A stretch of DNA of 64,000 bases from Alphaproteobacteria bacterium (GTDB taxonomy: Bacteria > Pseudomonadota > Alphaproteobacteria > UBA8366), in contig OZ245815.1 in the NCBI GenBank assembly GCA_965228425.1, forward strand, positions 3,672,095 through 3,736,094. Direction: 5' to 3'. Shown here piece after piece: positions 1 to 64,000 of the stretch. Position 1 is the first letter of the stretch; the number at the start of each line of letters is the position of its first letter. The notes under the pieces were generated by a model that saw only the letters and a program-made list of their open reading frames with translations, was not told the DNA's origin and did no database searches. The position numbers were made by a program, and so were the translations under genes.

Positions 1-2
1 GC

Positions 3-392
3 GTGAAGTTGAAGATGTTCAAGGGCGACGGCGCCGAGATATCCGACCGCGGCCGGCATCTGCTCGCCATCATCGGGTCGATCGTCTCGAAACTACCGCA
101 TCACATCGCCATCACCGGACATACGGACCACGCACCGCAAACGTCCCAAGCGGCAACATCGAAGTGGCTGGTATCCGGCGATCGCGCGGACAATGCGCGC
201 GCCACATTGGTCAATTTCGGGGTTGCTGCCGGACGCTTCTCCCGGATCGTCGGCAAAGGCGATACGGTGCCGGTGCATCCGAGCTTTCCGAAAGCGAAAC
301 GCAACAACCGGATCAGCGTCCTCCTTCTGAACAAGCCCATCGGCAAGGCCGCTGGACGCGACACGAAAACCAACGTCGCGGCGGATCGGTAG
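3..392 (+). CDS. OmpA/MotB-domain protein, C-terminal fragment (gene begins upstream of the window)
   Basis: Frame is open from the window edge. OmpA-like peptidoglycan-binding motifs are present (ITGHTD...SKWLVSGDRADNARATL...NNRISVLL). Stop at 390-392, 5 nt before motB. Confidence 0.75.
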   Translation: MKLKMFKGDGAEISDRGRHLLAIIGSIVSKLPHHIAITGHTDHAPQTSQAATSKWLVSGDRADNARATLVNFGVAAGRFSRIVGKGDTVPVHPSFPKAKRNNRISVLLLNKPIGKAAGRDTKTNVAADR

Positions 393-397
393 ACGTC

Positions 398-1330
398 ATG
401 GCTGGAAATTCCGATCGCGAAATCATCGTCGTCAAGAAGAAGATCGCGGCCGAAGCCCACGGCGGTAGCGCGTGGAAAGTGGCCTATGCGGACTTCGTCA
501 CAGCGATGATGGCGTTCTTCCTGTTGCTATGGCTCTTGAACGCGACGACCGAGGAACAGAAACAAGGGCTTTCGAACTACTTCGAACCCGTTGGCGCTAC
601 CAGCGGGTCAACGGGTAGCGGCGGTGTCTTCGGCGGCATATCCGCCACCGACCCCGGCCCCATCGAGGCGCCCGGCCAGACCACGTCGAAAGCGGTCAAC
701 GTCCGGTCACAGGTGGTGAACACCAACGATGACGATATTTCGCGCGGCGACCCGTCGGAATCGACGAAGACGCCCAACCAGGAAAAGCTCCCGAATAGCA
801 GCGACGAAAATCGCCAAATGAGCGCGGCCAAAATCGCGATCCAGCGATCGATGGAACAAATCCCGGAATTGCTGAACCTCTACAAATCGGTCGCCATCGA
901 CGAAACGCGCGAGGGATTGCGCATTCGCCTGATGGACCGGAAAAAGCAGCCGCTATTCGACCAGGGCGGTATCGAACTCAATGAAGACGGCAAGAAGCTG
1001 GTCAAAGTCATTTACGAGGTTATTTCCCGCATGCCGAACAAGATTCAGGTATCGGGGCATACATCGCGAAACGACGAGGCCGCAGCGCAAGGACGGTCCA
1101 ACTGGAGAATTTCCATGCAGCGCGCCTATGCGGGCCGCGCGGCGTTGATTGCGCTCGGCACGCCGGACAAGCGGTTCGCCGCCGTCCGTGGCAATGCGGA
1201 ACGCGCTCCCCTGCACAAGAAGTCCCCGGAGGCGATCGAAAATAGGCGCATCGAGGTCACGCTGCTGCGGGAGAAGCCGAAGATCGCGGCAAAAGACCTG
1301 ATTCCGCCTTCGCTCTTGAACCGAAACTGA
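398..1330 (+). CDS. motB: flagellar stator protein MotB
   Basis: ATG at 398, in frame within ORF 164..1330. N-terminus is GGSAWKVAYADFVTAMMAFFLLLW (MotB TM segment with the conserved Asp). C-terminal OmpA-like domain (VSGHTS...NWRISMQRAYA...NRRIEVTLL). Confidence 0.9.
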   Translation: MAGNSDREIIVVKKKIAAEAHGGSAWKVAYADFVTAMMAFFLLLWLLNATTEEQKQGLSNYFEPVGATSGSTGSGGVFGGISATDPGPIEAPGQTTSKAVNVRSQVVNTNDDDISRGDPSESTKTPNQEKLPNSSDENRQMSAAKIAIQRSMEQIPELLNLYKSVAIDETREGLRIRLMDRKKQPLFDQGGIELNEDGKKLVKVIYEVISRMPNKIQVSGHTSRNDEAAAQGRSNWRISMQRAYAGRAALIALGTPDKRFAAVRGNAERAPLHKKSPEAIENRRIEVTLLREKPKIAAKDLIPPSLLNRN

Positions 1331-1397
1331 CGTCAATCGCAAGCGAAGCCCCCTTGCAAGGCGCAATTCGCCCCCCAATGTGGTAAAATAACGACCT

Positions 1398-1931
1398 TTG
1401 ACGCAAACGGGGACCATCGTGCCGACGAACCTACCGGATCGACTAGACTCGCTTTTGGAATGGTCGGAAGAGCCGCCTAATCCGCTCGACCGGCCGGATT
1501 TCTATGACGGTCTCTTGTGGCGGCGAAGTTTGGCCTTTTGTATCGATGCGGCGCTGTTGTTCTCCGTGGCGGCGGTGTTCTTTGTCTTCAATATTCTGAC
1601 ATTCTTCATCTTCACCGCCATTCTGGTGCTCGTCTGGGCCGCCCCGATGTTCATCCTCTACGACATGGTGACGATCGGGAGCAGCGCCTCGGCAACGCTC
1701 GGCATGCGCTGGCTCGGACTGGAAACGCGGAGCTGGGACGGCGGCAAACCCTCCTATCTGCACATCCTGATTTCATCGGCATTGTTCTGGTTCCTGGTAC
1801 CGCTGACCGGCGGGCTGATCCTGCTCGTCGGCGTCTTCAGCGACCGCCGGCGTCAGATCCACGACGTCCTGTCGGGCACCGTCGTCATCAACACCAAGAC
1901 AGCCCGGAACCCGACCGTCATCGACGCCTAG
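1398..1931 (+). CDS. RDD-family membrane protein
   Basis: WRRSLAFCIDAALLF followed by several hydrophobic segments and a C-terminal RRQIHDVLSGTVVI, typical of the RDD domain. 1398 is TTG; GTG at 1419, preceded by GGGGA, is an alternative start. Confidence 0.7.
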   Translation: MTQTGTIVPTNLPDRLDSLLEWSEEPPNPLDRPDFYDGLLWRRSLAFCIDAALLFSVAAVFFVFNILTFFIFTAILVLVWAAPMFILYDMVTIGSSASATLGMRWLGLETRSWDGGKPSYLHILISSALFWFLVPLTGGLILLVGVFSDRRRQIHDVLSGTVVINTKTARNPTVIDA

Positions 1932-1952
1932 CATCGCGTCTCCCGAATTCCG

Positions 1953-2753
1953 CTAACGTCCCTTGAACGGACCTGCCGGTCTTTTCTCCGCAAAGGCCCG
2001 CGCGGCTTCTTGGAAGTCCTCGGTCAGGTAAAGCTTAAGCGGCGCGGTCTGCATCATGATTTCGCGGCCAAGCTGATCGAGATACCACCGCCGGGTGCGA
2101 ACCGTCGCACGGACGCTGAGCGGCGGGTTCTTGCATACTTCGTTCGCCAATTCGGTCGCCACCGCGAGGCATTCTCCCTTGGGCGCGACCCGGTTCAAGA
2201 GGCTCGCCGCATGCGCTTCCTCGGCGGTGAAGAAGCGTCCCGTCAGGGCCATTTCGGTAGCGAACGCGCCGCCGCCGCGATAGTTCAGCAATCCCCAATA
2301 TTTCGACGCGCCGAGGCCGCGCGACGTTTCGGTGATCTGGAACTGGGTCCCCGTTTCCGCCACGACGAGGTCGCACTCGAAGACGATACCGACCGCCAGG
2401 CCCAGCACGTAGCCATGCACTGCGGCGATCACCGGCTTCCAATTGACCGATCGTGTAAGCAGATCCGCCGAATGCGCGCCGTGGGCCTGCGGGCCGCCGA
2501 TGCGCTCGAACTCCTTCCGGTCGCGCAGCTGCCGCTGATGTACGTCGGCGCCGCTGGAAAAGGCCCGGCCGCTGCCGCAGATGATCGCGATATGGGCGTC
2601 GTTGTCGGCATCGAAACGGCGGAGGCCATCGCCCAGCGCCCGGACGAGGTCGTCGTTGAAGGCATTCAACTTTTCCGGTCGGTTCAGCGTCAATGTGACG
2701 ATGTTCCCGTCGCGTGCGTATTTCACCAATTCGGCGGATTCGTCCTGCGGCAT
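1953..2753 (-). CDS. enoyl-CoA hydratase/isomerase (crotonase) family protein
   Basis: N-terminus is GNIVTLTLNRPEKLNAF; the oxyanion-hole region reads ICGSGRAFSSGADV...VHGYVLGLAVG. Confidence 0.9.
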   Translation of the reverse strand: MPQDESAELVKYARDGNIVTLTLNRPEKLNAFNDDLVRALGDGLRRFDADNDAHIAIICGSGRAFSSGADVHQRQLRDRKEFERIGGPQAHGAHSADLLTRSVNWKPVIAAVHGYVLGLAVGIVFECDLVVAETGTQFQITETSRGLGASKYWGLLNYRGGGAFATEMALTGRFFTAEEAHAASLLNRVAPKGECLAVATELANEVCKNPPLSVRATVRTRRWYLDQLGREIMMQTAPLKLYLTEDFQEAARAFAEKRPAGPFKGR

Positions 2754-2847
2754 TCTTGTCTCTCCCTATTCGCGCGGCATGGCGCCGGCGCCATTTCGGA
2801 GAGTCTGTCACAAACCGCCCGGACGAGGCGAATTCGGACAGCTGGCG

Positions 2848-4677
2848 CTAACGGGTCCTGAAGAGAAAGACACCGTCGATATGGCTGATATCGGTTTCGC
2901 CCCCACGCAACGCGCCGTTCAGGGACATGACCACCAAGCGCACCTGAAGCGGGCCGTCCGCCGCCTCCAAGGTGACACGCGCGGAATCCGTCAGCCGCTG
3001 CGTCGCAACACCGGAAAACACATCGAGCCGTTTGGCGAGCTGGCGAAGGTCGAAACGGACCGTCCGATCGGCGGCATCCCGGACCGTCACAATGCCTGTG
3101 CTTTGCTCAAAGCCGACGCGGTAACTCTCGCCGGTGGACGGCGCCACAACCATTCGATCCGCCGTCTTCCGCCAAAACCGGAGGCGCATCATGACATCAT
3201 AGCCCGATACGGGGAGCGCCAACGGCTCCGTCAGGTTTACCCTGAATTCCGGCTGTATTTGCCAATTGCCTACAAATGGCAGTCCAAGCGCTTCGACGAA
3301 TTCCTTGGTGTTCCAATCGTCCGACAGCCCCAGCTCGGATTCGCGGCCGTCCAGCCAATCGATGAAACGCTGCCGGCGGTGCGTGGCGACGAGATAAGCG
3401 ACGATTCCGCTGATTCGTTTGCTCGTTTCGAATGGGACCGATTTGCCCGGCCGCACCAAGCCATCCTTCGTCAGATACCCATTCTCGGCCAATATCGGCT
3501 CGAGCCGTGCGATCTGACTTCGGATCGACGTTTCGACCGCCCCCCAAGGACCGGCGCTGGCAAGCGTTAGAAGCACCCCCAGCAGCAACGGCGCAACGAC
3601 CAAGCGCCGGCCGCCAAAGCTGAAGGATAGCGCCAGCACGAACAGCCAACCTGTCAACAAAATCAACAGATAGCGTTCTTCCGTTAAACCATAGGCGCCG
3701 ACCCGGACACCGACCGCGATCGCCAATAACCCTGCCGGCAGAAACAGGGCCGGAAAGAAGCCGCGATCGAACAACCGGAGCAGGCGATTGCCAGTTCCCC
3801 GCAATGGATAGATCGTCAGCTTCGTTGCGACGCCGACCAGCGCGAACCAGCAGACGAGCCAGGCGATCTGCCCCTTCGGCAGGTTCCATTCGACGCCAAT
3901 CTTGACCGCAAATGCATAGAGGATCACGAGATAGACCGACGCGAGCGGCACGTAGACATATCGCGCGATGAAGCCAATCCAACGGGGACAATAGTCGCCT
4001 TCCGGCGCGTCGAAACCCGGCGGCATGGAACTGAGCGCGCGCCACGGCCATACCAGGCAAAAACAGACGATCCAGATGTCGCTGCTCAGCTGGCGCGGCA
4101 CGTCGATCCCGAACAATTCCTCCAACGCCAGCAATACGGCATTGAGCCCGGCGCCGAGGATCACCGCCACGGTGAAGCCGAAGATCATGCCGGTCAGCGC
4201 GACCCTGTTGAAATCCCACAACGCCGCATTGCCCAATTCCCCGGCGCGATAGGGGGTCGCCATGATCAGGAACACGAAACCGGCGAATAGAAAGGCCATC
4301 GCGGGGTCGGGGAAGAAGTCATGGCCGGCGGTCCACGAATTGCCGACCACGATTGCGGTGAGTGCGAGCAGCACTATCGCCAAAGCGATACCGAGGGCCC
4401 CTCCGACGCCCCCTACATCCACACCGCGCCGTTCGGCCACGAGCTTCGCCAACAGCGTTGCGAAGAATCCCAAGATCAGGAACTGTATCGCTTGACTGTT
4501 GAGAAGTACGCCGCCCAGCAGTTCGACCTTGTGCTCCTCGGCCAAACCGAACACGGTCGCACCGCAAGCGGCGGCGGCGGGGAGCGGAAACCGCCGTGAC
4601 GCGGTCAGCGCCTCGTCGGCAAGATCGCGCAGGGACGGCAATCGCAAACGTTTAAACACGGGTGGGTCCTTTGACAT
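2848..4677 (-). CDS. large polytopic membrane protein (DUF4153-like) with a C-terminal soluble domain
   Basis: 609-aa ORF with high GC3, more than 10 hydrophobic segments and then a ~200-aa hydrophilic tail. The family name is recalled from similar annotated proteins and is not verified. Confidence 0.55.
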   Translation of the reverse strand: MSKDPPVFKRLRLPSLRDLADEALTASRRFPLPAAAACGATVFGLAEEHKVELLGGVLLNSQAIQFLILGFFATLLAKLVAERRGVDVGGVGGALGIALAIVLLALTAIVVGNSWTAGHDFFPDPAMAFLFAGFVFLIMATPYRAGELGNAALWDFNRVALTGMIFGFTVAVILGAGLNAVLLALEELFGIDVPRQLSSDIWIVCFCLVWPWRALSSMPPGFDAPEGDYCPRWIGFIARYVYVPLASVYLVILYAFAVKIGVEWNLPKGQIAWLVCWFALVGVATKLTIYPLRGTGNRLLRLFDRGFFPALFLPAGLLAIAVGVRVGAYGLTEERYLLILLTGWLFVLALSFSFGGRRLVVAPLLLGVLLTLASAGPWGAVETSIRSQIARLEPILAENGYLTKDGLVRPGKSVPFETSKRISGIVAYLVATHRRQRFIDWLDGRESELGLSDDWNTKEFVEALGLPFVGNWQIQPEFRVNLTEPLALPVSGYDVMMRLRFWRKTADRMVVAPSTGESYRVGFEQSTGIVTVRDAADRTVRFDLRQLAKRLDVFSGVATQRLTDSARVTLEAADGPLQVRLVVMSLNGALRGGETDISHIDGVFLFRTR

Positions 4678-4789
4678 GGTCGCCGGCCGAATAACACGGG
4701 GGCGATATGGTCTCAGGCGCTCGGATCTGTGTCCGAATCTGGGTCATTTGGTGGCCGGCGCACCCGTCCGCGAGGAAGCGCCCAATCGC

Positions 4790-5995
4790 CTACCCCAGTT
4801 TCTGATAGACGAAGAGCGGCGCCAGATATTGCCCGTCCGGCGTCTTTTCGGTGAGGCGGTAGTAGGAATTCTCCGGAATTTCGTCGAAGGGATACAGCTC
4901 GATCCCGAACCCGAGCCCCTGCCCGCTCATGGTTTCGAGATTCTCCAACTGGATCATCGACTGGAAATACAGAAACACCCCATCCTTTTTCAGCATCGCG
5001 GGGACGCGTTCCAGAAACGGCAACATCGGCGGCATCAGTGTATCGAAATAGATTCCGTCGAATTGCGGCAGGCCATCGAGCGCATCCTGCCACGTCGAAT
5101 GCACCAGATTGACGCCCTTCTTGTCTTCGGCCCAATCGCGCGCTTTCTCGACCACCTGTTCGTGCGCTTCGATGATGGTGTGGGTGGTTACGCCCTGTTG
5201 CTGGATCGCCGTGTCGATGATCGCCATGCCGAAGCCCACGTTCAGCACATCGCCCTGATTGTGACAGACGATCTCCGCAGACCTTTCCATGATGGGCCGT
5301 TCCCATTCCATCATCACCTCGAACCCGTCGGGCAAGGTAATCTCGGAGTCCGAGAAGGTTAGGTCCGTATTCAGGAAATCCTGCTCGGTCATGTACTCAT
5401 GGTCCGGCGCCATCGCCATGACGTTCCGGTGCAAGGCCGTCGCCGCCGTCAAATCCCCCGGATGCCGCATCGTGGCGCCGATATTCTGCAGGGCATAGGG
5501 CAGATCGGTGTCAAAGATATCGGCTTGCGCGGCCATCGCGCGCGCTTCCGCCGACCGGCCGACCGCGTTCAAAAGTTCGGCGAGCGTCGAGTAGCATCCG
5601 AACAGGACCGGTACCGAATCCACCGCCTGCCAATAGGCCGCCAGTACGGCGTCCAGCGCGTCGGTCGCCAGCAGCCGCATGCCCGGCTCGAACCGCGTAA
5701 TTCGATGGGCATCGAGCGCGGCTGCCAATTTCGCATGCGTTTCCACGACATCCGGCTTGCGGTCGATGATGTTGCGAAACACCGCCATCGACTGGTCCAG
5801 GTCACCGAGACCGGCCAACGCGGCGCCGAGATTGAATTCGGCCATGTCCGATTCGGGATTCAACGCCAACGCCTGGCGCAAAACGACGATCGCCTCGTCG
5901 AAGGCCTCGCGCTCGAGATACTCGTTCCCCTCGCGGGTCAGCCGGATCGATTCCTCCAAACCCGCGCCATTTCCGTTACTCATCGTGATATCCAT
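4790..5995 (-). CDS. TPR-repeat protein fused to a GAMT/RMT2-like SAM-dependent methyltransferase domain
   Basis: C-terminal half aligns by eye to guanidinoacetate N-methyltransferase: VMMEWERPIMERSAE, VLNVGFGMAI, IIEAHEQVVEKARDWA, FDGIYFDT, and a terminal YYRL...PLFVYQK. The N-terminal ~200 aa is TPR-like. ATG at 5995 is preceded by GGGGA; the ORF itself extends to 6100. Confidence 0.75.
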   Translation of the reverse strand: MDITMSNGNGAGLEESIRLTREGNEYLEREAFDEAIVVLRQALALNPESDMAEFNLGAALAGLGDLDQSMAVFRNIIDRKPDVVETHAKLAAALDAHRITRFEPGMRLLATDALDAVLAAYWQAVDSVPVLFGCYSTLAELLNAVGRSAEARAMAAQADIFDTDLPYALQNIGATMRHPGDLTAATALHRNVMAMAPDHEYMTEQDFLNTDLTFSDSEITLPDGFEVMMEWERPIMERSAEIVCHNQGDVLNVGFGMAIIDTAIQQQGVTTHTIIEAHEQVVEKARDWAEDKKGVNLVHSTWQDALDGLPQFDGIYFDTLMPPMLPFLERVPAMLKKDGVFLYFQSMIQLENLETMSGQGLGFGIELYPFDEIPENSYYRLTEKTPDGQYLAPLFVYQKLG

Positions 5996-6194
5996 GGCGT
6001 CCCCGCTCGCAGACCGACTATTGCCCAACCGAACCACACTCCCCGACGCGTCACATACACCATCGGCGCTGATCGAACCAGTGTGGCCGATTTTCCGCAC
6101 CTCCCCATTTTAGGGTAATTGCGCCGGAGACCATCCTCTAGCATCATGGGAAGGTCGCAAATCGCGATGCACAGACGGACGGTCGGAAACAACG

Positions 6195-6917
6195 ATGACG
6201 CTGCAACGGCTACCAGACCGTATGCTTACCTTCTACCGGTCGGGGCCGATGCCCTGCCCGTACCTGACCGGCCGCGTCGAACAACAGCTCTTCACCGAAC
6301 TGACGGGCGCGAGCGCACAAGATGCGTTCGAGCAACTATCGCTTGGCGGGTTCCGCCGCAGCCACCATATCGCCTACCGGCCGGCCTGCCGGGGCTGCTC
6401 CGCCTGTGTCCCGGTCCGCGTCGACGCGCGCAACTTCATTGACACCAAAAGCTGGCGGCGGGTCATGCGAACCAACGCCGACCTGACCGCAACCAGCGCC
6501 GGCAAGCATATAACCGACGAGCAGTATCAGCTCTTCCGGAAATACGTGAACCACCGCCACGGCGACGGCGACATGTCTCGTATGAACCGGCGCGAATATG
6601 CGGCCATGGTCGTGACCAGCCCCGTCGAGACCGACCTGATCGAATTCCGCGACGATAGCGGCCGTCTGGTCGCAGGTTGCCTGACGGACCGGATGCAGAG
6701 CGGCCTATCCGCCGTGTACAGCTTCTTCGACCCGAACCTGCCGAAACGCAGTCTCGGCAGTTACATGGTGCTGTGGCTGATCGCCGAGGCCCGCGCCCGC
6801 AATCTGGACCATGTCTATCTAGGCTTCTGGATCAAGGACAGCGCGAAAATGGCCTACAAAGGGCGGTTCCGGCCGCTCGAAGCCTTCGGTCCCGACGGAT
6901 GGCAACGTCTCGATTGA
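6195..6917 (+). CDS. bpt: arginyltransferase-family aspartate/glutamate leucyltransferase (Bpt)
   Basis: FYRSGPMPCPYLTGRVEQQLFTEL, GFRRSHHIAYRPACRGCSACVPVRV and SAVYSFFDP...SLGSYMVLW...YLGFWI are hallmarks of bacterial Bpt/ATE. Confidence 0.9.
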   Translation: MTLQRLPDRMLTFYRSGPMPCPYLTGRVEQQLFTELTGASAQDAFEQLSLGGFRRSHHIAYRPACRGCSACVPVRVDARNFIDTKSWRRVMRTNADLTATSAGKHITDEQYQLFRKYVNHRHGDGDMSRMNRREYAAMVVTSPVETDLIEFRDDSGRLVAGCLTDRMQSGLSAVYSFFDPNLPKRSLGSYMVLWLIAEARARNLDHVYLGFWIKDSAKMAYKGRFRPLEAFGPDGWQRLD

Positions 6918-6958
6918 CGTTGGATTAGGGCGACCAGCCGCGAAACATTCGGTGCGCC

Positions 6959-8158
6959 CTACACTTGGCCCAATCGATCCAGCTTCCGGAAAACCGTTTT
7001 CTGATACACCGCCGCCGTGGCCATCCCGGCCGCGACCAAAACGAACGCCGTGCGGTAGCCGTCCACCAATCCTACAATCGCACCGAAAACCGGCGGCACG
7101 ATCGCGACGCCGGCCATGATGAAAACCTGCATACCGCTGGCCACCTCGCCGGTCCGTTCCGCCGGCGCGAACTTGACCAACTCCGAAAAGAACAAGCCGT
7201 TCCATCCGGCGCAAGTGGTGCCGAGCACGAAGCTCACCAAACCGATCACCCAAACCGGCCAACCCGGTCCGTATAGGCCGGCCACGATCGTGAGCGCGCC
7301 CGTGATAGTCCCAAGGCCGACCAACAGCGGATTCGCGGGAAGATATCGGTCCGCGATCGCGCCCCAGAACAAACGGCCAAGAATCGCGCCCAGTTGCAGC
7401 AGGGAGAAAATCAGCCCGGCCGTAGTCAGCGGGAGAGCGAGCGCCGCGGTGAGATACACCACATAAAATGTCATGACCGTCACCTGGGCGCCGGAATAGG
7501 TAAAGCCGACGACGGCCAAGGCCCGCAAACGGGGATCGCCCGCAACCAACTTCAGCGGCTCGACAATATCGGAACGACGGAACCGCCGGGCGGGCTGCCG
7601 CTCGGTATCGAAACGCCGCCGCAGCGGTTGGATCGCAATGGCGACCACGATGGCCATGATGCCGGCGGTCAGGATAGCGGCCCGCCAATCGTAAAGCGCC
7701 GTCACGAACGGCATGATCAATCCGGCTATCCCGGCACCGGCGGGCATGCCGGTCTGCTTGATGGAAAAGAAGAGCGGCCGAAGCTTTGTCGCCGTGACGC
7801 GGGCGAGAATATGCGTGCTGACCGGATTGACCGGCCCGTAACAGAGCCCGAGCAGAACTGCACCCAATATCGCGGCAAGCGGGGTCGCCAACGTCAGGAT
7901 CGACACGGCGAACACTGTGAACAGCATCAGAATTTGACTGACACGGATCGCGCCAAACCGATCGGCGAAAGAGCCCGTCAGGAGACCGCCCGCCATACCC
8001 GACCCGTAAACGATAGCGCTAAAGACTCCGATAAGCGTCGCATCGACACCGATTTCAGGCGCGGCGACCGGCGCAACCACCGATATCCCGAACAAGGCCA
8101 CCGCCGCGACGGTCTGAATCGAAAAGGTCGCCAACAACGGCCCTATCGCATCACGCAC
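6959..8158 (-). CDS. MFS transporter
   Basis: 12-TM-like hydrophobic profile with GSFADRFG in the loop 2-3 position. The ORF is open to 8323, but the first TM starts after GTG at 8158, which gives a typical ~399 aa. The start is uncertain. Confidence 0.8.
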   Translation of the reverse strand: MRDAIGPLLATFSIQTVAAVALFGISVVAPVAAPEIGVDATLIGVFSAIVYGSGMAGGLLTGSFADRFGAIRVSQILMLFTVFAVSILTLATPLAAILGAVLLGLCYGPVNPVSTHILARVTATKLRPLFFSIKQTGMPAGAGIAGLIMPFVTALYDWRAAILTAGIMAIVVAIAIQPLRRRFDTERQPARRFRRSDIVEPLKLVAGDPRLRALAVVGFTYSGAQVTVMTFYVVYLTAALALPLTTAGLIFSLLQLGAILGRLFWGAIADRYLPANPLLVGLGTITGALTIVAGLYGPGWPVWVIGLVSFVLGTTCAGWNGLFFSELVKFAPAERTGEVASGMQVFIMAGVAIVPPVFGAIVGLVDGYRTAFVLVAAGMATAAVYQKTVFRKLDRLGQV

Positions 8159-8445
8159 CGAATTCTCGGACCTCCCGATCGCCAAATTTTCAGATCCCTG
8201 CCGGTCGCGTGGTTTAGTGACGGAAAGACGCAGGTGCTTTCGACAATTCGGATGCGACCCGAAAAACGCCCTACACGCGCCCTCTGGTTGAGAAGTTGTT
8301 GCCCCTCTATAATGCACTTTCATTGGGAGGGGCTCACAATATAGTGCAAGTGAACGGTATTACGCTCAGCACAATGTGAACATGACGCGTACCGCCACCT
8401 AACAAAACGATCCGGATAACGGAACCATAGGGGGAGACGGGACCG

Positions 8446-9456
8446 ATGAGAAAGTTGATGTACGCGGCGACCGTGATCGTCGGCGTCTTTGGAGCCTTTG
8501 CCACCAACGCAGCAACGGCCGCCTGCGGCAAGGTCACGATTTCCGATATGAACTGGCCGTCGGCCACGCTTATGGCGAACGTGGATCGCTTGATCCTGCG
8601 ACACGGATACGATTGCACCACCGAACTCGTACCAGGCGACACAATGCCCACCGGCACGTCGATGATCGAAAAAGGCCAACCCGATATCGCCCCGGAACTC
8701 TGGAGCAACTCCTTCGCCGATGCTCTGAAAAAGGGCGTTACCGAGAAACGCCTGCGGATTGCCGGAAAATCGCTTTCGGATGGTGGCGTGGAAGGTTTCT
8801 GGGTGCCGAAATACATGGTCGACCGGGATCCGTCCCTCGCCACGATCGAGGGCATCAAACGCAATGCGAAATTGTTCAAACACCCCGAAGACCCCGACAA
8901 GTCGGCAATATACGGCTGTCCATCCGGCTGGAATTGCCAAATCTCGTCGGGCCATCTGTTCAAGGCGCTGAAGCTTGCCGACGCCGGGTTCAAGCTGGTT
9001 GATCCCGGCTCTGCCGCAGGGCTCGACGGCTCGATTGCCAAGGCCTACGAGCGCGGCAAGTCCTGGTTCGGGTACTACTGGTCGCCAACGCCAATCCTCG
9101 GGAAATACCAGATGGTGCGGGTCGATTTCGGTGTGGGCGTCGACGAGAAGCATTGGGAATCCTGCATCAGCCAACCCGAGTGCAGCAATCCGAAACCCAG
9201 CATGTATCCGACCGCGCGGGTGATTACGCTGACCACGGAGGACTTCGCGAAGCGCGCGCCCAAGGCATATGCGTATTTGACGAAACGGGCGTTCACCAAC
9301 GCGAAGATGAACACGCTGCTCGCCTGGATCGGGGAGAACCAGGCCGACGGGGAAACCGCCGCCGTTCATTTCCTGAAGAATTATGAAACCACTTGGACCC
9401 GTTGGGTTCCGGCCGATGTCGCCGGCAAGGTTCGGATCGCCGTCGCCGGTCTCTAG
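8446..9456 (+). CDS. proX: glycine betaine/proline-betaine-type ABC transporter, periplasmic substrate-binding protein
   Basis: Signal peptide followed by ACGKVTISDMNWPSATLMANV...GQPDIAPELWSN, which is ProX-like. It lies directly upstream of the permease and ATPase genes. Confidence 0.85.
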   Translation: MRKLMYAATVIVGVFGAFATNAATAACGKVTISDMNWPSATLMANVDRLILRHGYDCTTELVPGDTMPTGTSMIEKGQPDIAPELWSNSFADALKKGVTEKRLRIAGKSLSDGGVEGFWVPKYMVDRDPSLATIEGIKRNAKLFKHPEDPDKSAIYGCPSGWNCQISSGHLFKALKLADAGFKLVDPGSAAGLDGSIAKAYERGKSWFGYYWSPTPILGKYQMVRVDFGVGVDEKHWESCISQPECSNPKPSMYPTARVITLTTEDFAKRAPKAYAYLTKRAFTNAKMNTLLAWIGENQADGETAAVHFLKNYETTWTRWVPADVAGKVRIAVAGL

Positions 9457-9533
9457 ATCGGCAATACAAAGTCTTCGGTAGAATCGTGCGATACTAGACC
9501 TTTCTGGATTTGACGCCGACAAGGACCGAAGCG

Positions 9534-10433
9534 ATGGCCGACCAATCGTGGTTTTCCGATTTTCCGGAAATGGACCGGGCCGATCTTGTTGCCCTTCGCA
9601 AGTTCCTCGACAACGCCTATCGGGAGTTCTCCCGGTCTTACGGCGACGGCGTCGAGACGTTCTTCAGTCCGCTTCTGTATTTCCTGGTGTGGTTCGAGAA
9701 ACTCCTGCTGGCGACGCCGTGGCTTTTGGTGATCGCGGTCCTGGTCGGCATCGCCTATCGGGTGAGTCGCTCGATCAAGCTGACGGCGGGCGTCACCCTC
9801 GCCTTTTTGCTGATCGGGTATTTCGGCATGTGGGACGACACCATGCGGACCCTCAGTATCATCACCGTGGCGACGCTGCTGTCGATTATCCTGGGTGTTC
9901 CCATCGGAATCATGATGGCGCGCTCGGACCGGGTGCAGAAAATGATCACGCCGATCCTGGATATCATGCAGACGATGCCGGCCTTCGTGTATCTGATCCC
10001 GGTTGTCATGCTGTTGGGTATCGGCAAGGTGCCCGGCGTCATCGCCGTGGTCGTCTATGCCATCCCGCCGCTGATCCGGCTGACCAATCTCGGCATCCGG
10101 CTGGTCGACCGGGATGTACAGGAAGCCGCCGTCGCCTTTGGCGCGAAACCCTTGCAGCGCCTGCTCAGCGTTCAACTGCCGCTGGCGACTCCGACGATCA
10201 TGGCGGGCATCAACCAGACCATCATGATGGCGCTGGGCATGGTGGTCATCGCGTCGATGATTGGGGTGCAAGGCCTGGGGCAACCGGTGTTGAAATCGAT
10301 CACCAACCAGTATTTCACGATGGGCTTACTCAATGGTCTCGCCATTGTCGCCATCGCAATCACCTTCGACCGCATTTCGCAGGCCTACGCGAAGCGCAGC
10401 CAGCAGCACCTGCAAGGCGCGCCCGGTGACTGA
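9534..10433 (+). CDS. proW: betaine-type ABC transporter permease
   Basis: ProW-like TM pattern and the EAA-type loop AVAFGAKPLQRLLSVQLPLATPTIMAGINQ. ATG at 9534 is preceded by AAGGA; the ORF opens at TTG 9510. Confidence 0.88.
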   Translation: MADQSWFSDFPEMDRADLVALRKFLDNAYREFSRSYGDGVETFFSPLLYFLVWFEKLLLATPWLLVIAVLVGIAYRVSRSIKLTAGVTLAFLLIGYFGMWDDTMRTLSIITVATLLSIILGVPIGIMMARSDRVQKMITPILDIMQTMPAFVYLIPVVMLLGIGKVPGVIAVVVYAIPPLIRLTNLGIRLVDRDVQEAAVAFGAKPLQRLLSVQLPLATPTIMAGINQTIMMALGMVVIASMIGVQGLGQPVLKSITNQYFTMGLLNGLAIVAIAITFDRISQAYAKRSQQHLQGAPGD

Positions 10434-11604
10434 GCCGTTGATCCGCATCGCGAACCTTTACAAAGTCTTCGGCGGATCGCCCGAAACCGTGATGCCGATG
10501 GTCCGCGAGGGCCGTTCCAAAGAGGACATTCTCGCCGAGACGGGCCATACGGTCGGCCTGCGCGATATCAACCTCGAGATCGAGCGTGGGTCGATCTTCG
10601 TCATCATGGGCCTGTCCGGGTCGGGAAAGTCCACGCTGATCCGCCATTTCAACCGCCTGATCGACCCGACCGAGGGGACGGTGACCGTGGACGGCGTCGA
10701 CGTGACCCGCCTCGACGCACAAGCGTTGCAGGAGCTTCGTCGGCACAAGATGTCGATGGTCTTTCAGCGCTTCGCTCTCTTGCCCCATCGCACCGTCCTG
10801 GAAAACGTCGCCTTCGGTCTCGCGATCCAAAAGACGGCGGCCGACGAGCGAAACGATAGAGCCCGCGAACGGCTGCGAATGGTCGGCCTGGAGGGATACG
10901 AGGATCAGTACCCGGCCCAACTCTCCGGCGGCGAGCAGCAGCGGGTGGGCCTAGCCCGGGCGCTCTGCACCGACCCCGAAATCCTGCTGATGGACGAAGC
11001 GTTCTCCGCCCTCGACCCGCTGATCCGATCGGATCTGCAGAAGCAGTTGCTGGATTTGCATGGCACGTTGCGGAAAACCATTGTGTTCATCACCCACGAC
11101 CTGGACGAGGCGCTGCGGCTCGGCGACAGGATCGCGATCCTCAAGGACGGCGCGCTATCCCAGGTCGGGCGACCGGAGGAAATTCTTCTCGATCCTGCAG
11201 ACGATTACGTGGAAGCCTTCGTCAAAGACGTGAATCGCGCCCGCGCTCTCACGGTCGGGGCGGTGATGGATCCACCGGCCTGCCAGCTCACGGCGGCAAC
11301 ACTAAGCGACGCAAAGGCAAAGATGCGCGGTCGGACCACGGATTTTGGTTATCTATTCCAGGACGGTTCCTACAAGGGCGTGGTGACCCGGAAGGCGCTC
11401 GCGCAAACAGAGGGGGACAAGGATGATGTCTTAGCCGCACTGGCCGAATCCGGTCCGGCGTTGAGCCCGGACACGCCGCTTCAGGAGGCGCTGACCACGG
11501 CGCTGGAATCGGCCTATCCCGTGCCGGTGGTTTCTGACGATGATGAGTTTCTAGGGGTCCTACCGGCAAGAAAATTGGCGCAAGTCTTGGCCGGCGACAG
11601 CTAA
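10426..11604 (+). CDS. proV: betaine-type ABC transporter ATP-binding protein with a C-terminal CBS pair
   Basis: Walker A GLSGSGKST, signature LSGGEQQRVGLAR and Walker B ILLMDEAFSALD, followed by a ~120-aa CBS-like tail. The GTG start overlaps the proW stop. Confidence 0.9.
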   Translation: MTEPLIRIANLYKVFGGSPETVMPMVREGRSKEDILAETGHTVGLRDINLEIERGSIFVIMGLSGSGKSTLIRHFNRLIDPTEGTVTVDGVDVTRLDAQALQELRRHKMSMVFQRFALLPHRTVLENVAFGLAIQKTAADERNDRARERLRMVGLEGYEDQYPAQLSGGEQQRVGLARALCTDPEILLMDEAFSALDPLIRSDLQKQLLDLHGTLRKTIVFITHDLDEALRLGDRIAILKDGALSQVGRPEEILLDPADDYVEAFVKDVNRARALTVGAVMDPPACQLTAATLSDAKAKMRGRTTDFGYLFQDGSYKGVVTRKALAQTEGDKDDVLAALAESGPALSPDTPLQEALTTALESAYPVPVVSDDDEFLGVLPARKLAQVLAGDS

Positions 11605-11625
11605 GGCGGGCGCCAAGGAACAGGT

Positions 11626-12225
11626 GTGACAATGACGGCACGCAGCACGGCACTGCAAATCTTCTTCGATACGATGCACGACGCTATACGGTCGCGGACG
11701 CAACCGACCGATCCCGCCGCCCGGGCCGCCGACCATATATTCCCGGCACTCGCGGAACCAGGTCCGTCCAGACGGCATCCGCCAAAGCAGGTGCCGGCCT
11801 GCCGCCATCTCGACGACGCGCTTGCAGCCGCCACGCAGGCAGGCACGCCGGGTTCCGAACACGCCCGGGCGCTCGGCGCCCTCGCCCCCGATCTCGCCTG
11901 GTACACCCGCGCCGGATCGGACGGCGCCGACGCGCACTTCGCAACCGGCCACGCCAACGCGACGATCGTCGGAAAAGGCGGCCTCGAGGAATGTCCGAAG
12001 GTACGGATCGGCGTGAGCCTTCTCGCCCCGGCCGTGCGCTATCCCGATCACCGGCATCCGCCGGAGGAAGTCTATGTGCCGCTTTCCCCCGGTGCGTGGC
12101 GGCAAGAAGACGGCCCTTGGCGGGAACCCGGACCCGACGGCATCGTCTATAACCCGCCGAACATCCTGCATGCGATGCGCGCAGCGTCCGTGCCGTTGCT
12201 GGCGACGTGGTGTCTATGGGGCTGA
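11626..12225 (+). CDS. cupin-fold protein, DMSP-lyase (DddL-like) family candidate
   Basis: Cupin metal motif YPDHRHPPEEVYVPLSPG plus C-terminal YNPPNILHAMRAASVPLLATWCLW. This matches my recollection of the DddL family pattern (HxHxxxxEVY ... HPPNxxHAM...PLLAxWxW). Confidence 0.5.
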   Translation: MTMTARSTALQIFFDTMHDAIRSRTQPTDPAARAADHIFPALAEPGPSRRHPPKQVPACRHLDDALAAATQAGTPGSEHARALGALAPDLAWYTRAGSDGADAHFATGHANATIVGKGGLEECPKVRIGVSLLAPAVRYPDHRHPPEEVYVPLSPGAWRQEDGPWREPGPDGIVYNPPNILHAMRAASVPLLATWCLWG

Positions 12226-12306
12226 AACGGCGATTGCAACCGGCACGAATCGCTATATACCACTGCCTAATCAGGCATCGAAAAACCGGTACGGGACACA
12301 GACACC

Positions 12307-13326
12307 ATGATCGACGCAACGCTGCTGCCGGGCGACGGGATCGGTCCGGAAATTACCGAGGCCGTGGTCGACATTCTCGATCACCTGGGCGCGCCCTTTA
12401 AGTGGGACACGCAAGTTGCCGGGCTTGCCGCGATCGACGAAGGCGGCGACCCGCTGCCGCAGGAAACGCTGGACAGCATCAAACGCACCGGTCTCGCCCT
12501 GAAGGGGCCGCTAACGACCCCGATCGGCGGCGGCTTCAAGTCCATTAACGTGCGCCTGCGACAGGAATTCGAACTCTACGCCAATGTCCGCCCGGCGAAG
12601 ACGATTATGCCCGGCGGCCGTTTCGAGGGCGTCGATCTGGTCATCATGCGGGAGAATCTGGAGGGCCTGTACGCGGTCGATGAACGGTTCGAAGCGCGCG
12701 GCGACGATCCGAAGGCGGTGGCCTTTTCCTCCGGCTACAACACCCGGGTGGAATGTCGCCGCATCGCCGAGTTCGCCTTCGACTACGCCGTCCGCCACAA
12801 GCGCAAACGGGTCACCATCGTCCACAAGGCCAACATCCTGAAGGCGTTGAGCGGATTGTTCCTGGAGGAATCGCTAGCGGTGGCGAAGGAATACGAAGGC
12901 CGGGTCGAGACCGACGACCGCATCGTCGACGCCTGCGCCATGCAACTCGCGATGAACCCGGAACAGTTCGACATCCTGGTCACGACCAATCTGTTCGGCG
13001 ACATCCTCTCGGACCTCGCCGCGGGTATCACCGGCGGTCTCGGCTTGGCCCCGGGCGCCAACATCGGTGAGGACGCCGCCATCTTCGAGGCGGTGCACGG
13101 CTCGGCGCCGGACATCGCCGGCCAAGGCAAGGCAAACCCCTGCGCTCTGCTCATGGCATCGGCGCTAATGCTGGATCATGTCGGTCAGACCGACCTGGCG
13201 ACGCGCATTCGCGACGCGGTCCAAGCTACGTTGCAGGGACCGAAAGACAGACTGACAGGCGACCTCGGCGGCACGGGCATGACGCGGGACATCACCGCCG
13301 CGATCAAGGACAATTTGCCCGCTTAG
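12307..13326 (+). CDS. isocitrate/isopropylmalate dehydrogenase family protein (NAD-IDH-like)
   Basis: LLPGDGIGPEI, LKGPLTTP, NVRLRQEFELYANVRP, IMRENLEGLY, NLFGDILSDLAAG. Confidence 0.88.
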   Translation: MIDATLLPGDGIGPEITEAVVDILDHLGAPFKWDTQVAGLAAIDEGGDPLPQETLDSIKRTGLALKGPLTTPIGGGFKSINVRLRQEFELYANVRPAKTIMPGGRFEGVDLVIMRENLEGLYAVDERFEARGDDPKAVAFSSGYNTRVECRRIAEFAFDYAVRHKRKRVTIVHKANILKALSGLFLEESLAVAKEYEGRVETDDRIVDACAMQLAMNPEQFDILVTTNLFGDILSDLAAGITGGLGLAPGANIGEDAAIFEAVHGSAPDIAGQGKANPCALLMASALMLDHVGQTDLATRIRDAVQATLQGPKDRLTGDLGGTGMTRDITAAIKDNLPA

Positions 13327-14723
13327 ACAGCCGGCGCGGCCATGATCCGGATCAGCTCGTCGACTGTCGGCTGACTTTCCAAGGCCTGAACCAATCCGAT
13401 CAGGTCTTCGACCTGCGCCGCCGATAGGCACGACCGCACGACATCCCGGAACTTACGCTCGACATCATCGGCCGATAGCGGGTTCTCGGCGCTGCCGCGC
13501 CGATTGAGAATTTCGGCATCGAGAGTCCGGCCATCTTGGGTCCGCACCGATACGCGCGCGGCATGCCGGAAGGCCGCGCCCATCGCCTCGATCTCCGGGT
13601 CGATCCGCGCCGTGATCCGGCCGATGAAGTCCAGGACCGCCGGATCCTGCAACCGGTCCTCCCGGTATTGTTCGACGAAGGCATTCCCATCGATCGCGAT
13701 CATCGCCAGGCCGAAATACAAATTCATCTGCGCCGCTGTCAGGCCCTGCGCTTTGTATTCCCAGGCGCAATGCACATAAGTCGCTTCACTGATCGCCACG
13801 TCGACCGCGGCGATATCGTCAGCATTCAGGCCATTGTCGCGAATGATCTGAAGCAGCGCATCCAGCGCCGTGTGGATGCTGGTCACGGCGGCGTACGGCT
13901 TGAACCCGACATTCGATACTTCCCACACGCTGCCAAGCCCGGCGGTGAGTTTCTCCGGCGCCGGGTTATCGGAATGCGTCACAAGATACCCGCCATAGGC
14001 CGCTTCCAGCACGTCTTCGACGCCGGTGAAGCCGCGTTGGGCCAGTTGCGCCGAATAAATCCCGCTCTGCGCGGCGCGGCCGGAGTGCAGCCGTTTCACC
14101 ATCGCCCCCTCCTGCGCCGCCATGAGGCCGCCCGCCTGAGAGCCGACGATGCCGAGGCAGTGCAGCGTCCGGTCGGTGTCGAGGCCGAGCATGCGGGCCG
14201 CCGTGGCCGCCGCCACGAACGCGCCGGACGTACCCTGCGGGTGGAATCCGTTCAGGAGCAACCGCACCGTCGCCGCGTTACCCACGCGCGCGCCGACCTC
14301 ATACCCCGCGACGATCGCCGTGATCAGCGCCTGCCCGCTCGCCGAACCCTGCGCCTCGGCCAAAGCCAACGCCACCGGAAACGCCAAGGATCCGGGATGG
14401 ATGATCGATTCCTTATGGATGTCGTCCAGTTCGAAGGCATGACCCGCCGTGCTGTTGACCAGCACCGCGTTGGCCGCCGACGTCTTCGTACCGCTCCCGA
14501 AGATCGACGCTTCCGCCCGCGCGCCTTCGGCCTCCACCATACCCTGCACATGCCGCGTCCATGGCAGCGTCGCACCGTGTAGGCACACGCCGATACTGTC
14601 CAGGATCGACAGCTTGATATGGCGGATCACCTCAGCCGGAATATCGTCGAACTGCAGGGTCGCGGCGAACCGCGCCAAATCGCGCGTCGCGTTAAGTAGT
14701 AGAGGTGGTTTGGATGCGCTCAT
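13323..14723 (-). CDS. MmgE/PrpD family protein (2-methylcitrate dehydratase-like)
   Basis: 466 aa, with FAATLQFDDIPAEVIRHIKLSILDSIGV and HPGS...GFHPQGTSG, typical of PrpD/MmgE. Convergent with the IDH-like gene, with a 4-nt overlap. Confidence 0.85.
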   Translation of the reverse strand: MSASKPPLLLNATRDLARFAATLQFDDIPAEVIRHIKLSILDSIGVCLHGATLPWTRHVQGMVEAEGARAEASIFGSGTKTSAANAVLVNSTAGHAFELDDIHKESIIHPGSLAFPVALALAEAQGSASGQALITAIVAGYEVGARVGNAATVRLLLNGFHPQGTSGAFVAAATAARMLGLDTDRTLHCLGIVGSQAGGLMAAQEGAMVKRLHSGRAAQSGIYSAQLAQRGFTGVEDVLEAAYGGYLVTHSDNPAPEKLTAGLGSVWEVSNVGFKPYAAVTSIHTALDALLQIIRDNGLNADDIAAVDVAISEATYVHCAWEYKAQGLTAAQMNLYFGLAMIAIDGNAFVEQYREDRLQDPAVLDFIGRITARIDPEIEAMGAAFRHAARVSVRTQDGRTLDAEILNRRGSAENPLSADDVERKFRDVVRSCLSAAQVEDLIGLVQALESQPTVDELIRIMAAPAV

Positions 14724-14794
14724 GGGGAAATCTTTCGGGGCGGCATTCAGGGTCGCCCCAACTTACCGCAACCTCACCCGACTCTTGAAACCGC

Positions 14795-17017
14795 CTACCG
14801 GAACCGGTTGGTCTTCGAGAAGCCGCGCGGCACGACCCGGCCCGCCTGGGCACGCTTGCCGATCCAGTTCTCCAGCTTTGTCTCGGTCCGCGTGCGGTCA
14901 CCGATCTGCCAAGATAGGCCCTCCTCCATCGTGAAGGAGGTCACGTCGGCCAACCCGCCCTTGTTGAAGCGCTGCAGGATGACTCCGCGGCCGCGGCTCA
15001 TTTCCGGCAATTCCTCGGCGGGAAAGATCAGCAGCTTGCGGTTGTCGCCGACGACGGCCACATGGTCGCCCTTGAAGATCGCGCAGGCGGTCGCCTCGGC
15101 GCTGGCGCCGAGATTGAGCACTTGTTTGCCGCCGCGTGTCTGCGCGACGACATCCTTCTCCGCGACCACGAAGCCCCGCCCGTCGCTCGACGCCACGATG
15201 CGTTTCTGTTCCGGATCGTGCACGCTGAGCGCAACCACGTTGTGCTCGTTGCCGAGATCGATCATCAGGCTCAACGGCTCGCCGAATCCGCGCCCGCCCG
15301 GCAGCTTGTCGACGCTGATCGTGTAGAAACGGCCATTGGTGGCGAACAGGATGAGCTTGTCGGTGGTCTGCGCGTGGAAGGCGAAGCGGTGACGGTCGCC
15401 TTCCTTGTATTTCACATCGCCGAACTTCTCGAGATGTCCGCGCGCCGCGCGAATCCAACCTTTTTCGGAACACAGCACGGTTACCGGCTCGCGCTCGATC
15501 ATCGCTTCGAGCGGGATCACGACCGCCGACGGTGCGTCGCCCAACTCGGTGCGGCGGCGGCCGAGGTCGGTGTCCGGACCAAACGCCTTCTTCATCTCGG
15601 TGATTTCACCGGCGACCTTCTTCCAGCGCAGTTTCGCGTCCTTGAGCAGTTTCTTCAGGCCCTTGCGTTCCTCGGTCAGGGCGTCGTGCTCGTTCTGGAT
15701 CTCCATCTCTTCGAGCTTGCGCAAATGCCGCAAGCGCATGTTGAGGATGGCTTCCGCCTGCACCTCGGTCAGCTTGAACGCCTTGATCAACTCGGCCTTA
15801 GGATCGTCCTCTTCGCGGATGATCCGGATCACCTCGTCGAGATTGAGATAGGCGATCAGCAAACCACCCAGCACCTCGAGGCGATGCTCGATCTTCTCCA
15901 GCCGGTGCTTGCTGCGCCGGATCAACACGTCGTGCCGGTGATCCAGGAAAGCCTGCAGGACTTCGCGCAGGTTCATCACCCGCGGCGTCACGCCCTGGTC
16001 CAACACGTTCATGTTCAACGAAAAGCGCGATTCCAGATCGGTCTGCCGGAACAGGCTTTCCATCAGATGGTCCGGATCGACGTTGCGGCTCTTCGGCTCC
16101 AGGACGAGGCGGACCTCGGTCGTCGATTCGTCATGCACGTCGCCGAGCATGGTGAGCTTGCGGGCATGCATCAGTTCGGCGATCTTCTCGATCAGCTTCG
16201 CCTTCTGTACCTGATACGGCATCCCCGTGACGATCACGCGATAGCCGCCGCCCTTGATCTTCTCGACCTCATAGCTGGCGCGCACCCGGAAACTGCCGCG
16301 CCCGGTCTTGTACGCCTCGACGATGGCGTCGCGGTTTTCACACAGCACGCCGCCGGTCGGGAAATCCGGTCCGGGGATCAGGTCGACCAGCTTGGCGACG
16401 GTCGCCTTCGGGAACTTGATGAGATGCAACAGCCCGTTGCAGATTTCAGCCACGTTATGCGGCGGGATGCTCGTCGCCATGCCGACGGCGATGCCCGCCG
16501 CCCCGTTCGCCAGCAGGTTCGGGAAATTCGCCGGCAGCACGACGGGTTCGTCGCCCTCGCCGTCATAGGTGCCGCGAAAGTCGACCGCGTCCTCGTCGAT
16601 GCCCTCGAGCAGCCGCTTCGCGACGTCGGTCATGCGCGCCTCGGTATAGCGCATCGCCGCCGCGTTATCGCCGTCGATATTGCCGAAGTTGCCCTGACCG
16701 TCGACCAGCGGGTAGCGCACCGCGAAATCCTGCGCCAACCGCACCATCGCGTCGTAGATCGCCGCGTCGCCATGCGGATGATATTTGCCCATCACGTCGC
16801 CGACGATGCGCGCGCATTTCTTGAACCCGGATTCGGGATTCAGGCGCAGTTCGCGCATTGCATGCAGCAGCCGCCGGTGCACGGGCTTCAGGCCGTCGCG
16901 CACATCCGGCAGCGACCGCGCCATGATCGTCGACAGCGCATAGGACAGATACCGCTCGCCCAGCGCGTCGGCCAATGGGACCGGGCGCACCTCGCCCGTG
17001 GATTTCGCTTTCGCCAT
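14795..17017 (-). CDS. parC: DNA topoisomerase IV subunit A
   Basis: [40 protein letters not shown], and active-site [10 protein letters not shown]. The ~740-aa length fits the alphaproteobacterial ParC type. ATG at 17017 (MAKAKS...). Confidence 0.9.
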
Positions 17018-17093
17018 GTGTCCGTTCAAATCCCCCGCTCGTGAGACACGAGATATTGATAGCACGCGCGGTCATAGACGCAAGGGGTTGTGG

Positions 17094-17186
17094 TTACGCC
17101 CTGTCGCGGTCCACCTCCGTGAAATCGTCCTCGGCCGCAAAAAGCGCCTCGATGACCGGGCAAACCGCCACCGCGCCGTCTTCGCA
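17094..17186 (-). pseudogene. in-frame post-stop continuation of the MerR gene, encoding the missing C-x7-C metal loop
   Basis: My own translation of the minus strand directly after TAA (17189-17187) gives CEDGAVAVCPVIEALFAAEDDFTEVDRDRA, then TAA at 17096-17094. The C-x7-C-P-V-I-E-A-L pattern is CueR-type. GC3 stays high. Confidence 0.7.
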
Positions 17187-17537
17187 TTACTCGGCCAGCT
17201 GCCGCAACGCGCGGTCCATTCGCTCCAGATCATCGATTTTCCGCCGGATATCCCGGGCATGGGCCAACGTGATCTCCCGCACCTGCTCGCAGCTCGGCGC
17301 CCCCGCACCGGTTAGACCGAGAAGGCTGCGGATTTCATCCAGCGAAAAGCCCAGATTTCGGGCGCGGCGGATGAATACCAACCGCTTCACATGCTCCGGG
17401 GCATACAGCCGGTGCCGCCCGGCGGTCCGCGGCGGCGGGGACAGCAGCCCGATTCGCTCGTAGTAGCGGATCGTCTCGACCTTGCAGCCGGATATCCGCG
17501 ACACCTCGCCGATGGCCAACGATGTCTGTTCGGTCAT
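17187..17537 (-). CDS. MerR-family (CueR/HmrR-like) regulator, truncated at 116 aa by a TAA in front of its metal-binding loop
   Basis: wHTH LAIGEVSRISGCKVETIRYYERIGLL, then RRARNLGFSLDEIRSLL and the dimerisation helix, ending ...ALRQLAE-TAA. See the separate feature and finding for the in-frame continuation. Confidence 0.85.
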   Translation of the reverse strand: MTEQTSLAIGEVSRISGCKVETIRYYERIGLLSPPPRTAGRHRLYAPEHVKRLVFIRRARNLGFSLDEIRSLLGLTGAGAPSCEQVREITLAHARDIRRKIDDLERMDRALRQLAE

Positions 17538-17548
17538 GAATTTCGCCC

Positions 17549-17579
17549 TTGAATCTATAGTCGCTACAGATTGTATGGT
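17549..17579 (+). promoter_or_regulatory. MerR-type promoter/operator for the merF-like operon
   Basis: -35 TTGAAT (17549-17554), a 19-bp spacer, and -10 TATGGT (17574-17579). The spacer holds the dyad ATCTATAG-tcg-CTACAGAT (17553-17571, one mismatch). It sits in the divergent MerR/merF intergenic region. Confidence 0.7.
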
Positions 17580-17642
17580 GATCGCCAGCCCATTCAAGAC
17601 GGCACACAAATTTACAATGTTCTGAAACGGACCGGCCGAACC

Positions 17643-17849
17643 ATGAACAACCAATCCCTTCTGCGCACCGGCGTCATCGGAAGCACCGTCGCGGCGATCT
17701 GCTGCTTCACGCCGGCGCTGGTCATTTTGTTCGGTGCGCTCGGCCTGTCCTCGATGGTCGGTATCCTCGATTATGTGCTGCTGCCAGCCTTGGCAGTCTT
17801 CCTGGCGATCACGGGCTACGCGCTCTGGAAACGGCGGGAGGCAAGCTGA
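17643..17849 (+). CDS. merF: MerF-like mercuric/heavy-metal ion transporter (2 TM, single vicinal Cys pair)
   Basis: LLRTGVIGSTVAAICCFTPALVILFGALGLSSMVGILDYVLLPALAVF closely matches my recollection of MerF (LLRVSIIGTTLVALCCFTPVLVILLG...LDYVLLPALAIF). It ends at KRREAS without the C-terminal CC pair. Confidence 0.75.
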   Translation: MNNQSLLRTGVIGSTVAAICCFTPALVILFGALGLSSMVGILDYVLLPALAVFLAITGYALWKRREAS

Positions 17850-18067
17850 TGCACGTTTTCTCGACCCTCACCTGCCCCGACTGCGGTTACAAAAGCCTCG
17901 AAGAGATGCCGACGAACGCTTGCGTCTATTTTCACGAATGCAACTCCTGCAAGACGCTGCTCAAGCCGCAACCGGGCGACTGCTGCGTCTTCTGCTCCTA
18001 CGGCGACGTACCCTGCCCGCCGATCCAGACCGGCGGCGGATGCTGCGGCGTGGGCGAGCCGGGTTAA
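17849..18067 (+). CDS. GDCCVxC-domain Cys-rich small protein (11 Cys in 72 aa)
   Basis: CPDC...C...ECNSC...GDCCVFC...CPP...GGGCCG. Its ATG shares one nt with the merF-like TGA (TGATG at 17847-17851), consistent with translational coupling. Confidence 0.75.
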   Translation: MHVFSTLTCPDCGYKSLEEMPTNACVYFHECNSCKTLLKPQPGDCCVFCSYGDVPCPPIQTGGGCCGVGEPG

Positions 18068-18519
18068 GCCCGCTTTTCCGGCTTGCCGTGATCGTCGGTG
18101 AGACAATGATCGTGGGTGTAGTCCGACAGGACTTCGATGACGCGGCAGTCGCCGACCTGGCCGTGGCGGCAATCGTGGACCATGCGCTCCAACTCGGTTT
18201 TCAAAGCGTTCAGGCGTTCGATCCGCGCCTCCACCGCCGCCAGGTGCTCGCGGGCGATGCGGTCGACATCGGCGCAGGGGCGTTCGGGATCGTCGCTCAA
18301 CGCCAGCATTTCACGGATCTGGTCGAGCGGAAATCCCAGCTCGCGGGCATGGCGGATGAACCCGAGGCGGGCGATATGCGCCGGTCCGTAGCGGCGCTGG
18401 TTCCCGGATGTCCGTAACGGGGCCGGCATAAGGCCGACCTCCTCGTAATAGCGGACCGTTTGCACCTTACAGCCGGTTTCCCGGGCCAGAACGCCGATAG
18501 AGAGGACTTTGCCGTCCAT
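18064..18519 (-). CDS. MerR-family heavy-metal-responsive regulator (ZntR/CadR-like, full length)
   Basis: wHTH IGVLARETGCKVQTVRYYEEVGLM, Cys at RPCADV, and a C-terminal Cys/His loop HDCRHGQVGDCRVIEVLSDYTHDHC. Confidence 0.88.
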   Translation of the reverse strand: MDGKVLSIGVLARETGCKVQTVRYYEEVGLMPAPLRTSGNQRRYGPAHIARLGFIRHARELGFPLDQIREMLALSDDPERPCADVDRIAREHLAAVEARIERLNALKTELERMVHDCRHGQVGDCRVIEVLSDYTHDHCLTDDHGKPEKRA

Positions 18520-18531
18520 GTCGTTTTCCCC

Positions 18532-18562
18532 TTGAACCTACAGTCACTGTAGATATTAGGAT
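18532..18562 (+). promoter_or_regulatory. MerR-type promoter/operator for the CDF transporter gene
   Basis: -35 TTGAAC (18532-18537), a 19-bp spacer, and -10 TAGGAT (18557-18562). A perfect dyad CTACAGT-c-ACTGTAG lies at 18538-18552. Confidence 0.7.
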
Positions 18563-18611
18563 CACGTCGTAGAAAACAAGGATTGTCCGAAACTGCGCTT
18601 CCGGAGCCATC

Positions 18612-19259
18612 ATGGCGGGTTGCTGTGACCGTAACGTGACTTTCGACGGATCATCGCCGGCGTACCGGCGCGTTCTTTGGATCGTCATCGCCATCAACGC
18701 GGTGATGTTCGTCGTCGAGATGTCGGCGGGCGCCGCCGCCGGGTCGAAGGCGCTGCAAGCCGACGCCCTCGATTTCCTCGGCGACACGCTGACCTATGGG
18801 CTCAGCCTCTACGTCATCGGCAAATCGGTGCGCATGCGGGCGACTGCGGCGCTGATGAAGGGCGTTTCCCTCGCCCTGATGGGCATCGGCGTCTTGGGAT
18901 GGACGATCTATCAGACCTTCATCCTCGGTGTGCCTGACGCGATGGTGATGAGCGGCGTCGCCTTCCTCGCCTTCGCGGCCAATATAGTGTGCGCGCTGTT
19001 GCTGCTGAAGTTCCGGGACGGCGATTCGAATGTGCGCTCGGTCTGGCTGTGCAGCCGTAACGATGCGATCGGCAACGTTGCGGTGATTGGCGCGGCGGGC
19101 GTGGTCCTCCTGACCGGCAGCGCATGGCCCGATCTGATCGTCGCCGCGGCGATGGCCGCGTTATTCCTGCAGTCGTCGATCAAGATCATCCGCCAGGCGA
19201 CGACTGAGTTGCGCTTGGTGCGCGCCGACGCGGAAGCTTCCGCCGGTACTGCGGATTAG
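18612..19259 (+). CDS. cation diffusion facilitator (CDF) transporter, short form without a cytoplasmic C-terminal domain
   Basis: 6 TM. TM2 carries ALQADALDFLGD and TM5 carries RNDAIGN (site-A-like residues). N-terminus is MAGCC. The protein ends ~20 aa after TM6. Confidence 0.8.
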   Translation: MAGCCDRNVTFDGSSPAYRRVLWIVIAINAVMFVVEMSAGAAAGSKALQADALDFLGDTLTYGLSLYVIGKSVRMRATAALMKGVSLALMGIGVLGWTIYQTFILGVPDAMVMSGVAFLAFAANIVCALLLLKFRDGDSNVRSVWLCSRNDAIGNVAVIGAAGVVLLTGSAWPDLIVAAAMAALFLQSSIKIIRQATTELRLVRADAEASAGTAD

Positions 19260-20254
19260 GAGAGACCGGGCGTCCGCTCCAACGCCGCCAGGAACAGCAA
19301 CGCGCCGATCGTCACCACGAACAACGCCCCCAGCATGCCGACCCCCCGTAGGATCAACGGCTGGGCCGCGCCGTGCGCGTCAGTGGCGTGGATAATCGTG
19401 CGCCGCGCGCCGATGGCTAGCAGGCCCACGATCGAGACGGTGATCGCGACCCCGAACGCCATGGCCAGCGCGCCGAGAATTCCGACCGCATAAAGGCCGT
19501 TCGCCATGGTGAACAGCAGCAGAATGATCGCGCCGCTGCACGGCCGGATACCGGCGGCGAGCGCGGCCACGATCATATCTCGACCTTCTCGGTACCAGGG
19601 GACGTCCCCGCCCGAATGATGGTGACCGTGACTGTGTCCCTGACCATGGTGATGATCGTCGCCCGGGCCGTGTGAATGATCGCAGTCCTTGCCGCGAAAC
19701 GCGCCCCAGGCCATGTACAACCCAAGCAGGATCACCAATGCATAGCTGACGAGTTCGATGGTAACGGCGTAGCCCAACACCTGAATGCGGCCGAACCCCA
19801 TCGCGAAGACCAGGACGAAGACGATGACGATCGCCGACACGGCCTGCGTCAACGCAATCAGGCCGCTCATGATGATGCCGTGCGACACCGGGCCGTTGCG
19901 CGCCAGGAAGTAGCTGGTGACGATAAACTTGCCGTGCCCCGGCCCTGCGGCATGGAAGACGCCGTACAGGAAGGCCACGCCGATGACGATCAACGCCGGC
20001 AGAAGCGAGTCCGACGTTTCGATTTCTTTCAGCTTGGCGTGGAGGTCCTTGTTCAGGTCACGCTGCACGGCGGCGATCTTGAGCAGAAGCCCCCGATAGG
20101 ACCGCTCGAGCGCGCCCGGCGGGGTCGCCGGTGCCTCGGTTTCAGTGGCTTTCGGGGCAAACGGATTGCCCGCGTCGGACGCCTGCGCCACGCCTGCGCT
20201 CAAGACGCCGAACCCGACAACCATCAAAAAGGAAATCGCAAGGAGGCGGATCAT
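19256..20254 (-). CDS. nickel/cobalt transporter, RcnA/HoxN-like permease with a His-rich loop
   Basis: FLYGVFHAAGPGHGK motif, loop DCDHSHGPGDDHHHGQGHSHGHHHSGG, and GIRPCSGAI. The ATG at 20254 is adjacent to the DUF1007 gene stop. Confidence 0.8.
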   Translation of the reverse strand: MIRLLAISFLMVVGFGVLSAGVAQASDAGNPFAPKATETEAPATPPGALERSYRGLLLKIAAVQRDLNKDLHAKLKEIETSDSLLPALIVIGVAFLYGVFHAAGPGHGKFIVTSYFLARNGPVSHGIIMSGLIALTQAVSAIVIVFVLVFAMGFGRIQVLGYAVTIELVSYALVILLGLYMAWGAFRGKDCDHSHGPGDDHHHGQGHSHGHHHSGGDVPWYREGRDMIVAALAAGIRPCSGAIILLLFTMANGLYAVGILGALAMAFGVAITVSIVGLLAIGARRTIIHATDAHGAAQPLILRGVGMLGALFVVTIGALLFLAALERTPGLS

Positions 20255-20255
20255 C

Positions 20256-20879
20256 TCAGCTCGTTGCGCAGAGAACATCGACCTTTTTCGGAATAACCAT
20301 GTCGAAATAGATCGGGTTCTCCGCGTCGTCGCCCACCTTGAAATGACAGGCCCGGCCGCTCTCGCCGGTGAACCGCACCGGGTCCATCTCGTCATGGACG
20401 ACGGAGACATAGAAGGTTGCGTCATACACGCCGAAACTCAGCGTGCTCCGGCGCGGATCGACCGGCTCATCGAACGGAACGGTGAAGGAATAGCTGACCC
20501 GCCCATCCTTCGCGACGGCGGCAAAATCCGTAACCCGCGGCGCCGGCAGAAGCTTCCCGTCAACCCGGATATGCGTGAAATACCGCAACTCCTTCAGCGC
20601 GCTGAACGCGCCCGCCTGCAACGCTGCGATCTCGCCCTTGTGGAAGGACTTGTCCTTGTCCTTGTCGAAATCCTCGAACAGCAGGAAGCTGAAAATCTCA
20701 TCGAAAGTCCAGTGGAAGCGCAGGCCGGTGATCTTTCCGTTCTCGAACTGAACGTAGGAGACATTATCGATGAAGACATGCGGATGGGCATCCGCCGACG
20801 GCCCCGCCGCCATCGTCAGCCAGGCACCGACGACGGTGAGCATTGCGACTCGATACGCCTTTTGAAACCGATGCTTCAT
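20256..20879 (-). CDS. DUF1007-family periplasmic protein (partner of the Ni/Co permease)
   Basis: Signal peptide followed by DAHPHVFIDN...LRFHWTFDEIFS, characteristic of DUF1007. It lies immediately upstream of the permease. Confidence 0.75.
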   Translation of the reverse strand: MKHRFQKAYRVAMLTVVGAWLTMAAGPSADAHPHVFIDNVSYVQFENGKITGLRFHWTFDEIFSFLLFEDFDKDKDKSFHKGEIAALQAGAFSALKELRYFTHIRVDGKLLPAPRVTDFAAVAKDGRVSYSFTVPFDEPVDPRRSTLSFGVYDATFYVSVVHDEMDPVRFTGESGRACHFKVGDDAENPIYFDMVIPKKVDVLCATS

Positions 20880-20965
20880 GATCGACGGTACCCTATCTGC
20901 CCCACCGGAAAGTGCAAGCATGAACAAACCGGATTAATAATTGATTTATGGTGAATGCCTCGAAA

Positions 20966-21610
20966 TCAAGTCTTTACGTAGGCGTCGAGTTGCCCCGTCG
21001 GCACCCCGCGACGGATCGGCACGCAGTCGTTCGGGAAATCCTGGCCGAGCATGTATCCTTGGTCCACAAGTGTTCGGACGAATCGGTCGAGATGGGCCAT
21101 CGCCGGCGCAACGAAGTCATGCAGCACGACGAGGGTGTGCTGGTTCACCGAACAATGTGCCAAGGCCCGGGCCGGCCAGCCGTCGTGATCCTCCCAATCG
21201 CGCGGGATCGAATTCCAAATGACGACGCTATAGCTGCCATCCGTTAGGAAATCGCGGGCGGCGGCGCTCATCAGCCAAGGGCCGATCCGGCCGCCGCCGC
21301 CGAACGGCCGAAACCACCGCGACTCATGTGCCAGATCGCCGATCTCGCGCTGGGTCGCCCCGATTTCGCGGTCCGGCGCGCTCGGGTCGTCGATCCGGCC
21401 GAGCGGCGTCTCGTGGGTCCAAGTGTGGTTGCCGATCCAGTGGCCCTCGGCATGCGCGCGTTCGGCTACCCTGCGCGCCGCCGGGTCTGCCAGTTTGCGG
21501 CCGATCACGAAGAAACAACTCCGCACGTCGTGCTTCGCGAGAATATCGAGAACCCGCGGCGTCACTGCCGGGTCCGGCCCATTGTCGAAGCTGAGCGTCA
21601 CCGTGGGCAT
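20966..21610 (-). CDS. polysaccharide deacetylase (NodB-homology) family protein
   Basis: TLSFDNGPDP...FFVIG...GHWIGNHTWTHE (NodB motifs 1 and 2). ATG at 21610, with 1 nt between it and the recO stop codon (21612-21614). Confidence 0.85.
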   Translation of the reverse strand: MPTVTLSFDNGPDPAVTPRVLDILAKHDVRSCFFVIGRKLADPAARRVAERAHAEGHWIGNHTWTHETPLGRIDDPSAPDREIGATQREIGDLAHESRWFRPFGGGGRIGPWLMSAAARDFLTDGSYSVVIWNSIPRDWEDHDGWPARALAHCSVNQHTLVVLHDFVAPAMAHLDRFVRTLVDQGYMLGQDFPNDCVPIRRGVPTGQLDAYVKT

Positions 21611-21611
21611 G

Positions 21612-22346
21612 TCACCCACCCTCTTGCGCGACGGCCCGCGCGAGCCGCGAAACGAGCCGTTCACGGGCGTCGGGCAGTTGCCGCCGGTGTGGCGCGAAGA
21701 GGTGACGGTCGAGGAAATACCCCGTGAGACGGAACGCGTCGGCCACCTGATCCACCGTTTCCGATCCGTCACCCAACAGGAACCCCGGCAGCGGCAGCAG
21801 TTTGTCGTGATAGGCCGCGCCCGCCGCGCGCGACACCGCCCGGCCGGTTTTCGGCGATACATAGGCGAGGTCGTCGGTCTGTCCCGTCGCCGCACACGCG
21901 GATAGGTCGAGGCCGAATCCCAGTTCGCCCAAAAGCGCAAATTCCCAACGTGCATAGGCCGCCAACCAATCGTCCTCGTCCAGTGCGGCAATCAAATTTC
22001 GCAACCCGCTGTAAACACTGGCATCGGGCTCGCGCTCCGGCACCACGAAATCGATAATGGCGGTTGCGGCGCTGAGTGCCGCCAGCCGGCCGGGATCGTC
22101 GAGCCATTGCGCGCTGACGCTGTGCAGCAGCTCGACGGTGAAGGCGCCAAGATGTTCCTCCAACCGCGCCCGCCAGGTCACCGCGACGAAATTACCTTGC
22201 TGCAGCACGCCGCGCTGCCGCCGTCCGGCACCGCCGCGCACCAACCCGGCATGACGGCCGTGTTCGGCGGTCAAAAGCGACAGGATCGCCGCGGTTTCGC
22301 CATGCTTGCGCGCGGACAGGACAATGCCGTGATCGGACCATTCCAT
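21612..22346 (-). CDS. recO: DNA repair protein RecO
   Basis: MEWSDHGIVLSARKHGETAAILSLLTAEHGRHAGLVRGG, with the expected size and the expected position after era. Confidence 0.9.
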   Translation of the reverse strand: MEWSDHGIVLSARKHGETAAILSLLTAEHGRHAGLVRGGAGRRQRGVLQQGNFVAVTWRARLEEHLGAFTVELLHSVSAQWLDDPGRLAALSAATAIIDFVVPEREPDASVYSGLRNLIAALDEDDWLAAYARWEFALLGELGFGLDLSACAATGQTDDLAYVSPKTGRAVSRAAGAAYHDKLLPLPGFLLGDGSETVDQVADAFRLTGYFLDRHLFAPHRRQLPDARERLVSRLARAVAQEGG

Positions 22347-22397
22347 AACGCCGGGACTCTACCCTACCTTTGCCGGGCGTGCCGGATTTCGAATGAA

Positions 22398-23309
22398 TCA
22401 CGCGTTGTGATCGAGACCCCACATCTGGAAATGTTCGCGGCTATCGATCCAATTCTGACGCACCTTCACCCGCAGGAAGAGATGGATCTTGCAGCCGAAC
22501 AGCGTGCCGAGTTCCTCGCGCGCCTCGGCGCCGATCTGTTTGATCAATTTGCCGCCCTTGCCCAAGATGATGGGCCGCTGGCTGTCGCGCTGCACATAAA
22601 CGATCTGGTCGATCCGGACGCTGCCGTCCTTGAACGGCTCCCAGGACTCGGTCTCGACGGCCACGGCATAGGGCACTTCCTGATGGGTTTTCAGGAACAG
22701 CTTCTCCCGCGTCACCTCGGCGGCGAGCAACCGTTGCGGCAAATCGGAAATCTGATCTTCCGGATAATGCCAAATGCCCGGCGCCACCTTCTCCGCGAAA
22801 TAGTCGTGCAAATCCTCGACGCCGTCTCCGTTCAGCGCGGAAATCATGAAGGTCTCGGTGAAGACGCCCGACTCGTTCAGGGCCGCGCTGAGCGCCAGCA
22901 GGCTCTCGCGCTTCACCTTGTCGATCTTGTTGAGGACGAGGATCGCCGTCCGGTTTTCCTTCTTTAGGCCCTCGACGATCCGCTTTGCGTTGTCGTCCAA
23001 TCCTCGGGCCACATCGACGAGGAGACAGACCTCGTCCGCTTCTGCCGCCCCCTGCCAGGCAGCGGCCACCATCGCCCGATCCAGCCGGCGGCGCGGCGCG
23101 AAGATGCCCGGCGTGTCGACAAACACGATCTGACTCGCGCCGCGGATCGAGATGCCGAGCACCCGCGACCGGGTGGTCTGCACCTTCGGGGAGACGATCG
23201 TCACCTTGGCGCCGACCATGCGGTTGATCAGGGTGGACTTCCCCGCATTCGGTGCACCCAGCACCGCGACGAAGCCGAACCGACTCTCTTCGGGTGGCGG
23301 CATCGTCAT
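22398..23309 (-). CDS. era: GTPase Era
   Basis: G1 GAPNAGKST, G3 DTPG, G4 NKID, and a KH-domain C-terminus. The ATG overlaps the rnc stop (ATGA). Confidence 0.93.
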   Translation of the reverse strand: MTMPPPEESRFGFVAVLGAPNAGKSTLINRMVGAKVTIVSPKVQTTRSRVLGISIRGASQIVFVDTPGIFAPRRRLDRAMVAAAWQGAAEADEVCLLVDVARGLDDNAKRIVEGLKKENRTAILVLNKIDKVKRESLLALSAALNESGVFTETFMISALNGDGVEDLHDYFAEKVAPGIWHYPEDQISDLPQRLLAAEVTREKLFLKTHQEVPYAVAVETESWEPFKDGSVRIDQIVYVQRDSQRPIILGKGGKLIKQIGAEAREELGTLFGCKIHLFLRVKVRQNWIDSREHFQMWGLDHNA

Positions 23310-23971
23310 TCGGACACAGCCTCCATGAGGCGTTGCGCCGCGATCTGTTCGGCGGCGCGCTTGGACGATCCGGTCCCCTCCGCGGCGGCGTGCCCTTCCA
23401 CCGAAACCGACACGGTAAAGGCCGGGGCATGATCCGGTCCCTTCCGGCCTACGACACTGTAGGTGGGCAACGGCAGACCCCGCCCCTGGGCCCACTCCTG
23501 CAACGCGGTCTTGGCGTCCTGCGGCGGCGCGATGGCCGCGGCGAGGCGTCCGGCCCAGTGATGTTCGATAAAGGGCCGGACACTGTCCAGCCCGCCATCG
23601 CTGTAAATCGCCGCGATGACCGCTTCGCAGACGTCGGCGAGGATCGAATTGTTCTCGCGGCCGCCGGAGTCCGCCTCGCTCCGGCTCAGCCGAATATGCG
23701 GACCGAGACCGATATCGCGGGCGACATCGGCCAGGGTCTCCTGACGCACAAGCGCCGCGTGACGGCGCGCCAGTGCGCCTTCCTGCTCGTCGGGAAAGGC
23801 CGCGAACAGCATATCCGCCACCACGAGGGCGAGCACACGGTCGCCAAGGAATTCCAGCCGTTCATAGCCCTCCGCCCGCCGCGGCGCGGCACTGCGATGG
23901 GTCAGCGCCTCGCTCAACAGCGCAGGCGACGAAAAAGCATATCCGAGCGCTTCCGCGGCGGCGTCCGTCAT
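23306..23971 (-). CDS. rnc: ribonuclease III
   Basis: LGYAFSSPALLSEALTHRSA, signature ERLEFLGDRVL, and a dsRBD tail. ATG at 23971; the ORF opens at TTG 23992. Confidence 0.93.
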   Translation of the reverse strand: MTDAAAEALGYAFSSPALLSEALTHRSAAPRRAEGYERLEFLGDRVLALVVADMLFAAFPDEQEGALARRHAALVRQETLADVARDIGLGPHIRLSRSEADSGGRENNSILADVCEAVIAAIYSDGGLDSVRPFIEHHWAGRLAAAIAPPQDAKTALQEWAQGRGLPLPTYSVVGRKGPDHAPAFTVSVSVEGHAAAEGTGSSKRAAEQIAAQRLMEAVSE

Positions 23972-24040
23972 GGTGCTAAGTGTATGCCGCAAAGCCAGCG
24001 GCAGGAAACCGTCCGGATGGGCGGTATTCGGTCATCACGG

Positions 24041-24856
24041 TCAATCGATGCCGTTGAACAGGCGGCCGTAGCGGACGGCGAGCGGCCATTTCCAAATTTC
24101 CCAAATCCGCGCGCTGCCGTCGGTCGAGAAGAACAGGAATTGCGCACGGCCGACGAAATTCTCGATGGGGACGAACCCCACGTTATTGGCCGCCCGGCTG
24201 TCCAGGGAATTATCCCGGTTGTCGCCCATCACGAAATACTTGCCCTTGGGCACGGTGTATTCGCGGGTATTGTCCATCTGGCCGAGATCGGTGTCGGCCT
24301 CGATGACGCGATAGGACGCGCCGTTCGGCAGCGTCTCGACATACTGCGGCACCTTGCGGACACCGCCCAGCGGGCTGCGAAGCGAGAAATCCTCGATGCG
24401 CTGCTTCTGGACCGGCTTGCCGTTGATGTGCAACTGGCCCTTGATGACTTGGATGCGGTCACCCGGCAGGCCGACCACCCGCTTGATATAATCCGTGCTG
24501 TTGTCGGTCGGCAGCTTGAAGACCGCGACGTCGCCGCGTGTCGGCGGCGTTTCCATTGCCCGGCCTTCGAACAGGGGCAGGCCGAACGGCAGGGAGTACC
24601 GGCTATATCCGTAGGAAAACTTGGAAACGAACAGGTAATCGCCGACCAGCAAGGTCGGGATCATCGATCCGGACGGAATATTAAAGGGCTCGTAAGCGAC
24701 CGTCCGCACCACCAGCGCAATCAGGACCGCATAGATGATCGTCCGCAGCGTCTCCAACAAGCCGCCTCCCGCCTTCTGCACAGGCGGCTCCGCGACGTCG
24801 GACTGTACCGTGGACTTGCCGCCGCCGGGCCCGTCGCCAGCATTATTGGATGCCAT
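24041..24856 (-). CDS. lepB: signal peptidase I
   Basis: FNIPSGSMIPTLLVGDYLFVSKF, and GDNRDNSLDSR. Confidence 0.93.
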   Translation of the reverse strand: MASNNAGDGPGGGKSTVQSDVAEPPVQKAGGGLLETLRTIIYAVLIALVVRTVAYEPFNIPSGSMIPTLLVGDYLFVSKFSYGYSRYSLPFGLPLFEGRAMETPPTRGDVAVFKLPTDNSTDYIKRVVGLPGDRIQVIKGQLHINGKPVQKQRIEDFSLRSPLGGVRKVPQYVETLPNGASYRVIEADTDLGQMDNTREYTVPKGKYFVMGDNRDNSLDSRAANNVGFVPIENFVGRAQFLFFSTDGSARIWEIWKWPLAVRYGRLFNGID

Positions 24857-25033
24857 TCAAATCCGCCATTGTCCCGAGTGTCGGCGTGATATGGGCAGTC
24901 CTGCCGCCCGCTGTCAAGGGAGGGAAATTTGCCGCCGGAAAGGCTAAGACCCGCCCTGTGTTAGAATTCCGGGCCGGATGGCGGTGATCCGCCCCAACCG
25001 TGGAAAATTAGCGAAAACGACGAGGAGAATCGG

Positions 25034-26137
25034 GTGATGGAAGGCGGTATCGTGTTACTGGGCTGCGGCGACGTGGGCCCCATTCGGGAACCGTTGGAAG
25101 ACTTCGGCGCCCTGGCCAAGCCGACACTGGCCGGCGGCGACATCCGGTTTGCCCAGTGCGAGCGTGTCTATTCCGAGCGCGGCAGCCTGCAGATCCACTC
25201 CGGCGGCGGGCACAGCCGTTGCGCGCCGCAGATGGCTTCGGTCTTCACGGATTGCGGATTCGATGTGCTGTCGGTGGCGAGCAACCATGCCATGGACTGG
25301 GGCGGAGACGCCCTGCTCGACACCATCGATCTGCTGCGCGACCAGGGTATCGCCGTGGTCGGCGGCGGCCGAAACCTGGCGGAAGCCCGGGAGCCGGCCA
25401 TCCTGGAACGCGGCGGCGTGACGGTGGCCTTCCTCGCCTATTGCTCGATCCTGCGCGAGGGCTATGCGGCCGGGCCCGACAAACCCGGCGTGGCGCCATT
25501 GCGCGCGCATACCTACTACGAGCCCTTCGACTATCAGGCGGGCGTGCCACCCCGGGTCGTGACCGTGCCCTACGCGGAAGACCTCGCTGCCATGGAAGCG
25601 GACATCGCCGCCGCCAAGAAACGAGCGCAGGTCGTCGTGGTCTCGCTGCACTGGGGCATTCACTTCATCCCCCGCATGATCGCCGACTATCAGCCGGTTG
25701 CCGCCAAGGCCGCCTTCGCCGCCGGCGCGGACCTGATCCTCGGCCATCATGCCCATGTACCGAAGGCGATCGGCGCCTATGACGGCAAGGTGTGTTTCTA
25801 CAGCCTCAGCAACTTCATCATGACGGGAACCGCAAAATCCCCTGAAGAGGCCAAAAAATTCGAGCGCGACTATCATGTCGAGCTGGACCCGGACTACCCG
25901 AACCTGGCTTACGGGTCCGACGCGAAACGCAGCCTGATCGCCAAGGCGGTGCTGGACGCGGACGGCGTCAAGCAGGTGTCCTTCCTGCCGGTCCTGATCG
26001 ACCCGCACCTGCGGCCGGAGGTCCTGCAGAACGGCGACCCGCGGTTCGACGACGCGGTGAATTTTATGGAATGGGTATCCGAGGACTTCCCCCACCGCTT
26101 CGCGGTCGAGGGTGACGAGGTCATCGTCGAGGCATAG
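25034..26137 (+). CDS. CapA-family (PGA_cap metallophosphatase-like) protein
   Basis: GDVGP...DIRFAQCE...SVASNHAMDWG...GIAVVGGGRNLAEA...VSLHWG...GHHAH. Confidence 0.8.
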   Translation: MMEGGIVLLGCGDVGPIREPLEDFGALAKPTLAGGDIRFAQCERVYSERGSLQIHSGGGHSRCAPQMASVFTDCGFDVLSVASNHAMDWGGDALLDTIDLLRDQGIAVVGGGRNLAEAREPAILERGGVTVAFLAYCSILREGYAAGPDKPGVAPLRAHTYYEPFDYQAGVPPRVVTVPYAEDLAAMEADIAAAKKRAQVVVVSLHWGIHFIPRMIADYQPVAAKAAFAAGADLILGHHAHVPKAIGAYDGKVCFYSLSNFIMTGTAKSPEEAKKFERDYHVELDPDYPNLAYGSDAKRSLIAKAVLDADGVKQVSFLPVLIDPHLRPEVLQNGDPRFDDAVNFMEWVSEDFPHRFAVEGDEVIVEA

Positions 26138-26146
26138 ACGGCGTCC

Positions 26147-27043
26147 CTATACCGGCACGTCGCCGCGCACCACGGTGCGGTTCAGGATGCGGACGTGCTT
26201 GTCCATCTCGAAATTGTCGACCGCGCGGTGCAGCAAACAGCGGTTGTCCCAGATCACCAGATCGCCGGGCCGCCAAGTGTGCCGATAGACGAAGCGGTCC
26301 TGGGTCGCGAAGGTCTGCAGTTCATCGATCAGCGCCTCGCCCTTCTCGGTTGGCCAGCCATCCACATGCGAACTGTGGTTGCCGAGATAGAGCACCTTGC
26401 GGCCGGTGCCGGGATGGGTCCGAACCAGCGGGTGATTGACCGGCGGCGCATCGCGTTTTTCCTGCTCGGTCGCGGGCCGGCTGCCCGATTTTTCCCGCGA
26501 TCGCTGCCAGCTATGCCATAGGCGGAGGGAAGCGAGGTCCCGCTTGCGTGACTCGGGTAGCGCGTCATACGCGGCTTCCATATCGGCAAACTCGGTGTCG
26601 CCGCCATCCGGCGGTAGCTGCACGGCATAGAGCAGCGTCGCGAGCGACGGCCGCGGCATATAGGACTTGTCCGTATGCCAGGCGTAATTGCCGATATTGC
26701 GCCCCCGCGCCGGGCGGTCGTTCTCGTCGAGATTGTTCACCGGATGGACTTCCGGCACACCGGCGCCGCGAAACTCGCGATTCACATGCGGCTCCAACTC
26801 ACCGAAGCGCTTGGTGAAAACAGCCTGTGCTTCCGGAGACAAATCCTGGTCCCGCAGCGCCAGCACCTTGTACCGATTTAATGCATCCAGGACGGCATCC
26901 CGGGTTGCGTCGCTCATTGGCTGGGCGGCGTCGAAACCGAATATCTCCGCGCCCATCGGCGGCGACAGCGGACGCGCCTCGAACGGCCAAGCCGCCGGCG
27001 TCCCTACCGAAACGGATTGTTTTTCTAGATTGGTGCTGGCCAT
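26147..27043 (-). CDS. TauD/TfdA-family Fe(II)/2-oxoglutarate dioxygenase
   Basis: GAEIFGFD, WHTD (H-x-D), GDTEFADM, HPLVRTHPGTGRK, WDNRCLLHRA. Confidence 0.88.
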   Translation of the reverse strand: MASTNLEKQSVSVGTPAAWPFEARPLSPPMGAEIFGFDAAQPMSDATRDAVLDALNRYKVLALRDQDLSPEAQAVFTKRFGELEPHVNREFRGAGVPEVHPVNNLDENDRPARGRNIGNYAWHTDKSYMPRPSLATLLYAVQLPPDGGDTEFADMEAAYDALPESRKRDLASLRLWHSWQRSREKSGSRPATEQEKRDAPPVNHPLVRTHPGTGRKVLYLGNHSSHVDGWPTEKGEALIDELQTFATQDRFVYRHTWRPGDLVIWDNRCLLHRAVDNFEMDKHVRILNRTVVRGDVPV

Positions 27044-27102
27044 TGGAATTGCACTCCTTCGGTGTCCGGACATTCTAGCAGAGCTGCCACATTCACGCCC
27101 AC

Positions 27103-27966
27103 TCACCCGCCGTATTTCCGGGCCAGCGTCTCATACTCGGCAAGGCCCAAAATCTCGTTCTGGCGGTCGAGCCCGTTCATCCGGTCGAGCAGCGGTTCGG
27201 TCGTGCCCTCGCGCTTCAGAACATCCAGGAACTCCTGCGCTTGCCGCGTCAGGAACCGCGCCAATCCGTTGGCGAAGAGCGCCACGCTGTAGCCGAGCTC
27301 CTGCAGGTCGGCGGCCGAGAGCAAGGGGCTGCGGCCACCCTCGATCATGTTGGCCAAGACCGGCACGTTCACCGCATTTGGGATCGCAGCGAATTCTTCG
27401 ACCGATTGCGGCGCTTCGACGAAAACCATATCCGCCCCCGCCTCCGCATAGGCGGCCACGCGGTCGAGCGCGGCGTCGAATCCGTCCACGGAACGGGCGT
27501 CGGTCCGCGCAATAATCAGGAAATCCGGATCATCGCGTGTATCGAGCGCCGCCTTCAGTTTACCGACCATCTCTTCGACCGTTACAAGCGTCTTGCCCGT
27601 GAAATGCCCGCACCGCTTCGGGATTTCCTGGTCCTCCAGTCGGATGGCGGCGACGCCCGCGCGCTCGAACTCCCGGACCGTTCTGATGACATTGAGTGCA
27701 TTGCCATAACCGGTATCCGCGTCGCAGATCACCGGCAGATCACATGCGTCCGCGACGCGACGGGCGCGCTCGGCCATCTCGGTCATCGTCACCAAACCAA
27801 GATCAGGCATTGCGAGCGTCGTATAGGTGACGCCGGCGCCGTTCATCTCGACGGCCTCGAATCCCGCCTGCGCCATCAATCGTGCCATCAGCGGGTCGTA
27901 GGTACCGGGCGCAAGGAGTATCTCGTCGTCCTCGATACGTCGGCGCAGCTTGGTTGTCTGTCGCAT
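27103..27966 (-). CDS. isocitrate lyase/PEP mutase superfamily enzyme (PrpB / oxaloacetate-decarboxylase-like, not PEP mutase)
   Basis: LLAPGTYDPLMARL, DADTGYGN, and IRLEDQEIPKRCGHFTGK. The KRCGH motif points to the lyase branch. Confidence 0.8.
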   Translation of the reverse strand: MRQTTKLRRRIEDDEILLAPGTYDPLMARLMAQAGFEAVEMNGAGVTYTTLAMPDLGLVTMTEMAERARRVADACDLPVICDADTGYGNALNVIRTVREFERAGVAAIRLEDQEIPKRCGHFTGKTLVTVEEMVGKLKAALDTRDDPDFLIIARTDARSVDGFDAALDRVAAYAEAGADMVFVEAPQSVEEFAAIPNAVNVPVLANMIEGGRSPLLSAADLQELGYSVALFANGLARFLTRQAQEFLDVLKREGTTEPLLDRMNGLDRQNEILGLAEYETLARKYGG

Positions 27967-28200
27967 TGTCCGCCTCCTGTCTGGCTGTTCCGTCAGCCTA
28001 ACAGGCCTGGCGAATTCGAACGAACCGGTCTCCCGGAAATACGCTCGATATGGCCTTCTGCGACAATCGGTTGGCCACGCCATAAGAGCGCCTCGGATAT
28101 CGTGCGCCCATATAATCCAAGTGAGTAATAACCCTTTGGAACAGCTACCTCTATTGGATAGATGACACACGGTGCGGGTCTATGCGAACGGTATCCCAAG

Positions 28201-30849
28201 ATGCATAGGATCGAGAGTGGCATAGACCGAGCATCCGACCGCTTACAGACGATTTATGAAGTGTTGCGGCATTGGGCCGAGCTCACACCGGCAGCACCCG
28301 CCTTTTTGGCCTTGGACCGGCCGCCAATCGACTACGGCGCCCTTAAACGAGCGGTCGATCAAATCGGGACCGAATTGGCCGCCAGCGGCGTCCGCCGGCG
28401 CGACCGAATCGCGATCGCCGAGGCCGGCGGTACGGATGTGGCCATCGCCGCCGTCGGCGTTTGGTCCCACGCGGCGGCGGTTCCGATAAACCCCAACCTC
28501 ACGCCCGGCGAAACCGCGCTGGCGCTGCAAGACTTGGGGGTAAAGGCACTCGCCGTCACCGATCCGGGGTCGTCGCCCGCCCGCAACATCGCGCAGCAAC
28601 TCGGACTGCCGATCCTAACGATCATTCGGGATTCGAAAGCGGATGCGTATCGGGTCGAGGTCGACGGCGGCCCGCTCGGACCACCGGGCCCTTGCGAACC
28701 AGCCCAAGCCGACGATCCCGTCGTTATTCTGGCTACCTCGGGAACGACGTCGCATAGCAAGATCGTCCCCCTGTTGCAGCGTCATCTCCATGCGCGGGGA
28801 GCGTTGAATTCGCGGTTCCTGGAACTGACGCCCGACGACCGGGCGTTGAACCTGATGCCGCTGTTCCACGGCGGCGGACTGAGCGCCGGGATCGCGACCT
28901 GCCTGTTCGCCGGCAGCAGCGTGTGCGCCCTGCCCAGCTTGGACGCCGACACGTTCTACCGCCATCTGGAGGCGCTCGAACCGACCTACGCCATGGGGGC
29001 GCCTGCGGTCTTCTCGTCGATCCTCGATCAAGCCGATCGCTTCCAGCCGGCCATCGCCAAAGCGCGTCCGCATCTGCGGATGATCCGGACCGGCGCCGGC
29101 AAACTCGACACCGATCTAGCGGACCGGCTTCAAGATACCTTCCGCGCACCCGTAATACAGGTTTACGGGTCGTCGGAATCCGGCTGGCTGGCTTGCGACC
29201 CCATGGCGGCGGCGCGGCGCAAACCGGGCAGCGTCGGACTGCCGCGGCCGAACGAAGTCGCCGTGTTCGCCGACGATGGCGAAACCGCCCCCGCCGGCAC
29301 CGTCGGCGAAGTTGGCGCCCGCGGCGAAGCCGTCTTCGAAGGCTATGAAAACGGCGGCCCGTCCGATTCCGCTGTTTTCGCGGATGGCTGGTACCGCACG
29401 GGGGACGCGGGCTATTTCGACGAAGACGGCTACCTCTTTCTCACCGGGCGCCTTAATGAGGTGATCAATCGGGGCGGCCAGAAGGTTGCACCGAATGAGG
29501 TAGACGAAGCCCTCCAATCGCACCCGGCGGTCCGTACCGCGACCGCCTTTCCCATCCCGCATGCCACCCTGGGCGAGGAGATCGCGGCGACCGTCGTCGC
29601 CACGTCCGGCGCATCCCCCGACGAACAAGCTCTGCTGCGGCATCTGCGTGAGCGCCTGGCGCCGTACAAGATTCCCCGTCGCATCGTGTTCGTCGACGAC
29701 ATTCCAAAGGGCGACACCGGCAAGATACAACGCCACAAACTGGCCGAAACGCTTGGGCTCTCGACCGCCGATCCGGATTCCAGCCGCCAGGACGCGGCGC
29801 AGGACCGGCCGGCGACACCGTTGGAAGAAACCCTAAGGGCGCTCTGGGCCAAGGCGCTCGATCGACCGGACGTGGGCCTGCATGACGATTTCTTCATGCT
29901 CGGCGGCGATTCCCTGCAGGCGGTTAACCTATTCCTCGATATCGAGCGGCATTTGGACCGCCGCCTGCCGCGGGCCATCCTATTCGACGCCGCAACCATC
30001 GCCGAAATGGCGGATCGAATCGAGGCCGAACTGCCATCGCGCTGCCTCGTGCCGATTCAGCCGAAGGGCGACCGGCCGCCATTTTTCTGCGTGCACGATC
30101 AAGACGGACATGTTCTGAATTTTCGGACGCTCGCCAAGCATCTCGGCGACGTGCAACCTTTCTACGGTTTGCAAGCGCGCGGGTTGGACGGCGACGAAAT
30201 TCCCTTCGCCGACGCGGATACGATGGCCGCGCACTACATTCAGGAGATTCGCCGCATTCAGCCGAACGGCCCCTTCCTGTTGGGGGGATATTCGTTCGGC
30301 GGCCGGATCGCCTATCTCATGGCCCAAAAGCTCCGCGCCGCCGGTGAAGACGTCGCGCTCCTCGCGCTGTTCGACACCTACTATCAGGGCGGCAGGAAAC
30401 GCGCGAGCATCGGGCAGTGGCTCCGGCTGCATGCGCGACGGCTCTCCCGACAATCCCCCCGGGAGATACCGGCGTATTTGGGGCGCCGCCTCATCTCGGC
30501 ATGGGAGGTCTTCGCCGTCGCGGTCCGCACGGCCGTGTTCACACAGACCTGGCGCTACTATGAGAGCAGGGGCAAGACCGTACCGAAGTTGCTTCGAAAC
30601 CCCGCCGGCGCGAACGACATCATTTCCAGCAACGTGACCCTCGCTCCCTATGACGGCGCCGCCGTGTTGTTCAAAGCCGAATTGCCGGCGCTGCTGGACC
30701 GGGAAGTCCACGATGGCTGGCGCAATATCGTCCGGGGCGGGTTGGAGACGCGCCCAATCCGCGGCCGGCATGCCGACGTGATGATCGAACCGGCGGTGTG
30801 CGAATTAGCCGCCGAGTTGAAGGACTGCATCGAGGCAAGACTCCGATAA
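28201..30849 (+). CDS. standalone NRPS-like tridomain enzyme: adenylation / carrier protein / thioesterase (A-T-TE)
   Basis: A-domain cores ILATSGTTSHSKIV, YGSSE, WYRTGDAGYFDEDGYLFLTGRLNEVINRGGQKV and PKGDTGKIQR. Carrier motif FFMLGGDSL (Ser codon 29911-29913). TE motif GGYSFGG (Ser codon 30292-30294) plus a late GRHADVM. The ORF opens at 28162. Confidence 0.85.
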   Translation: MHRIESGIDRASDRLQTIYEVLRHWAELTPAAPAFLALDRPPIDYGALKRAVDQIGTELAASGVRRRDRIAIAEAGGTDVAIAAVGVWSHAAAVPINPNLTPGETALALQDLGVKALAVTDPGSSPARNIAQQLGLPILTIIRDSKADAYRVEVDGGPLGPPGPCEPAQADDPVVILATSGTTSHSKIVPLLQRHLHARGALNSRFLELTPDDRALNLMPLFHGGGLSAGIATCLFAGSSVCALPSLDADTFYRHLEALEPTYAMGAPAVFSSILDQADRFQPAIAKARPHLRMIRTGAGKLDTDLADRLQDTFRAPVIQVYGSSESGWLACDPMAAARRKPGSVGLPRPNEVAVFADDGETAPAGTVGEVGARGEAVFEGYENGGPSDSAVFADGWYRTGDAGYFDEDGYLFLTGRLNEVINRGGQKVAPNEVDEALQSHPAVRTATAFPIPHATLGEEIAATVVATSGASPDEQALLRHLRERLAPYKIPRRIVFVDDIPKGDTGKIQRHKLAETLGLSTADPDSSRQDAAQDRPATPLEETLRALWAKALDRPDVGLHDDFFMLGGDSLQAVNLFLDIERHLDRRLPRAILFDAATIAEMADRIEAELPSRCLVPIQPKGDRPPFFCVHDQDGHVLNFRTLAKHLGDVQPFYGLQARGLDGDEIPFADADTMAAHYIQEIRRIQPNGPFLLGGYSFGGRIAYLMAQKLRAAGEDVALLALFDTYYQGGRKRASIGQWLRLHARRLSRQSPREIPAYLGRRLISAWEVFAVAVRTAVFTQTWRYYESRGKTVPKLLRNPAGANDIISSNVTLAPYDGAAVLFKAELPALLDREVHDGWRNIVRGGLETRPIRGRHADVMIEPAVCELAAELKDCIEARLR

Positions 30850-30879
30850 CCGTCCAGCCCGGACACTTATCCGCCCGCA

Positions 30880-30893
30880 TTGACCCAAATCAA
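30880..30893. promoter_or_regulatory. FixK-type box (TTGA-N6-TCAA) upstream of the cytochrome c gene
   Basis: TTGACCCAAATCCAA-type site reading TTGACCCAAATCAA, one mismatch to TTGAT-N4-ATCAA. Centred ~75 bp upstream of the GTG start. No convincing -10 at class-II distance. Confidence 0.4.
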
Positions 30894-30961
30894 CGCTGCA
30901 TCGCGGCGAAAATGCCCCCCTAGCAGGCGACAATCTTGACAGCAATCAGGAAGGGTCGAGC

Positions 30962-31282
30962 GTGCAACACTCCATACGGCTTCTGGCCAGCGGCCTGACC
31001 GCGGCTTTCCTCATCGCCGGACACGCCGCTATCGCCGCCGAAGGCGATTCGATGGCCGGCGAAGCGCTTGCGAAACAATGGTGTGCCGCGTGCCACGACA
31101 TCGGCCACGGCAAGACCGTCAAGGACGGAGCCCCGTCCTTCGTCGAAGTCGCCCGCCACCCCAAGTTTAGTCCGGACCGGCTAAAGGTGTGGCTGTCGGA
31201 TCCCCATCCGCCGATGCCGAAACTGGATCTGTCGCGGCGTTCCATCGACGATCTCATCAGATACATCGGCAGCCTCAAGTAG
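30962..31282 (+). CDS. small periplasmic class I c-type cytochrome
   Basis: Signal peptide, heme motif CAACH, and a distal PPMP Met ligand candidate. GTG start follows AGGAAGGG. Confidence 0.85.
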   Translation: MQHSIRLLASGLTAAFLIAGHAAIAAEGDSMAGEALAKQWCAACHDIGHGKTVKDGAPSFVEVARHPKFSPDRLKVWLSDPHPPMPKLDLSRRSIDDLIRYIGSLK

Positions 31283-31334
31283 CTGATCTTAATAAATTTT
31301 ATTGTGCGGGAACCGATCCGGCCGCGGCTAGGAG

Positions 31335-31348
31335 TTGATCTAGATCAA
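31335..31348. promoter_or_regulatory. perfect FNR/FixK box upstream of ppk2
   Basis: TTGATCTAGATCAA matches TTGAT-N4-ATCAA exactly, inside the 16-bp palindrome GTTGATCTAGATCAAC. The -10-like TAAGTT at 31371-31376 puts the box centre at about -41.5. Confidence 0.6.
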
Positions 31349-31414
31349 CGCCCTAATGGTATCTGTCGCCTAAGTTGTAGTGTTCAGTGGCTGCAACTTT
31401 GATCTGAGACGACA

Positions 31415-32455
31415 ATGAAAAAAATTTCTGGCTCTAGTGATGGAAGCGCCGTCGTAACCGAAAAAGCGCCGAAACCGGACATTCAGGCCAATGGCGCCGA
31501 TGAGGTTTCGAACGAACAGCAGCCGATGGAAGGCAAGGGAAATGGCGCTGCGGCCGGAGAAAAAGCCGGTACGCCCCGTCATATGCTCTCCGAATTGCGG
31601 CACGATCCGAACGCAATCCACCGGCTTTTCGAAACGGGCGAGTATCCCTACAAAACGAAGCTCAGCCGCCGGAGCTACGAAAAGCATAAGGCGGAATTGC
31701 AGGTCGAACTTCTGAAAGTCCAGGATTGGGTGAAAGTAACCGGGCAGAAGATCGTCGTCCTGTTCGAAGGCCGCGATGCCGCCGGCAAGGGCGGCACGAT
31801 CAAGCGGTTCATGGAACACCTGAACCCGCGCGGCGCACGGGTCGTTGCCCTGGATAAACCAACCGAGCGCGAACAGAGCCAATGGTTCTTCCAGCGCTAT
31901 ATTCATCACCTGCCGTCCGCCGGCGAAATCGTGATGTTCGACCGGTCCTGGTACAACCGGGCCGGGGTCGAGCGCGTCATGGGATTCTGTAATCCCACCG
32001 ACTATCTGGAATTCATGCGCCAGACACCGGAAGTGGAACGCATGCTCGTCCGCAGCGGCATTATCCTTTTCAAATACTGGTTCTCGGTCACGCAGGACGA
32101 ACAATCCCGGCGATTCAAGTCGCGAGAGTCGGAGCCGTTGAAGAGCTGGAAGCTGTCCCCGATCGATAAGCTGTCGCTCAACAAGTGGGACGACTACACC
32201 GAAGCGAAAGAGGCGATGTTCTTCTACACGGATACGGCGGACGCACCGTGGACGATCGTGAAATCCAACGACAAGAAACGGGCCCGGCTGAACTGCATGA
32301 AGCACTTCCTGCAGAACCTGCCCTATCCCGAGAAGGATCACCGCGTCATCGGGCAACCCGATCCGCTGATCGTCGGCTCAAGCATCCATGTCGTTCAAAG
32401 CAGCGAACATATCCTGGGAAAAAGCCTGCACCCCGACCATCGGCGCAGCAAATAA
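31415..32455 (+). CDS. ppk2: polyphosphate kinase 2
   Basis: LLKVQDWVKVTGQKIVVLFEGRDAAGKGGTIKR (Walker A), DRSWYNRAGVERVMGF, and a lid region. A ~65-aa low-complexity N-terminal extension is present. Confidence 0.92.
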   Translation: MKKISGSSDGSAVVTEKAPKPDIQANGADEVSNEQQPMEGKGNGAAAGEKAGTPRHMLSELRHDPNAIHRLFETGEYPYKTKLSRRSYEKHKAELQVELLKVQDWVKVTGQKIVVLFEGRDAAGKGGTIKRFMEHLNPRGARVVALDKPTEREQSQWFFQRYIHHLPSAGEIVMFDRSWYNRAGVERVMGFCNPTDYLEFMRQTPEVERMLVRSGIILFKYWFSVTQDEQSRRFKSRESEPLKSWKLSPIDKLSLNKWDDYTEAKEAMFFYTDTADAPWTIVKSNDKKRARLNCMKHFLQNLPYPEKDHRVIGQPDPLIVGSSIHVVQSSEHILGKSLHPDHRRSK

Positions 32456-32586
32456 CGCCGGGACCGGTGAGCCTCCATCCCGCCGGGATCTCGTGAAAAT
32501 TTGACGCGAAATCAACCATAATACAGCCCCTTGCCCGCCCCTGATGCCGCGCCTATGGTTGCGGCGGAACAGCAGGGACGACCGGC

Positions 32587-34260
32587 ATGCACGACCTGAT
32601 CATTCGGAGCGCGTCGTTTATCGATGGCCTCGGCGGGGCCCCGAAAACCGCCGATCTGGCGGTGACGGGCGGCCGTATCGCTGAAATCGGCACGGTCTCC
32701 GGTCCGGCGCACGAAACCGTCGATGCCGCGGGCCTTTCCCTTATGCCGGGCATCATCGACGTCCATACGCACTACGACGCACAGCTCACCTGGGATCCGC
32801 AATGCTCGCCCTCGCCGGCGCTCGGCGTCACCACCGTCGTCATCGGCAATTGCGGTTTCGGGATCACGCCGAATGCGCCGGATACGCGGGAAACTCTCAT
32901 CAAGAATCTGTCCGAGGTCGAGGGTATGTCGCTGACCGCCTTGCGGGCGGGTATCGATTGGCGTTTCGACGATTTCGGCGGGTATCTGGACCTCTTGGCG
33001 ACCCGCGGCGTGGTGCCCAACGTCGCCGCCTTCGCCTGCCATTCCAGCATCCGTGTCGCGGTGCTTGGCGACGATGCCTCGACACGCGCTGCTACCGACG
33101 CCGAAATCGATCAAATGGCGACGATCCTGCGGGATGCCCTCAACGCGGGCGCGATCGGTTTCGCCTCCTCCACTTTCGAGAACCACAACGGGTTCGGCGG
33201 CCTGCCGATGCCGTCGCGCCTTGCCGAAGAATCCGAATTCGAACGCCTGATCGACGAACTCGGATCCGCGGGCCAGGGCTTGTTCATGGTCACCGCCGGC
33301 GAGCGCACCACCATCGATACCCTGACCGGCTATTCCCGGCGCAGTGGCCGGCCCATGGTCTACGCCGCGCTGTTGCACAACAGCCAGGTGCCGGAACGCA
33401 CCCGGTCGGTCCTATCGGGGTGTCGGGCCGCTCAATTGGCCGACGTCCCGGTCTATGCGCAGGTGTCCTGTCAGCCGCTGAGCATGAATTTCTCGCTCGA
33501 CGCCGCCTACCCGCTCTACGGCGTCGACCCGTGGGGATCGCTGCCGATCGACGATCCAGCGGTACTGCGCACGGCCCTCGCCGATCCCAATTTCCGCGAC
33601 CAATTCCGGCGCAGTCTGACGCAACCGGTCGGCGGCCGGTTGTTCAACGGCGATTGGGATCGAGTCGAGGTTGCGGTCTGTGCGTCTCATCCGGATTACG
33701 AAGGCCAATCCATTCCGGCGCTGGCCGAAAAAGGAGGGGTCGATGCCGTCGATTTCTTCTTCGATCTCGCCTTATCCGAAGACCTGGCGACCGTGTTCAA
33801 CGCGAAACTGCTGAATGTGGACGAGGACGCGGTCGGCGATATCCTGCAGCATCCGGACAGCCTGATCAGCCTGTCGGACGCTGGGGCGCACCTGACCTTC
33901 TTTTGTGACGCGGGCTATGGCCTGCACCTGCTCGGCCATTGGGTGCGGGAGCGCGGTGACTTCGAGATCGGCGAAGCGGTCCGCCAGATCACCAGCCGGC
34001 CAGCTGAGATTTACGGCATCCGCGACCGCGGCGCGCTGACCGAGGGCGCGTGGGCCGACATGCTGCTATTCGATCCCGAGACCGTCGGCATCACCGGCAT
34101 CGAACGTTTGCACGACCTCCCCGCCGGTCAAAGCCGCCTCGTGCGGCAAGGGCTCGGCGTGAGGGGCGTATGGGTCAACGGCACGCTGGTGCACGACGGC
34201 ACCGACTATCGCGATCACACTCGCCCGCCGGGCCAGGTTCTCACCGCGTTCGACGCGTAG
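32587..34260 (+). CDS. N-acyl-D-amino-acid deacylase (D-aminoacylase) family amidohydrolase
   Basis: DLIIRSASFIDGLG...GRIAEIG...MPGIIDVHTHYD, with SDAGAH later in the sequence. Confidence 0.85.
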   Translation: MHDLIIRSASFIDGLGGAPKTADLAVTGGRIAEIGTVSGPAHETVDAAGLSLMPGIIDVHTHYDAQLTWDPQCSPSPALGVTTVVIGNCGFGITPNAPDTRETLIKNLSEVEGMSLTALRAGIDWRFDDFGGYLDLLATRGVVPNVAAFACHSSIRVAVLGDDASTRAATDAEIDQMATILRDALNAGAIGFASSTFENHNGFGGLPMPSRLAEESEFERLIDELGSAGQGLFMVTAGERTTIDTLTGYSRRSGRPMVYAALLHNSQVPERTRSVLSGCRAAQLADVPVYAQVSCQPLSMNFSLDAAYPLYGVDPWGSLPIDDPAVLRTALADPNFRDQFRRSLTQPVGGRLFNGDWDRVEVAVCASHPDYEGQSIPALAEKGGVDAVDFFFDLALSEDLATVFNAKLLNVDEDAVGDILQHPDSLISLSDAGAHLTFFCDAGYGLHLLGHWVRERGDFEIGEAVRQITSRPAEIYGIRDRGALTEGAWADMLLFDPETVGITGIERLHDLPAGQSRLVRQGLGVRGVWVNGTLVHDGTDYRDHTRPPGQVLTAFDA

Positions 34261-34287
34261 CGCGGTGCGGACGGTCGGACACAGGAA

Positions 34288-34986
34288 ATGCGCAAGGGCT
34301 TCTCTTTTTGGCGTCTCATTCGCCGGATCGTCATCCTCATCGTGTTACTGGTTTTGGTCCTGCCGGCCGGACTGACCCTGCTGTATCGCGAAGTGGCCCC
34401 GCCCTTCACGCCGCTGATGGTGATCCGGCTATTCGAAGGCGAAGGGATCAAGTCCGAGTGGGTGCCGTTGCGGCAGATATCGCCGCATCTGATCCGCTCG
34501 GTCATCGCCCTGGAAGACAGCCGCTTTTGCAGCCATGACGGCGTCGATTGGGTCGAAATGAGCGATGCGGTGAGCGACCACCTAAAGGGTGGGCGGCTTC
34601 GCGGCGCCAGCACGATCTCGATGCAGACCGCCAAGAACCTGTTCCTCTGGCCCGGCCGGACCTTCCTGCGCAAGGCGATCGAAGCGCCGCTGACCTTCAT
34701 GATCGAAGCCATCCTCGGTAAGCGCCGCATCCTTGAAATCTATCTGAACGTGGTGGAATGGGGGCCGGGCATCTACGGGATCGAAGCCGCGTCGCGCGCC
34801 TATTTCCGAAAGCCCGCCGCCGCCCTTACCGCGTGGCAGGCAGGGCTGCTGGCCGGTATCCTGCCCAACCCGCGGCGCTGGTCGCCCCGAAAACCAACCG
34901 ATTATATCCGCAACCGCGCGCGCACCGCGATGGCCCGCTCGAAGGCGGTCGCCCCCGCGCTCAAATGCCTTCGGAAAAGCGGATAG
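34288..34986 (+). CDS. mtgA: monofunctional biosynthetic peptidoglycan transglycosylase
   Basis: IALEDSRFCSHDGVDW, GASTISMQTAKNLFL, RKAIEAPLTFMIEAILGKRRILEIYLNVVEWG. Confidence 0.92.
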   Translation: MRKGFSFWRLIRRIVILIVLLVLVLPAGLTLLYREVAPPFTPLMVIRLFEGEGIKSEWVPLRQISPHLIRSVIALEDSRFCSHDGVDWVEMSDAVSDHLKGGRLRGASTISMQTAKNLFLWPGRTFLRKAIEAPLTFMIEAILGKRRILEIYLNVVEWGPGIYGIEAASRAYFRKPAAALTAWQAGLLAGILPNPRRWSPRKPTDYIRNRARTAMARSKAVAPALKCLRKSG

Positions 34987-34991
34987 GAAAT

Positions 34992-35396
34992 CTAAGCCGG
35001 CCGCGGGACCGCCGAGATAATCACGGTAACATGGGCCAGCGGGTATTCGTCCGTGATCGTCACGTCGATCTGCGCCGCCATGTCGGCGGGCACCAGCGTT
35101 TGCAGATGCGCCAGCGCGCCGCCGGTCAGTTCCATCGTCGGCTTACCCGACGGCAGGTTGACCACGCCCATGTCGCGCCAGAAGATGCCGCGCCGGAAGC
35201 CGGTGCCGAGCGCCTTGGAACATGCCTCTTTGGCGGCGAAGCGCTTGGCGTAGCTGTCGGCGCGCCGGGCGCGCTTGTCCGACTTCGCCCGTTCGATATC
35301 GGTGAAGCACCGCTCCTCGAACCGTCCCGGAAATCGTTCGAGCGTGCTCTCGATCCGCCGGATATCCACCAGGTCGCTGCCGACGCCGATGATCAT
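34992..35396 (-). CDS. acpS: holo-[acyl-carrier-protein] synthase
   Basis: [30 protein letters not shown], and SITDE-like ITDEYPLA. Confidence 0.92.
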
Positions 35397-36151
35397 CAGG
35401 CGCTGCGCTCCCCGGATACATCGGCGCGCGCCTTGTCCATCAGCGACCGCATCCGTTTGATCGCGCTTTCAAGGCCACCGAAGATGGCCTCGCCGATCAG
35501 GAAATGCCCGATATTCAATTCGACAATCGTCGGAATCGCGGCCACCGGACCGACGGTATCGAAGCTCAACCCGTGCCCTGCGTGGCATTCCAGGCCAACC
35601 GCTTCGGCATGTGCGGCGGCCACGGTGATGCGCTCCAACTCCGCGTCCTGCTCGTCCGCCTCGACCTCGCAATACCGCCCGGTATGCAGCTCGACAACGG
35701 GCGCGCCGAGCGACACCGCGGCATCTAGCTGCGCCGGGTCCGGATCGATGAACAGCGAGACCCGGATGCCGGCCTTCGACAATTCGGCCACGTAATGCTG
35801 CAGATGGTTATGACCGCCGACGGCATCCAATCCGCCCTCGGTGGTCAGTTCCTCGCGCTTCTCGGGTACGATACAGGCGGCATGCGGCTTATGGCGCAAC
35901 GCGATCTCAAGCATCTCGTCGGTCGCCGCCATCTCGAAATTCAGCGGCACCCCGATCTCCGCCATCAGACGCTCGATATCGTCGTCGGCGATATGCCGCC
36001 GGTCCTCCCGCAGATGCGCGGTGATCCCGTCGGCGCCGGATTTCTCGGCCAGCACCGCCGCGCGCACCGGATCCGGATGCCGGATGCCCCGCGCATTCCG
36101 CACCGTCGCGACGTGATCGATGTTCACCCCTAGTCTGAGAAAGCGTTTCAT
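35396..36151 (-). CDS. pdxJ: pyridoxine 5'-phosphate synthase
   Basis: [46 protein letters not shown]. Confidence 0.93.
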
Positions 36152-36188
36152 GGCCCTTGCTCCTCTTTAGGCAGCGCGCCCGGACGGA

Positions 36189-38336
36189 TCAGACACGCGC
36201 GCGCTCGACCGAATTGATCACCGACGTCGCCCGGAGGGCGGCGACGATGTCGGTCAACTGCTTGATGTCGCCCACCTCGATATCAATGAGCATATCGAAA
36301 AACTCCGGCGAACGGTCGGTGATCTTCAGATTGCTGATGTTGCCGCCGTCACGGCCGACCACGGTGCAAACCACGCCGAGACTGCCCGGCGTATTGCCGA
36401 CGACGACCTTGATCCGGGCGGTGTGCGGCATGCCCGATTCGTCCACATCCCAGGCCAGATCGATCCAACGCTCGGGCATGTCGGAAAAGCTCTCGAGCGT
36501 CTCGCAATCGATGGTATGGATCGTGACGCCCTTGCCCGTGGTCTGAATGCCGACGATCCGGTCGCCCGGAATCGGATGGCAGCAACCGGCGAGATGCACC
36601 GCCACGCCGGGCGTCAGTCCCTTGATCGCCACCGGTTCCTTCTTGCCCTTGCGGCGGTGCCGCAGCGCCATCCGGCCGCGCCAGCCCTTGCGCTTCTTGC
36701 TGCCGGGATAGACGGAATGCAGCACGTCCAGTCCGGTCACGTCGCCCTGCCCGACCATCGCGTATAGATCGTTGTTCACGCGCGCATGGAAAATCTTCAG
36801 CACGCCCTCAATCGCCTTTTCCGTGAACTCGTAGCCTTCCTCGCGAAACACGTTTTCGACGATCTCGCGCCCGAGCTGGATATATTCCGCGCGTTGCTGG
36901 CCGCGCACGAAACGGCGGATGCAGGCCCGCGCCTTGCCGGTGACCGCGAAACTCTCCCAACTTGGCGACGGCGTCTGCGCCTTCGAGGTGATGATTTCCA
37001 CCTGATCGCCGTTGCGCAGCCGTGTCCGCAACGGAACGATGCGGCCATTCACCTTGGCGCCGACACAGGTATTGCCGATATCCGTATGGACCGCATAGGC
37101 GAAATCCACCGCCGTGGCGCCGACCGGCATCGCCTGCAACTCGCCCTTGGGCGTGAAGCAGAAGACCTGATCGGCGAACATTTCCAGCTTCGTATGCTCC
37201 AGGAATTCCTCGGCCCCGCCGGCGTGATCCAAAATCTCCAGCAATTCGCGCAGCCAGCGGTATTGCATCCCCTCGGTGCGGCCCGTCGGCCGGGCGCCCT
37301 GCTTGTACTGCCAATGCGCCGCGACGCCCAATTCCGCGATCTCGTGCATGTCATGGGTGCGGATTTGCACCTCGATACGCTGGTTCTCCGGCCCCATGAC
37401 CGTCGTATGCAACGAGGTGTATCCGTTCGGCTTGGGCAGCGAAATATGGTCCTTGAAGCGGCCCGGCACGAGCCGATAGTTGCTGTGGATCACGCCGAGC
37501 GCGCGGTAGCAATCTTCCGTGGTGTCGACCAGCACCCGGAAGGCCATGATGTCGGAGAGCTGTTCGAACCCGACATTGTCGCGCTGCATCTTGCGCCAGA
37601 TCGAGTGCGGCCGTTTCTCGCGGCCCGAGACGTCCGCATCAAGACCGTGTTCGGCCAAGGTCGACTTCAACTCGGCGAGCACCCGGTCGATCACGTTGCC
37701 GCCCTGCTGGCGCAGGAACTCCAGCCGGCTCAGGATCGACGCGCGGGCATCCGGGTTCAGCTCGGAAAAGGCCAGGTCTTCGAGCTCTTCCTTCCAATCG
37801 CGGATGCCGATCCGCTCCGAAAGCGGGACGTATATGTCCATCGTCTCGCGCGCGATGCGGCGCCGCTTTTCAGGGTTTCCGATATAGCCGAGTGTCCGCA
37901 TGTTGTGCAGCCGGTCGGCCAGTTTGACCACCAGGACCCGAATGTCCTGCGACATGGCGAGAACCAACTTGCGGAAGTTCTCCGCCTGTTTGGCGCGGTC
38001 CGATTGGGTCTGGAGATCGAGCTGCGACAGCTTCGTGACGCCGTCGACAAGGCGGGCGATCTCGTCGCCGAAATTTCCTTCGATATCGTCCAGGGTCGCA
38101 ACCGTATCCTCGACCGTGTCATGCAGCAGCCCCGTGACGATCGACGCCGTGTCGAGCTTCTTTTCGGACAGGATACCGGCCACCTCGACCGGGTGGGAGA
38201 AATAGGAATCGCCGGACGCGCGCTGCTGGTTGCCGTGTGCGCGCATCGAATAGACGTAGGCGCGGTTGAGGGTGTCCTCATCCGCGCCCGGATCGTAACC
38301 TTTAACTTTCTCGACAAGTTCGTATTGCCGCATCAT
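36189..38336 (-). CDS. spoT: bifunctional (p)ppGpp synthetase/hydrolase (Rsh/SpoT)
   Basis: HD domain HPVEVAGIL...LLHDTVEDT, synthetase region RPHSIWRKM...YTSLHT, then TGS and ACT C-terminal domains. Confidence 0.93.
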   Translation of the reverse strand: MMRQYELVEKVKGYDPGADEDTLNRAYVYSMRAHGNQQRASGDSYFSHPVEVAGILSEKKLDTASIVTGLLHDTVEDTVATLDDIEGNFGDEIARLVDGVTKLSQLDLQTQSDRAKQAENFRKLVLAMSQDIRVLVVKLADRLHNMRTLGYIGNPEKRRRIARETMDIYVPLSERIGIRDWKEELEDLAFSELNPDARASILSRLEFLRQQGGNVIDRVLAELKSTLAEHGLDADVSGREKRPHSIWRKMQRDNVGFEQLSDIMAFRVLVDTTEDCYRALGVIHSNYRLVPGRFKDHISLPKPNGYTSLHTTVMGPENQRIEVQIRTHDMHEIAELGVAAHWQYKQGARPTGRTEGMQYRWLRELLEILDHAGGAEEFLEHTKLEMFADQVFCFTPKGELQAMPVGATAVDFAYAVHTDIGNTCVGAKVNGRIVPLRTRLRNGDQVEIITSKAQTPSPSWESFAVTGKARACIRRFVRGQQRAEYIQLGREIVENVFREEGYEFTEKAIEGVLKIFHARVNNDLYAMVGQGDVTGLDVLHSVYPGSKKRKGWRGRMALRHRRKGKKEPVAIKGLTPGVAVHLAGCCHPIPGDRIVGIQTTGKGVTIHTIDCETLESFSDMPERWIDLAWDVDESGMPHTARIKVVVGNTPGSLGVVCTVVGRDGGNISNLKITDRSPEFFDMLIDIEVGDIKQLTDIVAALRATSVINSVERARV

Positions 38337-38395
38337 GCCCGGTCACTCCGCGTGGCATGATGCGCCGGCGCCCGATGTGCGGCGCCGGTCGTCGG

Positions 38396-38806
38396 TCATT
38401 CCGTCCCGGTCTGCCCGTCGGTCGGCGCTTCACCGGCAGCGCCGTCGCTGGCACCCATCTCCGCTTCCTTCGCGGTCATGATGCTCATCCCCGACGGCAA
38501 CCCTTCCGACCCGTCTTCATGGCCGGCCATCGCCGCCGCCATGTATTCCATGGGCTCGTCTTCTTCCGGCTCGTCGATTTCCGGAACCTTCTGCAGGCCG
38601 CGGACGAGGTCGTCCTTCAGCTTATCGAGCGGCACGGTTTCGTCCGCGATCTCGCGCAGCGCAACGACCGGGTTCTTATCGTTGTCGCGCTCGATCGTGA
38701 TTTCCGCGCCAGCGGAAATCTCACGGCTCCGCTGCGCCGCCATCATCACGAGTTCGAAACGATTGGGCACCCGTTCTACACAGTCTTCCACGGTGACACG
38801 CGCCAT
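38396..38806 (-). CDS. rpoZ: DNA-directed RNA polymerase subunit omega
   Basis: [30 protein letters not shown]. Confidence 0.93.
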
Positions 38807-39144
38807 GCTCTACCCTACTCCGCTGTTTGCGCTTCCTCGGAAGCGCGCTGCCAAAAGGCCGAATTACGGCAGGAAACCTGCCAATCAGGACCAGAATATA
38901 GGGGCGGACAGGCCCCTACTTCAAGGATATTCCACCCTATTCATATTATACCGGATCGAGTGGTTGAAAACCGCTATTGCAGCAATATTTCGGATGAGAA
39001 CCCGGCCGAATTTGCCACAACTGCCACTTGCGAAAATTTTATAAGCCCTCTAAGTAATAGACATCAACTCGTAATAACGTGCAATAAATCGGCCGCACGT
39101 TCTTGAACCAAAAAAACAAACGTTTACCGAAAGTTGCAATCTCG

Positions 39145-39777
39145 ATGTTAGACAACATCTATAGTAATGAAAAATTGGGGCTGTTCATCGACGGCTCTAA
39201 TCTTTACGCGGCGGCACGAGCACTTGGTTTTGACATCGATTACAAGAAATTGCTCGACCTTTTCGCCAATAAAGGCCGGTTAGTACGCGCGTATTACTAC
39301 ACAGCACTTGTCGAAGACCAAGAATATTCCCCGATCCGGCCTCTTGTGGATTGGCTCGATTACAACGGCTACACCATGGTCACGAAGCCGACCAAGGAGT
39401 TCACCGACGCGTCCGGCCGCCGCAAGATCAAGGGCGATATGGACATCGAGTTGGCCATCGACGTAATGGAAATGGCCCCGCATCTAGACCATATCGTGAT
39501 CTTTTCGGGCGACGGCGACTTTCGCCGGCTGGTCGATGCCGTACAGCGCAAAGGAGTCCGCGTCAGCGTCGTCAGCACGGTGCGTACGCAACCGTCCATG
39601 GTGGCGGACGAATTGCGCCGGCAAGCCGATTGCTTCATCGAATTGCAATCCTTGGCGGAAGAAATCGCCCGGCAGCATACCGAGCGTCAATACGAACCGA
39701 ACGACGACCATGCGGCCGACGACTTCGACGACGAAGACGATTATGACGACGACGATGTGATCGTCGAACCGGCGTAA
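39145..39777 (+). CDS. NYN-domain (LabA/DUF88-like) putative RNase with a poly-acidic C-terminal tail
   Basis: LGLFIDGSNLYAAARALGFDIDYKKLL...KGDMDIELAIDVM...VIFSGDGDFRRLV, with the tail DDFDDEDDYDDDDV. ATG at 39145; the ORF opens at TTG 39103. Confidence 0.8.
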   Translation: MLDNIYSNEKLGLFIDGSNLYAAARALGFDIDYKKLLDLFANKGRLVRAYYYTALVEDQEYSPIRPLVDWLDYNGYTMVTKPTKEFTDASGRRKIKGDMDIELAIDVMEMAPHLDHIVIFSGDGDFRRLVDAVQRKGVRVSVVSTVRTQPSMVADELRRQADCFIELQSLAEEIARQHTERQYEPNDDHAADDFDDEDDYDDDDVIVEPA

Positions 39778-39915
39778 TCCGCCCGGAACGGCGCGCGCTC
39801 ATCGCCATCGAGCCTCCAAATCCGGCGGTATTCCAACAAAGATGTCGATATCCGACAGATGGCGCGGCCGACCTCTACCCATTTCGCGCCGCATCGGCTG
39901 GTGTATAGTGCGCGC

Positions 39916-40587
39916 ATGACGACGCCCCTTCCCTCGGACACGCCGGACGGCCAGCCTGCCGCACCGGCGCTCGATTGCGGCATCTGCGACAGACTGGTCG
40001 ATTTCCGCCACGCCAACCAAGCGAAATTCCCCGCCTTCCATAACGCGCCGGTGCCGAGCTTCGGACCGCTCGACGCGCGCGTGCTAATCGTCGGCCTGGC
40101 GCCGGGGTTGAAGGGCGCGAACCAGACCGGCCGACCCTTCACCGGCGACTACGCGGGCGACCTGCTGTATCCGACGTTGCTGCGCTTCGGCTTTGCCGAA
40201 GGTACGTATGGCGCGGTCCCGGACGACGGGTTGCGCCTGGTCGACATCCGCATCACCAACGCGGTGCGCTGCGTGCCGCCGCAAAACAAACCCGTTGGGG
40301 CGGAGATCAAGGCCTGCCGTCCGTACCTGGCGAGCGAATTGGCGGCGCTGCCGCGGCTGCATACGGTGATCGCGCTCGGCGTGGTCGCCCATAACTCGGT
40401 GCTGGCGGCCAGCGGGCTGAAGCAAAGCCACTGCAAGTTCGCCCACAACGCCCGCCACGAATTGCCGGGCAGCCTGATCCTCAACGACAGCTACCACTGC
40501 TCGCGCTACAACACGAACACGGGCCGCCTGACCGAGGCGATGTTCCACGACGTGTTTGCGAGCGTGAAGGCGGGGTTGGCGGGCTAA
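39916..40587 (+). CDS. uracil-DNA glycosylase superfamily protein (family 4/5-like)
   Basis: CGICDRL...VLIVGLAPGLKGANQTGRPFTGDYAG...NAVRCVPP...HCSRYN. Confidence 0.8.
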   Translation: MTTPLPSDTPDGQPAAPALDCGICDRLVDFRHANQAKFPAFHNAPVPSFGPLDARVLIVGLAPGLKGANQTGRPFTGDYAGDLLYPTLLRFGFAEGTYGAVPDDGLRLVDIRITNAVRCVPPQNKPVGAEIKACRPYLASELAALPRLHTVIALGVVAHNSVLAASGLKQSHCKFAHNARHELPGSLILNDSYHCSRYNTNTGRLTEAMFHDVFASVKAGLAG

Positions 40588-40590
40588 GGC

Positions 40591-41061
40591 CTACCCCTTG
40601 TCCCGCATCAGTCGGGCTTTCTGGCGCTGCCAGTCGCGGGCCTTTTCCAACTGGCGCTTGTCATGCTTCTTGCGACCCTTGGCGAGGCCGATCTCCAGCT
40701 TCGCGATGCCGCGCCGGTTGAAATAAATCTTCAGCGGCACGAGGGTCACGCCCTCGCGTTTCACCGCGCCGAGCAGCCGGTCGCGTTCGCGCTTGTGCAC
40801 CAGCAACTTCTTCGGCCGCCGCGGTTCATGGTTGAACCTGCCCGCGTTGGGATATTCCTGGATCGTGCAGTTCAGCAAGTAGAGGTCACCGTCCTTAGGG
40901 CCGGCATAGGCCTCGCCCAGGCTCGCCTTGCCCGCGCGCAGCGACTTCACCTCGGTCCCCTGCAGGGCAAGGCCGGCTTCCAGCGTCTCCTCGATGATGT
41001 AGTCGCGGCGGGCGCGGCGGTTTTGGGCCACCGGCGGGCCGCCGTTCAGTCCTTCGGGCAT
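40591..41061 (-). CDS. smpB: SsrA-binding protein
   Basis: [31 protein letters not shown]...GRKKHDKR. Confidence 0.93.
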
Positions 41062-41112
41062 GGCAGTTGCGTCTTACGGTCTCTATCGGTCGTTGCTGTC
41101 CAGGCACGCGCC

Positions 41113-41138
41113 GTCTCCGGCACGCGAGCGCCGGAGAC
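41113..41138 (-). terminator. GC-rich hairpin between dapA and smpB (candidate terminator/attenuator without a U-tract)
   Basis: Perfect 9-bp stem GTCTCCGGC / GCCGGAGAC with an 8-nt loop, 37 nt downstream of the dapA stop. Confidence 0.35.
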
Positions 41139-41174
41139 TACACCAAAAAGCGTCGAATGCGTGCGTTTTCCGCC

Positions 41175-42053
41175 CTAGTTGATCAGGCCGCAATGCACCA
41201 TTGCGTCCCGGACCGCCGCCTCTCCGTCCGGCGTGAGGGCCGTGATCGGCAAGCGCACCTTGGGATCGCATTTGCCGAGCAGGCTCGCGCCGTATTTGGC
41301 GGGTGCGGGGCTCGGCTCGCAGAACATCGCGTCGTGCAGCGGCATCAACCGGTCGCGCAGCGTGTCGAAGGTGTCCATATCCTTCTCCTGCCACGCCGCA
41401 TGAAGATCGGAACAGAGTTTCGGCGCCACATTCGAGGTCACCGAAATACAGCCGACGCCGCCCTGCGCCAGGAAAGCCGCGACGGTGGCGTCTTCGCCCG
41501 AAAGCTGGCAGAAATCCTTGCCTGCGGTCACCCGCGTCGCCAGCGGCCGCGCGAGATCGGCGGTCGCATCCTTCACCCCGACGATATTCGCTATCTTCGC
41601 CAACCGCGCCATGGTGTCGACGCTGATATCGACGATCGACCGGCCCGGAATGTTATAGACAATCACTGGAATATCAGCCGATTCCGCCACGGCCTTGAAG
41701 TGCTGATAAAGCCCTTCCTGCGACGGCTTGTTGTAATAGGGTGCGACGCTCAACACGCCGTCCGCGCCGACGGATTTCGCATGTTTGGTGAATTCAACGG
41801 CTTCGTCGGTGTTGTTCGAGCCCGCACCTGCGATGACGGGGACCCGTCCGGCGGCGGCCTCGACGCACAATTCGACGACGCGTTTATGTTCCTCGTGGCT
41901 AAGCGTTGGCGACTCGCCGGTCGTTCCGACCGGCACCAAGCCATTCGTGCCCTCGGCGATCTGCCAGTCCACGAAGGCCTGGAAGCCGTCCTCGTCGATC
42001 CCACCGTTCTTGAACGGGGTGATCAGGGCCGTAAGCGAACCCTTGAACATCAT
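41175..42053 (-). CDS. dapA: 4-hydroxy-tetrahydrodipicolinate synthase
   Basis: [46 protein letters not shown]. Confidence 0.93.
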
Positions 42054-42242
42054 GCGTTCTCCGCAGAATACCTACTGTTGCGGCCACCATACTGCCAAGC
42101 CATGGGATGCAGCAAGCGGCTTCGCGCCGGGAGCGGGCATCCCAGCTGAAACCACGGCTGAATAAGCCGTATTGTTGGATTCCGGAAATTCAAATAGACT
42201 TCCGCGCTGTTCAGTTCAATGAATACTATTCGGTGACCCTGC

Positions 42243-44306
42243 GTGCGGCGAATATTACGCCAATACGTTACTATTATTGCATTTTTTTGCTTCTTGGGCG
42301 GCTTGTCGGCAGCATCGATCCCTTCGGCCGCCGAAACCCTGACCAAGCGACAGCGCGCCTATTACGCCAACGCGATCGAATTGGCGGACCGTGATCTGTG
42401 GCCGGACGTCCGGAAGCTTTCGCCCGCGAAAAGCAACGGCGCCGCCGACAAGATCATCGAGTGGATGCGGCTGCGGTCCGCCAAAGTCAGGGCCGGTTTC
42501 CCCGAAGTCTCCGCCTTTATCAAGGCCAACCCGGCCTGGCCCGACCAAGACAAGCTGCGCCGCCGCGCCGAGGAAATGATGGGCGGTCTGCCGGCCGACG
42601 AAGTGCTCGCCTGGTTCGACACCTATCCAATGGAATCCCCGGACGGTGCATATCATCTGGCCAATGCGTTGGAATCGGTCGGTCGGAACGACGAAGCGGC
42701 CAAGGCGGTCCGCCATGCATGGATTACGATGGAGTTGGGACCCAAGCAGGCCACCGACTTCAAGGCCCGTTTTCGAAATTATCTCGGCCAGAAGGAGGAA
42801 ATCGCCAAGCTCGAATACCTGCTCTGGGAACGCGAGGTCCGGGCATCCCGCCGGCAGATGCGCAAGGTCCCGCCGGAATGGCGGCAGCTGGCGCGGGCGC
42901 GCATTGCGCTGATGATCCGCGCCCGCAACGCGTCCTCCCTGCTTCGCCGGGTCAAGCCGGCGTTGGTGCGGAGCCAAGGCATCGTGTTTGAGAGGGTGCG
43001 CTGGCGTCGGCGCGCGAAACGGATGGATTCGGCGATCGACATGCTGTTGGCGAATCGCCCGGTGAACCCAAGCCGCCCGGACCGCTGGTGGCGTGAACGG
43101 AACTACCTCGCGCGTTGGGCGATGAAGGAAGAGCGGCCGGAACTCGCCTACCGCCTTGCCAGCGAACACGGGCAAACCAGCGGCATCGGGTTTGCCGGCG
43201 CGGAATGGCTCGCCGGCTGGATCGCCTTGCGGAAATTGAACAAGCCCGATGCCGCGCTCAAGCATTTCAAGGCGCTTTACAACGGGGTGAAGTTTCCCGT
43301 CAGCCGATCGCGCGGCGCTTATTGGACGGCGCGGGCGTTGGAGACCAAGGAACAGCACAGCGAGGCCACGAAATGGTATCGCACCGCAGCTCAGCACATG
43401 ACGCGCTTCTATGGTCAGGTCGCGGCCGGCCATGTGCTCGCGGCCGAACGGCCGACACTGCCGACAGAGCGCGAGCCGACCGACGCGGACCGGCGCGCGT
43501 TCGAGGCGCATGACGCGGTCCGCGCCATCCGCGTGCTGGCGCAGTTGGACCGGCGGCGCGACATCAAGCGCTTCCTTCTGGGGCTGGCGGACGATGCCAA
43601 GACCCAGACCGAATGGACCCTCGCCGCCCGCCTCGCGCAAGAAATGGGCCGGCACGACGTCGGCGTATCCATCGCGAAGCGTGCGCTCCGCAAGGGCGTC
43701 ATTCTCAGTAAAACCGGCTATCCCGCGTTGGAGCCGGTCAGTAACGGCGACAGGGCATTTCCCGATCCGGCGCTGATCTTCTCGGTGGTCCGCCAAGAAA
43801 GCGCCTTCGACCCGAAGGCGATCAGCCACGCCGGGGCGCGCGGGCTGATGCAGATCATGCCGCAGACGGCCCTGCGGGTCGCCCGCCGGCTCAAGGTGCC
43901 GTATTCGCGCAATCGGCTCACCCGCGACCCGGCCTATAACCTTCGGCTCGGCCAAGCCTATCTCGCCAACATGATCCGGGACTACGACGGCTCGCTGATC
44001 CTGGCGCTCGCCGCCTACAACGCGGGACCGCTAAGGGTCGAGCGTTGGCTGCGCCGTTATGGCGACCCGGGCCCCAGCATCTACGATGCGATCGACTGGA
44101 TCGAATCCATCCCCTTCACCGAGACACGCACCTATGTACAGCGTGTGCTGGAAAACCTGACGGTTTACCGGGGTCGCACGGATGGTCTAAACATGGCGCT
44201 CACCTTCGCCGCGATGGAACCGGGCCCCTTCAAGGATTCGGCAGGACGCACCGACCGGATCGCCGGGGATCCGCTACAGGACGGAGATGACTTTGCCGGA
44301 CCCTAG
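42243..44306 (+). CDS. slt: soluble lytic murein transglycosylase (Slt70-like)
   Basis: Signal peptide, a long helical superhelical region, and the catalytic SLT domain VVRQESAFDPKAISHAGARGLMQIMP...AAYNAGP. GTG start. Confidence 0.88.
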   Translation: MRRILRQYVTIIAFFCFLGGLSAASIPSAAETLTKRQRAYYANAIELADRDLWPDVRKLSPAKSNGAADKIIEWMRLRSAKVRAGFPEVSAFIKANPAWPDQDKLRRRAEEMMGGLPADEVLAWFDTYPMESPDGAYHLANALESVGRNDEAAKAVRHAWITMELGPKQATDFKARFRNYLGQKEEIAKLEYLLWEREVRASRRQMRKVPPEWRQLARARIALMIRARNASSLLRRVKPALVRSQGIVFERVRWRRRAKRMDSAIDMLLANRPVNPSRPDRWWRERNYLARWAMKEERPELAYRLASEHGQTSGIGFAGAEWLAGWIALRKLNKPDAALKHFKALYNGVKFPVSRSRGAYWTARALETKEQHSEATKWYRTAAQHMTRFYGQVAAGHVLAAERPTLPTEREPTDADRRAFEAHDAVRAIRVLAQLDRRRDIKRFLLGLADDAKTQTEWTLAARLAQEMGRHDVGVSIAKRALRKGVILSKTGYPALEPVSNGDRAFPDPALIFSVVRQESAFDPKAISHAGARGLMQIMPQTALRVARRLKVPYSRNRLTRDPAYNLRLGQAYLANMIRDYDGSLILALAAYNAGPLRVERWLRRYGDPGPSIYDAIDWIESIPFTETRTYVQRVLENLTVYRGRTDGLNMALTFAAMEPGPFKDSAGRTDRIAGDPLQDGDDFAGP

Positions 44307-44979
44307 ACTGAGCGAAATCAAGGCCTGCGTGTTCGACGCGTATGGCACCCTATTCGACGTGTTTTCGGTCGCCGACGGCGTGCGGGCGGCAGTCGGCGAC
44401 GATGCCGACCGGGTGACGGCGCTATGGCGCCAGAAACAACTCGAATACACTTGGCTGCGCAGCCTGATGAAATCGCATGTCGATTTCTGGCAGGTCACGC
44501 GCGACGCGCTCGATTTCTCCCTGAGCACCGTCGGCAACAACGACCCGGCGCTGCGCGACAGTCTGTTGGACCTCTATCTCACACTCGACACCTATCCCGA
44601 GGTCGAAGGCCTGTTGACGACATTGCGGGACAACCGCATTCCGCGGGCCATCCTGTCGAACGGCGCACCGCCGATGCTCGACGCCGCGGTCCGGTCCGCC
44701 GGGATCGCCGAGCTGCTCGACGAGGTGTTCTCGGTCGAGGATGTCGGCGTCTACAAACCCGATTCGTCGGTGTATCAAATCGCGGTCGACCGCCTGCGGT
44801 GCCAGCCGGCGCAAATCTGTTTCATGTCGTCGAACGCATGGGACGTGGCGGGCGCGGCGAATTTCGGCTTCACCGTTGTCTGGATCAATCGGTTCGGCCA
44901 AGTGCCGGAACGCCTGCCCGGCAAGCCGGTCGAGGAACTCAAGAGTTTGGAAGCGCTGCCGTCGCTTCTCGGCCTGTAG
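44287..44979 (+). CDS. haloacid dehalogenase type II
   Basis: CVFDAYGTLFDV, WRQKQLEYTWLRSLM, SNG, YKPD, SSNAWDVAGA. Confidence 0.88.
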   Translation: MTLPDPRLSEIKACVFDAYGTLFDVFSVADGVRAAVGDDADRVTALWRQKQLEYTWLRSLMKSHVDFWQVTRDALDFSLSTVGNNDPALRDSLLDLYLTLDTYPEVEGLLTTLRDNRIPRAILSNGAPPMLDAAVRSAGIAELLDEVFSVEDVGVYKPDSSVYQIAVDRLRCQPAQICFMSSNAWDVAGAANFGFTVVWINRFGQVPERLPGKPVEELKSLEALPSLLGL

Positions 44980-45014
44980 GAACGAAAAGACGGTTCAATA
45001 AGGCTGCATCGCCC

Positions 45015-45863
45015 GTGAGTTCCTTCCGCGAAAACCGCTACACCACCCATGACGGCCTGTCGCTGTTCTACCGCGAATACGGTGACCCCTTATCGTCCGA
45101 GACGCCGGTCCTGTGCCTCCCCGGCCTCGCCCGCAATTCGAAGGACTTCCATCGCCTTGCGACCCGCCTCTCGGCGGACCGGTGGGTCATCTGCCCGGAC
45201 TACCGCGGGCGCGGGCAAAGCGATTACGACCCGAACCCCGACAATTATCAGCCGACCATCTATCTTCAGGACATCCGCCACCTGCTGGCGGCGACCGGCA
45301 TGCATCGGGCGGTGGTTATCGGCACCTCTATGGGCGGCCTGTTGGCGACCGGATTGGGGGTGGTGGCGCCCAGCCTATTGGCGGGCGTCGTTCTGAACGA
45401 TATCGGACCGCACATCGAGGACAACGGGATGGACCGGATCATGGACTATCTGGGCATCGACCATCCGCATCCGGACTGGGATCATGCGGTCGCCGCCTTC
45501 AAGGAGCGATTCCCCACACTGTCCTTCGACAGCGAAACGCTTTGGCGGGAAGGCGCAGAAGCGACATGGCGGGAGCGCGAGGACGGCCAACTGCATGTCG
45601 ATTGGGATGTGAAGATCGTGCTGCCGGTGATGCAGAATAAGGAACTGCCCGACCTATGGGCGCTGTTCCGCTCGCTGCGGAACATTCCGGTTCTTGCCGT
45701 CCGCGGCGGCGTCAGCGACGTCTTGTCGGCCGAAACCTTCGACCGCATGGCCGAAGAACATCCGAACCTGGACCGGTTGTGTCTGGAGGGCGTCGGGCAT
45801 GTCCCGTCGCTATTCGAACCGCAATCGACCGAAGCGATCGACCGCTTGCTGGCGAAGGTTTGA
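45015..45863 (+). CDS. alpha/beta hydrolase
   Basis: LCLPGLARNSKDF and nucleophile elbow GTSMGG. GTG at 45015, in frame within ORF 44424..45863. The upstream part of that ORF overlaps the HAD gene. Confidence 0.8.
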   Translation: MSSFRENRYTTHDGLSLFYREYGDPLSSETPVLCLPGLARNSKDFHRLATRLSADRWVICPDYRGRGQSDYDPNPDNYQPTIYLQDIRHLLAATGMHRAVVIGTSMGGLLATGLGVVAPSLLAGVVLNDIGPHIEDNGMDRIMDYLGIDHPHPDWDHAVAAFKERFPTLSFDSETLWREGAEATWREREDGQLHVDWDVKIVLPVMQNKELPDLWALFRSLRNIPVLAVRGGVSDVLSAETFDRMAEEHPNLDRLCLEGVGHVPSLFEPQSTEAIDRLLAKV

Positions 45864-45895
45864 TCCCGACTACCCCGTAGCCGGGATCGGCCGGA

Positions 45896-46480
45896 TCAAC
45901 GGAAAACCTTCTTGACCGCTTCCTGGCTCTTGGCCGCCGTCGCCGCAACGCCGCTCTTTCCCTTCGGAGCGTCGTCCTTCTTGGGCTGTTCCTTCTCGTT
46001 CTCGTAGACGAGGTTCGGCGCGGGTTTTTCCTTCGCGGCATTCTCGCCCTCGTCCTTCGCAGCCTGTTCGCCATTCTGGGCGGACACGTCTACATGACGG
46101 CAGAGGCCCTGGATAAAAGCGCCGGCTTCGATGGCGAGGCTCTCGTGGACGATGTCGCCGGTGACCTTCGCGGTCCGGGCCAACTCGACCTGCTTGCCGT
46201 TGATCTGTCCCTTCACCGTGCCGGCAACGTGGACGGTCGCCGCGACGATCGCGCCGCTGACGATCGCATGTTCGCCGACGGTCACGGAACTGCTGCGGAC
46301 GTCGCCTTCCACCGCGCCGTCAATCTGGATGTCGCCTTCGGACTCCAAGTCACCGGTCACCCGCAGGTTTGCGCTGACGATCGACGGCGCAACGCCGGGA
46401 GATGTCAATTTCGGCACAGTCAAACTCCGGTTCGACCCGCCGTCATTCTTTGTCTCGGTCTTACTACCCTTTGAAAACAT
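45896..46480 (-). CDS. bactofilin-family cytoskeletal protein
   Basis: IVSANLRVTGDLESEGDIQIDGAVEGDV...VTVGEHAIVSGAI...VHVAGTVKGQI...AKVTGDIVHESLAIEAGAFIQG (beta-helical repeat pattern), plus a Lys/Glu/Pro-rich tail. Confidence 0.88.
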   Translation of the reverse strand: MFSKGSKTETKNDGGSNRSLTVPKLTSPGVAPSIVSANLRVTGDLESEGDIQIDGAVEGDVRSSSVTVGEHAIVSGAIVAATVHVAGTVKGQINGKQVELARTAKVTGDIVHESLAIEAGAFIQGLCRHVDVSAQNGEQAAKDEGENAAKEKPAPNLVYENEKEQPKKDDAPKGKSGVAATAAKSQEAVKKVFR

Positions 46481-48170
46481 AACGACCTGCCTTGATAAAC
46501 TTTGCCGGGTTCATGGGTTTCCCGTCGAAGCGCACTTCGTAGTGCACATGCGGCCCGGTACTGCGACCGGTGCTGCCGAGTAGCCCAATTCGGTGCCGAT
46601 GCCCAACTTCCTGGCCCCGTTTCACGAGGACCTTTCGAAGATGGCCATAGCGGGTGCGAATTCCATAACCATGGTCGATCTCGACCATCTTACCGTAGCG
46701 GCCCTTGCGTCCGGCGAAGACGACCTTCCCGGGCGCCGTCGCGAAAACGGGCGCGCCGCCCCATCCTGCCAGATCGACGCCGTAATGCATCGCCTTCTTC
46801 TTCGTGAACGGATCACGACGAAGGCCGAACGGACTGGCTTGATGGTAGAAATCGACCGGTGAGACCAGCGGGACACGCTTCAATAACGAGCGTAGGCCGG
46901 CCCACCGCGTCAACTGTGTATCGATCTCGGAAACGCTGCCGGGCAAGCCTTCCACTTCATCGGTCGTGCTGGCCACTTCGAACAGCGGGCCGCCCTGTCC
47001 CGATGCCATACGCGTGGCCCGGCCGAGGACCTTGTCCAGCTCAAGCCCGGTCATCGTGATCAGCCGCTCCGCTTCCTCGATATTCTTGACCGTGCGTTCG
47101 CCCAGACGATCCAACACGTTGCCTTGGGCCGCATGCAGATCGTTCAACCGGCGGATCAGAGCGACGGTGCGCTGTCTCAATTTCACCGTGGCGCCGTCGT
47201 GATCGATATGTCCGTCGAGTTCGTCGCTTCCCGCGCGCTCACTGCCGTTCAGTGCGATCCCTTCCGAGCCGGTGGTTTTCTCCAGCCGGTCCAGCACTTT
47301 CTCGAGATCGACTTCCGCCAATTTTGCACGGGAGCGGGCCGTCTTGATGCCGTCTTCGAGGCCGTCGACGCGAGACGCCAGGGTATCGCGCTGGTCCTCT
47401 ACTTTTTCCTTGTCCTCTCGATTAGCCGCAAGTGTGTCGCTCAATTCGGCGACGCGGCGCTCGAGATAGGCGCCGTCGGTGCGCGACCGGATAAGTTGCT
47501 CTTCCAATTCGGCAACCCGCTCGCGCAACTTCGTTCGCGTCCTGATGATCTGGTCGCGCTCGTCGCCGGCAAGCTTCAATTCGGTCTTGATCTTCTTCAG
47601 CGACCCTTCGAGCAGCACGTTCGTTTCGGTCATCTGAAGGACTTTGTGATCGATGTCGTTGAGATGACTGCGCAGACTGCCCGTCGGTTCGTCCGTCGCG
47701 TCGAGCTCGGAGACCGAATTACTCTGCGACGGTTTCTTGGACTTTCGGGCCGATTTGCCGGCGCGCTTCGCGGCCGCATCCGCCGCAGTTACGGCCTCGT
47801 TGACCTGCGACAAGAGGCTTTCCTGACTCTCGCGCAGATTCGACGTCACCGACGCCACCTTTTTCTGGTAGCTCAGGACCTCTTCGAACAAATCCTCATA
47901 CGCGACCCGCGCTTCGCGGATTTCGTCATTCTTGACCTGGATGACGCCGCTCTTGACAGTCGACATCAACGTCATGCCGATGCCCCAAACGCCGACGGCC
48001 ATCGCAACCAGAAAGGCGCTGATCTGCAGCCGGCGCGTGAGCGGAATGAAATGGACGCGTCCGTCCGAACGAAGAATCAACTCCCGTTCGCGAAACAACT
48101 CATCCAAAAATTCAATTACGGAACGACCGCCATGAATTAGACGGTGTATGAAACGATCCACCGGCAGCAT
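46464..48170 (-). CDS. bitopic coiled-coil M23 (LytM-type) metallopeptidase, LmdC-like
   Basis: N-terminal cytoplasmic segment, one TM (ISAFLVAMAVGVWGIGM), ~330 aa of heptad-rich coiled coil, and a C-terminal M23 domain HYGVDLA...HGYGIRTRYGHL...GSTGRSTGPHVHYEV. Its 3' end overlaps the bactofilin start by 17 nt. Confidence 0.88.
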   Translation of the reverse strand: MLPVDRFIHRLIHGGRSVIEFLDELFRERELILRSDGRVHFIPLTRRLQISAFLVAMAVGVWGIGMTLMSTVKSGVIQVKNDEIREARVAYEDLFEEVLSYQKKVASVTSNLRESQESLLSQVNEAVTAADAAAKRAGKSARKSKKPSQSNSVSELDATDEPTGSLRSHLNDIDHKVLQMTETNVLLEGSLKKIKTELKLAGDERDQIIRTRTKLRERVAELEEQLIRSRTDGAYLERRVAELSDTLAANREDKEKVEDQRDTLASRVDGLEDGIKTARSRAKLAEVDLEKVLDRLEKTTGSEGIALNGSERAGSDELDGHIDHDGATVKLRQRTVALIRRLNDLHAAQGNVLDRLGERTVKNIEEAERLITMTGLELDKVLGRATRMASGQGGPLFEVASTTDEVEGLPGSVSEIDTQLTRWAGLRSLLKRVPLVSPVDFYHQASPFGLRRDPFTKKKAMHYGVDLAGWGGAPVFATAPGKVVFAGRKGRYGKMVEIDHGYGIRTRYGHLRKVLVKRGQEVGHRHRIGLLGSTGRSTGPHVHYEVRFDGKPMNPAKFIKAGRYVFKG

Positions 48171-48456
48171 CCCAACCCAACCTCAGAGATTGTGTTTTTA
48201 AACGTTGAACGGATAGGTGTCGGATGTCGCCTTTCGGCTAAGGATGATATCGACCATCCCGTCGGCTTAGAAAACATGCTCCCTCCCAAATTCGACGCCC
48301 ACTGGACCCACTGCGTCAAATTCCCCTCTCTGTCACCCCGCGAAGTTATCGGCTGACGAGAGCAAAAACAAGTTCCTCAAAATCGCCGCGGCATGAAACA
48401 CTTGCATCCGACCCAGCCGCTAACGCGTTGAACAGGGAGAGTTTCCTCGATTTGCC

Positions 48457-48472
48457 TTAACGAAGGGTTAAC
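48457..48472. promoter_or_regulatory. perfect CtrA-box consensus TTAA-N7-TTAAC
   Basis: TTAAcgaagggTTAAC. It is the only perfect match I found in the window, and it lies inside the 434-bp low-GC gap upstream of the M23-bactofilin operon. Confidence 0.5.
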
Positions 48473-48604
48473 CTCGCCTAACAAGCAGTGTTTGTAGCCC
48501 CGCGTAACACAACGATTTTTCGCGAATCGCCGATTCAACACATAACCGTCTCGCTGCCGCGACAACGACCGGCCGTCGGCCGAATGATGTCGAACAAATT
48601 ATTG

Positions 48605-49837
48605 TTATGAAAAGGGCTTCGCAAAAAAATCCACAAGCTGGAACACGACAAAGGCCAAACAGCACACGAAACCGAGACTCGGCAGGGCGAAAGCCAAGAG
48701 AAAATTCGGCCGGACGCCATCGGCCGACACGTTCAATCGCACCAGTGCCAAATTCACCGTAGCGAAAATCAGCAGCGTTACCATGGACGTGAATCGGGCC
48801 AGAAACTCCAATGGAAATACGTAAGCCAAGGTCAACAACGCCGCGGCGCTGATTCCCGTCGCGAAAACCGGCGTGAGCGTCCGCGACGAAACGGAAGCGA
48901 ACACGGCTGGCAAGGATCCTTGCCGTCCCAATCCATACAACACGCGGGATGCCATGATGATCTGCACCAAAGCGCCGTTCAACACGGCAATCACAGCCAA
49001 TCCGTCGATCGCCAAGGTCGGCCAACCCGTCAGCCGAATGAAAATGTCCGACAACGGCGCCGTGCTCGCGCCGAGCTCTTCAACCGACATTGTCGAAACG
49101 GCCACCCAGGAGACGGCCGTATAGACGATCAGCGTGACCGCCAAGGTGATCGCGATGGCGCGGGGAAAAACCTGCTCGGGCCGGCGCACTTCCTCCGCAA
49201 CATTCACCATGTCCTCGAATCCGATGAACGCGTAGAACGCCAAAATTGCGCCCGACAAGACGCCCAGCATGCCGAAACTCATCTCGCCCGTCGGGTTTGC
49301 AGCGACCGCCGATATCGTCTCTGCAGCGAACGCATCGCGGCCGAGCCACACGATGACGACGAGACCGCCGATTTCGAGGACGGTCGCGACACCGGCGAGC
49401 ATGACCGATTCCGTAATCCCCCAAATCGCAACGGTGGCCAGGAAACCGACGGTCACCAGAACGATGAGCCAGCCCGGCACCGCGACGATGTTCTGTAGAT
49501 ACCCAACGGCACCGGAAACGATCGCCGCGCTGGAAACGAGCCCGATCAGAACAACCGAGAGTCCGACGGCCATCGTCAATGCCGGCCGCCCGAAGGCCTG
49601 GTCCACATAGACCGCTTCGCCGGCACTGCGGGGAAAGCGGACGACGAGCTGACTGAACGACAGAGCGGTCAGTCCGGCAAGAACCGCCGCGACAAAGAAG
49701 GAAATCGGGGCGAGAATTCCGGCGACCCCGGCGACCTTTCCGACCAGCACGTAAATTCCAGCACCGATCGTCGTCCCGAGGCCGTAAAGCGTGAGCAACG
49801 GAAGCGACAGACTGCGCTTGAGCGATTGACCTTGCAT
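48605..49837 (-). CDS. APC-superfamily amino acid permease
   Basis: LSLPLLTLYGLGTTIGAGIYVLVG, ~11-12 TM, 410 aa. Confidence 0.85.
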   Translation of the reverse strand: MQGQSLKRSLSLPLLTLYGLGTTIGAGIYVLVGKVAGVAGILAPISFFVAAVLAGLTALSFSQLVVRFPRSAGEAVYVDQAFGRPALTMAVGLSVVLIGLVSSAAIVSGAVGYLQNIVAVPGWLIVLVTVGFLATVAIWGITESVMLAGVATVLEIGGLVVIVWLGRDAFAAETISAVAANPTGEMSFGMLGVLSGAILAFYAFIGFEDMVNVAEEVRRPEQVFPRAIAITLAVTLIVYTAVSWVAVSTMSVEELGASTAPLSDIFIRLTGWPTLAIDGLAVIAVLNGALVQIIMASRVLYGLGRQGSLPAVFASVSSRTLTPVFATGISAAALLTLAYVFPLEFLARFTSMVTLLIFATVNLALVRLNVSADGVRPNFLLAFALPSLGFVCCLAFVVFQLVDFFAKPFS

Positions 49838-49914
49838 CCCGCAAGAATAGAAGAGCGATTCAGGCCCGCATTGACCTGCCGCAACCTACCGGAATGCGGC
49901 TTCGGGCGTGCGCG

Positions 49915-50340
49915 TCAGCCTTGCGACCAGGGCAGCCCGGTATGCTTCCATCCGCCTACGGTCCCGCGATGGCCGTTCGCGTCCTTATCGCCCTCAAAAC
50001 CCTCCGCCACATTGATGCATCGTCCGAAGCCGGCCTCGGTCAATGCGATCGCCGCGCTCTGCGACCGGGCGCCGGACCGGCATATCAGCAGAACGGTTTG
50101 GTCCGGCCGGACCCCGCCCTGTCTGACCTGCTCCACGAATGCCGGATTGACTTCGTTCGCGGGATAATCGAGCCATGATACGCAAAGCGTCTGTTTCTCC
50201 AGCGCGTCGAGCGCAGGCAGGCCGACATATTGCCATTCCGGCGCCGTCCGCACGTCGATCAGGCAGGCGTCGGGCTCGCGTTCAAGCAAATCCCACGCCT
50301 CTTGCGGATTAAGATCGCCCGCATACCGTTGGTCCGCCAT
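49915..50340 (-). CDS. rhodanese-domain protein
   Basis: LIDVRTAPEW and active-site loop CRSGARS. A strong SD (GGAGAGGG) precedes the ATG. Confidence 0.88.
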   Translation of the reverse strand: MADQRYAGDLNPQEAWDLLEREPDACLIDVRTAPEWQYVGLPALDALEKQTLCVSWLDYPANEVNPAFVEQVRQGGVRPDQTVLLICRSGARSQSAAIALTEAGFGRCINVAEGFEGDKDANGHRGTVGGWKHTGLPWSQG

Positions 50341-50432
50341 AAATCCCTCTCCTATCTGGTCCAGCGTCCACTGTTGTCCATGTCCGAGGCCCGTGCAAGA
50401 CGTTCATTCAATGAGAAAATTTCCGATTTATC

Positions 50433-50471
50433 AAGCTTGCTCAAAGAAAGCCTGCTTAAAAAAAGCTGGCT
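50433..50471. repeat. three 15-bp-phased AAGC-NN-GCT mini-palindromes (candidate MarR operator array)
   Basis: AAGCTTGCT (50433), AAGCCTGCT (50448) and AAGCTGGCT (50463). The third overlaps the -35 position relative to TATATT at 50490-50495. Confidence 0.45.
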
Positions 50472-50501
50472 AATAATGAGCACGCTTACTATATTTCCTC
50501 C

Positions 50502-51017
50502 ATGACCCAATACGACCTGGAAAAAAGTCTCGGGTTTCTTCTGAATGACGTTTCCCGGCTGATGCGCCAACGGTTCGACGAACGCGCGCGACGGCTGGGA
50601 CTGACGCGGGCGCAGTGGCGCGTGCTGGGTCATCTGCGTCGGTACGAGGGCATCAGCCAAAGTTCGCTGGCCGAGATTCTCGAGGTCGAAAATGTGACGC
50701 TCGGCCGCCACATCGACCGGCTCGAGGATGACGGCTGGGTGGAGCGGCGGCGCGACCCGGCCGACCGGCGCGTTTGGCGGCTACATCTGGCCGAGAAATC
50801 GCGTCCCATCATTGACCGCCTCAACACGTTATCATCCGAAGTGCGCGAGTTCGCGCTGACGGGACTATCAAAGCAGGACAAGGACAAATTGATCGATACC
50901 CTTCAATCGATGAAGAACAATCTCTTCACCATGAACGACATCGCACCGGACGACGGCGGCCAAACCGCGCACGGCTCGTCAACCAACAGCAAGACGAGGA
51001 AGCAAAATGTCGGCTAG
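50502..51017 (+). CDS. MarR-family transcriptional regulator
   Basis: LGLTRAQWRVLGHLRRYEGISQSSLAEILEVENVTLGRHIDRLEDDGWVERRRDPADRRV. Confidence 0.9.
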   Translation: MTQYDLEKSLGFLLNDVSRLMRQRFDERARRLGLTRAQWRVLGHLRRYEGISQSSLAEILEVENVTLGRHIDRLEDDGWVERRRDPADRRVWRLHLAEKSRPIIDRLNTLSSEVREFALTGLSKQDKDKLIDTLQSMKNNLFTMNDIAPDDGGQTAHGSSTNSKTRKQNVG

Positions 51018-52119
51018 CTTAAAATATTCCCTCCGGGTGCTTTTCTCCCGGTTCAAACGACCCGGCTTCATCCGATACGGCCTGCTGATCATCGGCCCGC
51101 TCGCCCTCGCCTTGGTCGGCGCCTACTACTACGCCATCGGCGGCCGTTACGTCTCCACGGAGAATGCCTATGTGAAGGCGGACAAGATCGCGATCAGCAC
51201 CGACGTATCGGGCCGCGTGACCAGGGTCAACGTAAAGGAAAACCAACTGGTAAAGGAAGGCGCCGTCCTGTTTGAGTTGGATCGCGAGCCGTTCCAAATT
51301 GCAGTGGACAAGGCGGAGGCCGACCTGCGTGCAATCCGCAACGAGATCGAAGCGACCCGCAAGCTATTCCGTGAAAAAGAGGCCGACCTGAAAGAAGCGG
51401 CGAAGGACGTCGCCTTCTTCCGGAAGGAGTTCGACCGCCGCCGGTCGCTGATGAAACGGGGCGTGGTATCGCAATCGCGGTTCGACACGGCGGGGCGCAA
51501 CCTGGAAGCGTCGCGCAACCGTATCGATAGTGTCCGCGAAGAGCTGGGCCGCATGATGGCGCGGTTGGGCGGCTCACCGGAGGTCGCAACAGATCTCAAC
51601 CCGGAGGTCCTGGCGGCGGAGGCCAACCTGAACGAGGCGAAACTCAACCTTTCGCACACGATCATCAAATCGCCGACCAACGGGATCGTGACGAAGAACG
51701 ACCTGCAGGACGGCGAGTTCGTCACCATGGGCCGACCGGTCTTCAGCATCGTCGCCTGGGACGATATCTGGGTCGAAGCGAACCTGAAGGAAACCGAGTT
51801 GACGCATGTTAACGAGGGCCAATCGGCGACGATCACGGTAGACGCCTATCCGGACTTCAAATGGAAAGCGCAGGTGAAAAGCATCGCGCCGGCGACCGGC
51901 GCGGAGTTCTCGATCCTGCCGCCGCAGAACGCGACCGGAAACTGGGTCAAGGTGGTTCAGCGTGTCCCGGTGCGATTGGAACTGACGGAGAAAGAATCCG
52001 GGCCGCCGCTGCGCGCCGGCATGAGCGTCATCGTCTCGATCGATACCGAGCATGAACGCGACCTGCCGCCGATCGTGGCGCGCGCCGTTGCCTTCATCAA
52101 GGGCGACAGCCAAAACTAG
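51007..52119 (+). CDS. HlyD/EmrA-family membrane fusion protein
   Basis: N-terminal TM, YVSTENAYVKADKIAIS, a coiled-coil hairpin, and LSHTIIKSPTNGIVT...VQRVPVRLEL. Overlaps marR by 11 nt. Confidence 0.88.
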   Translation: MSASLKYSLRVLFSRFKRPGFIRYGLLIIGPLALALVGAYYYAIGGRYVSTENAYVKADKIAISTDVSGRVTRVNVKENQLVKEGAVLFELDREPFQIAVDKAEADLRAIRNEIEATRKLFREKEADLKEAAKDVAFFRKEFDRRRSLMKRGVVSQSRFDTAGRNLEASRNRIDSVREELGRMMARLGGSPEVATDLNPEVLAAEANLNEAKLNLSHTIIKSPTNGIVTKNDLQDGEFVTMGRPVFSIVAWDDIWVEANLKETELTHVNEGQSATITVDAYPDFKWKAQVKSIAPATGAEFSILPPQNATGNWVKVVQRVPVRLELTEKESGPPLRAGMSVIVSIDTEHERDLPPIVARAVAFIKGDSQN

Positions 52120-52149
52120 ACCGGCCGCCGGCAAACGGGCCGGCCGGTC
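52119..52149 (+). terminator. GC-rich hairpin immediately after the hlyD-family gene
   Basis: GACCGGCCG...CGGCCGGTC, a 9-bp perfect stem plus inner pairs, starting at the last base of the TAG stop. No U-tract follows. Confidence 0.4.
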
Positions 52150-52286
52150 CCCCGCCGCCATGGCTCGGTTGCATGCGCCTGCGGCAACGCGGCGGCGTGC
52201 ATCGATTCCCGCATTGCTCTACCCTGGCCGCGGCCGCTTTCGCCGGTCCTCACCTCTAACCATCCATCCGCCGCGGAGGATCGCCC

Positions 52287-53474
52287 ATGTCCCATGAACG
52301 CCCATTTGCCGGCCTAAAGGTCTGTGACATCTCGCAAGGCATCTCCGGTCCCTATTGCGGCATGATGCTGGCGCAATACGGCGCGGACGTGGTCAAGATC
52401 GAAGGCCTGAACGGCGATTGGATCCGCAATATGGGCGGGCGGATCGAAGGCGATCATTCGGCACAATCGCTCGCCATGAACCGCGGCAAGCGCAGCATCG
52501 CGCTCGACCTCAAAAAACCGAAGGGTCTCGAGATTGCCCGGCGTTTTGCGCGCGAGGCGGACGTGGTCACGCAGAATTTCCGGCCCGGCGTCATCGACCG
52601 GCTGGGACTCGGCTATGACGACGTCTCGGCCGACAATCCCGACGTGATCTATCTCACCATCACCGGCTTCGGCACCGCCGGCCCGCTCGGCGAGCGGCCG
52701 GTCACCGACCAGATCATGCAGGGCTTTTCCGGCCTGCAGTCGATCACCCGTGGCCGTGACGGCGCGCCAATCGGTGTCGGCACCGCCATCATCGACTACA
52801 TCACCGGCAACTATGGCTATCAGGCCGTCGCAACGGCACTCTTCGCCCGCGCCATGGGATCCGGCGGCCGGCACGTAAAGGTCAGCATGCTCCAGGCCGC
52901 GATCGCGGTGCAGGCCGGCCAATTCATCCGGCACCATACACAGGGCAAGCAGCCGGCGGCGGCCGGCGTCCCGGTCGGCGTCTTCACGACCAAGGAAGGC
53001 TACATCAGCCTCAGCTCGAACAAGCCCACGCATTTCGCCGAAGTGTGCGACCTGCTCGGCCTGGAAGACCTGAAAAGCAATCCGGACTACGACACGCACA
53101 AGAAGCGCGTGTGGAAATCGGCCGAGATCAGCGCCGCCTTTCAGACCGTGTTGCTCGAAAAGTCCGCCGCGGACTGGGAAGAGAAGTTCAGCGCGCTGGG
53201 GCTCATGTGCACGCGGGTCAACGGCTACGGCGACCTGCTCGACCATGAACAGGTCAAGGCCGAAGAAATCTTCACCTGGGCGCAGCAAAGTGACACCGGA
53301 CCGATTCCAGTGCCCAACCTGCCCGGCGTCGATCCGGCAACCCCGGACGATCCGCGTGCGACATCGCCCCGTATCGGAGAACATACCCACACCCTGTTGA
53401 CCGAACTTGGATACGACGCGGACGGCATCGCCGCCCTCGCCGCCGAGAACGTCATCCCAACCAACGAGACATAA
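52287..53474 (+). CDS. CaiB/BaiF family III CoA-transferase
   Basis: PFAGLKVCDISQGISGPYCGMMLAQYGADVVKIE...NRGKRSIALDLK...VVTQNFRPGV. Confidence 0.9.
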   Translation: MSHERPFAGLKVCDISQGISGPYCGMMLAQYGADVVKIEGLNGDWIRNMGGRIEGDHSAQSLAMNRGKRSIALDLKKPKGLEIARRFAREADVVTQNFRPGVIDRLGLGYDDVSADNPDVIYLTITGFGTAGPLGERPVTDQIMQGFSGLQSITRGRDGAPIGVGTAIIDYITGNYGYQAVATALFARAMGSGGRHVKVSMLQAAIAVQAGQFIRHHTQGKQPAAAGVPVGVFTTKEGYISLSSNKPTHFAEVCDLLGLEDLKSNPDYDTHKKRVWKSAEISAAFQTVLLEKSAADWEEKFSALGLMCTRVNGYGDLLDHEQVKAEEIFTWAQQSDTGPIPVPNLPGVDPATPDDPRATSPRIGEHTHTLLTELGYDADGIAALAAENVIPTNET

Positions 53475-53514
53475 TCCGAAGAACACCGAGCACTATGGAA
53501 GGATCACCCGAAGA

Positions 53515-54267
53515 ATGAGCGACAACCTCGTTACCTATGAATCCAAGGACAACATCGCGTTCATCACGATCAACCGCCCCGACAAGCTGAACGCGTTGAG
53601 CAACCCGGTCGTGGTCGAAATCCGCGAGGCGATGATCCAGTACCGCGATTCCGATGACCGCTGCGCCATCGTCAGTGGTGCCGGCGACCGTGCCTTCTCG
53701 GTCGGCGCCGACTTGAAGGACCCGCCGCGCGATCCCGACCTCTGGGAATGCATGCCCGGCGTCGGCGTGGACGTGGACAAGCCGCTCATCGCCGCTGTCT
53801 CCGGTTATTGCGTCGGCGGCGCCTATGTTTTGGTCCAGTTCTGCGACCTCGCCGTCGCATCCGAAACCGCCGACTTCTTCTATCCGGAAGCGCAGATCGG
53901 TTTCTGCGGCGGCTTGATCGCCGGTTGCGCGGGCCGCATCCCGTACAAAATCGCCATGGAGTTCATGCTCACCGGCAAGCATTTCGACGCCCAGCGCGCC
54001 TATGAGGTCGGCATGGTCAACAAGGTCGTACCGGCTGGCCAGCACATCGAAGGCGCGATGGAATACGCCGAAGTCCTGCGCGACAGCGCCCCGCTCGTGG
54101 TTGGCGCGTTGAAGCGCTTCGTGCGCAACACGGTCATACCGCGCGGACCGTCCGAACAGTCCGGGCTGGCCCAACGCGACCTCTTGGCGATCCGCCGCAG
54201 CGAAGACCAACAGGAAGGCGGCCGCGCCTTCCGCGAGAAACGCAAACCGGTCTTTACGGGACGCTAG
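53515..54267 (+). CDS. enoyl-CoA hydratase/isomerase family protein
   Basis: IAFITINRPDKLNAL, GAGDRAFSVGADL, GYCVGGAYVL. The ORF opens at 53407, overlapping the upstream gene. Confidence 0.88.
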   Translation: MSDNLVTYESKDNIAFITINRPDKLNALSNPVVVEIREAMIQYRDSDDRCAIVSGAGDRAFSVGADLKDPPRDPDLWECMPGVGVDVDKPLIAAVSGYCVGGAYVLVQFCDLAVASETADFFYPEAQIGFCGGLIAGCAGRIPYKIAMEFMLTGKHFDAQRAYEVGMVNKVVPAGQHIEGAMEYAEVLRDSAPLVVGALKRFVRNTVIPRGPSEQSGLAQRDLLAIRRSEDQQEGGRAFREKRKPVFTGR

Positions 54268-54383
54268 ACTGCACGGACGCAACGGGCGCCAGCCCGCGTC
54301 CGTTTTTTTCGCCCCCATTTCGGCGGATCGCGATTGTCGCGTATCCTGGGGCGGCAACCGTGTGCGCAGAGAGAAGAAACGCG

Positions 54384-55007
54384 ATGAAACTCTACATCAC
54401 TCCCGGATCGCCCTATGCCCGAATGGCCCGCGTCGTCGTCCAGGAAAAGGACCTGGAAGATCGGGTCGAGCTCGTCCAGGCGAAGACGCGGACGGAGAAT
54501 TCGCCCTATTACGACATCAACCCGTCCGGGCGGGTCCCGTTCCTGTTACTCGACGACGGCCGAAGTTTCGAAGAATCGTCTTTGATCTGCCGCTATCTCG
54601 ACTCGGTCGACGACAATCCGACGCTCGACTCCGCGCCGGGCGCGCCGGAATGGGAACTGCCGAGGCTGGAGTCGATGGCGCGCAGTATGCTCGACGGCAT
54701 CAGCCTCTGGTCGCGGGAATTCACCTACCGGCCCGCCGAGATTCGCTCCGATTTCTTCATCAATCACGAGACTGCCCGCGCCGTGCGGATGCTCGACGCT
54801 TTCGAGCGGGAGCTCGAAAATCCGGTTTTCACGGGGCCGCTCAACATGGCGCAGCTGACGCTGGCCTGCACCCTGCACGGGCGGGACAAAATCGCCAATG
54901 GTTTCGAATGGCGCGGCGAGCGGCCGAAACTGGCCGCTTGGATCGACCGCATCGGCGAGCGCCCGTCATTTGCGACGACCAAGCCGCCGCCCCGAAAGCC
55001 GCATTAG
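54384..55007 (+). CDS. glutathione S-transferase family protein
   Basis: MKLYITPGSPYARMARV...NPSGRVPFLLLDDG...ESSLICRYL (thioredoxin-like N-domain), followed by a helical C-domain. Confidence 0.85.
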   Translation: MKLYITPGSPYARMARVVVQEKDLEDRVELVQAKTRTENSPYYDINPSGRVPFLLLDDGRSFEESSLICRYLDSVDDNPTLDSAPGAPEWELPRLESMARSMLDGISLWSREFTYRPAEIRSDFFINHETARAVRMLDAFERELENPVFTGPLNMAQLTLACTLHGRDKIANGFEWRGERPKLAAWIDRIGERPSFATTKPPPRKPH

Positions 55008-55032
55008 TCCTGCCAGGAAGAGGATACCCGCC

Positions 55033-55878
55033 ATGCCCAAGATCGACGTGAACGGCGTCAACATCTACTACGAGGAAGCGGGCAGCGGCGTGCCGATCCT
55101 GTTCCTGCACGAGTTCGCGGGCGACTACCGCAGTTGGGAACCGCAGATGCGCTTCTTCGCGCGCCGCAACCGCTGCATCACCCTGTCCTACCGCGGCTAC
55201 CCGCCCTCGGACATTCCCGACGATCCGGATGCCTATTCGCAGGATATCTTTCTCGACGACATCCTCGGCGTGATGGATGCGCTGGACATCGGCAAGGCGC
55301 ATCTCTGCGGCCTGTCGGTCGGCGCCAACAGCGCCGTGTTCATGGGCATGCGCGCGCCGGAACGCTGCCTGTCGCTGATCGTCGCCGGCGGCGGCCACGG
55401 CAGCGTCAAAGGGGCGGAAGACCGCGAGGAATTCGAACAGGATTTCTCGGTGCGCGCGGAACGCCTGCTGAAGGAAGGCATGGAGGTGATCGCCCGCGAA
55501 CAGGCCGACAAGCCGAACCGCCGCCCGATGAAGGCGAAGGACCCGCGCGGCTGGGCCGAATTCCGCGACCAGCTTATCGAGCATGACGCGAAGGGCTCCG
55601 CCTACACCGCCGTCGGCGTGCCGCTGAAGCGTCCGAACTTCCAGGATATCGAGCAAGACCTCGCCACCATGGACGTACCGACACTGATCATCGTCGGCGA
55701 CCAGGACGCGAACTGTATCGAAGGCAGCATCTTCTTGAAGCAAGCCCTGCCCCGCGCCGGGCTCGCCGTCTTCCCGATGAGCGGCCATCTGCTGCCAATC
55801 GAGGAACCGGATCTCTTCAACCGCATGATGCTGGAGTTCATCACCCAGGCCGAGGCCGGGCGGTGGGAGAAGCCGTAA
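55033..55878 (+). CDS. alpha/beta hydrolase
   Basis: VNIYYEEAGSGVPILFLHEFAGD, nucleophile elbow GLSVGA, and late GHLLPIEEP. Confidence 0.85.
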   Translation: MPKIDVNGVNIYYEEAGSGVPILFLHEFAGDYRSWEPQMRFFARRNRCITLSYRGYPPSDIPDDPDAYSQDIFLDDILGVMDALDIGKAHLCGLSVGANSAVFMGMRAPERCLSLIVAGGGHGSVKGAEDREEFEQDFSVRAERLLKEGMEVIAREQADKPNRRPMKAKDPRGWAEFRDQLIEHDAKGSAYTAVGVPLKRPNFQDIEQDLATMDVPTLIIVGDQDANCIEGSIFLKQALPRAGLAVFPMSGHLLPIEEPDLFNRMMLEFITQAEAGRWEKP

Positions 55879-55881
55879 CGG

Positions 55882-56682
55882 CTATTTTCCCTTGAACACC
55901 GCCTTGCGCTTCTCGACGAAGGCGGTCACGCCTTCCACGTGATCCTCGGACATCATGCACTCGGCGAGGCTGCGGGTTTCCAGCGCCATCTGCTGCTCGA
56001 TCGTGTTGTTCATGGACGCGTTGAGCAGGGCCTTGGTGTTGCCGAGCGCCTTGGTCGCCGAACTGGCGAGCCGCTTGGCGATCTTCTCGGTCTCCTCGGC
56101 GAGTTTCTCCGGCGGCACGACCCAGTTCACCAGGCCGATCTCCTGCGCCGTGTCGGCGTCGAACAGATCGCTGAGGAACGCGAGTTCAAACGCTTTCTTC
56201 ATCCCCATCATGCGCGGCAGGAAGAAGGACGAGCCGCCGTCCGGGCTGACGCCGATCTTGGAGAAGGCGAAGGTGAACTTGGTGCCCTCCGCCGCGATCG
56301 CCAGATCGCAAGCGCCGACCAGCGACAACCCACCGCCCGCGCAAGCGCCGTGCACACTGGCGAGCACCGGCTTCGGCATCCGCCGCAGCGTCTGGATGCG
56401 GTAGTCGGTGACATGCATCGAGTGCAGCCGCTGCTTGTAGCGTTCCTCCGCTGTCATACTCTGCGTCGCCTCGTACATCGCCTTCACATCGCCGCCCGCG
56501 AGGAAGCTCTTGCCCGCCCCGCGCAGCACCAGGCAGCGCACCGCGTCGTCCTGTTCCAGATCGGCTAGGATGCCGACGAAGGCCTCACGCATCTCCAGGT
56601 CCAGCGCGTTGCGCGCTTCCGGCCGGTTGAAGGTAATCCAAGCGATGTTATCGCTGATGTCGACGAGGATCTTGTCGGTCAT
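55882..56682 (-). CDS. enoyl-CoA hydratase/isomerase family protein
   Basis: IAWITFNRPEARNAL, GAGKSFLAGGDV, HGACAGGGLSL. ATG at 56682; the long 5' extension of the ORF overlaps the DLH gene. Confidence 0.88.
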   Translation of the reverse strand: MTDKILVDISDNIAWITFNRPEARNALDLEMREAFVGILADLEQDDAVRCLVLRGAGKSFLAGGDVKAMYEATQSMTAEERYKQRLHSMHVTDYRIQTLRRMPKPVLASVHGACAGGGLSLVGACDLAIAAEGTKFTFAFSKIGVSPDGGSSFFLPRMMGMKKAFELAFLSDLFDADTAQEIGLVNWVVPPEKLAEETEKIAKRLASSATKALGNTKALLNASMNNTIEQQMALETRSLAECMMSEDHVEGVTAFVEKRKAVFKGK

Positions 56683-56783
56683 GCCGAACCTCACTTTCAA
56701 ATTCGTATCGTTCTCAAAGTTACGGCGGCCACGCCTTGGCTTCACGCGGCCGCCGAACACGATCTTGGGAACCGTCTTAGTCG

Positions 56784-57452
56784 TTATCCGACATACTGCG
56801 CGAACATTTCCATGGTGCGCTTGTGGGACAGCTCCGCGCTTTCCTTGTGATAGGACTCGCGGTCGTCGCACATAAATCCATGCCCGGCAGGATAGACGAA
56901 GGACGCCACATCGGGGTGCTGCGCCTCGACCGCCCGCACCTTCTCCATCGGAATCGACGCATCGGTCTCGCCCCAATGGAATTCGAGCGGGCATTTCGGC
57001 GTCTCGGTCATGAAGTCGGGCACCCGCCCGCCATAGTAGCTCGACGCGCAAGCCAATCCGTCGACCCGGCAGGCGGACAGGAAGGTGACGCTGCCGCCCC
57101 AGCACCAGCCGGTGATGCCGACCTTGCCGGCCTCCGCCAAGAGCGCCCGGGTGGCGTCGATATCCTTCATGACGTCATCGAAATTCGAGGCCTGCATCGC
57201 GCCGATGCCCTTGTCGCGATCCTCGCCGGTGTAGCCGACTTCGATGCCGCGCTCGACCCGGTCGTAGAGCGCCGGGGCAATCGCCAGATAGCCTGCGGCT
57301 GCATAGGTATCGGCCATCTGCCGGATATGCGGGTTGACGCCGAAAGCCTCTTGCACGACCAGGATTCCGCCCTTCGGCGTGCCGTCGGGATCGGCCCGGT
57401 AGGCGGCGAATGTGTGGCCGTCCGACGCCGTGATTTCGATATCGCTTCCCAT
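56784..57452 (-). CDS. dienelactone hydrolase family protein
   Basis: GILVVQEAFGVN.HI, nucleophile GWCWGG, and late HGF. Confidence 0.85.
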   Translation of the reverse strand: MGSDIEITASDGHTFAAYRADPDGTPKGGILVVQEAFGVNPHIRQMADTYAAAGYLAIAPALYDRVERGIEVGYTGEDRDKGIGAMQASNFDDVMKDIDATRALLAEAGKVGITGWCWGGSVTFLSACRVDGLACASSYYGGRVPDFMTETPKCPLEFHWGETDASIPMEKVRAVEAQHPDVASFVYPAGHGFMCDDRESYHKESAELSHKRTMEMFAQYVG

Positions 57453-57576
57453 CTAATACTCCCTCATTCAGTTGTGGCGGCCGGATTGCGCCGCTTGGTG
57501 TTGGTTTAGACTGTACCGCAAACGCCCCATCCCCTGTCCAGCGCCAGGACCCGGAACCTGTATTCCGAAGAGGTCT

Positions 57577-57606
57577 TTGCAGTTTGCCGTCCCAATTTGC
57601 TATATT
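57577..57606 (+). promoter_or_regulatory. candidate sigma70-type promoter for the tandem tauD-like operon
   Basis: -35 TTGCAG (57577-57582), an 18-bp spacer, and an extended -10 TGcTATATT (57598-57606). It is the most AT-rich patch of the 268-bp divergent intergenic region. Confidence 0.4.
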
Positions 57607-57635
57607 GATCCGGACAAATTCGTGAAATCGTGGAC

Positions 57636-57714
57636 GTCGCCTCCCGACCCGCCGAGATCAGGCTCTCCCTGATGCGCGGGCCGCCTTCCTCTAAAGGCGA
57701 CACGGCAAAGAGGA
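57636..57714 (+). promoter_or_regulatory. structured 5' leader (three-tier hairpin plus anti-SD/SD pair) upstream of the first tauD-like gene
   Basis: P1 is GTCGCCT (57636-42) / AGGCGAC (57695-701). P2 is CCCGC (57648-52) / GCGGG (57676-80). P3 is ATCAGG (57657-62) / CCTGAT (57668-73). TCCTCT (57687-92) is complementary to the SD AGAGGA (57709-14). Confidence 0.35.
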
Positions 57715-57720
57715 CACAGC

Positions 57721-58605
57721 ATGTCGGAAGCACGGCAAACGGCCCCCGAAGCCCAACCCTTCGAGAAAATCCAGGTCAATCCCATCGCGGGCGCGATGGG
57801 CGCCGAAATCGGCGGCGTCGACCTGTCCCAGCCCTTGGACGACGCGACCTTCGCCGAGATTCACCGGGCCTGGCTCGAGAATAACGTGATCTTCTTCCGC
57901 GATCAGGATCTGACGCCGCAGCAATACCTGCGCTTCGCCAAGATGTGGGGCGGCATCCATCTGCATCCCTACATGAAAGGAATGGAAGAGTTTCCAGAGA
58001 TCTTCGAAATCATCAAGAAGGAAGGCGACGTTCAGAACTTCGGCAACCGGTGGCATACCGACCAGATGTTCTGTCCGGAACCGGCCAAGGCCACGATGTT
58101 GTATGCCAAGGAGGTTCCCGAAGCCGGCGGTGACACGCAATACAGCAACCTTTATCTCGCCTATGAGAGCCTGTCGGATGGCATGAAGGAAATGCTGTCC
58201 AAGATGCGCACCTACAACATGGGCGACAAGCGGTACGGCGGGCGGTCCCGGACCGAGCGCTATCAGGACGGCAGCAGCATGGGCGACAAGGTCGCACCGC
58301 CGAACAAGGACATCAATTCCGATCACCCGCTGATCCGCACGCATCCCGAGACGGGCCGCAAGGCGCTCTATATCGGATCGCATACCGCAAAATTCGTCGG
58401 CCTGACCGACGAGGAAAGCGCGCCGCTGCTCGAATACCTAATGAACCACGCGCGGCGGCCCGAATTCACCTGCCGCTTCAACTGGAAGCCCGGCTCGATC
58501 GCCTTGTGGGACAACCGCTGCTGCCAGCATTACGCGGTCAACGACTACCACGGTCAGCGGCGGCGGATGCACCGCATCACCATCCAAGGCGACAAACCCT
58601 TCTAG
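57721..58605 (+). CDS. TauD/TfdA-family Fe(II)/2-oxoglutarate dioxygenase (tandem copy 1)
   Basis: GAEIGGVDLSQPL, WHTDQMF (H-x-D), GGDTQYSN, HPLIRTHPETGRKALY, WDNRCCQHYA, RRMHRITI. Confidence 0.9.
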   Translation: MSEARQTAPEAQPFEKIQVNPIAGAMGAEIGGVDLSQPLDDATFAEIHRAWLENNVIFFRDQDLTPQQYLRFAKMWGGIHLHPYMKGMEEFPEIFEIIKKEGDVQNFGNRWHTDQMFCPEPAKATMLYAKEVPEAGGDTQYSNLYLAYESLSDGMKEMLSKMRTYNMGDKRYGGRSRTERYQDGSSMGDKVAPPNKDINSDHPLIRTHPETGRKALYIGSHTAKFVGLTDEESAPLLEYLMNHARRPEFTCRFNWKPGSIALWDNRCCQHYAVNDYHGQRRRMHRITIQGDKPF

Positions 58606-58619
58606 CGGGAGAATTTGCA

Positions 58620-59516
58620 ATGCCGGATAGCGCAGCACTCGAGGCCACGTCTCAGGACTACCGCACGATCGGGGTCGAACGGCTCGCAGGCGCCCTTGGC
58701 GCGGAAATCACGGGCGTCAATCTCGCCGAGCCCTTGAGCGACGAGACCTTCGAGGAACTCCACCGGGCGTTTCTTGAGAACCAGGTAATCTATTTCCGGG
58801 ACCAGGACCTGACGCCCGAGCAATACATCGCCTTCGCGGCGCGCTGGGGCGACATCCATCTGCATCCGTTCAACAAGCCGATGGACGGCTTTCCGGAAAT
58901 CATCGAGATGACCAAGCGCGAGACCGACACCTTCGCGCATGGCGCCCGCTGGCATTCGGACCAGATGTATACCCCGCAGCCTGCCATGGCGACGATGCTA
59001 TACGGCCGTGAAATCCCGACGGCCGGCGGCGACACGATGTTCTCGAACCTGTATCTTGGCTACGAGACCTTGTCGGATGGCATGAAGGAGATGCTCGGCA
59101 CGCTCAAGGCGGTCAACAACGGCGACAGCAAGAAACACCCGACCGGCACGACGCGCGCCGAACGCGCAGCCGCCGGCACCGGCCAAATCCCGCAGAAAGA
59201 CCCGAGCGAGATCAACATCCAGACGATCACAAGCCATCCGATCGTCCGCACCCACCCGGAGACCGGCCGCAAAGCCATTTATGTCGGCACGCACACGGAA
59301 CGCTTCGACGGCATGACAGACGACGAGAGCGATCCGATCATCAAATTCCTGATGGAGCACACGCACCGGCCCGAATTCACCTGCCGCGTGCGCTGGGATG
59401 TCGGCACGCTGGTGTTCTGGGACAACCGCTGTTGCCAGCATTGCGCCATCAACGACTACAACGGCCAACGCCGCCGGGTTCAGAAGATCACGATTTCCGG
59501 CGACACGCCCTTTTAG
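58620..59516 (+). CDS. TauD/TfdA-family Fe(II)/2-oxoglutarate dioxygenase (tandem copy 2)
   Basis: GAEITGVNLAEPL, WHSDQMY, GGDTMFSN, HPIVRTHPETGRKAIY, WDNRCCQHCA. Collinear and highly similar to copy 1. Confidence 0.9.
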   Translation: MPDSAALEATSQDYRTIGVERLAGALGAEITGVNLAEPLSDETFEELHRAFLENQVIYFRDQDLTPEQYIAFAARWGDIHLHPFNKPMDGFPEIIEMTKRETDTFAHGARWHSDQMYTPQPAMATMLYGREIPTAGGDTMFSNLYLGYETLSDGMKEMLGTLKAVNNGDSKKHPTGTTRAERAAAGTGQIPQKDPSEINIQTITSHPIVRTHPETGRKAIYVGTHTERFDGMTDDESDPIIKFLMEHTHRPEFTCRVRWDVGTLVFWDNRCCQHCAINDYNGQRRRVQKITISGDTPF

Positions 59517-59546
59517 GCGGCCGGCCCGATTACCCGGCACCGCCGG

Positions 59547-60218
59547 TCAATCGTCTTTCGGATCGAGAATGTTGTCGACCATGCGCTGGAACGCCGGATC
59601 GTCCGGGTCGACCTTCCAGTTCTGCACGACCGCCTTGGGATGCAGCTTCGCATTGAGACAGGCGAGATGAGCGAACCAGGACTGGTCGAGCCGGTTGATC
59701 GGGTCGTCATCGACGCTTGCGATAGACAGGATCACCGCTTCGTCGCTGCCGATCGTTTCCTGGCAGAAGGGGCATATCGCGTTGATCTCGTCGTTCTTGG
59801 ACTTCTTTTTTGGTGACGCCTTTCCGACGGACCCGTTGAGACGTTCAATCAAATCGGTGACCGAACGGTTCCAGGCCTCGACCTCGTCGGACTCCGCCCA
59901 CAAGTCGACCAACTCGGAATCCATCAGAACGCGGGAAACGCTTTCCTGCGCCAGCATGACCAGCGCAGGCGCCGGTGCGCCAAGTGGATCCAGACGTTTC
60001 GTCAACTCTTCGGGGCAATCGTCGGATGCCCGCCCCATCATCGCCGCGACGATTTCCGCCGCCGCCATGGCTTCCGACGCGACGGTGGCATCGACGCTGG
60101 CCTCCTCGGACTCCGCCGCCGACCGCAGGATGCGATCCAGATCGTCCGGCCCCTGAACTTCGGCGATCAGGTCCATCGCATCGTCATTCTCGAAATGACC
60201 GGTTCCCCAGGCGCCCAT
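59547..60218 (-). CDS. DUF4259-domain protein with a ~95-aa CPFC-containing C-terminal extension
   Basis: MGAWGTGHFENDDAMDLIAEV is the DUF4259 signature start. The extension contains AICPFCQETIG...WFAHLACL. Confidence 0.65.
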   Translation of the reverse strand: MGAWGTGHFENDDAMDLIAEVQGPDDLDRILRSAAESEEASVDATVASEAMAAAEIVAAMMGRASDDCPEELTKRLDPLGAPAPALVMLAQESVSRVLMDSELVDLWAESDEVEAWNRSVTDLIERLNGSVGKASPKKKSKNDEINAICPFCQETIGSDEAVILSIASVDDDPINRLDQSWFAHLACLNAKLHPKAVVQNWKVDPDDPAFQRMVDNILDPKDD

Positions 60219-60313
60219 GGCAGTTCTCCTTCGGACAGGATGGCCGAAATGCGGCCACCGCGGGACTCTCTAGGGTGACGGTGAACAAATCGTTAGCCGC
60301 ACTGCACCCGCAG

Positions 60314-61153
60314 TTAGGTTACCAGCATCTCCAGCAACAGTGCGTTGAACGCGTCGGCCGCCTCGTACTGCATCCAATGGCCCGCACCCTCGAGCACGCG
60401 CAGATCGGCGTCCGGATGATATCGCCGGACGAGGTCGATGCGCTCCTGCACCGAATCACCGGCGAAGGCGTCGCGGGTCGACCAGATACCTTTTACCGGG
60501 GCCTGGATTTGCGGCAAGGCGCGGCCGAGGCCGTCCCAAACGTCCGCTTCCGGCCAAGCGGTCATGCGGAAGCGGACCTGCTTTGTGTTGGTGCGCTGGA
60601 TATGCACCGCGAGGTCGTCGACCGCGTCCGGGTCTGCGATCATCAGGCCCGCCAGGTTGGCCCGGTGAACCTCATACACCTCCTCCGGCGACATGCTGGG
60701 CCGCAGCTTGGCGAGGTCGGGCCGGGGTGCATCCTCGATGCCGAGCCCGCCGGGCGCCACGAGCGTCACCGTCGCGACCTTGTCCGGGCGCTGTGCCCCC
60801 GCTTCGCCGGCGAGCCGGCCGCCGTAGGAGAACCCGACCAGATGTGCCCGTTCTCCCTTCGGTACGATCTGCGCGAGACCGTCGGCGACGACGCGTCCGT
60901 AGTCCGGTGCCGTGCTCGGCACCGGCGGCCGCGCGGACGCCCCGAATCCCGGCGCGTCGGCGGCCAGCACCGTGTAATGCTGCGCCAGCGCCTCGATGTT
61001 GCGGGTCCAGTGCAGCCAGGTGCCGAAATTGCCGTGGAACAACGCGAGCGGCGGCCCGTCGCCCCAGCAATGCCACACCATCTCGCCATCGCCACAAGGC
61101 GTGCCGATCCGCCGCGCCGTCGCCTCGAGGCGCGTTATCGCTTCGAACGGCAC
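60314..61153 (-). CDS. alpha/beta hydrolase
   Basis: PLALFHGNFGTWLHW, nucleophile elbow GFSYGG, and late GAGHWMQYE. Confidence 0.85.
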   Translation of the reverse strand: MPFEAITRLEATARRIGTPCGDGEMVWHCWGDGPPLALFHGNFGTWLHWTRNIEALAQHYTVLAADAPGFGASARPPVPSTAPDYGRVVADGLAQIVPKGERAHLVGFSYGGRLAGEAGAQRPDKVATVTLVAPGGLGIEDAPRPDLAKLRPSMSPEEVYEVHRANLAGLMIADPDAVDDLAVHIQRTNTKQVRFRMTAWPEADVWDGLGRALPQIQAPVKGIWSTRDAFAGDSVQERIDLVRRYHPDADLRVLEGAGHWMQYEAADAFNALLLEMLVT

Positions 61154-61158
61154 GAGGC

Positions 61159-62358
61159 TTAGATCGCGCCCGCGTCGCGCAGCTTGGCGATTTCGTCGGC
61201 GCTCAGCCCCATCTCGCCGAGGATCACGTCGCTATGTTCGCCGGCGTCCGGCGTGGGATAGCGAAGCGTCTGCGGCTGCGGCGTCGCGGTCAGATTGACC
61301 GGCTGGCGTACCACGTCGAGCTTGCCGAGCCGCGGATGTTCGACCTGCTTGACCACGCCCAGATGCTTGACCTGCGGATCCTCGAAGGTCTCGTTGATGC
61401 TGTAGACCGGCCCGCAGGGCACACCGGCGTCGTTCAGCACCTCGATCCAGTGTTCCGCGGGCTGCTGCTTAAGGATCGCACTCACAGCGTCGTTCAAGGC
61501 CGCACGGTTGTCCGACCGGCTTTCTACGCTGCTGAAATTTGGGTCCTCCAGCAACTTCTCCGCATTCGCCACCTTGCAGAAACGTTCGAACATCGTGCCC
61601 GACGCGGCGATGTTGATCAGGCCGGTCGCCGTCTCGAAGCACCCCATCGGCACATTGGTGGGATGGTCGTTGCCCGCCTGCGGCGGGATATCGCCCTTCT
61701 GCAGCCAGCGTGTGGCCTGGAAGTCGAGCATGAAGGTCATCGCCTCCAGCAGCGAGGTATGAACCCATTGCCCCTTGCCGGTCTTTTCCCGGTCGAGCAG
61801 TGCGATCAGGATGCCCTGGGCCAGAAACATGCCGGCGCAAAGATCGGTGATCGGAATGCCGACGCGGACCGGGCCCTGCCCCGGTAGGCCGGTGATCGAC
61901 ATCAAGCCGCCCAAGCCCTGCGCGATCTGATCGACGCCCGGGCGCTTGCCATAGGGACCGTCCTGCCCAAATCCGGCGATGCTGCCGTAAACGATGCGGT
62001 CGTTCACCTTGGCGATTGAGTCATAGTCGATGCCGAGGCGATGCTTTACCTCGGACCGGAAATTCTCGGTGATCACGTCCGCCTTCGCCGCGAGCTTCAT
62101 GAACAGCGCGTGACCGTCGGGGTTCTTGAGGTCGATGGTCAGGCTGCGCTTGTTGCGGTGCAGGTTTTGGAAGTCCGGCCCGTCGCGCTGCCCGGTCAGG
62201 GCGGATCGGTTCTTGCCCGAGGTTGCCGGCGGCTCGACATAGATGACATTCGCGCCCCAGTCGGCGAGCACGCGCGCCGAGGTCGGCCCGGCCCGCGCCT
62301 GTGTGAGATCGAGTACGGTATAGCCTTCCAGCGGCAATCTAGTCTCGGACACGGTCAA
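61159..62358 (-). CDS. CaiB/BaiF family III CoA-transferase
   Basis: PLEGYTVLDLTQARAGPTSARVLADWGANVIYVE...HRNKRSLTIDLK...VITENFR. Confidence 0.9.
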   Translation of the reverse strand: MTVSETRLPLEGYTVLDLTQARAGPTSARVLADWGANVIYVEPPATSGKNRSALTGQRDGPDFQNLHRNKRSLTIDLKNPDGHALFMKLAAKADVITENFRSEVKHRLGIDYDSIAKVNDRIVYGSIAGFGQDGPYGKRPGVDQIAQGLGGLMSITGLPGQGPVRVGIPITDLCAGMFLAQGILIALLDREKTGKGQWVHTSLLEAMTFMLDFQATRWLQKGDIPPQAGNDHPTNVPMGCFETATGLINIAASGTMFERFCKVANAEKLLEDPNFSSVESRSDNRAALNDAVSAILKQQPAEHWIEVLNDAGVPCGPVYSINETFEDPQVKHLGVVKQVEHPRLGKLDVVRQPVNLTATPQPQTLRYPTPDAGEHSDVILGEMGLSADEIAKLRDAGAI

Positions 62359-62552
62359 ATCCTCCGTCGTAATGCTGCCATCCCCACCGCGGCGATGCGG
62401 TTCCCGGCCCGGCGCAGCCGAGCCCGATGGTGTCTAGAGATGCGATCAGGTCGTTTCGGGCCAAGGACCGGCCCTGGCGGACGCGTTCAGCCCAGGCCCG
62501 GAAGATACTCGATTTTCGCCGAAATATCGAATCAGTCCCGGGTTTCCGGCGG

Positions 62553-63620
62553 CTAGGCCACGTCCAACGGCGCGCTCAGCGTGACGCCCGGCATATGCAT
62601 GCCCTGGGGACGGCCGTCGTCGTCGGCCGAGCCGAACCGCTCATAGTAGGACGGCGGCAACGGCCAGCCGTTCGGCAGGTTGAGCCAGAGCCGCAGCAGA
62701 TGCCGGCGCTGATCCGGGTCGGGCCAATCCTCGAAATCGGTGCGTGAGTGGAAGGTGATCAGATTGTTAATCCATTGGATATCGCCGGCCTGGAAATCCA
62801 TATCCAGCCGCAGTGCGTCGCTCTCGGCCAGTTCTTCGAGCAGGTCCATCGCTTCGGCCAGTTCCGGCGTCACGTCGGGCACGCCGTCATGCCGGGGCGC
62901 GGATTCCACGAAGCGCCGGACGAAGGTTACGGTCATGTATCCCGCGTGGTAGCAGAAGACCGGCGCTGCGTAGGTCGGCGCCTTGCCCTCGATATACTCG
63001 CCCCGCCGGTCGCGATGGATCGGCTCGGCCAGCAGCCGCAACAAGTCCGGGCGCTGTTCCAGCATCGCGTTATGCATCGCCATTGCGCTCGTGACGCTGC
63101 TTTGCCCGCCCGCCTTGGCCGGCTGCAGACACATCAGCCCGACCAGATCCGCGCCCAGGTCGGTGTGGAACGGCAGCCGCGCCCGCGACTGGTAGCCGGC
63201 GCGCGCGTTCATCGCATTAAAGTCGCCACCGATATCCTTCACATGCCCCAACAAATGCCCGTCGGGATTTTGCGACACCGCATTGCCGAGATGCGTCCCC
63301 AGCCCCCAATAGGCGATCGCCGATTGCTCCCGCGACCACCGGTCCACCGGCAGCCCGCGCATCAGGTTGATGCCGGACCCATCGACCAAATCGTGCCGTA
63401 TCCGCGCCATCACCGGCCCCAGCGTGGGCAGCGGAAAGTCCGCCTGCCCGATCTCCATGATCCCGAGGCCGCGCGCCTGCACGGCATCGATGGCTGCATC
63501 GATTTCCGCGATCTCGTCGCCGGACAGCACGTGAATCCAGTCGTCCCGCTGCGTCATCTCGGGCCCGGTCCAGACGAAGGGGCCGGATATCGGCTGGTAG
63601 GGGGTGATCGGTCCGGTCAT
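62553..63620 (-). CDS. TauD/TfdA-superfamily dioxygenase (longer, clavaminate-synthase-like branch)
   Basis: LPFHTDLGADLVGLMCL (H-x-D), ITFHSRTDF (distal His), RRHLLRLWL. ATG at 63620. Confidence 0.75.
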   Translation of the reverse strand: MTGPITPYQPISGPFVWTGPEMTQRDDWIHVLSGDEIAEIDAAIDAVQARGLGIMEIGQADFPLPTLGPVMARIRHDLVDGSGINLMRGLPVDRWSREQSAIAYWGLGTHLGNAVSQNPDGHLLGHVKDIGGDFNAMNARAGYQSRARLPFHTDLGADLVGLMCLQPAKAGGQSSVTSAMAMHNAMLEQRPDLLRLLAEPIHRDRRGEYIEGKAPTYAAPVFCYHAGYMTVTFVRRFVESAPRHDGVPDVTPELAEAMDLLEELAESDALRLDMDFQAGDIQWINNLITFHSRTDFEDWPDPDQRRHLLRLWLNLPNGWPLPPSYYERFGSADDDGRPQGMHMPGVTLSAPLDVA

Positions 63621-63762
63621 ACGACCCTCATCCGTGTTTTCGGGACGCGTTACCCGTGCGGCTCGCACGCACGGCAAAGCACGGCACGGCCGGGAAAATT
63701 CCCCGGCACCGGATCAGTGTAGACGTGCATTGCAGGATGTGGCCAGCGGCGACTCTCGCCCG

Positions 63763-64000
63763 CTAGGCGTCGAAGGCGGCCCGCACCGCGAGACTCAGCC
63801 CGCCGACTTTGGCCGACGTCTGTTTCAAGACCGACCGGACCTTATCGACCAGGTCCTGAAGCCCCTTGTCGAGCACTTCCTTCCAGACGCTCTCGGTGGC
63901 CGCGACGCTGCCGACCTTGGCGTATCCGCGGACATTCCGCGTATCGTCGGCGATCGGCCAGTCGCCTTGCAGTGCAACCTTCGACTCGAACTCCAGGCTG
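63763..64000 (-). CDS. 3' end of an unidentified protein-coding gene (continues beyond the window)
   Basis: My own translation gives ...SLEFESKVALQGDWPIADDTRNVRGYAKVGSVAATESVWKEVLDKGLQDLVDKVRSVLKQTSAKVGGLSLAVRAAFDA, then TAG (63765-63763). GC3 is high throughout. No family recognised. Confidence 0.45.
   Translation of the reverse strand, partial: SLEFESKVALQGDWPIADDTRNVRGYAKVGSVAATESVWKEVLDKGLQDLVDKVRSVLKQTSAKVGGLSLAVRAAFDA

Follow-up and report, generated by a model that had tools for sequence, protein, structure and literature searches.

The window, by which we mean the whole 64-kb stretch of DNA that was analysed, has an overall GC content of 62.5% and contains a compact multi-metal island between recO/polysaccharide deacetylase and parC. 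A merR-type regulator gene on the minus strand, interrupted by an in-frame TAA, faces a divergent operon of merF and a gene for a GDCCVxC-domain protein (Table 1). The merF start codon is the ATG at 17643, and the gene is full-length and without a stop when compared with locus L092. The stop codon of merF overlaps the start codon of the GDCCVxC gene in an ATGA (window 17846–17852), an arrangement that suggests translational coupling of the two genes. The GDCCVxC protein carries the motif GDCCVFC, with a cysteine and not a TGA/selenocysteine, and a literature search for 'GDCCVxC' returned no papers. The module consists of merR, merF and the GDCCVxC gene only, in the window and in the orthologous loci alike, and neither merA nor merT nor merP was found anywhere in the 64-kb window. 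Cells that take up mercury but do not reduce it are expected to become more sensitive, which makes an importer with no reductase nearby odd.

The remainder of the island includes a second MerR-family gene, MerR2 (18064–18519, minus strand), which encodes 151 aa with a C-x7-C-R loop and a His/Cys-rich tail, and a divergent CDF transporter gene (18612–19259). The MerR2/CDF promoter (18533–18563, plus strand) reads TTGAAC-19 nt-TAGGAT and contains the dyad CTACAG-TCA-CTGTAG, a 'swapped-arm' version of the merR operator. A NicO gene (RcnA-like, with a His-rich loop) and a DUF1007 gene (19256–20927, minus strand) adjoin the CDF/MerR2 pair. The island is kept in all orthologous loci, where the conserved gene order is polysaccharide deacetylase, DUF1007, NicO, CDF, second MerR, GDCCVxC, MerF, merR and ParC.

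Table 1. Coordinates of the merR–merF features in the window
Feature	Position	Strand	Description
Truncated merR reading frame	17187..17537	-	116 codons: winged HTH and whole dimerisation helix including Cys83; ends in a premature TAA
Premature stop TAA, codon 117	17187..17189	-	Gln codon in orthologues
Orphaned 30-codon tail and natural TAA	17094..17186	-	Metal-binding loop C118-x7-C126-P, C-terminal helix, variable end
PmerF-like promoter toward merF	17549..17579	+	-35 TTGAAT 17549-54; 19-nt spacer 17555-73; -10 TATGGT 17574-79
Operator, 9-3-9 palindrome	17552..17572	.	AATCTGTAG-TCG-CTACAGATT in all orthologues
Window-only operator variant	17557	.	A on + strand; G in every orthologue; palindrome broken
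merR promoter-like site	17570..17597	-	TTGAAT-16 nt-TACAAT; 1 site found vs 0.1 expected
merF, 68 aa, intact, first gene of divergent operon	17643..17849	+	NCBIfam NF033565, 99.1 bits vs cutoff 50
GDCCVxC-domain protein, 72 aa, intact, Cys form	17849..18067	+	NCBIfam NF041374, 102.9 bits vs cutoff 40

Translation of the minus-strand frame from 17537 to 17187 gives a product of 116 aa with the C-terminus ALRQLAE, followed by the TAA at 17189–17187. Beyond this stop, the frame stays open for another 30 codons, beginning CEDGAVAVCPVIEAL and reading in full CEDGAVAVCPVIEALFAAEDDFTEVDRDRA, to the TAA at 17096–17094. The loop C-x7-C-P-V-I-E-A-L lies intact immediately after the premature TAA. A sequence-only reading of this DNA had proposed an in-frame TAA that cuts a MerR-family sensor directly before an intact C-x7-C loop; translation bears this out, and the coordinates and sequences it gave for merR and the tail are exact. 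The Pfam domains MerR_1, MerR and MerR-DNA-bind cover residues 9–114 of the product, with matches to PF13411 (75.3 bits), PF09278 (73.7) and PF00376 (60), all above their gathering scores, and the product belongs to the metal-sensing subgroup of the MerR family. Adding the tail raises the score of the NCBIfam MerR model TIGR02051 from 103.8 to 119.4 bits and that of the CueR model TIGR02044 from 99.7 to 116.2 bits, both of which stay under the equivalog cutoffs of 150.85 and 147.4 bits, respectively.

The open frame past the stop was rejected as evidence on its own. Extensions of at least 30 codons are normal in a GC-rich window, and the median in-frame extension past the stop is 40.5 codons among the 42 confident ORFs of the 64-kb window. 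The merR tail is significant because it is homologous to full-length relatives, not because its frame is open. The ORF at 32587–34260 was likewise considered as a second interrupted gene and rejected, since its high-GC3 extension is the next gene (34288–34986) in the same frame.

A protein search returned 12 full-length proteins, mostly of 147 aa, that are 81–91% identical to the merR product. The size of 147 aa that read-through would give, earlier judged normal for the family, equals this orthologue length. The tail aligns residue for residue with the C-termini of the 12 relatives, in which C118, C126, P127 and L132 are invariant and the stop position is occupied by Gln. The DNA comparison covered 11 syntenic orthologous loci from about eight lineages, with 84–89% nucleotide identity to the window; where the window has TAA, 10 of them read CAA and one reads CAG. 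The changed base is window position 17189, an A on the plus strand (G>A) and a T on the coding strand (C>T). Since all 11 loci read CAA or CAG with the tail conserved, the comparison shows that the window, as assembled, carries a single C>T nonsense change, Gln117 (CAA) to TAA, relative to its orthologues. The sequence-only reading had suggested looking in relatives for a sense codon one step from TAA ahead of a kept tail, and Gln (CAA/CAG) is that codon; none of the orthologues ends where the window's merR does, and all continue into a conserved tail.

We also considered a broader set of homologues. Among the 80 homologue loci listed from public assemblies, none is truncated before the loop and one has an in-frame stop. 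This one, at 3001–3378 of locus L020, is a MerR2-type homologue from the MAG 'uncultured proteobacterium MFD04463' with a stop at the invariant Gly10 (FAI*ELGRL), and reflects either an assembly error or a further case of an interrupted MerR-family gene. Three tblastn alignments contained a stop symbol; two merely run past natural stops, and the genuine one is this different, MerR2-type homologue. A peptide-pattern scan of genome contigs was used for clade context, the matches listed all being at most 59% identical and no orthologues.

The tail retains the character of coding sequence under selection. Its GC3 is 0.83, compared with 0.81 in the upstream part of merR, and dN/dS against the orthologues over codons 118–135 is 0.14–0.45, within an orthologue background whose orthologue-to-orthologue mean is 0.35. 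By these measures the merR tail is free of decay, and the stop must therefore be young compared with a divergence of dS about 0.4–0.6, if it is real at all. The high tail GC3 and the apparently recent interruption that the sequence-only reading described are thus upheld, an unreal stop being compatible with them too. Such a stop would be a base-calling or assembly error over a true CAA, leaving an intact 147-aa regulator, and we give this explanation a minority chance that deserves to be taken seriously. It requires one substitution only, and it too would be expected to leave a perfectly preserved tail. Exact-product look-ups for the 116-aa protein, MerR2 and MerF found no identical record, so that neither an identical record nor a second assembly is available to cross-check the base, and isolated stops do occur in public assemblies, as the MAG sequence in L020 illustrates (1 of the 80 homologue loci listed). 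However, 20 other syntenic genes in the neighbourhood, over about 20 kb of the window, align over their full length, free of stops and frameshifts, and this stretch is consequently neither error-ridden nor generally decaying. A G:C>A:T transition is the commonest real mutation, and this one lies outside a homopolymer. The error explanation must also contend with a second lineage-specific change, in the cognate and otherwise invariant operator, which is easier to understand as real relaxed or altered selection. We infer that the base call at 17189 is right.

A functional 147-aa sensor might also be made from the interrupted frame if readthrough, recoding or a suppressor tRNA allowed translation to pass the stop. 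The intact, coding-like tail is what this would call for, but the bypass is scarcely credible in this window, where TAA is a regular terminator that ends at least 11 long ORFs as well as merR at its own natural end, and the orthologues too; the same count led us to reject a reassignment of the stop codon. The base directly 3′ of the premature TAA is T, and in E. coli a T after TAA makes for strong termination. No orthologue has a stop at position 117, so there is no sign of a conserved recoding site, and the Rfam and tRNA scans of the window found nothing relevant. The sequence-only reading had likewise thought readthrough unlikely, and these observations agree with it. A literature search on MerR and nonsense mutation returned nothing relevant.

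We now consider which metal the uninterrupted regulator would sense. The sequence-only reading labelled the gene as CueR-type, a sensor of monovalent metals, and the CueR/HmrR-type reading for Cu(I)/Ag(I)/Au(I) has some appeal. The loop C118-x7-C126 has the same spacing as that of E. coli CueR (PDB 1Q05), whose 7-residue C-x7-C loop is followed by CP-I-I-E-x-L and whose fold is the same, and the score of the CueR model comes close to that of the MerR model (116.2 vs 119.4 bits). With both scores under their equivalog cutoffs, however, the models do not decide for CueR, and four other comparisons point away from it, towards a mercury-type sensor of divalent metal. The position of CueR Ser77 is Cys83 in the merR product, and C83, C118 and C126 are invariant in 52 homologues. 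The PDB ranking places MerR 4UA1 first (6.6e-29), followed by CadR, PbrR, Tn501 MerR and only then CueR. The genes adjoining merR are merF and GDCCVxC, with no copA-like gene adjacent, whereas CueR controls copA/cueO. Finally, the clade co-occurs with merT/P/A. On these comparisons the CueR label finds no support, and we consider a CueR-type sensor very improbable.

The last of these comparisons rests on the clade context, counted over 80 listed genome loci (L001–L080) whose homologues are 45–59% identical. Among C-x7-C-P homologues, 15 of the 19 loci listed have merT, merP, merA, merF or GDCCVxC within 3 kb, merA being counted in these neighbourhoods with its C-terminal CC pair; for C-x7-C-R homologues, the type of the neighbouring MerR2, 33 of the 37 loci listed have no such mer gene. 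Complete-looking mer operons (merT/merP/merA) flank a 7-residue-loop, three-cysteine MerR in several loci, for example L005, L022, L025, L027, L031 and L042.

The selectivity of these sensors for +1 or +2 ions is set by the residue inserted from the partner subunit, which is Ser77 in CueR and a Cys in CadR, ZntR and MerR (PMC9909328). The trigonal Hg ligands of Bacillus megaterium MerR are Cys79, Cys114 and Cys123, of which the other subunit supplies Cys79 (PMC4551924), and those of Tn501 MerR are Cys82, Cys117 and Cys126 (PMC5027573). C83, C118 and C126 of merR align to the 4UA1 ligands Cys79/114/123; all three are present in the reading frame and in the orthologues, and the encoded 116-aa product keeps only C83. 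As with the Hg(II)-bound MerR of B. megaterium (4UA1/4UA2) and Tn501 MerR (5CRL), the merR product has a winged HTH and a long antiparallel coiled coil, and CP[VIL]I follows the last cysteine. Judged by sequence, merR is shown to fall within a mercury-type, three-cysteine, C-x7-C-P subclade of the MerR family.

The genetic setting resembles that of Hg(II)-MerR systems as well: a divergent mer transport gene, here a mercury transporter gene that begins the target operon, overlapping divergent promoters with a spacer in the 19–20 bp range (19 nt here), and a palindromic, dyad operator. It differs from them in that the loop spacer has 7 and not 8 residues, the score lies below the NCBIfam cutoff, merA, merT and merP are lacking nearby, and the window's protein is cut before Cys118. 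The 8-residue spacer is considered necessary for trigonal Hg coordination, with 7 residues being too short (Chang et al., PMC4551924). Because of the sub-cutoff scores, the 7-residue spacer and the lack of merA/T/P within 64 kb, Hg(II) as the sensed metal is a best guess from context.

The promoter facing merF was read directly from the sequence, the consensus scanner allowing only spacers of 16–18 nt and thus being unable to report one of 19. Its elements are conserved in the 11 orthologous loci, and the 19-nt-spacer promoter on which the sequence-only reading expected the regulator to act is present ahead of merF as TTGAAT-19 nt-TATGGT. The merR promoter-like site is also conserved in the orthologues, and its -10 overlaps the PmerF -10. 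As read from sequence, the divergent overlapping promoters have the classical mer arrangement. A GANTC (CcrM-type) site, GAATC at 17551–17555, overlaps the PmerF -35.

The operator is invariant but for its central base in all orthologous loci (the 11 loci and L088–L090), even where the flanks have diverged, and operator-probe scans of genome and metagenome contigs returned orthologues only, all with the perfect palindrome. The operator beside merR is kept despite an expanded merF–merR spacer in L094, where an additional 89-aa thioredoxin_3-like gene (9632–9901) lies between merF and merR, and in L095–L097 (about 3620–4000), where the spacer is about 380 bp compared with 105 bp in the window. 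In the window, the left operator arm is AATCTATAG, with an A at 17557. The half-site CTATAG that results lies a single step away from the CTGTAG of MerR1 and likewise from the CTACAG of MerR2/CDF. The window therefore differs from every relative at two sites with a functional link, the stop codon of the sensor and the sensor's operator, both changes being G>A on the plus strand. The operator change could reflect relaxed selection, compensation or coincidence. The variant sits 2 nt from the GAATC site, and methylation-related miscalls in GANTC contexts are known in nanopore data, a proximity that lends the error explanation some support; the site could be relevant to regulation or, if the assembly is nanopore-based, to methylation-linked miscalls.

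The consequences of the truncation can be considered with a structural model. In the AlphaFold (AF2) model of orthologue P0001 (pLDDT 86.6), helices span residues 9–16, 20–28, 47–61 and 66–72, the dimerisation helix runs from 83 to 117, the loop from 118 to 126 and the last helix from 127 to 145. In this model the premature stop coincides precisely with the C-terminus of the dimerisation helix. Apo MerR proteins bind the operator and repress, with the loop disordered; metal binding folds the loop, which drives activation, and the folded loop acts as a wedge between the dimerisation helix and the DNA-binding domain that brings about the activating DNA distortion (PMC4551924; PMC9909328).

We propose that the C>T change at 17189 turned Gln117 (CAA) into TAA in the source genome alone. 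The 116-aa product would keep the winged HTH, the coiled coil and Cys83, and would lose Cys118, Cys126 and the C-terminal helix. The inter-subunit thiolate site and the loop 'wedge' could then not form, and the protein would not be converted to an activator; because two of the three ligands and the wedge are missing, activation should be impossible. The most likely outcome would be a dimeric, operator-binding, metal-blind protein that is functionally like MerD or an apo-locked MerR. Under its control, PmerF would be held at or below its weak basal level, merR would still be autoregulated, and merF-GDCCVxC would no longer be inducible. Taken as a whole, the explanation that a real and recent mutation has produced a metal-blind, MerD-like repressor is the one we favour and consider reasonably probable. 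Our probabilities for this explanation and for the alternatives are not mutually exclusive shares of one whole.

MerD is an effector-less MerR-type protein that represses. The predicted 116-aa product, like MerD and CvkR, combines a MerR-type HTH with a coiled coil in about 120 aa and lacks the metal-binding cysteines, and by analogy with MerD one would expect it to occupy the same operator but not to activate. The 116-aa protein is likely to be stable and DNA-binding, with repression persisting, since MerD and other MerR-type proteins that lack an effector site share this make-up and repress. The resemblance to MerD is functional only. MerD has a dedicated gene, whereas the product derives from a sensor gene through a nonsense mutation; no full-length MerR accompanies it as a partner on its operator, and the MerD models score it far below their cutoffs (TIGR02054, 25.4 bits vs 103.65; NF033783, 21.1 bits vs 170). 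MerR variants with substitutions at C117 or C126, reported in 1989 by Shewchuk et al. and Ross et al., are said to be activation-deficient and repression-proficient. In these mutants, which PMC5027573 cites, the loss of the MerR loop cysteines reportedly abolishes the Hg response. They are point substitutions in a full-length protein, whereas the truncated product lacks the loop altogether, together with the last helix.

The C-terminal helix (residues 127–145) packs close to the DNA-binding domain of the partner, and its loss could leave the product unstable and make a real mutation a null allele. The protein would then be unstable or non-binding, merF-GDCCVxC would be expressed at an unregulated basal level, and pseudogenisation would be beginning. 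The change at an otherwise invariant operator position fits relaxed selection on the regulator–operator pair, and the variant at 17557 might already be weakening binding. We nevertheless think a null allele rather unlikely, because merF and the GDCCVxC gene are intact and full-length, the complete HTH and the entire coiled-coil helix are retained, and natural effector-less MerR-family proteins bind DNA and repress (MerD; CvkR, reported in bioRxiv 10.1101/2022.05.13.491168).

A more ambitious interpretation would join the nonsense codon and the operator change as two halves of one adaptive rewiring of merF-GDCCVxC control. A MerD-like repressor would stop Hg-induced MerF import where no mercuric reductase is nearby, and the half-site moved to CTATAG would retune the control of merF-GDCCVxC or hand it over. 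We regard this combined proposal, in both its parts, as improbable.

Returning to the metal-blind repressor that we favour, the finding is an ordinary one and no new system: a mercury-type merR, a gene of a known kind, that carries either a nonsense allele specific to its lineage or a miscall. The co-occurring operator change is its only mildly intriguing element. Its importance beyond annotation is slight: the gene is a merR-type regulator, not cueR, and should be flagged as interrupted or as a pseudogene, and merF-GDCCVxC should not be taken for granted as metal-inducible in the source organism. Provided that the truncation is genuine and its product stable, a natural MerR sensor would have become a pure repressor by one base change. 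Of more general use may be the mer-linked, three-cysteine MerR with a CueR-length, 7-residue loop, whose consistent mer linkage conflicts with the structural argument for an 8-residue loop in trigonal Hg coordination (PMC4551924).

Follow-up and report, generated by a model that had tools for sequence, protein, structure and literature searches.

A chromosomal merF operon with a GDCCVxC-domain gene in the place of merA: a candidate MerA-independent mercury-handling module

Mercury resistance is usually taught as import of the metal followed by its reduction by MerA. In the classic merF operons (pMER327/419-type, merR-merT-merP-merF-merA-merD-merE, e.g. L082), as in the locus described here, a divergent MerR, a promoter with a 19-bp spacer and a MerF with a CCFTP motif occur together. 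In contrast to those operons, the window (the entire 64-kb stretch of alphaproteobacterial DNA analyzed) contains no merA, merP, merT, merD or merE; the slot of merA, directly after merF, is filled by a gene of the GDCCVxC family, and the CC pair at the tail of MerF is absent. Clusters of the Tn5563 type (merR-merT-merP, on IncP-6 and other plasmids) are likewise MerA-less and MerR-controlled, with a GDCCVxC gene 8 bp after merP, but they encode a MerT plus MerP importer and belong to a Tn3-family transposon, whereas the importer of the window is MerF and the locus is chromosomal, situated between parC and a CDF/NicO metal island. The Tn5563 mer locus has been termed 'defective' or 'incomplete', with its GDCCVxC ORF left unmentioned (PMC4785139, PMC4133298).

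Three further systems offer partial likenesses. Engineered combinations of MerT/P with a metallothionein constitute working Hg import and storage systems (Chen & Wilson 1997 and later, reviewed in PMC6215804); they follow the logic proposed below, with Hg(II) being imported and then bound by a cytosolic cysteine-rich protein without reduction, but they are artificial and rely on plant or animal metallothioneins, the GDCCVxC fold being unrelated, apparently zinc-ribbon-like and provided with a CC tail. MerA ends in ...SCCAG and GDCCVxC proteins end in ...GCCG, a presumably flexible cytoplasmic thiol pair in both; however, GDCCVxC proteins have neither the flavoprotein core nor the HMA fold of MerA and NmerA, although one natural HMA-GDCCVxC fusion exists (L024, NmerA-like). 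The SmtA/BmtA metallothioneins are also small, cysteine-rich, cytoplasmic and metal-regulated, but differ in cysteine spacing from the zinc-ribbon CPxCG...CxxC arrangement of GDCCVxC proteins, and the comparison, made via Pfam only, gave no match.

The merF gene (17643..17849, plus strand) encodes a 68-aa protein which had been recognized as MerF in the original prediction and which scores above the cutoffs of both curated profiles, PF11431 (Transport_MerF, Pfam; 69.2 bits, cutoff 24.3) and NF033565 (trans_MerF, NCBIfam; 99.1 bits, cutoff 50, model positions 1-59 of 59). Two transmembrane helices are predicted from Kyte-Doolittle maxima of about 2.3 (residues 16-34 and 38-56), and the first of them carries the only cysteines of the protein, C20 and C21, within AAICCFTP. 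The product ends in ...WKRREAS and therefore has no C-terminal cysteine pair, as also anticipated; the transposon-borne canonical MerF, with which it shares 55% identity, has 81 aa and ends in ...QRKRQADACCTPKFNGVKK, a tail region before which the NF033565 model stops. Values of dN/dS against three close relatives range from 0.07 to 0.15. From its sequence, MerF is a putative Hg(II) importer, and published mutagenesis indicates that, of the two CC pairs, transport depends on the first alone (summarized in PMC5500634).

The second gene (17849..18067, plus strand) begins on the stop codon of merF, as had been described (TGATG): the merF TGA (17847-17849) shares one base with the ATG (17849-17851). 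A Shine-Dalgarno sequence for this gene, GGGAGG (17836..17841, plus strand), falls within the 3' portion of merF at a distance of 7 nt from the ATG. Both the 1-nt ATGA overlap and the Shine-Dalgarno sequence, as GGGAGG or GGGAAG, are conserved in four relatives (L084, L169, L170 and L171), in which the order merR-merF-GDCCVxC is syntenic and the regulator intact. The GDCCVxC gene has dN/dS values of 0.05-0.22 against three close relatives and, given this synteny and the low dN/dS of both genes, they are regarded as real genes rather than chance ORFs.

The 72-aa product contains 11 cysteines (positions 9, 12, 25, 31, 34, 45, 46, 49, 56, 65 and 66; 15% of residues), including the GDCCVFC motif and the GGGCCG tail reported beforehand. 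It matches NF041374 ("GDCCVxC domain-containing (seleno)protein") with 102.9 bits (cutoff 40) over model positions 1-57 of 58 and is thus a full-length member of a family that is defined by sequence and has no function attached to it; a search of Pfam gave no match for it, and a literature search for the family name found no paper. All 11 cysteines are invariant in a 25-sequence alignment of the family; in a 120-sequence alignment this holds for nine, while C65 and C66 of the tail reach a conservation of at least 90%. The tail pair occurs in 99 of 112 sampled GDCCVxC domains. The maximum 19-aa hydropathy is 0.52, indicating a protein without transmembrane helix or signal peptide, predicted to be cytoplasmic. 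In an AF2 model (mean pLDDT 84.5) the values fall to about 61 and then 40 in the tail, suggesting that the C-terminus is probably flexible.

The N-terminal half, with its CPxCG...CxxC pattern, is predicted to be zinc-ribbon-like, in which case several cysteines may be structural Zn ligands, limiting the capacity for Hg storage. A known fold could not be assigned, as the matches were too weak: a sequence-profile search of the PDB returned only a weak zinc-ribbon match (1qyp, E=0.003), and Foldseek of the AF2 model against the PDB returned nothing at E<=0.001, its weak matches being mostly zinc-binding modules of MCM helicases and ribosomal proteins. The window protein has cysteine throughout and no selenocysteine. 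No in-frame TGA was seen inside the motif in the 112 domains, which were recovered by searches that required CC, so that selenocysteine forms could not have been retrieved in that sample. The tail of L051 reads ...SC-TGA, with no SECIS-like hairpin (z=-0.11). The Haft selenoprotein preprint covers MerT selenoproteins and CU motifs and not the GDCCVxC family.

In order to gain insight into the rest of the window, tblastn was run with MerA, MerP/HMA, MerT, MerE and MerB references. Beyond merF and two merR genes there were only short matches of no weight (MerB, 29 aa at E=0.013; MerA, E=0.91); a MerD reference also matched one of the two merR genes. The absence of MerA, MerP and MerB from the window, claimed at the outset, is therefore borne out, and MerA was likewise missing from the 16 kb around the locus in the relative L084.

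The distribution of GDCCVxC genes and their partners was surveyed in 80 species genomes, 78 loci being counted for partners. The family comprises about 3,075 clusters at 50% identity, and is present in at least 599 species genomes and in 352 plasmid records, clinical IncP-6-type plasmids among them. A Mer-superfamily transmembrane domain was found within 1.5 kb or in the same ORF at 41 of the 78 loci, and at about 1.7 kb in two more (L011 and L019), so that about 43 of them (~55%) adjoin or are fused to a Mer-superfamily membrane protein; the pairing for which the original prediction had suggested a neighborhood survey is thus recurrent. The partners are MerT plus MerP, MerTP (312 bits, cutoff 180), MerF and MerC, and the MerT partners retain their cytoplasmic cysteine pair. 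Fusions to MerC (L014, L027, L028, L029, L077, P0193 and P0220; the one scanned, L014, matches Pfam MerC with 57.9 bits, cutoff 27.6) and to a two-helix MerT-like protein (L025, L017 and P0213) were also found. In all transmembrane fusions the GDCCVxC domain comes after the final helix, beyond the cytoplasmic, positively charged end of that helix. The remaining ~45% have no Mer partner, one Rhodanobacter gene lying 8 bp after an amidase gene, which indicates that the domain does not strictly need a dedicated importer.

These stand-alone genes, many of them in non-metal contexts, would also suit a role of GDCCVxC in thiol-based redox chemistry or metal sensing, in which the domain would gate or regulate its partner instead of accepting metal from it. 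Selenocysteine variants usually mark redox-active sites, the family carries '(seleno)protein' in its NCBI name, and the PAS/GGDEF signaling protein P0158 ends in a GDCCVxC domain. Nevertheless, the partners are overwhelmingly metal transporters and not enzymes or regulators, the lone GGDEF fusion could be an assembly chimera, and the 112 domains, within the CC-requiring searches, contained no selenocysteine variant. A sensory or redox role is accordingly considered quite improbable.

The relation of GDCCVxC genes to merA was examined from both sides. The MerA active-site signature occurs at none of the 80 GDCCVxC loci (1.19 Mb, flanks examined), which disposes of the possibility, raised beforehand as one that would undermine the pair, that a linked merA makes it a fragment of an ordinary mer operon. 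Conversely, of 80 merF loci from metagenomes, 21 adjoin a GDCCVxC gene, which is nearly always the next gene downstream, 45 continue with merA, and none has both. Beside merF in these 80 loci the two genes are mutually exclusive, a pattern that looks like replacement and not cooperation.

The missing tail of MerF had been explained by a split design, in which the cysteine-rich protein supplies thiols that the transporter has lost. This rationale does not hold. The C-terminal CC is lacking in 53 of 74 evaluable metagenomic MerF proteins, including 28 of the 45 encoded next to merA (plasmid examples are L085, L087 and L088), the MerT partners of GDCCVxC keep their pair, and only the first CC matters for transport (PMC5500634). 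As most MerF proteins in merA operons are themselves tail-less, the missing tail can be understood without GDCCVxC. Tail-less MerF is more frequent beside GDCCVxC (20/21) than beside merA (28/45; p=0.006), but the enrichment is not significant once nine identical transposon copies are collapsed (p=0.077), and compensation of the tail loss by GDCCVxC was rejected.

The same data bear on whether the protein could be a chaperone which, like NmerA, passes Hg(II) to a reductase or thiol system encoded elsewhere. Its CC tail resembles the MerA tail, the HMA-GDCCVxC fusion is suggestive of such a role, and P. pseudoalcaligenes CECT 5344 has a merRTP cluster as well as a separate merA operon (PMC10433974). 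On plasmid CP027603.1 a merF match and a GDCCVxC match lie about 7 kb apart, an arrangement known from the matches alone. Two Bacteroidota loci, L011 and L019, encode a 450-aa FAD-dependent disulfide oxidoreductase after MerTP and before GDCCVxC; this enzyme was rejected as a MerA, with 286.7 bits against a cutoff of 454, a CALRGC site in place of the MerA active-site motif and no C-terminal CC. Together with the absence of MerA from the flanks of all 80 loci and the mutual exclusion next to merF, this makes a hand-off of the metal rather unlikely.

Expression of the operon appears to depend on a MerR-type promoter/operator (17549..17579, plus strand), read directly from the sequence and conserved in the four relatives. 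Its -35 hexamer TTGAAT (17549-17554) and -10 hexamer TATGGT (17574-17579) are separated by 19 bp, and an operator dyad, ATCTaTAG-N3-CTACAGAT, lies at 17553-17571; the layout that characterizes MerR-family control, a divergent promoter whose -35 and -10 elements stand 19-20 bp apart and enclose a dyad, is therefore present. The dyad is perfect (8/8) in the relatives and 7/8 in the window, which has A for G at 17557. The consensus promoter scanner, which accepts only spacers of 16-18 nt, was blind to this promoter, and the inverted-repeat finder missed the operator owing to its thresholds. A divergent sigma-70-like merR promoter, TTGAAT-16-TACAAT (17570..17597, minus strand), assigned by consensus match only, lies just downstream and shares bases with the merF -10 hexamer and with the end of the dyad.

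The regulator gene itself (17187..17537, minus strand; Pfam MerR_1, MerR-DNA-bind and MerR) is truncated to 116 aa, those of the four relatives encoding 147 aa. A premature TAA at codon 117 (17187..17189, minus strand), where all four relatives have CAA (Gln), directly precedes the codon for Cys118, the first cysteine of the C-x7-C loop. Positions 17000-18600 recur with 0 differences in an independent Logan contig of run X1 (~158x), which rules out a sequencing error, although contigs can hide minority variants. The C-x7-C motif noted originally is indeed encoded in frame, but it falls after the TAA and is not translated here: the truncated protein keeps the wHTH, the dimerisation helix and Cys83, while C118 and C126 are lost with the metal-binding loop, so that only one of three ligand cysteines is made, the relatives having all three. 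The untranslated 3' remnant (17094..17186, minus strand), which by read-through translation continues in frame as CEDGAVAVCPVIEALF..., shows dN/dS no higher than among intact relatives, suggesting that the nonsense mutation is recent. MerR mutants in the loop cysteines are known to repress but not to activate, and with the metal-binding loop behind a real TAA the operon in this genome is probably locked in the repressed state and uninducible.

The nonsense codon and the operator point change, like the names 'defective' and 'incomplete' given to the Tn5563 locus (PMC4785139, PMC4133298), are what would be expected if the pair were the remnant of an ordinary mer operon, deprived of merA and disappearing. 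Yet merR-merF-GDCCVxC is syntenic with an intact regulator in the four relatives, merF and the GDCCVxC gene are under purifying selection, the family counts thousands of clusters and hundreds of species genomes and has invariant or nearly invariant cysteines in the alignments, and fusion proteins exist. Decay is thus very improbable as an account of the pair, and for the GDCCVxC family as a whole it is largely refuted.

Profiles do not assign the inducer. The best NCBIfam match of the window regulator is TIGR02051 (MerR), with 103.8 bits against a cutoff of 150.85, and the intact regulator of a relative reaches 125.4 bits with the same model and 120 bits with CueR, a near tie below all NCBIfam equivalog cutoffs. 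In the relatives, however, Cys83 and the C-x7-C-P loop form a triad identical in pattern and spacing to that of merA-linked alphaproteobacterial regulators, which argues for Hg(II) rather than a monovalent metal. A cysteine where the dimerisation helix begins typically marks +2 sensors and not CueR-type +1 sensors. The original suggestion that C-x7-C indicates a monovalent soft metal must therefore be abandoned, given the additional Cys83, the same triad in bona fide merA operons and the fact that the motif is untranslated in the window. Also, many GDCCVxC operons have regulators that match transposon MerR at E ~1e-50 or are annotated as Hg(II)-responsive. The merP1T1R5 cluster of CECT 5344 is strongly induced by Hg (PMC10433974); three qRT primers of that strain (two for merP1, one for merT1) match the Tn5563-type locus exactly, and the two clusters appear to be equivalent, GDCCVxC having been seen in the Tn5563-type locus.

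Cd(II), Zn(II), Pb(II), Cu(I), Ag(I) or Au(I) have to be weighed as alternative substrates of the module. The regulator falls below the MerR equivalog cutoff and close to CueR and CadR/PbrR, and the merF operator is one that we take to resemble CadR/PbrR-type dyads. The locus sits within a small island that holds a second MerR regulator, a CDF exporter and a NicO/RcnA-like transporter, and other GDCCVxC genes neighbor RND/P-type ATPase efflux genes, seen as ORF translations (L016, L017, L069, L074 and L056) or annotated as such (L083). Set against this are the equivalog-level score of MerF, the three-cysteine pattern shared with merA-linked regulators, the MerR-like or Hg(II)-responsive regulators of many GDCCVxC operons and the Hg induction of the Tn5563-type cluster, and a metal other than Hg(II) is unlikely.

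The interpretation that we lean towards, with modest confidence, is that the locus is a MerA-less, MerR-controlled variant of the mercury operon in which MerF imports the metal and the GDCCVxC protein accepts and holds it. MerF would carry Hg(II), or another thiophilic cation of similar chemistry, to the cytoplasm, where the translationally coupled 72-aa protein would act as acceptor. At the inner face of MerF, the flexible CC tail of this acceptor might receive the metal through an exchange of thiol ligands, a role akin to that of the C-terminal CC of MerA or of NmerA in classic operons, and its cysteine-rich core might then hold the metal, sequestering or buffering it without reduction. The identity of the metal, the direction of transfer and the sequestration end point are what we infer in this scheme; Hg binding and storage is, from sequence features, a putative function of the protein. 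The recurrent coupling or fusion to Mer transporters and the absence and exclusivity of MerA make import followed by sequestration or hand-off the best reading, as originally proposed, if on grounds other than a split design. Stoichiometric sequestration is a weak defense at high Hg, a point that counts against the proposal.

Beside the taught scheme there stands, then, a second and very common architecture, in which the position behind the importer belongs not to MerA but to a ~70-aa protein with 11 near-invariant cysteines, in some cases joined to the importer in a single polypeptide. The pairing of Mer importers with GDCCVxC is widespread, and the family has no published function. Somewhat more tentatively, GDCCVxC could be the missing end point of a widespread MerA-independent handling of mercury, in which Hg(II) is captured unreduced at MerT, MerF or MerC. 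In the window, nature has performed an experiment of its own, the structural genes being intact and the regulator freshly deprived of its metal-binding loop. If the idea is right, mer loci written off as 'defective' would be working scavenging or tolerance modules, among them Tn5563 on IncP-6 carbapenemase plasmids and many loci on marine chromosomes. As a natural Hg acceptor or sink, GDCCVxC would change the scoring of merA-less mer loci in environmental and resistome surveys, and would represent both a new small metal-binding fold and a compact natural part for Hg bioaccumulation.

Three genes occupy positions 17187-18067 of the window: a merR-family regulator (17187-17537, minus strand) and, across a 105-bp control region, merF (17643-17849, plus strand, 68 aa) followed by an ORF of 72 aa (17849-18067, plus strand). 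The merF TGA and the ATG of the second ORF have one base in common, and a GGGAGG motif lies 7 nt upstream of this ATG. MerF matches the curated profile NF033565 over its full length (99.1 bits, cutoff 50, model positions 1-59 of 59) as well as PF11431 (69.2 bits, cutoff 24.3). It consists of two hydrophobic helices with C20 and C21, in AAICCFTP, as its only cysteines; the C-terminal Cys pair of prototype MerF, which ends in ...RQADACCTPKFNGVKK, is missing. The 72-aa protein contains 11 cysteines and matches NCBIfam NF041374, "GDCCVxC domain-containing (seleno)protein", over its full length (102.9 bits, cutoff 40), while a Pfam search with it matched no family. MerA, MerB, MerP/HMA, MerT and MerE are not encoded anywhere in the 64-kb window. 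The profile matches, both above their curated cutoffs, the ORFs and the absence of other mer genes thus confirm the original prediction in its description of a MerF without C-terminal Cys pair, a coupled Cys-rich ORF and a window free of MerA, MerP and MerB.

The locus is part of a small metal island located between parC and recO, together with a merR2/CDF and a NicO/RcnA-like locus. The former (18064-19259) encodes a second MerR-family regulator of 151 aa, with a Cys and a C-x7-C motif, divergent from a short CDF exporter (215 aa) in which only the membrane domain seems to be present. The latter (19256-20927, minus strand) encodes a transporter with a His-rich loop, HSHGPGDDHHHGQGHSHGHHHSGG, and adjoins a DUF1007 gene. 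The GDCCVxC gene (plus strand) and the second merR (minus strand) converge on a TTAA at 18064-18067 that serves both stop codons, an overlap of 4 nt that leaves no space for a terminator, both here and in three close relatives (L169-L171); transcriptional interference is possible at this point.

The regulator ORF stops after 116 residues, with a TAA (17187-17189, minus strand) at codon 117, and the frame beyond it reads CEDGAVAVCPVIEALF..., the C-x7-C metal loop. The C-x7-C signature originally assigned to the regulator is therefore encoded in frame, but lies outside the translated ORF. In all four close relatives (L084 and L169-L171) this codon is CAA (Gln) and the regulator is 147 aa long; they share the gene order parC, merR, merF, GDCCVxC, merR2, CDF, with a NicO-family transporter nearby. 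In L084 (7414-7794), ~290 bp of extra sequence between merR and merF hold an uncalled thioredoxin-like ORF of 89 aa (SCPIC; Pfam Thioredoxin_3, 32 bits), missing from the window and from L169-L171. Since an independent assembly of a public run (~158x depth) is identical over 17000-18600, with zero differences, the TAA is not an assembly error as far as the consensus goes. In the untranslated merR tail there is no added decay (dN/dS 0.32-0.54 against the window, 0.39-0.42 among relatives), so the nonsense mutation is recent and the regulator freshly truncated, as an extra local feature.

The relatives' operator is a perfect dyad, ATCTGTAG-N3-CTACAGAT, between a -35 TTGAAT and a -10 TATGGT separated by a 19-bp spacer, as is typical of MerR promoters. 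At 17557 the window has an A where the four relatives have a G, reducing the palindrome from 8/8 to 7/8. Established genetics indicate that MerR loop-Cys mutants keep binding and repression and lose activation, so merF and the GDCCVxC gene would be uninducible in this strain. Both genes are nevertheless intact in the window (dN/dS 0.07-0.15 for merF, 0.05-0.22 for the GDCCVxC gene). A decaying remnant of a mer operon is an unlikely alternative, in favour of which the truncation speaks and against which these dN/dS values do.

The genomic context of the family was analyzed in 80 species genomes carrying GDCCVxC, which were chosen as top matches to the query and not at random, and span Alpha-, Beta- and Gammaproteobacteria, Bacteroidota, Acidobacteria, Verrucomicrobia, Planctomycetes and one archaeal MAG. 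Neighbours were called from six-frame ORFs by phmmer and HMM searches seeded with a few references. Of 78 scorable loci, 41 have a Mer-superfamily membrane domain either in the GDCCVxC ORF itself or no more than 1.5 kb away, and two more (L011, L019) have one at ~1.7 kb. Partners include MerT and MerP accompanied by a bona fide Hg-MerR, short MerT-like proteins, MerTP (NF033556, 312 bits, cutoff 180), MerF and MerC. Fusions also occur: MerC-GDCCVxC proteins of ~200 aa (loci L014, L027, L028, L029 and L077; proteins P0193 and P0220), of which the only one scanned, L014, matches Pfam MerC with 57.9 bits (cutoff 27.6, positions 1-107 of 108); two-TM MerT-like-GDCCVxC proteins (L025, L017, P0213); and an HMA (NmerA-like)-GDCCVxC protein (L024). 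In all TM fusions the GDCCVxC domain comes after the Lys/Arg-rich end of the last helix, on the cytoplasmic side, where prototype MerF has its second CC pair.

About 45% of the GDCCVxC loci lack a Mer partner. In five Rhodanobacter assemblies (L172-L176) the gene lies 8 bp after that of a 533-aa amidase, with no Mer or metal genes nearby. Heavy-metal efflux genes, of the RND (CzcA-like) or P-type ATPase kind, directly adjoin the GDCCVxC gene in six loci, annotated as an ATPase in L083 and judged by eye from ORF translations in L016, L017, L069, L074 and L056. In two Rhodobacterales (L009, L045) merF-GDCCVxC sits between msrP-like (Oxidored_molyb) and msrQ-like (Ferric_reduct) genes; helix 1 of the L045 MerF has RC in place of CC.

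The MerA active-site signature was found in none of the 80 GDCCVxC loci (1.19 Mb of fetched flanks; 46 loci of at least 15 kb), leaving no immediately linked merA by which the pair could be read as an ordinary mer operon fragment. The sole MerA-like matches, 450-aa disulfide oxidoreductases in L011 and L019, score under the cutoff for MerA; their site reads CALRGC and a C-terminal CC is missing. Conversely, among the 80 metagenomic loci most similar to the window MerF (again best matches, not a random sample), 21 have an adjacent GDCCVxC gene, nearly always directly downstream, 45 have merA after merF, and none has both. GDCCVxC thus occupies the slot held by merA in other merF loci. Hand-off of the metal to a distant MerA is a rival to storage by the GDCCVxC protein itself.

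The original prediction had offered, as one reading of the pairing, a split design in which the GDCCVxC protein supplies the thiols lost from MerF. Tail-less MerF occurs in 20 of 21 GDCCVxC-linked against 28 of 45 merA-linked metagenomic loci (Fisher's p=0.006, and p=0.077 once 9 identical transposon copies are collapsed). Tail-less MerF is also encoded in plasmid merR-merT-(HMA)-merF-merA operons (L085, L087, L088) whose MerA lacks NmerA and begins with MSDCC or MKDCC. Absence of NmerA and a short initial Cys motif (MSDCC, MKDCC or MKDFC) are common to the alphaproteobacterial MerA of L085-L088. Since merA-linked MerF is often tail-less, MerT partners of GDCCVxC keep their cytoplasmic Cys pair, and transport requires the first CC pair only, according to published mutagenesis (PMC5500634), the split design is at best a weak tendency and does not explain the pairing.

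With regard to the metal, the relatives' intact regulator scores best with MerR (125 bits, below cutoff), in a near tie with CueR (120 bits). Its alignment says more than these scores: exactly the same pattern, a Cys opening the dimerisation helix together with C-x7-C-P, is shared by the regulators in genuine merA operons of Alphaproteobacteria (45-47% identity in L085 and L086), which argues against the monovalent metals (Cu/Ag/Au) that the original prediction had named, beside Hg, on the basis of C-x7-C. A Cys in the first of these positions is the hallmark of +2 sensors, and is replaced by Ser in +1 sensors of the CueR type. In many GDCCVxC operons the regulator matches Tn MerR at E ~1e-50 or is annotated as Hg(II)-responsive. 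Tn5563-type elements carry merR-merT-merP-GDCCVxC with an adjoining transposase; this mer locus has been termed defective or incomplete in two reports (PMC4785139; PMC4133298), neither of which mentions the GDCCVxC ORF. In the copy on an IncP-6 plasmid (L081, 2966-3700) an insertion, reported as 286 bp (PMC4785139), splits merT and leaves merP and the GDCCVxC gene intact. Three published primers for P. pseudoalcaligenes CECT 5344, of which two target merP1 and one merT1, match this locus with 0 mismatches, and merP1T1R5 of that strain is strongly Hg-induced (qRT-PCR; MerP1 protein fold change ~25; PMC10433974). The regulator Cys pattern, the Hg-type MerRs and this induction make Hg(II) the best-supported inducer and cargo, and we infer the same for the window locus; the alternative is that another soft metal is handled.

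The GDCCVxC family comprises 2,933 clusters at 90% identity and 3,075 at 50% identity (E<=0.001), and is carried by at least 599 scanned species genomes and by 352 plasmid records. All 11 cysteines are invariant among 25 sequences, and invariant or at least 90% conserved among 120; of 112 sampled domains, 99 have the C-terminal CC tail. P0136 has two degenerate tandem GDCCVxC-like domains without this tail, and P0158, a 793-aa protein, PAS/GGDEF-like by eye, ends in a complete GDCCVxC domain. The AF2 model (mean pLDDT 84.5) is confident except for the last ~10 residues, which hold the CC pair. Sequence and fold searches returned no solved structure or significant fold match; what they did return were weak matches, for the most part zinc-ribbon-type modules (including CPxCG...CxxC of TFIIS/Rpb9, and zinc-binding modules of MCM and ribosomal proteins). 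As it has no hydrophobic segment, the protein should be cytoplasmic. A sensor or redox role is a further alternative to metal storage.

Both families are already catalogued, since NCBI's pipeline would auto-name both genes, and the window locus is typical of its clade. In the searchable literature, the GDCCVxC family name appears in no paper, no function was found assigned to the family, and its place as an alternative to MerA behind Mer importers, sometimes fused to them, was not found described. The genomic coupling, the fusions, the exclusion of MerA and the regulatory architecture are shown directly; on metal identity, transfer and storage we infer the following. Hg-bound MerR would activate the promoter with the 19-bp spacer, and the TM1 CC pair of MerF would carry Hg(II) across the membrane. 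On the cytoplasmic face the GDCCVxC protein would accept it through ligand exchange with its flexible CC tail, and its Cys-rich body would then buffer or store it. As such, merF-GDCCVxC is proposed as a natural counterpart of the import-storage strains engineered with MerT/P and metallothionein (PMC6215804).

Follow-up and report, generated by a model that had tools for sequence, protein, structure and literature searches.

A single-protein A-T-TE enzyme with an adenylation domain of the oxalyl-CoA synthetase clade in a variable genomic island

Gene organization of the locus

The window, the whole 64-kb stretch of DNA analysed, contains four adjoining genes, of which the longest encodes adenylation (A), carrier (T) and thioesterase (TE) domains in a single protein. 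ORF calls, Pfam domains and translation verified the presence and orientation of the four genes as well as the motifs quoted for them in an earlier sequence-only reading.

25034-26137, + strand: CapA/PGA_cap-family (metallophosphatase-like) gene (Pfam PF09587, 185 bits)
26147-27106, - strand: TauD/TfdA-family Fe(II)/2-oxoglutarate dioxygenase gene (Pfam, 242 bits)
27103-27966, - strand: PrpB/isocitrate-lyase-superfamily C-C lyase gene, 287 aa (Pfam PEP_mutase, 157 bits; KRCGH motif)
27967-28161: divergent spacer between the lyase and A-T-TE genes, 195 bp to the first ATG (alignment of three congeners)
28150-28162: dyad TCTATTGGATAGA (TCTATtggATAGA), overlapping the first A-T-TE ATG
28162-30849, + strand: A-T-TE gene, 895 aa (Pfam domains, PDB matches)
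34992-35396, - strand: acpS, 4 kb downstream of the A-T-TE gene, in the ancestral pdxJ-acpS position

The A-T-TE gene is divergent from the lyase-TauD pair, and the CapA gene converges on the TauD gene with a gap of 9 bp. A second in-frame ATG at 28201 is an alternative start of the A-T-TE gene and gives 882 aa. The TauD gene probably starts at Met22 (27043), while the lyase ORF stays open to 28170 and its ATG at 27966 is preceded by GGAGG.

The spacer of 234 bp given previously is the distance to the second A-T-TE ATG, that to the first being 195 bp. Only its last ~20 bp accompany the A-T-TE gene in relatives, where homology restarts at 28140 (genome G003) and 28146 (metagenome contig L162), and a search of the spacer for a sigma-70-like promoter found none. 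The dyad pointed out earlier is present, one base away from where it had been placed. Dyads of identical geometry occur 99 times in the window, which corresponds to 0.3 expected per 195 bp; its occurrence is therefore no more than chance. It is also not conserved, as one arm is mutated in genome G002 in the three-congener alignment and the dyad is lost in G003, which reads TCTCTTGTGCAGA.

The lyase, TauD and CapA neighbours had been rightly identified, as evident from their Pfam matches. The lyase, which carries the motif EDQEIPKRCGH, is by its sequence matches a member of the ICL/PEP-mutase superfamily; its scores are 320.8 for TIGR02317 (cut-off 354.4), 275 for NF008455 (cut-off 353) and ~210-220 bits with methylisocitrate lyases of the PDB, and it belongs to a set of 12 paralogues in the genome. 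The TauD-family protein lies below the taurine dioxygenase cut-off (182 vs 313 for NF007104), its membership being that of Pfam PF02668 only, and its closest structures are TfdA-type 2,4-D dioxygenases (178 and 161 bits). The genome contains ~80 TauD-family paralogues (81 tblastn matches). With the MslH model, the CapA-family protein reaches a score of 89 (cut-off 700).

Domain architecture of the A-T-TE protein

Pfam analysis revealed AMP-binding (residues 36-395), AMP-binding_C (446-521), PP-binding (556-620) and Thioesterase (640-744) domains. This order confirms the stand-alone A-T-TE arrangement described before: no condensation domain was detected in the protein by Pfam, nor any PF00668 match in the whole genome. 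The functional motifs are located as follows.

28735-28761, + strand: P-loop TSGTTSHSK, residues 192-200 (aligned to TSGTTSRPK of LsOCS and AtAAE3)
29902-29916, + strand: carrier motif GGDSL, residues 581-585, with Ser584 as phosphopantetheine attachment site (family alignment)
30286-30300, + strand: TE nucleophile motif GYSFG, residues 709-713, with Ser711 (alignment to the 7crn and AB3403 TE domains)
30373-30375 and 30769-30771, + strand: the other TE triad residues, Asp738 and His870, respectively (same TE alignment)

Among 31 members of the A-T-TE family, P-loop residues T192-T196 and K200 and carrier residues G581-L585 are invariant, and the TE triad is retained as Ser in 25/31 (Cys in 5 distant ones), Asp in 29/31 and His in 28/31. 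Sequence matches of the T-TE region are NRPS PCPs and type-I TEs, the carrier resembling the PCPs of PvdL and TycC. The structure model of this region (pLDDT 86) matches the PCP-TE di-domains of AB3403, EntF and SulM with E values of 1e-15 to 1e-21. As far as can be judged from these comparisons, both the carrier, with Ser584, and the type-I TE, with its Ser711/Asp738/His870 triad, look active, in agreement with the GGDSL and GYSFG motifs noticed at the outset. The dN/dS of ~0.14 over the full length of the gene, calculated against two congeners, indicates that selection acts on all three domains. The 895-residue A-T-TE enzyme is real and intact.

Class of the adenylation domain

The top 25 NCBIfam matches are all acyl-CoA ligases, with FadD7 first at 314 bits. 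When the A domain alone was compared to the PDB, oxalyl-CoA synthetases (OCS) were the best matches (6qjz, 5ie0 and 8aff with 260, 255 and 228 bits), followed by MatB (181 bits) and FadD13 (165 bits). The best 60 PDB matches, all of at least 107 bits, consist of acyl/aryl-CoA or AMP ligases and luciferases, and no NRPS amino-acid A domain is found among them. The tree unites the alphaproteobacterial A-T-TE A domains in one clade (support 99/99), whose sister group includes the stand-alone OCS-like ligases. By these sequence comparisons the A domain is a member of the acyl-CoA-ligase branch, within the oxalyl-CoA synthetase clade, and not of the NRPS-type keto- or amino-acid lineage.

The A3 core, described before as degenerate, is a normal P-loop of the OCS clade (TSGTTSHSK, cf. 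TSGTTSRPK in LsOCS and AtAAE3). The sequence-only reading had compared the protein to TdiA, atromentin synthetase and RalA, an analogy that finds no support in an A domain of this type. It had also held that an A domain clustering with ordinary acyl-CoA ligases, together with an inactive carrier or TE, would count against its proposal; tree, PDB and NCBIfam all group the A domain with acyl-CoA ligases, whereas no inactivation of carrier or TE is seen.

Substrate pocket

Ser289 and His319 of AtAAE3 are residues specific to oxalyl-CoA synthetases (PMC8905533). The alignment shows that they are replaced by Ala312 and Trp342 in the A-T-TE protein, both of which are conserved in its orthologue group. 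Elsewhere in the pocket, Val-His is changed to Gly237-Gly238, Cys to Gly311 and Ala-Met to Gly336-Ser337, while stand-alone 520-aa ligases of the sister families (40-42% identical) retain I-H, S-S, G-M and H. With neither of the oxalate-specific residues retained (Ala312 for Ser, Trp342 for His), the pocket sequence makes oxalate an unlikely substrate of the A-T-TE enzyme. The A-T-TE paralogues vary at exactly these pocket positions and conserve Ser584 and the TE triad.

Distribution in relatives and paralogues

Between lepB and mtgA/acpS lies a 7-gene island that is specific to the genus and highly variable. It is complete in three genomes of the genus, one of them without PPK2. Genome G001 has the order PPK2-cytc-[245 bp]-lyase-TauD-CapA and lacks the A-T-TE gene, contig L162 has CapA-TauD-[85 bp]-A-T-TE and lacks the lyase gene, and in G003 lepB is followed by ~415 bp of unrelated DNA and the A-T-TE gene, with lyase, TauD and CapA all absent. 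In other genera of the family, lepB adjoins acpS or mtgA. Beyond the genus, the closest homologues of the lyase (64-67% identity) are flanked by neither TauD nor A-T-TE genes. The four genes occur together only in this genus, in 3/5 genomes, and a short contig (L164) shows only lyase and A-T-TE.

Gain and loss of the A-T-TE gene among close relatives independently of lyase, TauD and CapA suggests a single-gene enzyme rather than a four-gene cluster. Sharing of the divergent spacer by the lyase and A-T-TE genes in 4/7 related loci (the three genomes and L164) counts against this independence. The mini-cluster of four genes proposed earlier does not hold, as each component is separately missing in some relative and paralogues exist without the partners; the co-occurrence of the four genes in other genomes, the lack of which that reading had named as a ground for refutation, is in substance not found beyond the genus.

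The genome carries four A-T-TE genes with differing pocket residues and unrelated neighbours, and copy numbers in the genus are 3-5 per genome. The other three copies adjoin TetR, 2-hydroxyacid dehydrogenase, UbiD, ThiL-like and LysR genes, and none of the lyase, TauD and CapA neighbours is found beside them. Across 20 A-T-TE loci no strongly recurring neighbour family was observed.

Proposed role and comparison with known systems

The A-T-TE gene probably encodes an accessory, self-contained single-module acid-activating enzyme, with the lyase, TauD and CapA genes as co-residents and not obligate partners. The A domain goes back to bacterial oxalyl-CoA synthetases and has a remodelled, probably enlarged substrate pocket. 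This domain, whose class is given by the matches above, is predicted to adenylate a small carboxylic acid other than oxalate and may pass it on to the enzyme's own NRPS-type carrier, at the phosphopantetheine arm of Ser584, from which the type-I TE (Ser711/Asp738/His870) would accept the acyl group and release it. Release is most likely to a nucleophile other than water, or after modification in trans of the tethered acid, because activating an acid only to hydrolyse it unchanged would be futile.

The A-T-TE protein is best read as a self-loading enzyme for the activation of small acids, from a family that is widespread and uncharacterised. More speculatively, and with the balance tilted against it, the OCS-derived A-T-TE proteins might constitute an unrecognised activate, tether and release family that diversified in soil Alphaproteobacteria to 3-5 copies per genome, with different pockets and a different small acid for each. 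TauD-type enzymes or other tailoring partners could then act in trans on the tethered acid, or the TE could condense or transfer it, with AcpS alone serving all copies.

Among characterized enzymes, the oxalyl-CoA synthetases AAE3, LsOCS and Pcs60 (EC 6.2.1.8; PDB 5IE0-5IE3, 6QJZ, 8AFF) are the closest solved relatives, at 228-260 bits over the whole A domain, and have the TSGTTS-x-x-K type of P-loop, the hinge and the A10 Lys in common with the A-T-TE protein. They are stand-alone, CoA-using proteins of ~515 aa, whereas the 895-aa A-T-TE protein fuses a carrier and a thioesterase and has a pocket with Ala312/Trp342 for Ser/His and a wall changed to Gly/Ser. An A domain of the acyl-CoA-ligase type that loads its own carrier is also found in the PvdL starter module and in carboxylic acid reductases (A-T-R); in those enzymes a C domain or a reductase receives the acyl group, whereas here the carrier is directly followed by a terminal type-I TE. 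Loading of a carrier, modification in trans and release by a thioesterase is the logic of NikP1/NikQ/NikP2 and of SyrP acting on Asp-S-PCP, and TauD/TfdA-family enzymes are known as tailoring partners. Those systems have NRPS-type amino-acid A domains, and the local TauD partnership is not supported here by presence and absence.

Alternative explanations

An unlikely alternative is that the A-T-TE enzyme loads an acid which the adjacent TauD protein hydroxylates in trans, the TE then hydrolysing the hydroxy-acid, and the lyase cleaving it afterwards or supplying the acid beforehand. TauD/TfdA-family beta-hydroxylases acting on carrier-bound Asp have been described (SyrP, PtcA; PMC7100376), and the NikP1/NikQ/NikP2 system offers a precedent for tethering, hydroxylation and thioesterase release (PMC4147253). 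In 3/8 independent A-T-TE loci a TauD-family gene is found within 3 kb, vs ~0.8 expected by chance given the density of TauD genes, two of them being operon-like and same-strand (TauD-GNAT-A-T-TE in L046; A-T-TE-2-hydroxyacid dehydrogenase-SDR-TauD in L050), and in L162 the A-T-TE gene is directly divergent from TauD. This post-hoc count is a weak hint, from gene neighbourhoods, that some A-T-TE proteins may be partnered with TauD-type enzymes, and it speaks against the stand-alone reading. However, the A-T-TE gene occurs without TauD in G003 and TauD without A-T-TE in G001, the ~80 TauD paralogues per genome make chance adjacency ~10% per locus, and the three TauD neighbours are mutually non-orthologous (31-38% identity). 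Furthermore, the closest solved relatives of the TauD protein are the free-substrate catabolic enzymes TfdA, TauD and RdpA.

Genuine activation of oxalate onto the enzyme's own carrier is less probable still. It would agree with the OCS as best PDB matches and a P-loop of their type, with the name "oxalate--CoA ligase" given by JGI to several homologues, and with the OCS-like pocket of distant A-T-TE relatives. Replacement of both OCS-specific residues and four further pocket positions now Gly or Ser argue against it, as does retention of the full signature by the stand-alone ligases of the sister families.

The route proposed in the sequence-only reading, by which the lyase would supply a 2-oxo acid for activation and the TE would dimerise two units to a quinone or furanone, now appears very improbable. 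In its favour, lyases of the PrpB family are known to produce 2-oxo acids, for instance pyruvate. The protein is like the non-reducing NRPS-like enzymes (TdiA, atromentin/polyporic-acid synthetases, RalA) in being a single A-T-TE protein without a C domain, with an intact NRPS-type carrier and type-I TE. Non-reducing enzymes of the TdiA/RalA type are described as having A domains of the NRPS type that are specific for aromatic 2-oxo acids (PMC9047271); by this description they differ from the A-T-TE protein, whose A domain is of the acyl-CoA-synthetase type. Moreover, no aminotransferase partner or aryl-pyruvate source is linked at the locus, no conserved cluster is seen, and the A-T-TE gene is kept without the lyase (L162, G003) and the lyase without A-T-TE (G001).

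AcpS enzymes often do not act on NRPS-type carriers. The acpS gene is the sole PF01648 match in the genome (G000:3707200-3707481, window 35106-35387), and the Sfp-type N domain PF22624 has no match in it. That AcpS is the sole phosphopantetheinyl transferase detected counts against the preferred reading, in which the carrier would have to be in the holo form. It is equally improbable that this host never modifies the carrier, the protein being a mere acyl-adenylate/CoA ligase or functionally idle, a view consistent with the single phosphopantetheinyl transferase and the lack of condensation domains in the genome, and opposed by the whole-length dN/dS of 0.14 and by the conservation of Ser584 and the TE triad in the family as well as in the four paralogues of each genome.

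Gene content and gene order of the locus

Analysis of the ORF list, with Pfam/NCBIfam scans, places four genes at the locus of the adenylation-carrier-thioesterase (A-T-TE) protein:

25034-26137, + strand, CapA/PGA_cap protein (ORF list, Pfam/NCBIfam scans)
26147-27106, - strand, TauD/TfdA-family dioxygenase (TauD), probable start at 27043 (ORF list, Pfam/NCBIfam scans)
27103-27966, - strand, lyase of the PrpB/isocitrate-lyase superfamily, with GGAGG before the ATG and the motif EDQEIPKRCGH
28162-30849, + strand, A-T-TE protein of 895 aa with AMP-binding, AMP-binding_C, PP-binding and Thioesterase domains

The four genes and the motifs quoted in the sequence-only reading were all recovered, and in the translated A-T-TE protein TSGTTSHSK, GGDSL and GYSFG occupy residues 192-200, 581-585 and 709-713, respectively. 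A whole-genome search detected no condensation domain anywhere in the source genome. The flanking genes follow an alphaproteobacterial housekeeping run, recO-era-rnc-lepB on one side and mtgA-acpS-pdxJ-spoT on the other, with an island of seven genes in between. Other genera of this family have lepB either directly beside acpS (G016, G005, G009 and G011) or separated from it by just mtgA (G018 and G013); the island is therefore genus-specific. The pdxJ match in the draft of G018 (L242:12669-13399) is split into three segments lying in different reading frames, from either a frameshift in the gene or faulty assembly.

Comparison of close relatives, namely five genomes from this genus plus two metagenome contigs, distinguished four layouts. 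The full set of island genes is present in the source genome and in the congener G004, and likewise in G002 without PPK2. G001 carries PPK2-cytc, 245 bp of unrelated DNA and lyase-TauD-CapA, with A-T-TE absent; its best A-T-TE, located elsewhere in the genome, is merely 48% identical. The 2.26-Mb metagenome contig L162 reads lepB-CapA-TauD, 85 bp, A-T-TE-cytc-PPK2, and the lyase is absent. In G003, lepB is followed by ∼415 bp of unrelated DNA and A-T-TE, cytc-PPK2-amidohydrolase continue on the next contig, and CapA, TauD and lyase are all missing. On the short contig L164, only the lyase is visible beside the start of A-T-TE. The A-T-TE gene, the lyase and the CapA-TauD-lyase group have thus each been absent independently (G001, L162 and G003, respectively), and this natural presence/absence series in close relatives argues that the neighbours are not partners of A-T-TE. 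The source genome further encodes about 80 TauD-family and 12 PrpB-like genes, so that adjacency of A-T-TE to one of each is unremarkable. The four-gene cluster proposed earlier is not supported by these comparisons of gene order.

Within the genus, the lepB/mtgA-acpS junction (24857-34991 in the window; L036, L037, L038, L162, L250 and L251) is a hot spot at which single genes have been gained and lost. L162 also contains ∼2 kb of additional DNA between PPK2 and the amidohydrolase, and the island amidohydrolase has 6 relatives in the source genome.

Divergent spacer

Nucleotide homology in G003 and L162 returns only ∼20 bp ahead of the start codon at 28162; the "shared promoter" upstream of it is not carried along with A-T-TE. 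The dyad TCTATTGGATAGA, to which attention had been drawn in the spacer, spans 28150-28162, overlapping the first ATG of A-T-TE. The window contains 99 dyads of this kind, equivalent to 0.3 expected per 195 bp, which is no excess over chance; one arm is mutated in G002, and the dyad is not retained in G003. A promoter scan of 27900-31000 found no sigma-70-like promoter, and terminator-like sites in it were at chance level. A sigma-54-like TGGAAC...TACC in the spacer was also considered and rejected, as G002 and G004 do not preserve its GG.

The A-T-TE family and its neighbours

A-T-TE belongs to a family of paralogues that occur as single genes. The source genome (5.34 Mb) holds four of them, the other three being 51, 46 and 37% identical to this one, and each congener has three to five. 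The identical four Pfam domains are found in more than 100 database homologues, mostly from Alphaproteobacteria and metagenomes, with names that are only generic or KEGG-derived. A scan of genome contigs with the family alignment yielded mostly distant relatives (≤42% identity) and stand-alone ligases, and the ESM Atlas returned just generic AMP-binding/PP-binding/thioesterase clusters. Literature searches for a characterised bacterial ANL-type A-T-TE yielded only fungal and Ralstonia NRPS-like work, and nothing on the present family.

No TauD, PrpB-like or CapA gene lies within 8 kb of the other A-T-TE copies of the source genome, whose neighbours are TetR, a D-2-hydroxyacid dehydrogenase, UbiD, a ThiL-like protein and LysR; in the congeners they are DAO, IalB, GNAT, SDR and an enolase-superfamily protein. 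Beyond the genus, the nearest homologues of the lyase (64-67% identity) adjoin neither TauD nor A-T-TE. Co-occurrence of the four genes does not extend to the other A-T-TE copies or to these lyase homologues. Clustering of neighbours across 20 A-T-TE loci gave no strongly recurrent partner; the families seen were SDR (5), 2-hydroxyacid dehydrogenase (4), LysR (4) and TauD (3), all of them abundant.

A partnership with TauD, in which the dioxygenase would hydroxylate a carrier-tethered acid in trans and the A-T-TE thioesterase would release it, is unlikely, but it has been retained, since TauD/TfdA-family hydroxylases acting on carrier-bound substrates are known (PMC7100376), as is the logic of tethering, hydroxylation and thioesterase release in NikP1/NikP2 (PMC4147253), and TauD does adjoin some A-T-TE genes. 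A TauD-family gene is found within 3 kb at three of eight independent A-T-TE loci (the present one, L046 and L050), against ∼0.8 expected at the TauD density of the source genome, a weak and post hoc excess, and at L046 and L050 the two genes are on the same strand in operon-like order. However, the three adjacent TauD proteins are not mutually orthologous (31-38% identity), and the nearest solved relatives of the local one are TfdA, TauD and RdpA, catabolic enzymes of free substrates.

The TauD/TfdA expansion in the source genome is very large, with 81 tblastn matches, 79 of which cover at least 200 aa. Genuine multi-gene units may exist around other family members, the candidates being the same-strand runs A-T-TE-2-hydroxyacid dehydrogenase-SDR-TauD (L050:8744-14798, G002) and TauD-GNAT-A-T-TE (L046:9295-13677, G017). 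G018 has a tandem pair of A-T-TE paralogues on one strand, separated by 50 bp (L045:8425-13984); a methyltransferase gene and a gene of the enolase superfamily flank the pair, and a third paralogue is found on this contig at a distance of ∼100 kb. A 138-aa ORF without Pfam match (L039:8367-8783) precedes the 51%-identity paralogue by ∼130 bp on the same strand; equivalent ORFs occur in L043, L047 and L048, with a convergent TetR downstream. As this arrangement is kept in four congeners, the ORF may encode a small partner protein.

Adenylation domain and substrate pocket

Sequence comparison places the single-gene A-T-TE adenylation domain in the acyl-CoA-synthetase type, derived from oxalyl-CoA synthetases. 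The best 25 NCBIfam matches are all acyl-CoA ligases, led by FadD7 at 314 bits, each scoring under its own cut-off. Against the PDB, the domain alone matches the oxalyl-CoA synthetases 6qjz, 5ie0 and 8aff (260, 255 and 228 bits), then MatB (181 bits) and FadD13 (165 bits); no NRPS amino-acid A domain appears among the best 60 matches, each of at least 107 bits. TSGTTSHSK, previously described as a degenerate A3 core, aligns with TSGTTSRPK of LsOCS and AtAAE3 and is therefore the ordinary P-loop of this clade. In the A-domain tree (IQ-TREE, PMSF), the alphaproteobacterial A-T-TE proteins form one clade (support 99/99), whose sister group includes stand-alone ligases of ∼520 aa from sister families, together with Bryobacterales, Thermoleophilia and Anaerolineales A-T-TE proteins. 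The protein matches NRPS-like A-T-TE enzymes in general outline but not in its A domain, and would differ from oxalyl-CoA synthetases in substrate.

The oxalate pocket of AtAAE3 consists of Val215-His216, Cys288-Ser289, Ala313-Met314, His319 and Lys500 (PMC8905533). The HMMER alignment gives Gly237-Gly238, Gly311-Ala312, Gly336-Ser337 and Trp342 as equivalents in A-T-TE, and these are kept among its orthologues; oxalate is probably not the substrate. The many Gly/Ser replacements suggest a roomier pocket. The sister-family stand-alone ligases (40-42% identity), probably true oxalyl-CoA synthetases, retain I-H, S-S, G-M and the His. The A-T-TE paralogues vary among themselves at precisely the oxalate-pocket positions, residue 342 being W, R, S or L across the four copies of the source genome, which is consistent with substrate diversification. 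The distant homologues L082 (Bryobacterales), L085 (Thermoleophilia) and L117 (Anaerolineales) have an OCS-like pocket (I-H, S-S, G-M), with Gln replacing the oxalate-binding His and Cys replacing Ser as TE nucleophile.

The family, in which an acyl-CoA-synthetase-type domain is fused to the release machinery of NRPSs, is large and visible in databases. Its labels vary by source ("AMP-binding protein", "non-ribosomal peptide synthetase", "oxalate--CoA ligase"), and genome-mining tools would call the gene an "NRPS-like" region, tempting readers to draw a cluster. Substrate and product, once known, would correct many annotations, and the chemistry might reveal a new bacterial route for processing small organic acids.

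Carrier and thioesterase domains

The carrier and thioesterase are NRPS-like and appear to be functional. Residues 549-895 match NRPS PCPs and type-I TEs (7crn, 89 bits; AB3403, 88 bits; EntF, 81-84 bits), in alignments spanning the nucleophile Ser711, Asp738 (LFDTY) and His870. All 31 family members compared have Ser584, and the TE triad is conserved, with Ser changed to Cys in some distant members, in agreement with the carrier and TE motifs read earlier. The AlphaFold model of residues 546-895 (mean pLDDT 86, pTM 0.81) confirmed a canonical PCP plus type-I TE: Foldseek matched it to the PCP-TE di-domains of AB3403, EntF, SulM and SrfA-C and to the NocB and Pks13 TEs (E 1e-13 to 1e-21), a match that does not discriminate between hydrolysis, transfer and cyclisation. 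The dN/dS of 0.14 against two congeners places the gene under purifying selection, and the enzyme that it encodes is real and intact.

The only PF01648 match in the source genome is acpS (34992-35396 in the window), in its ancestral position; the Sfp-type N domain gave no match there, with a model that is a weak detector, positive in just 2 of 14 control genomes. AcpS is the sole PPTase detectable in this genome, against four NRPS-type carrier domains (the A-T-TE paralogues) and six discrete ACPs.
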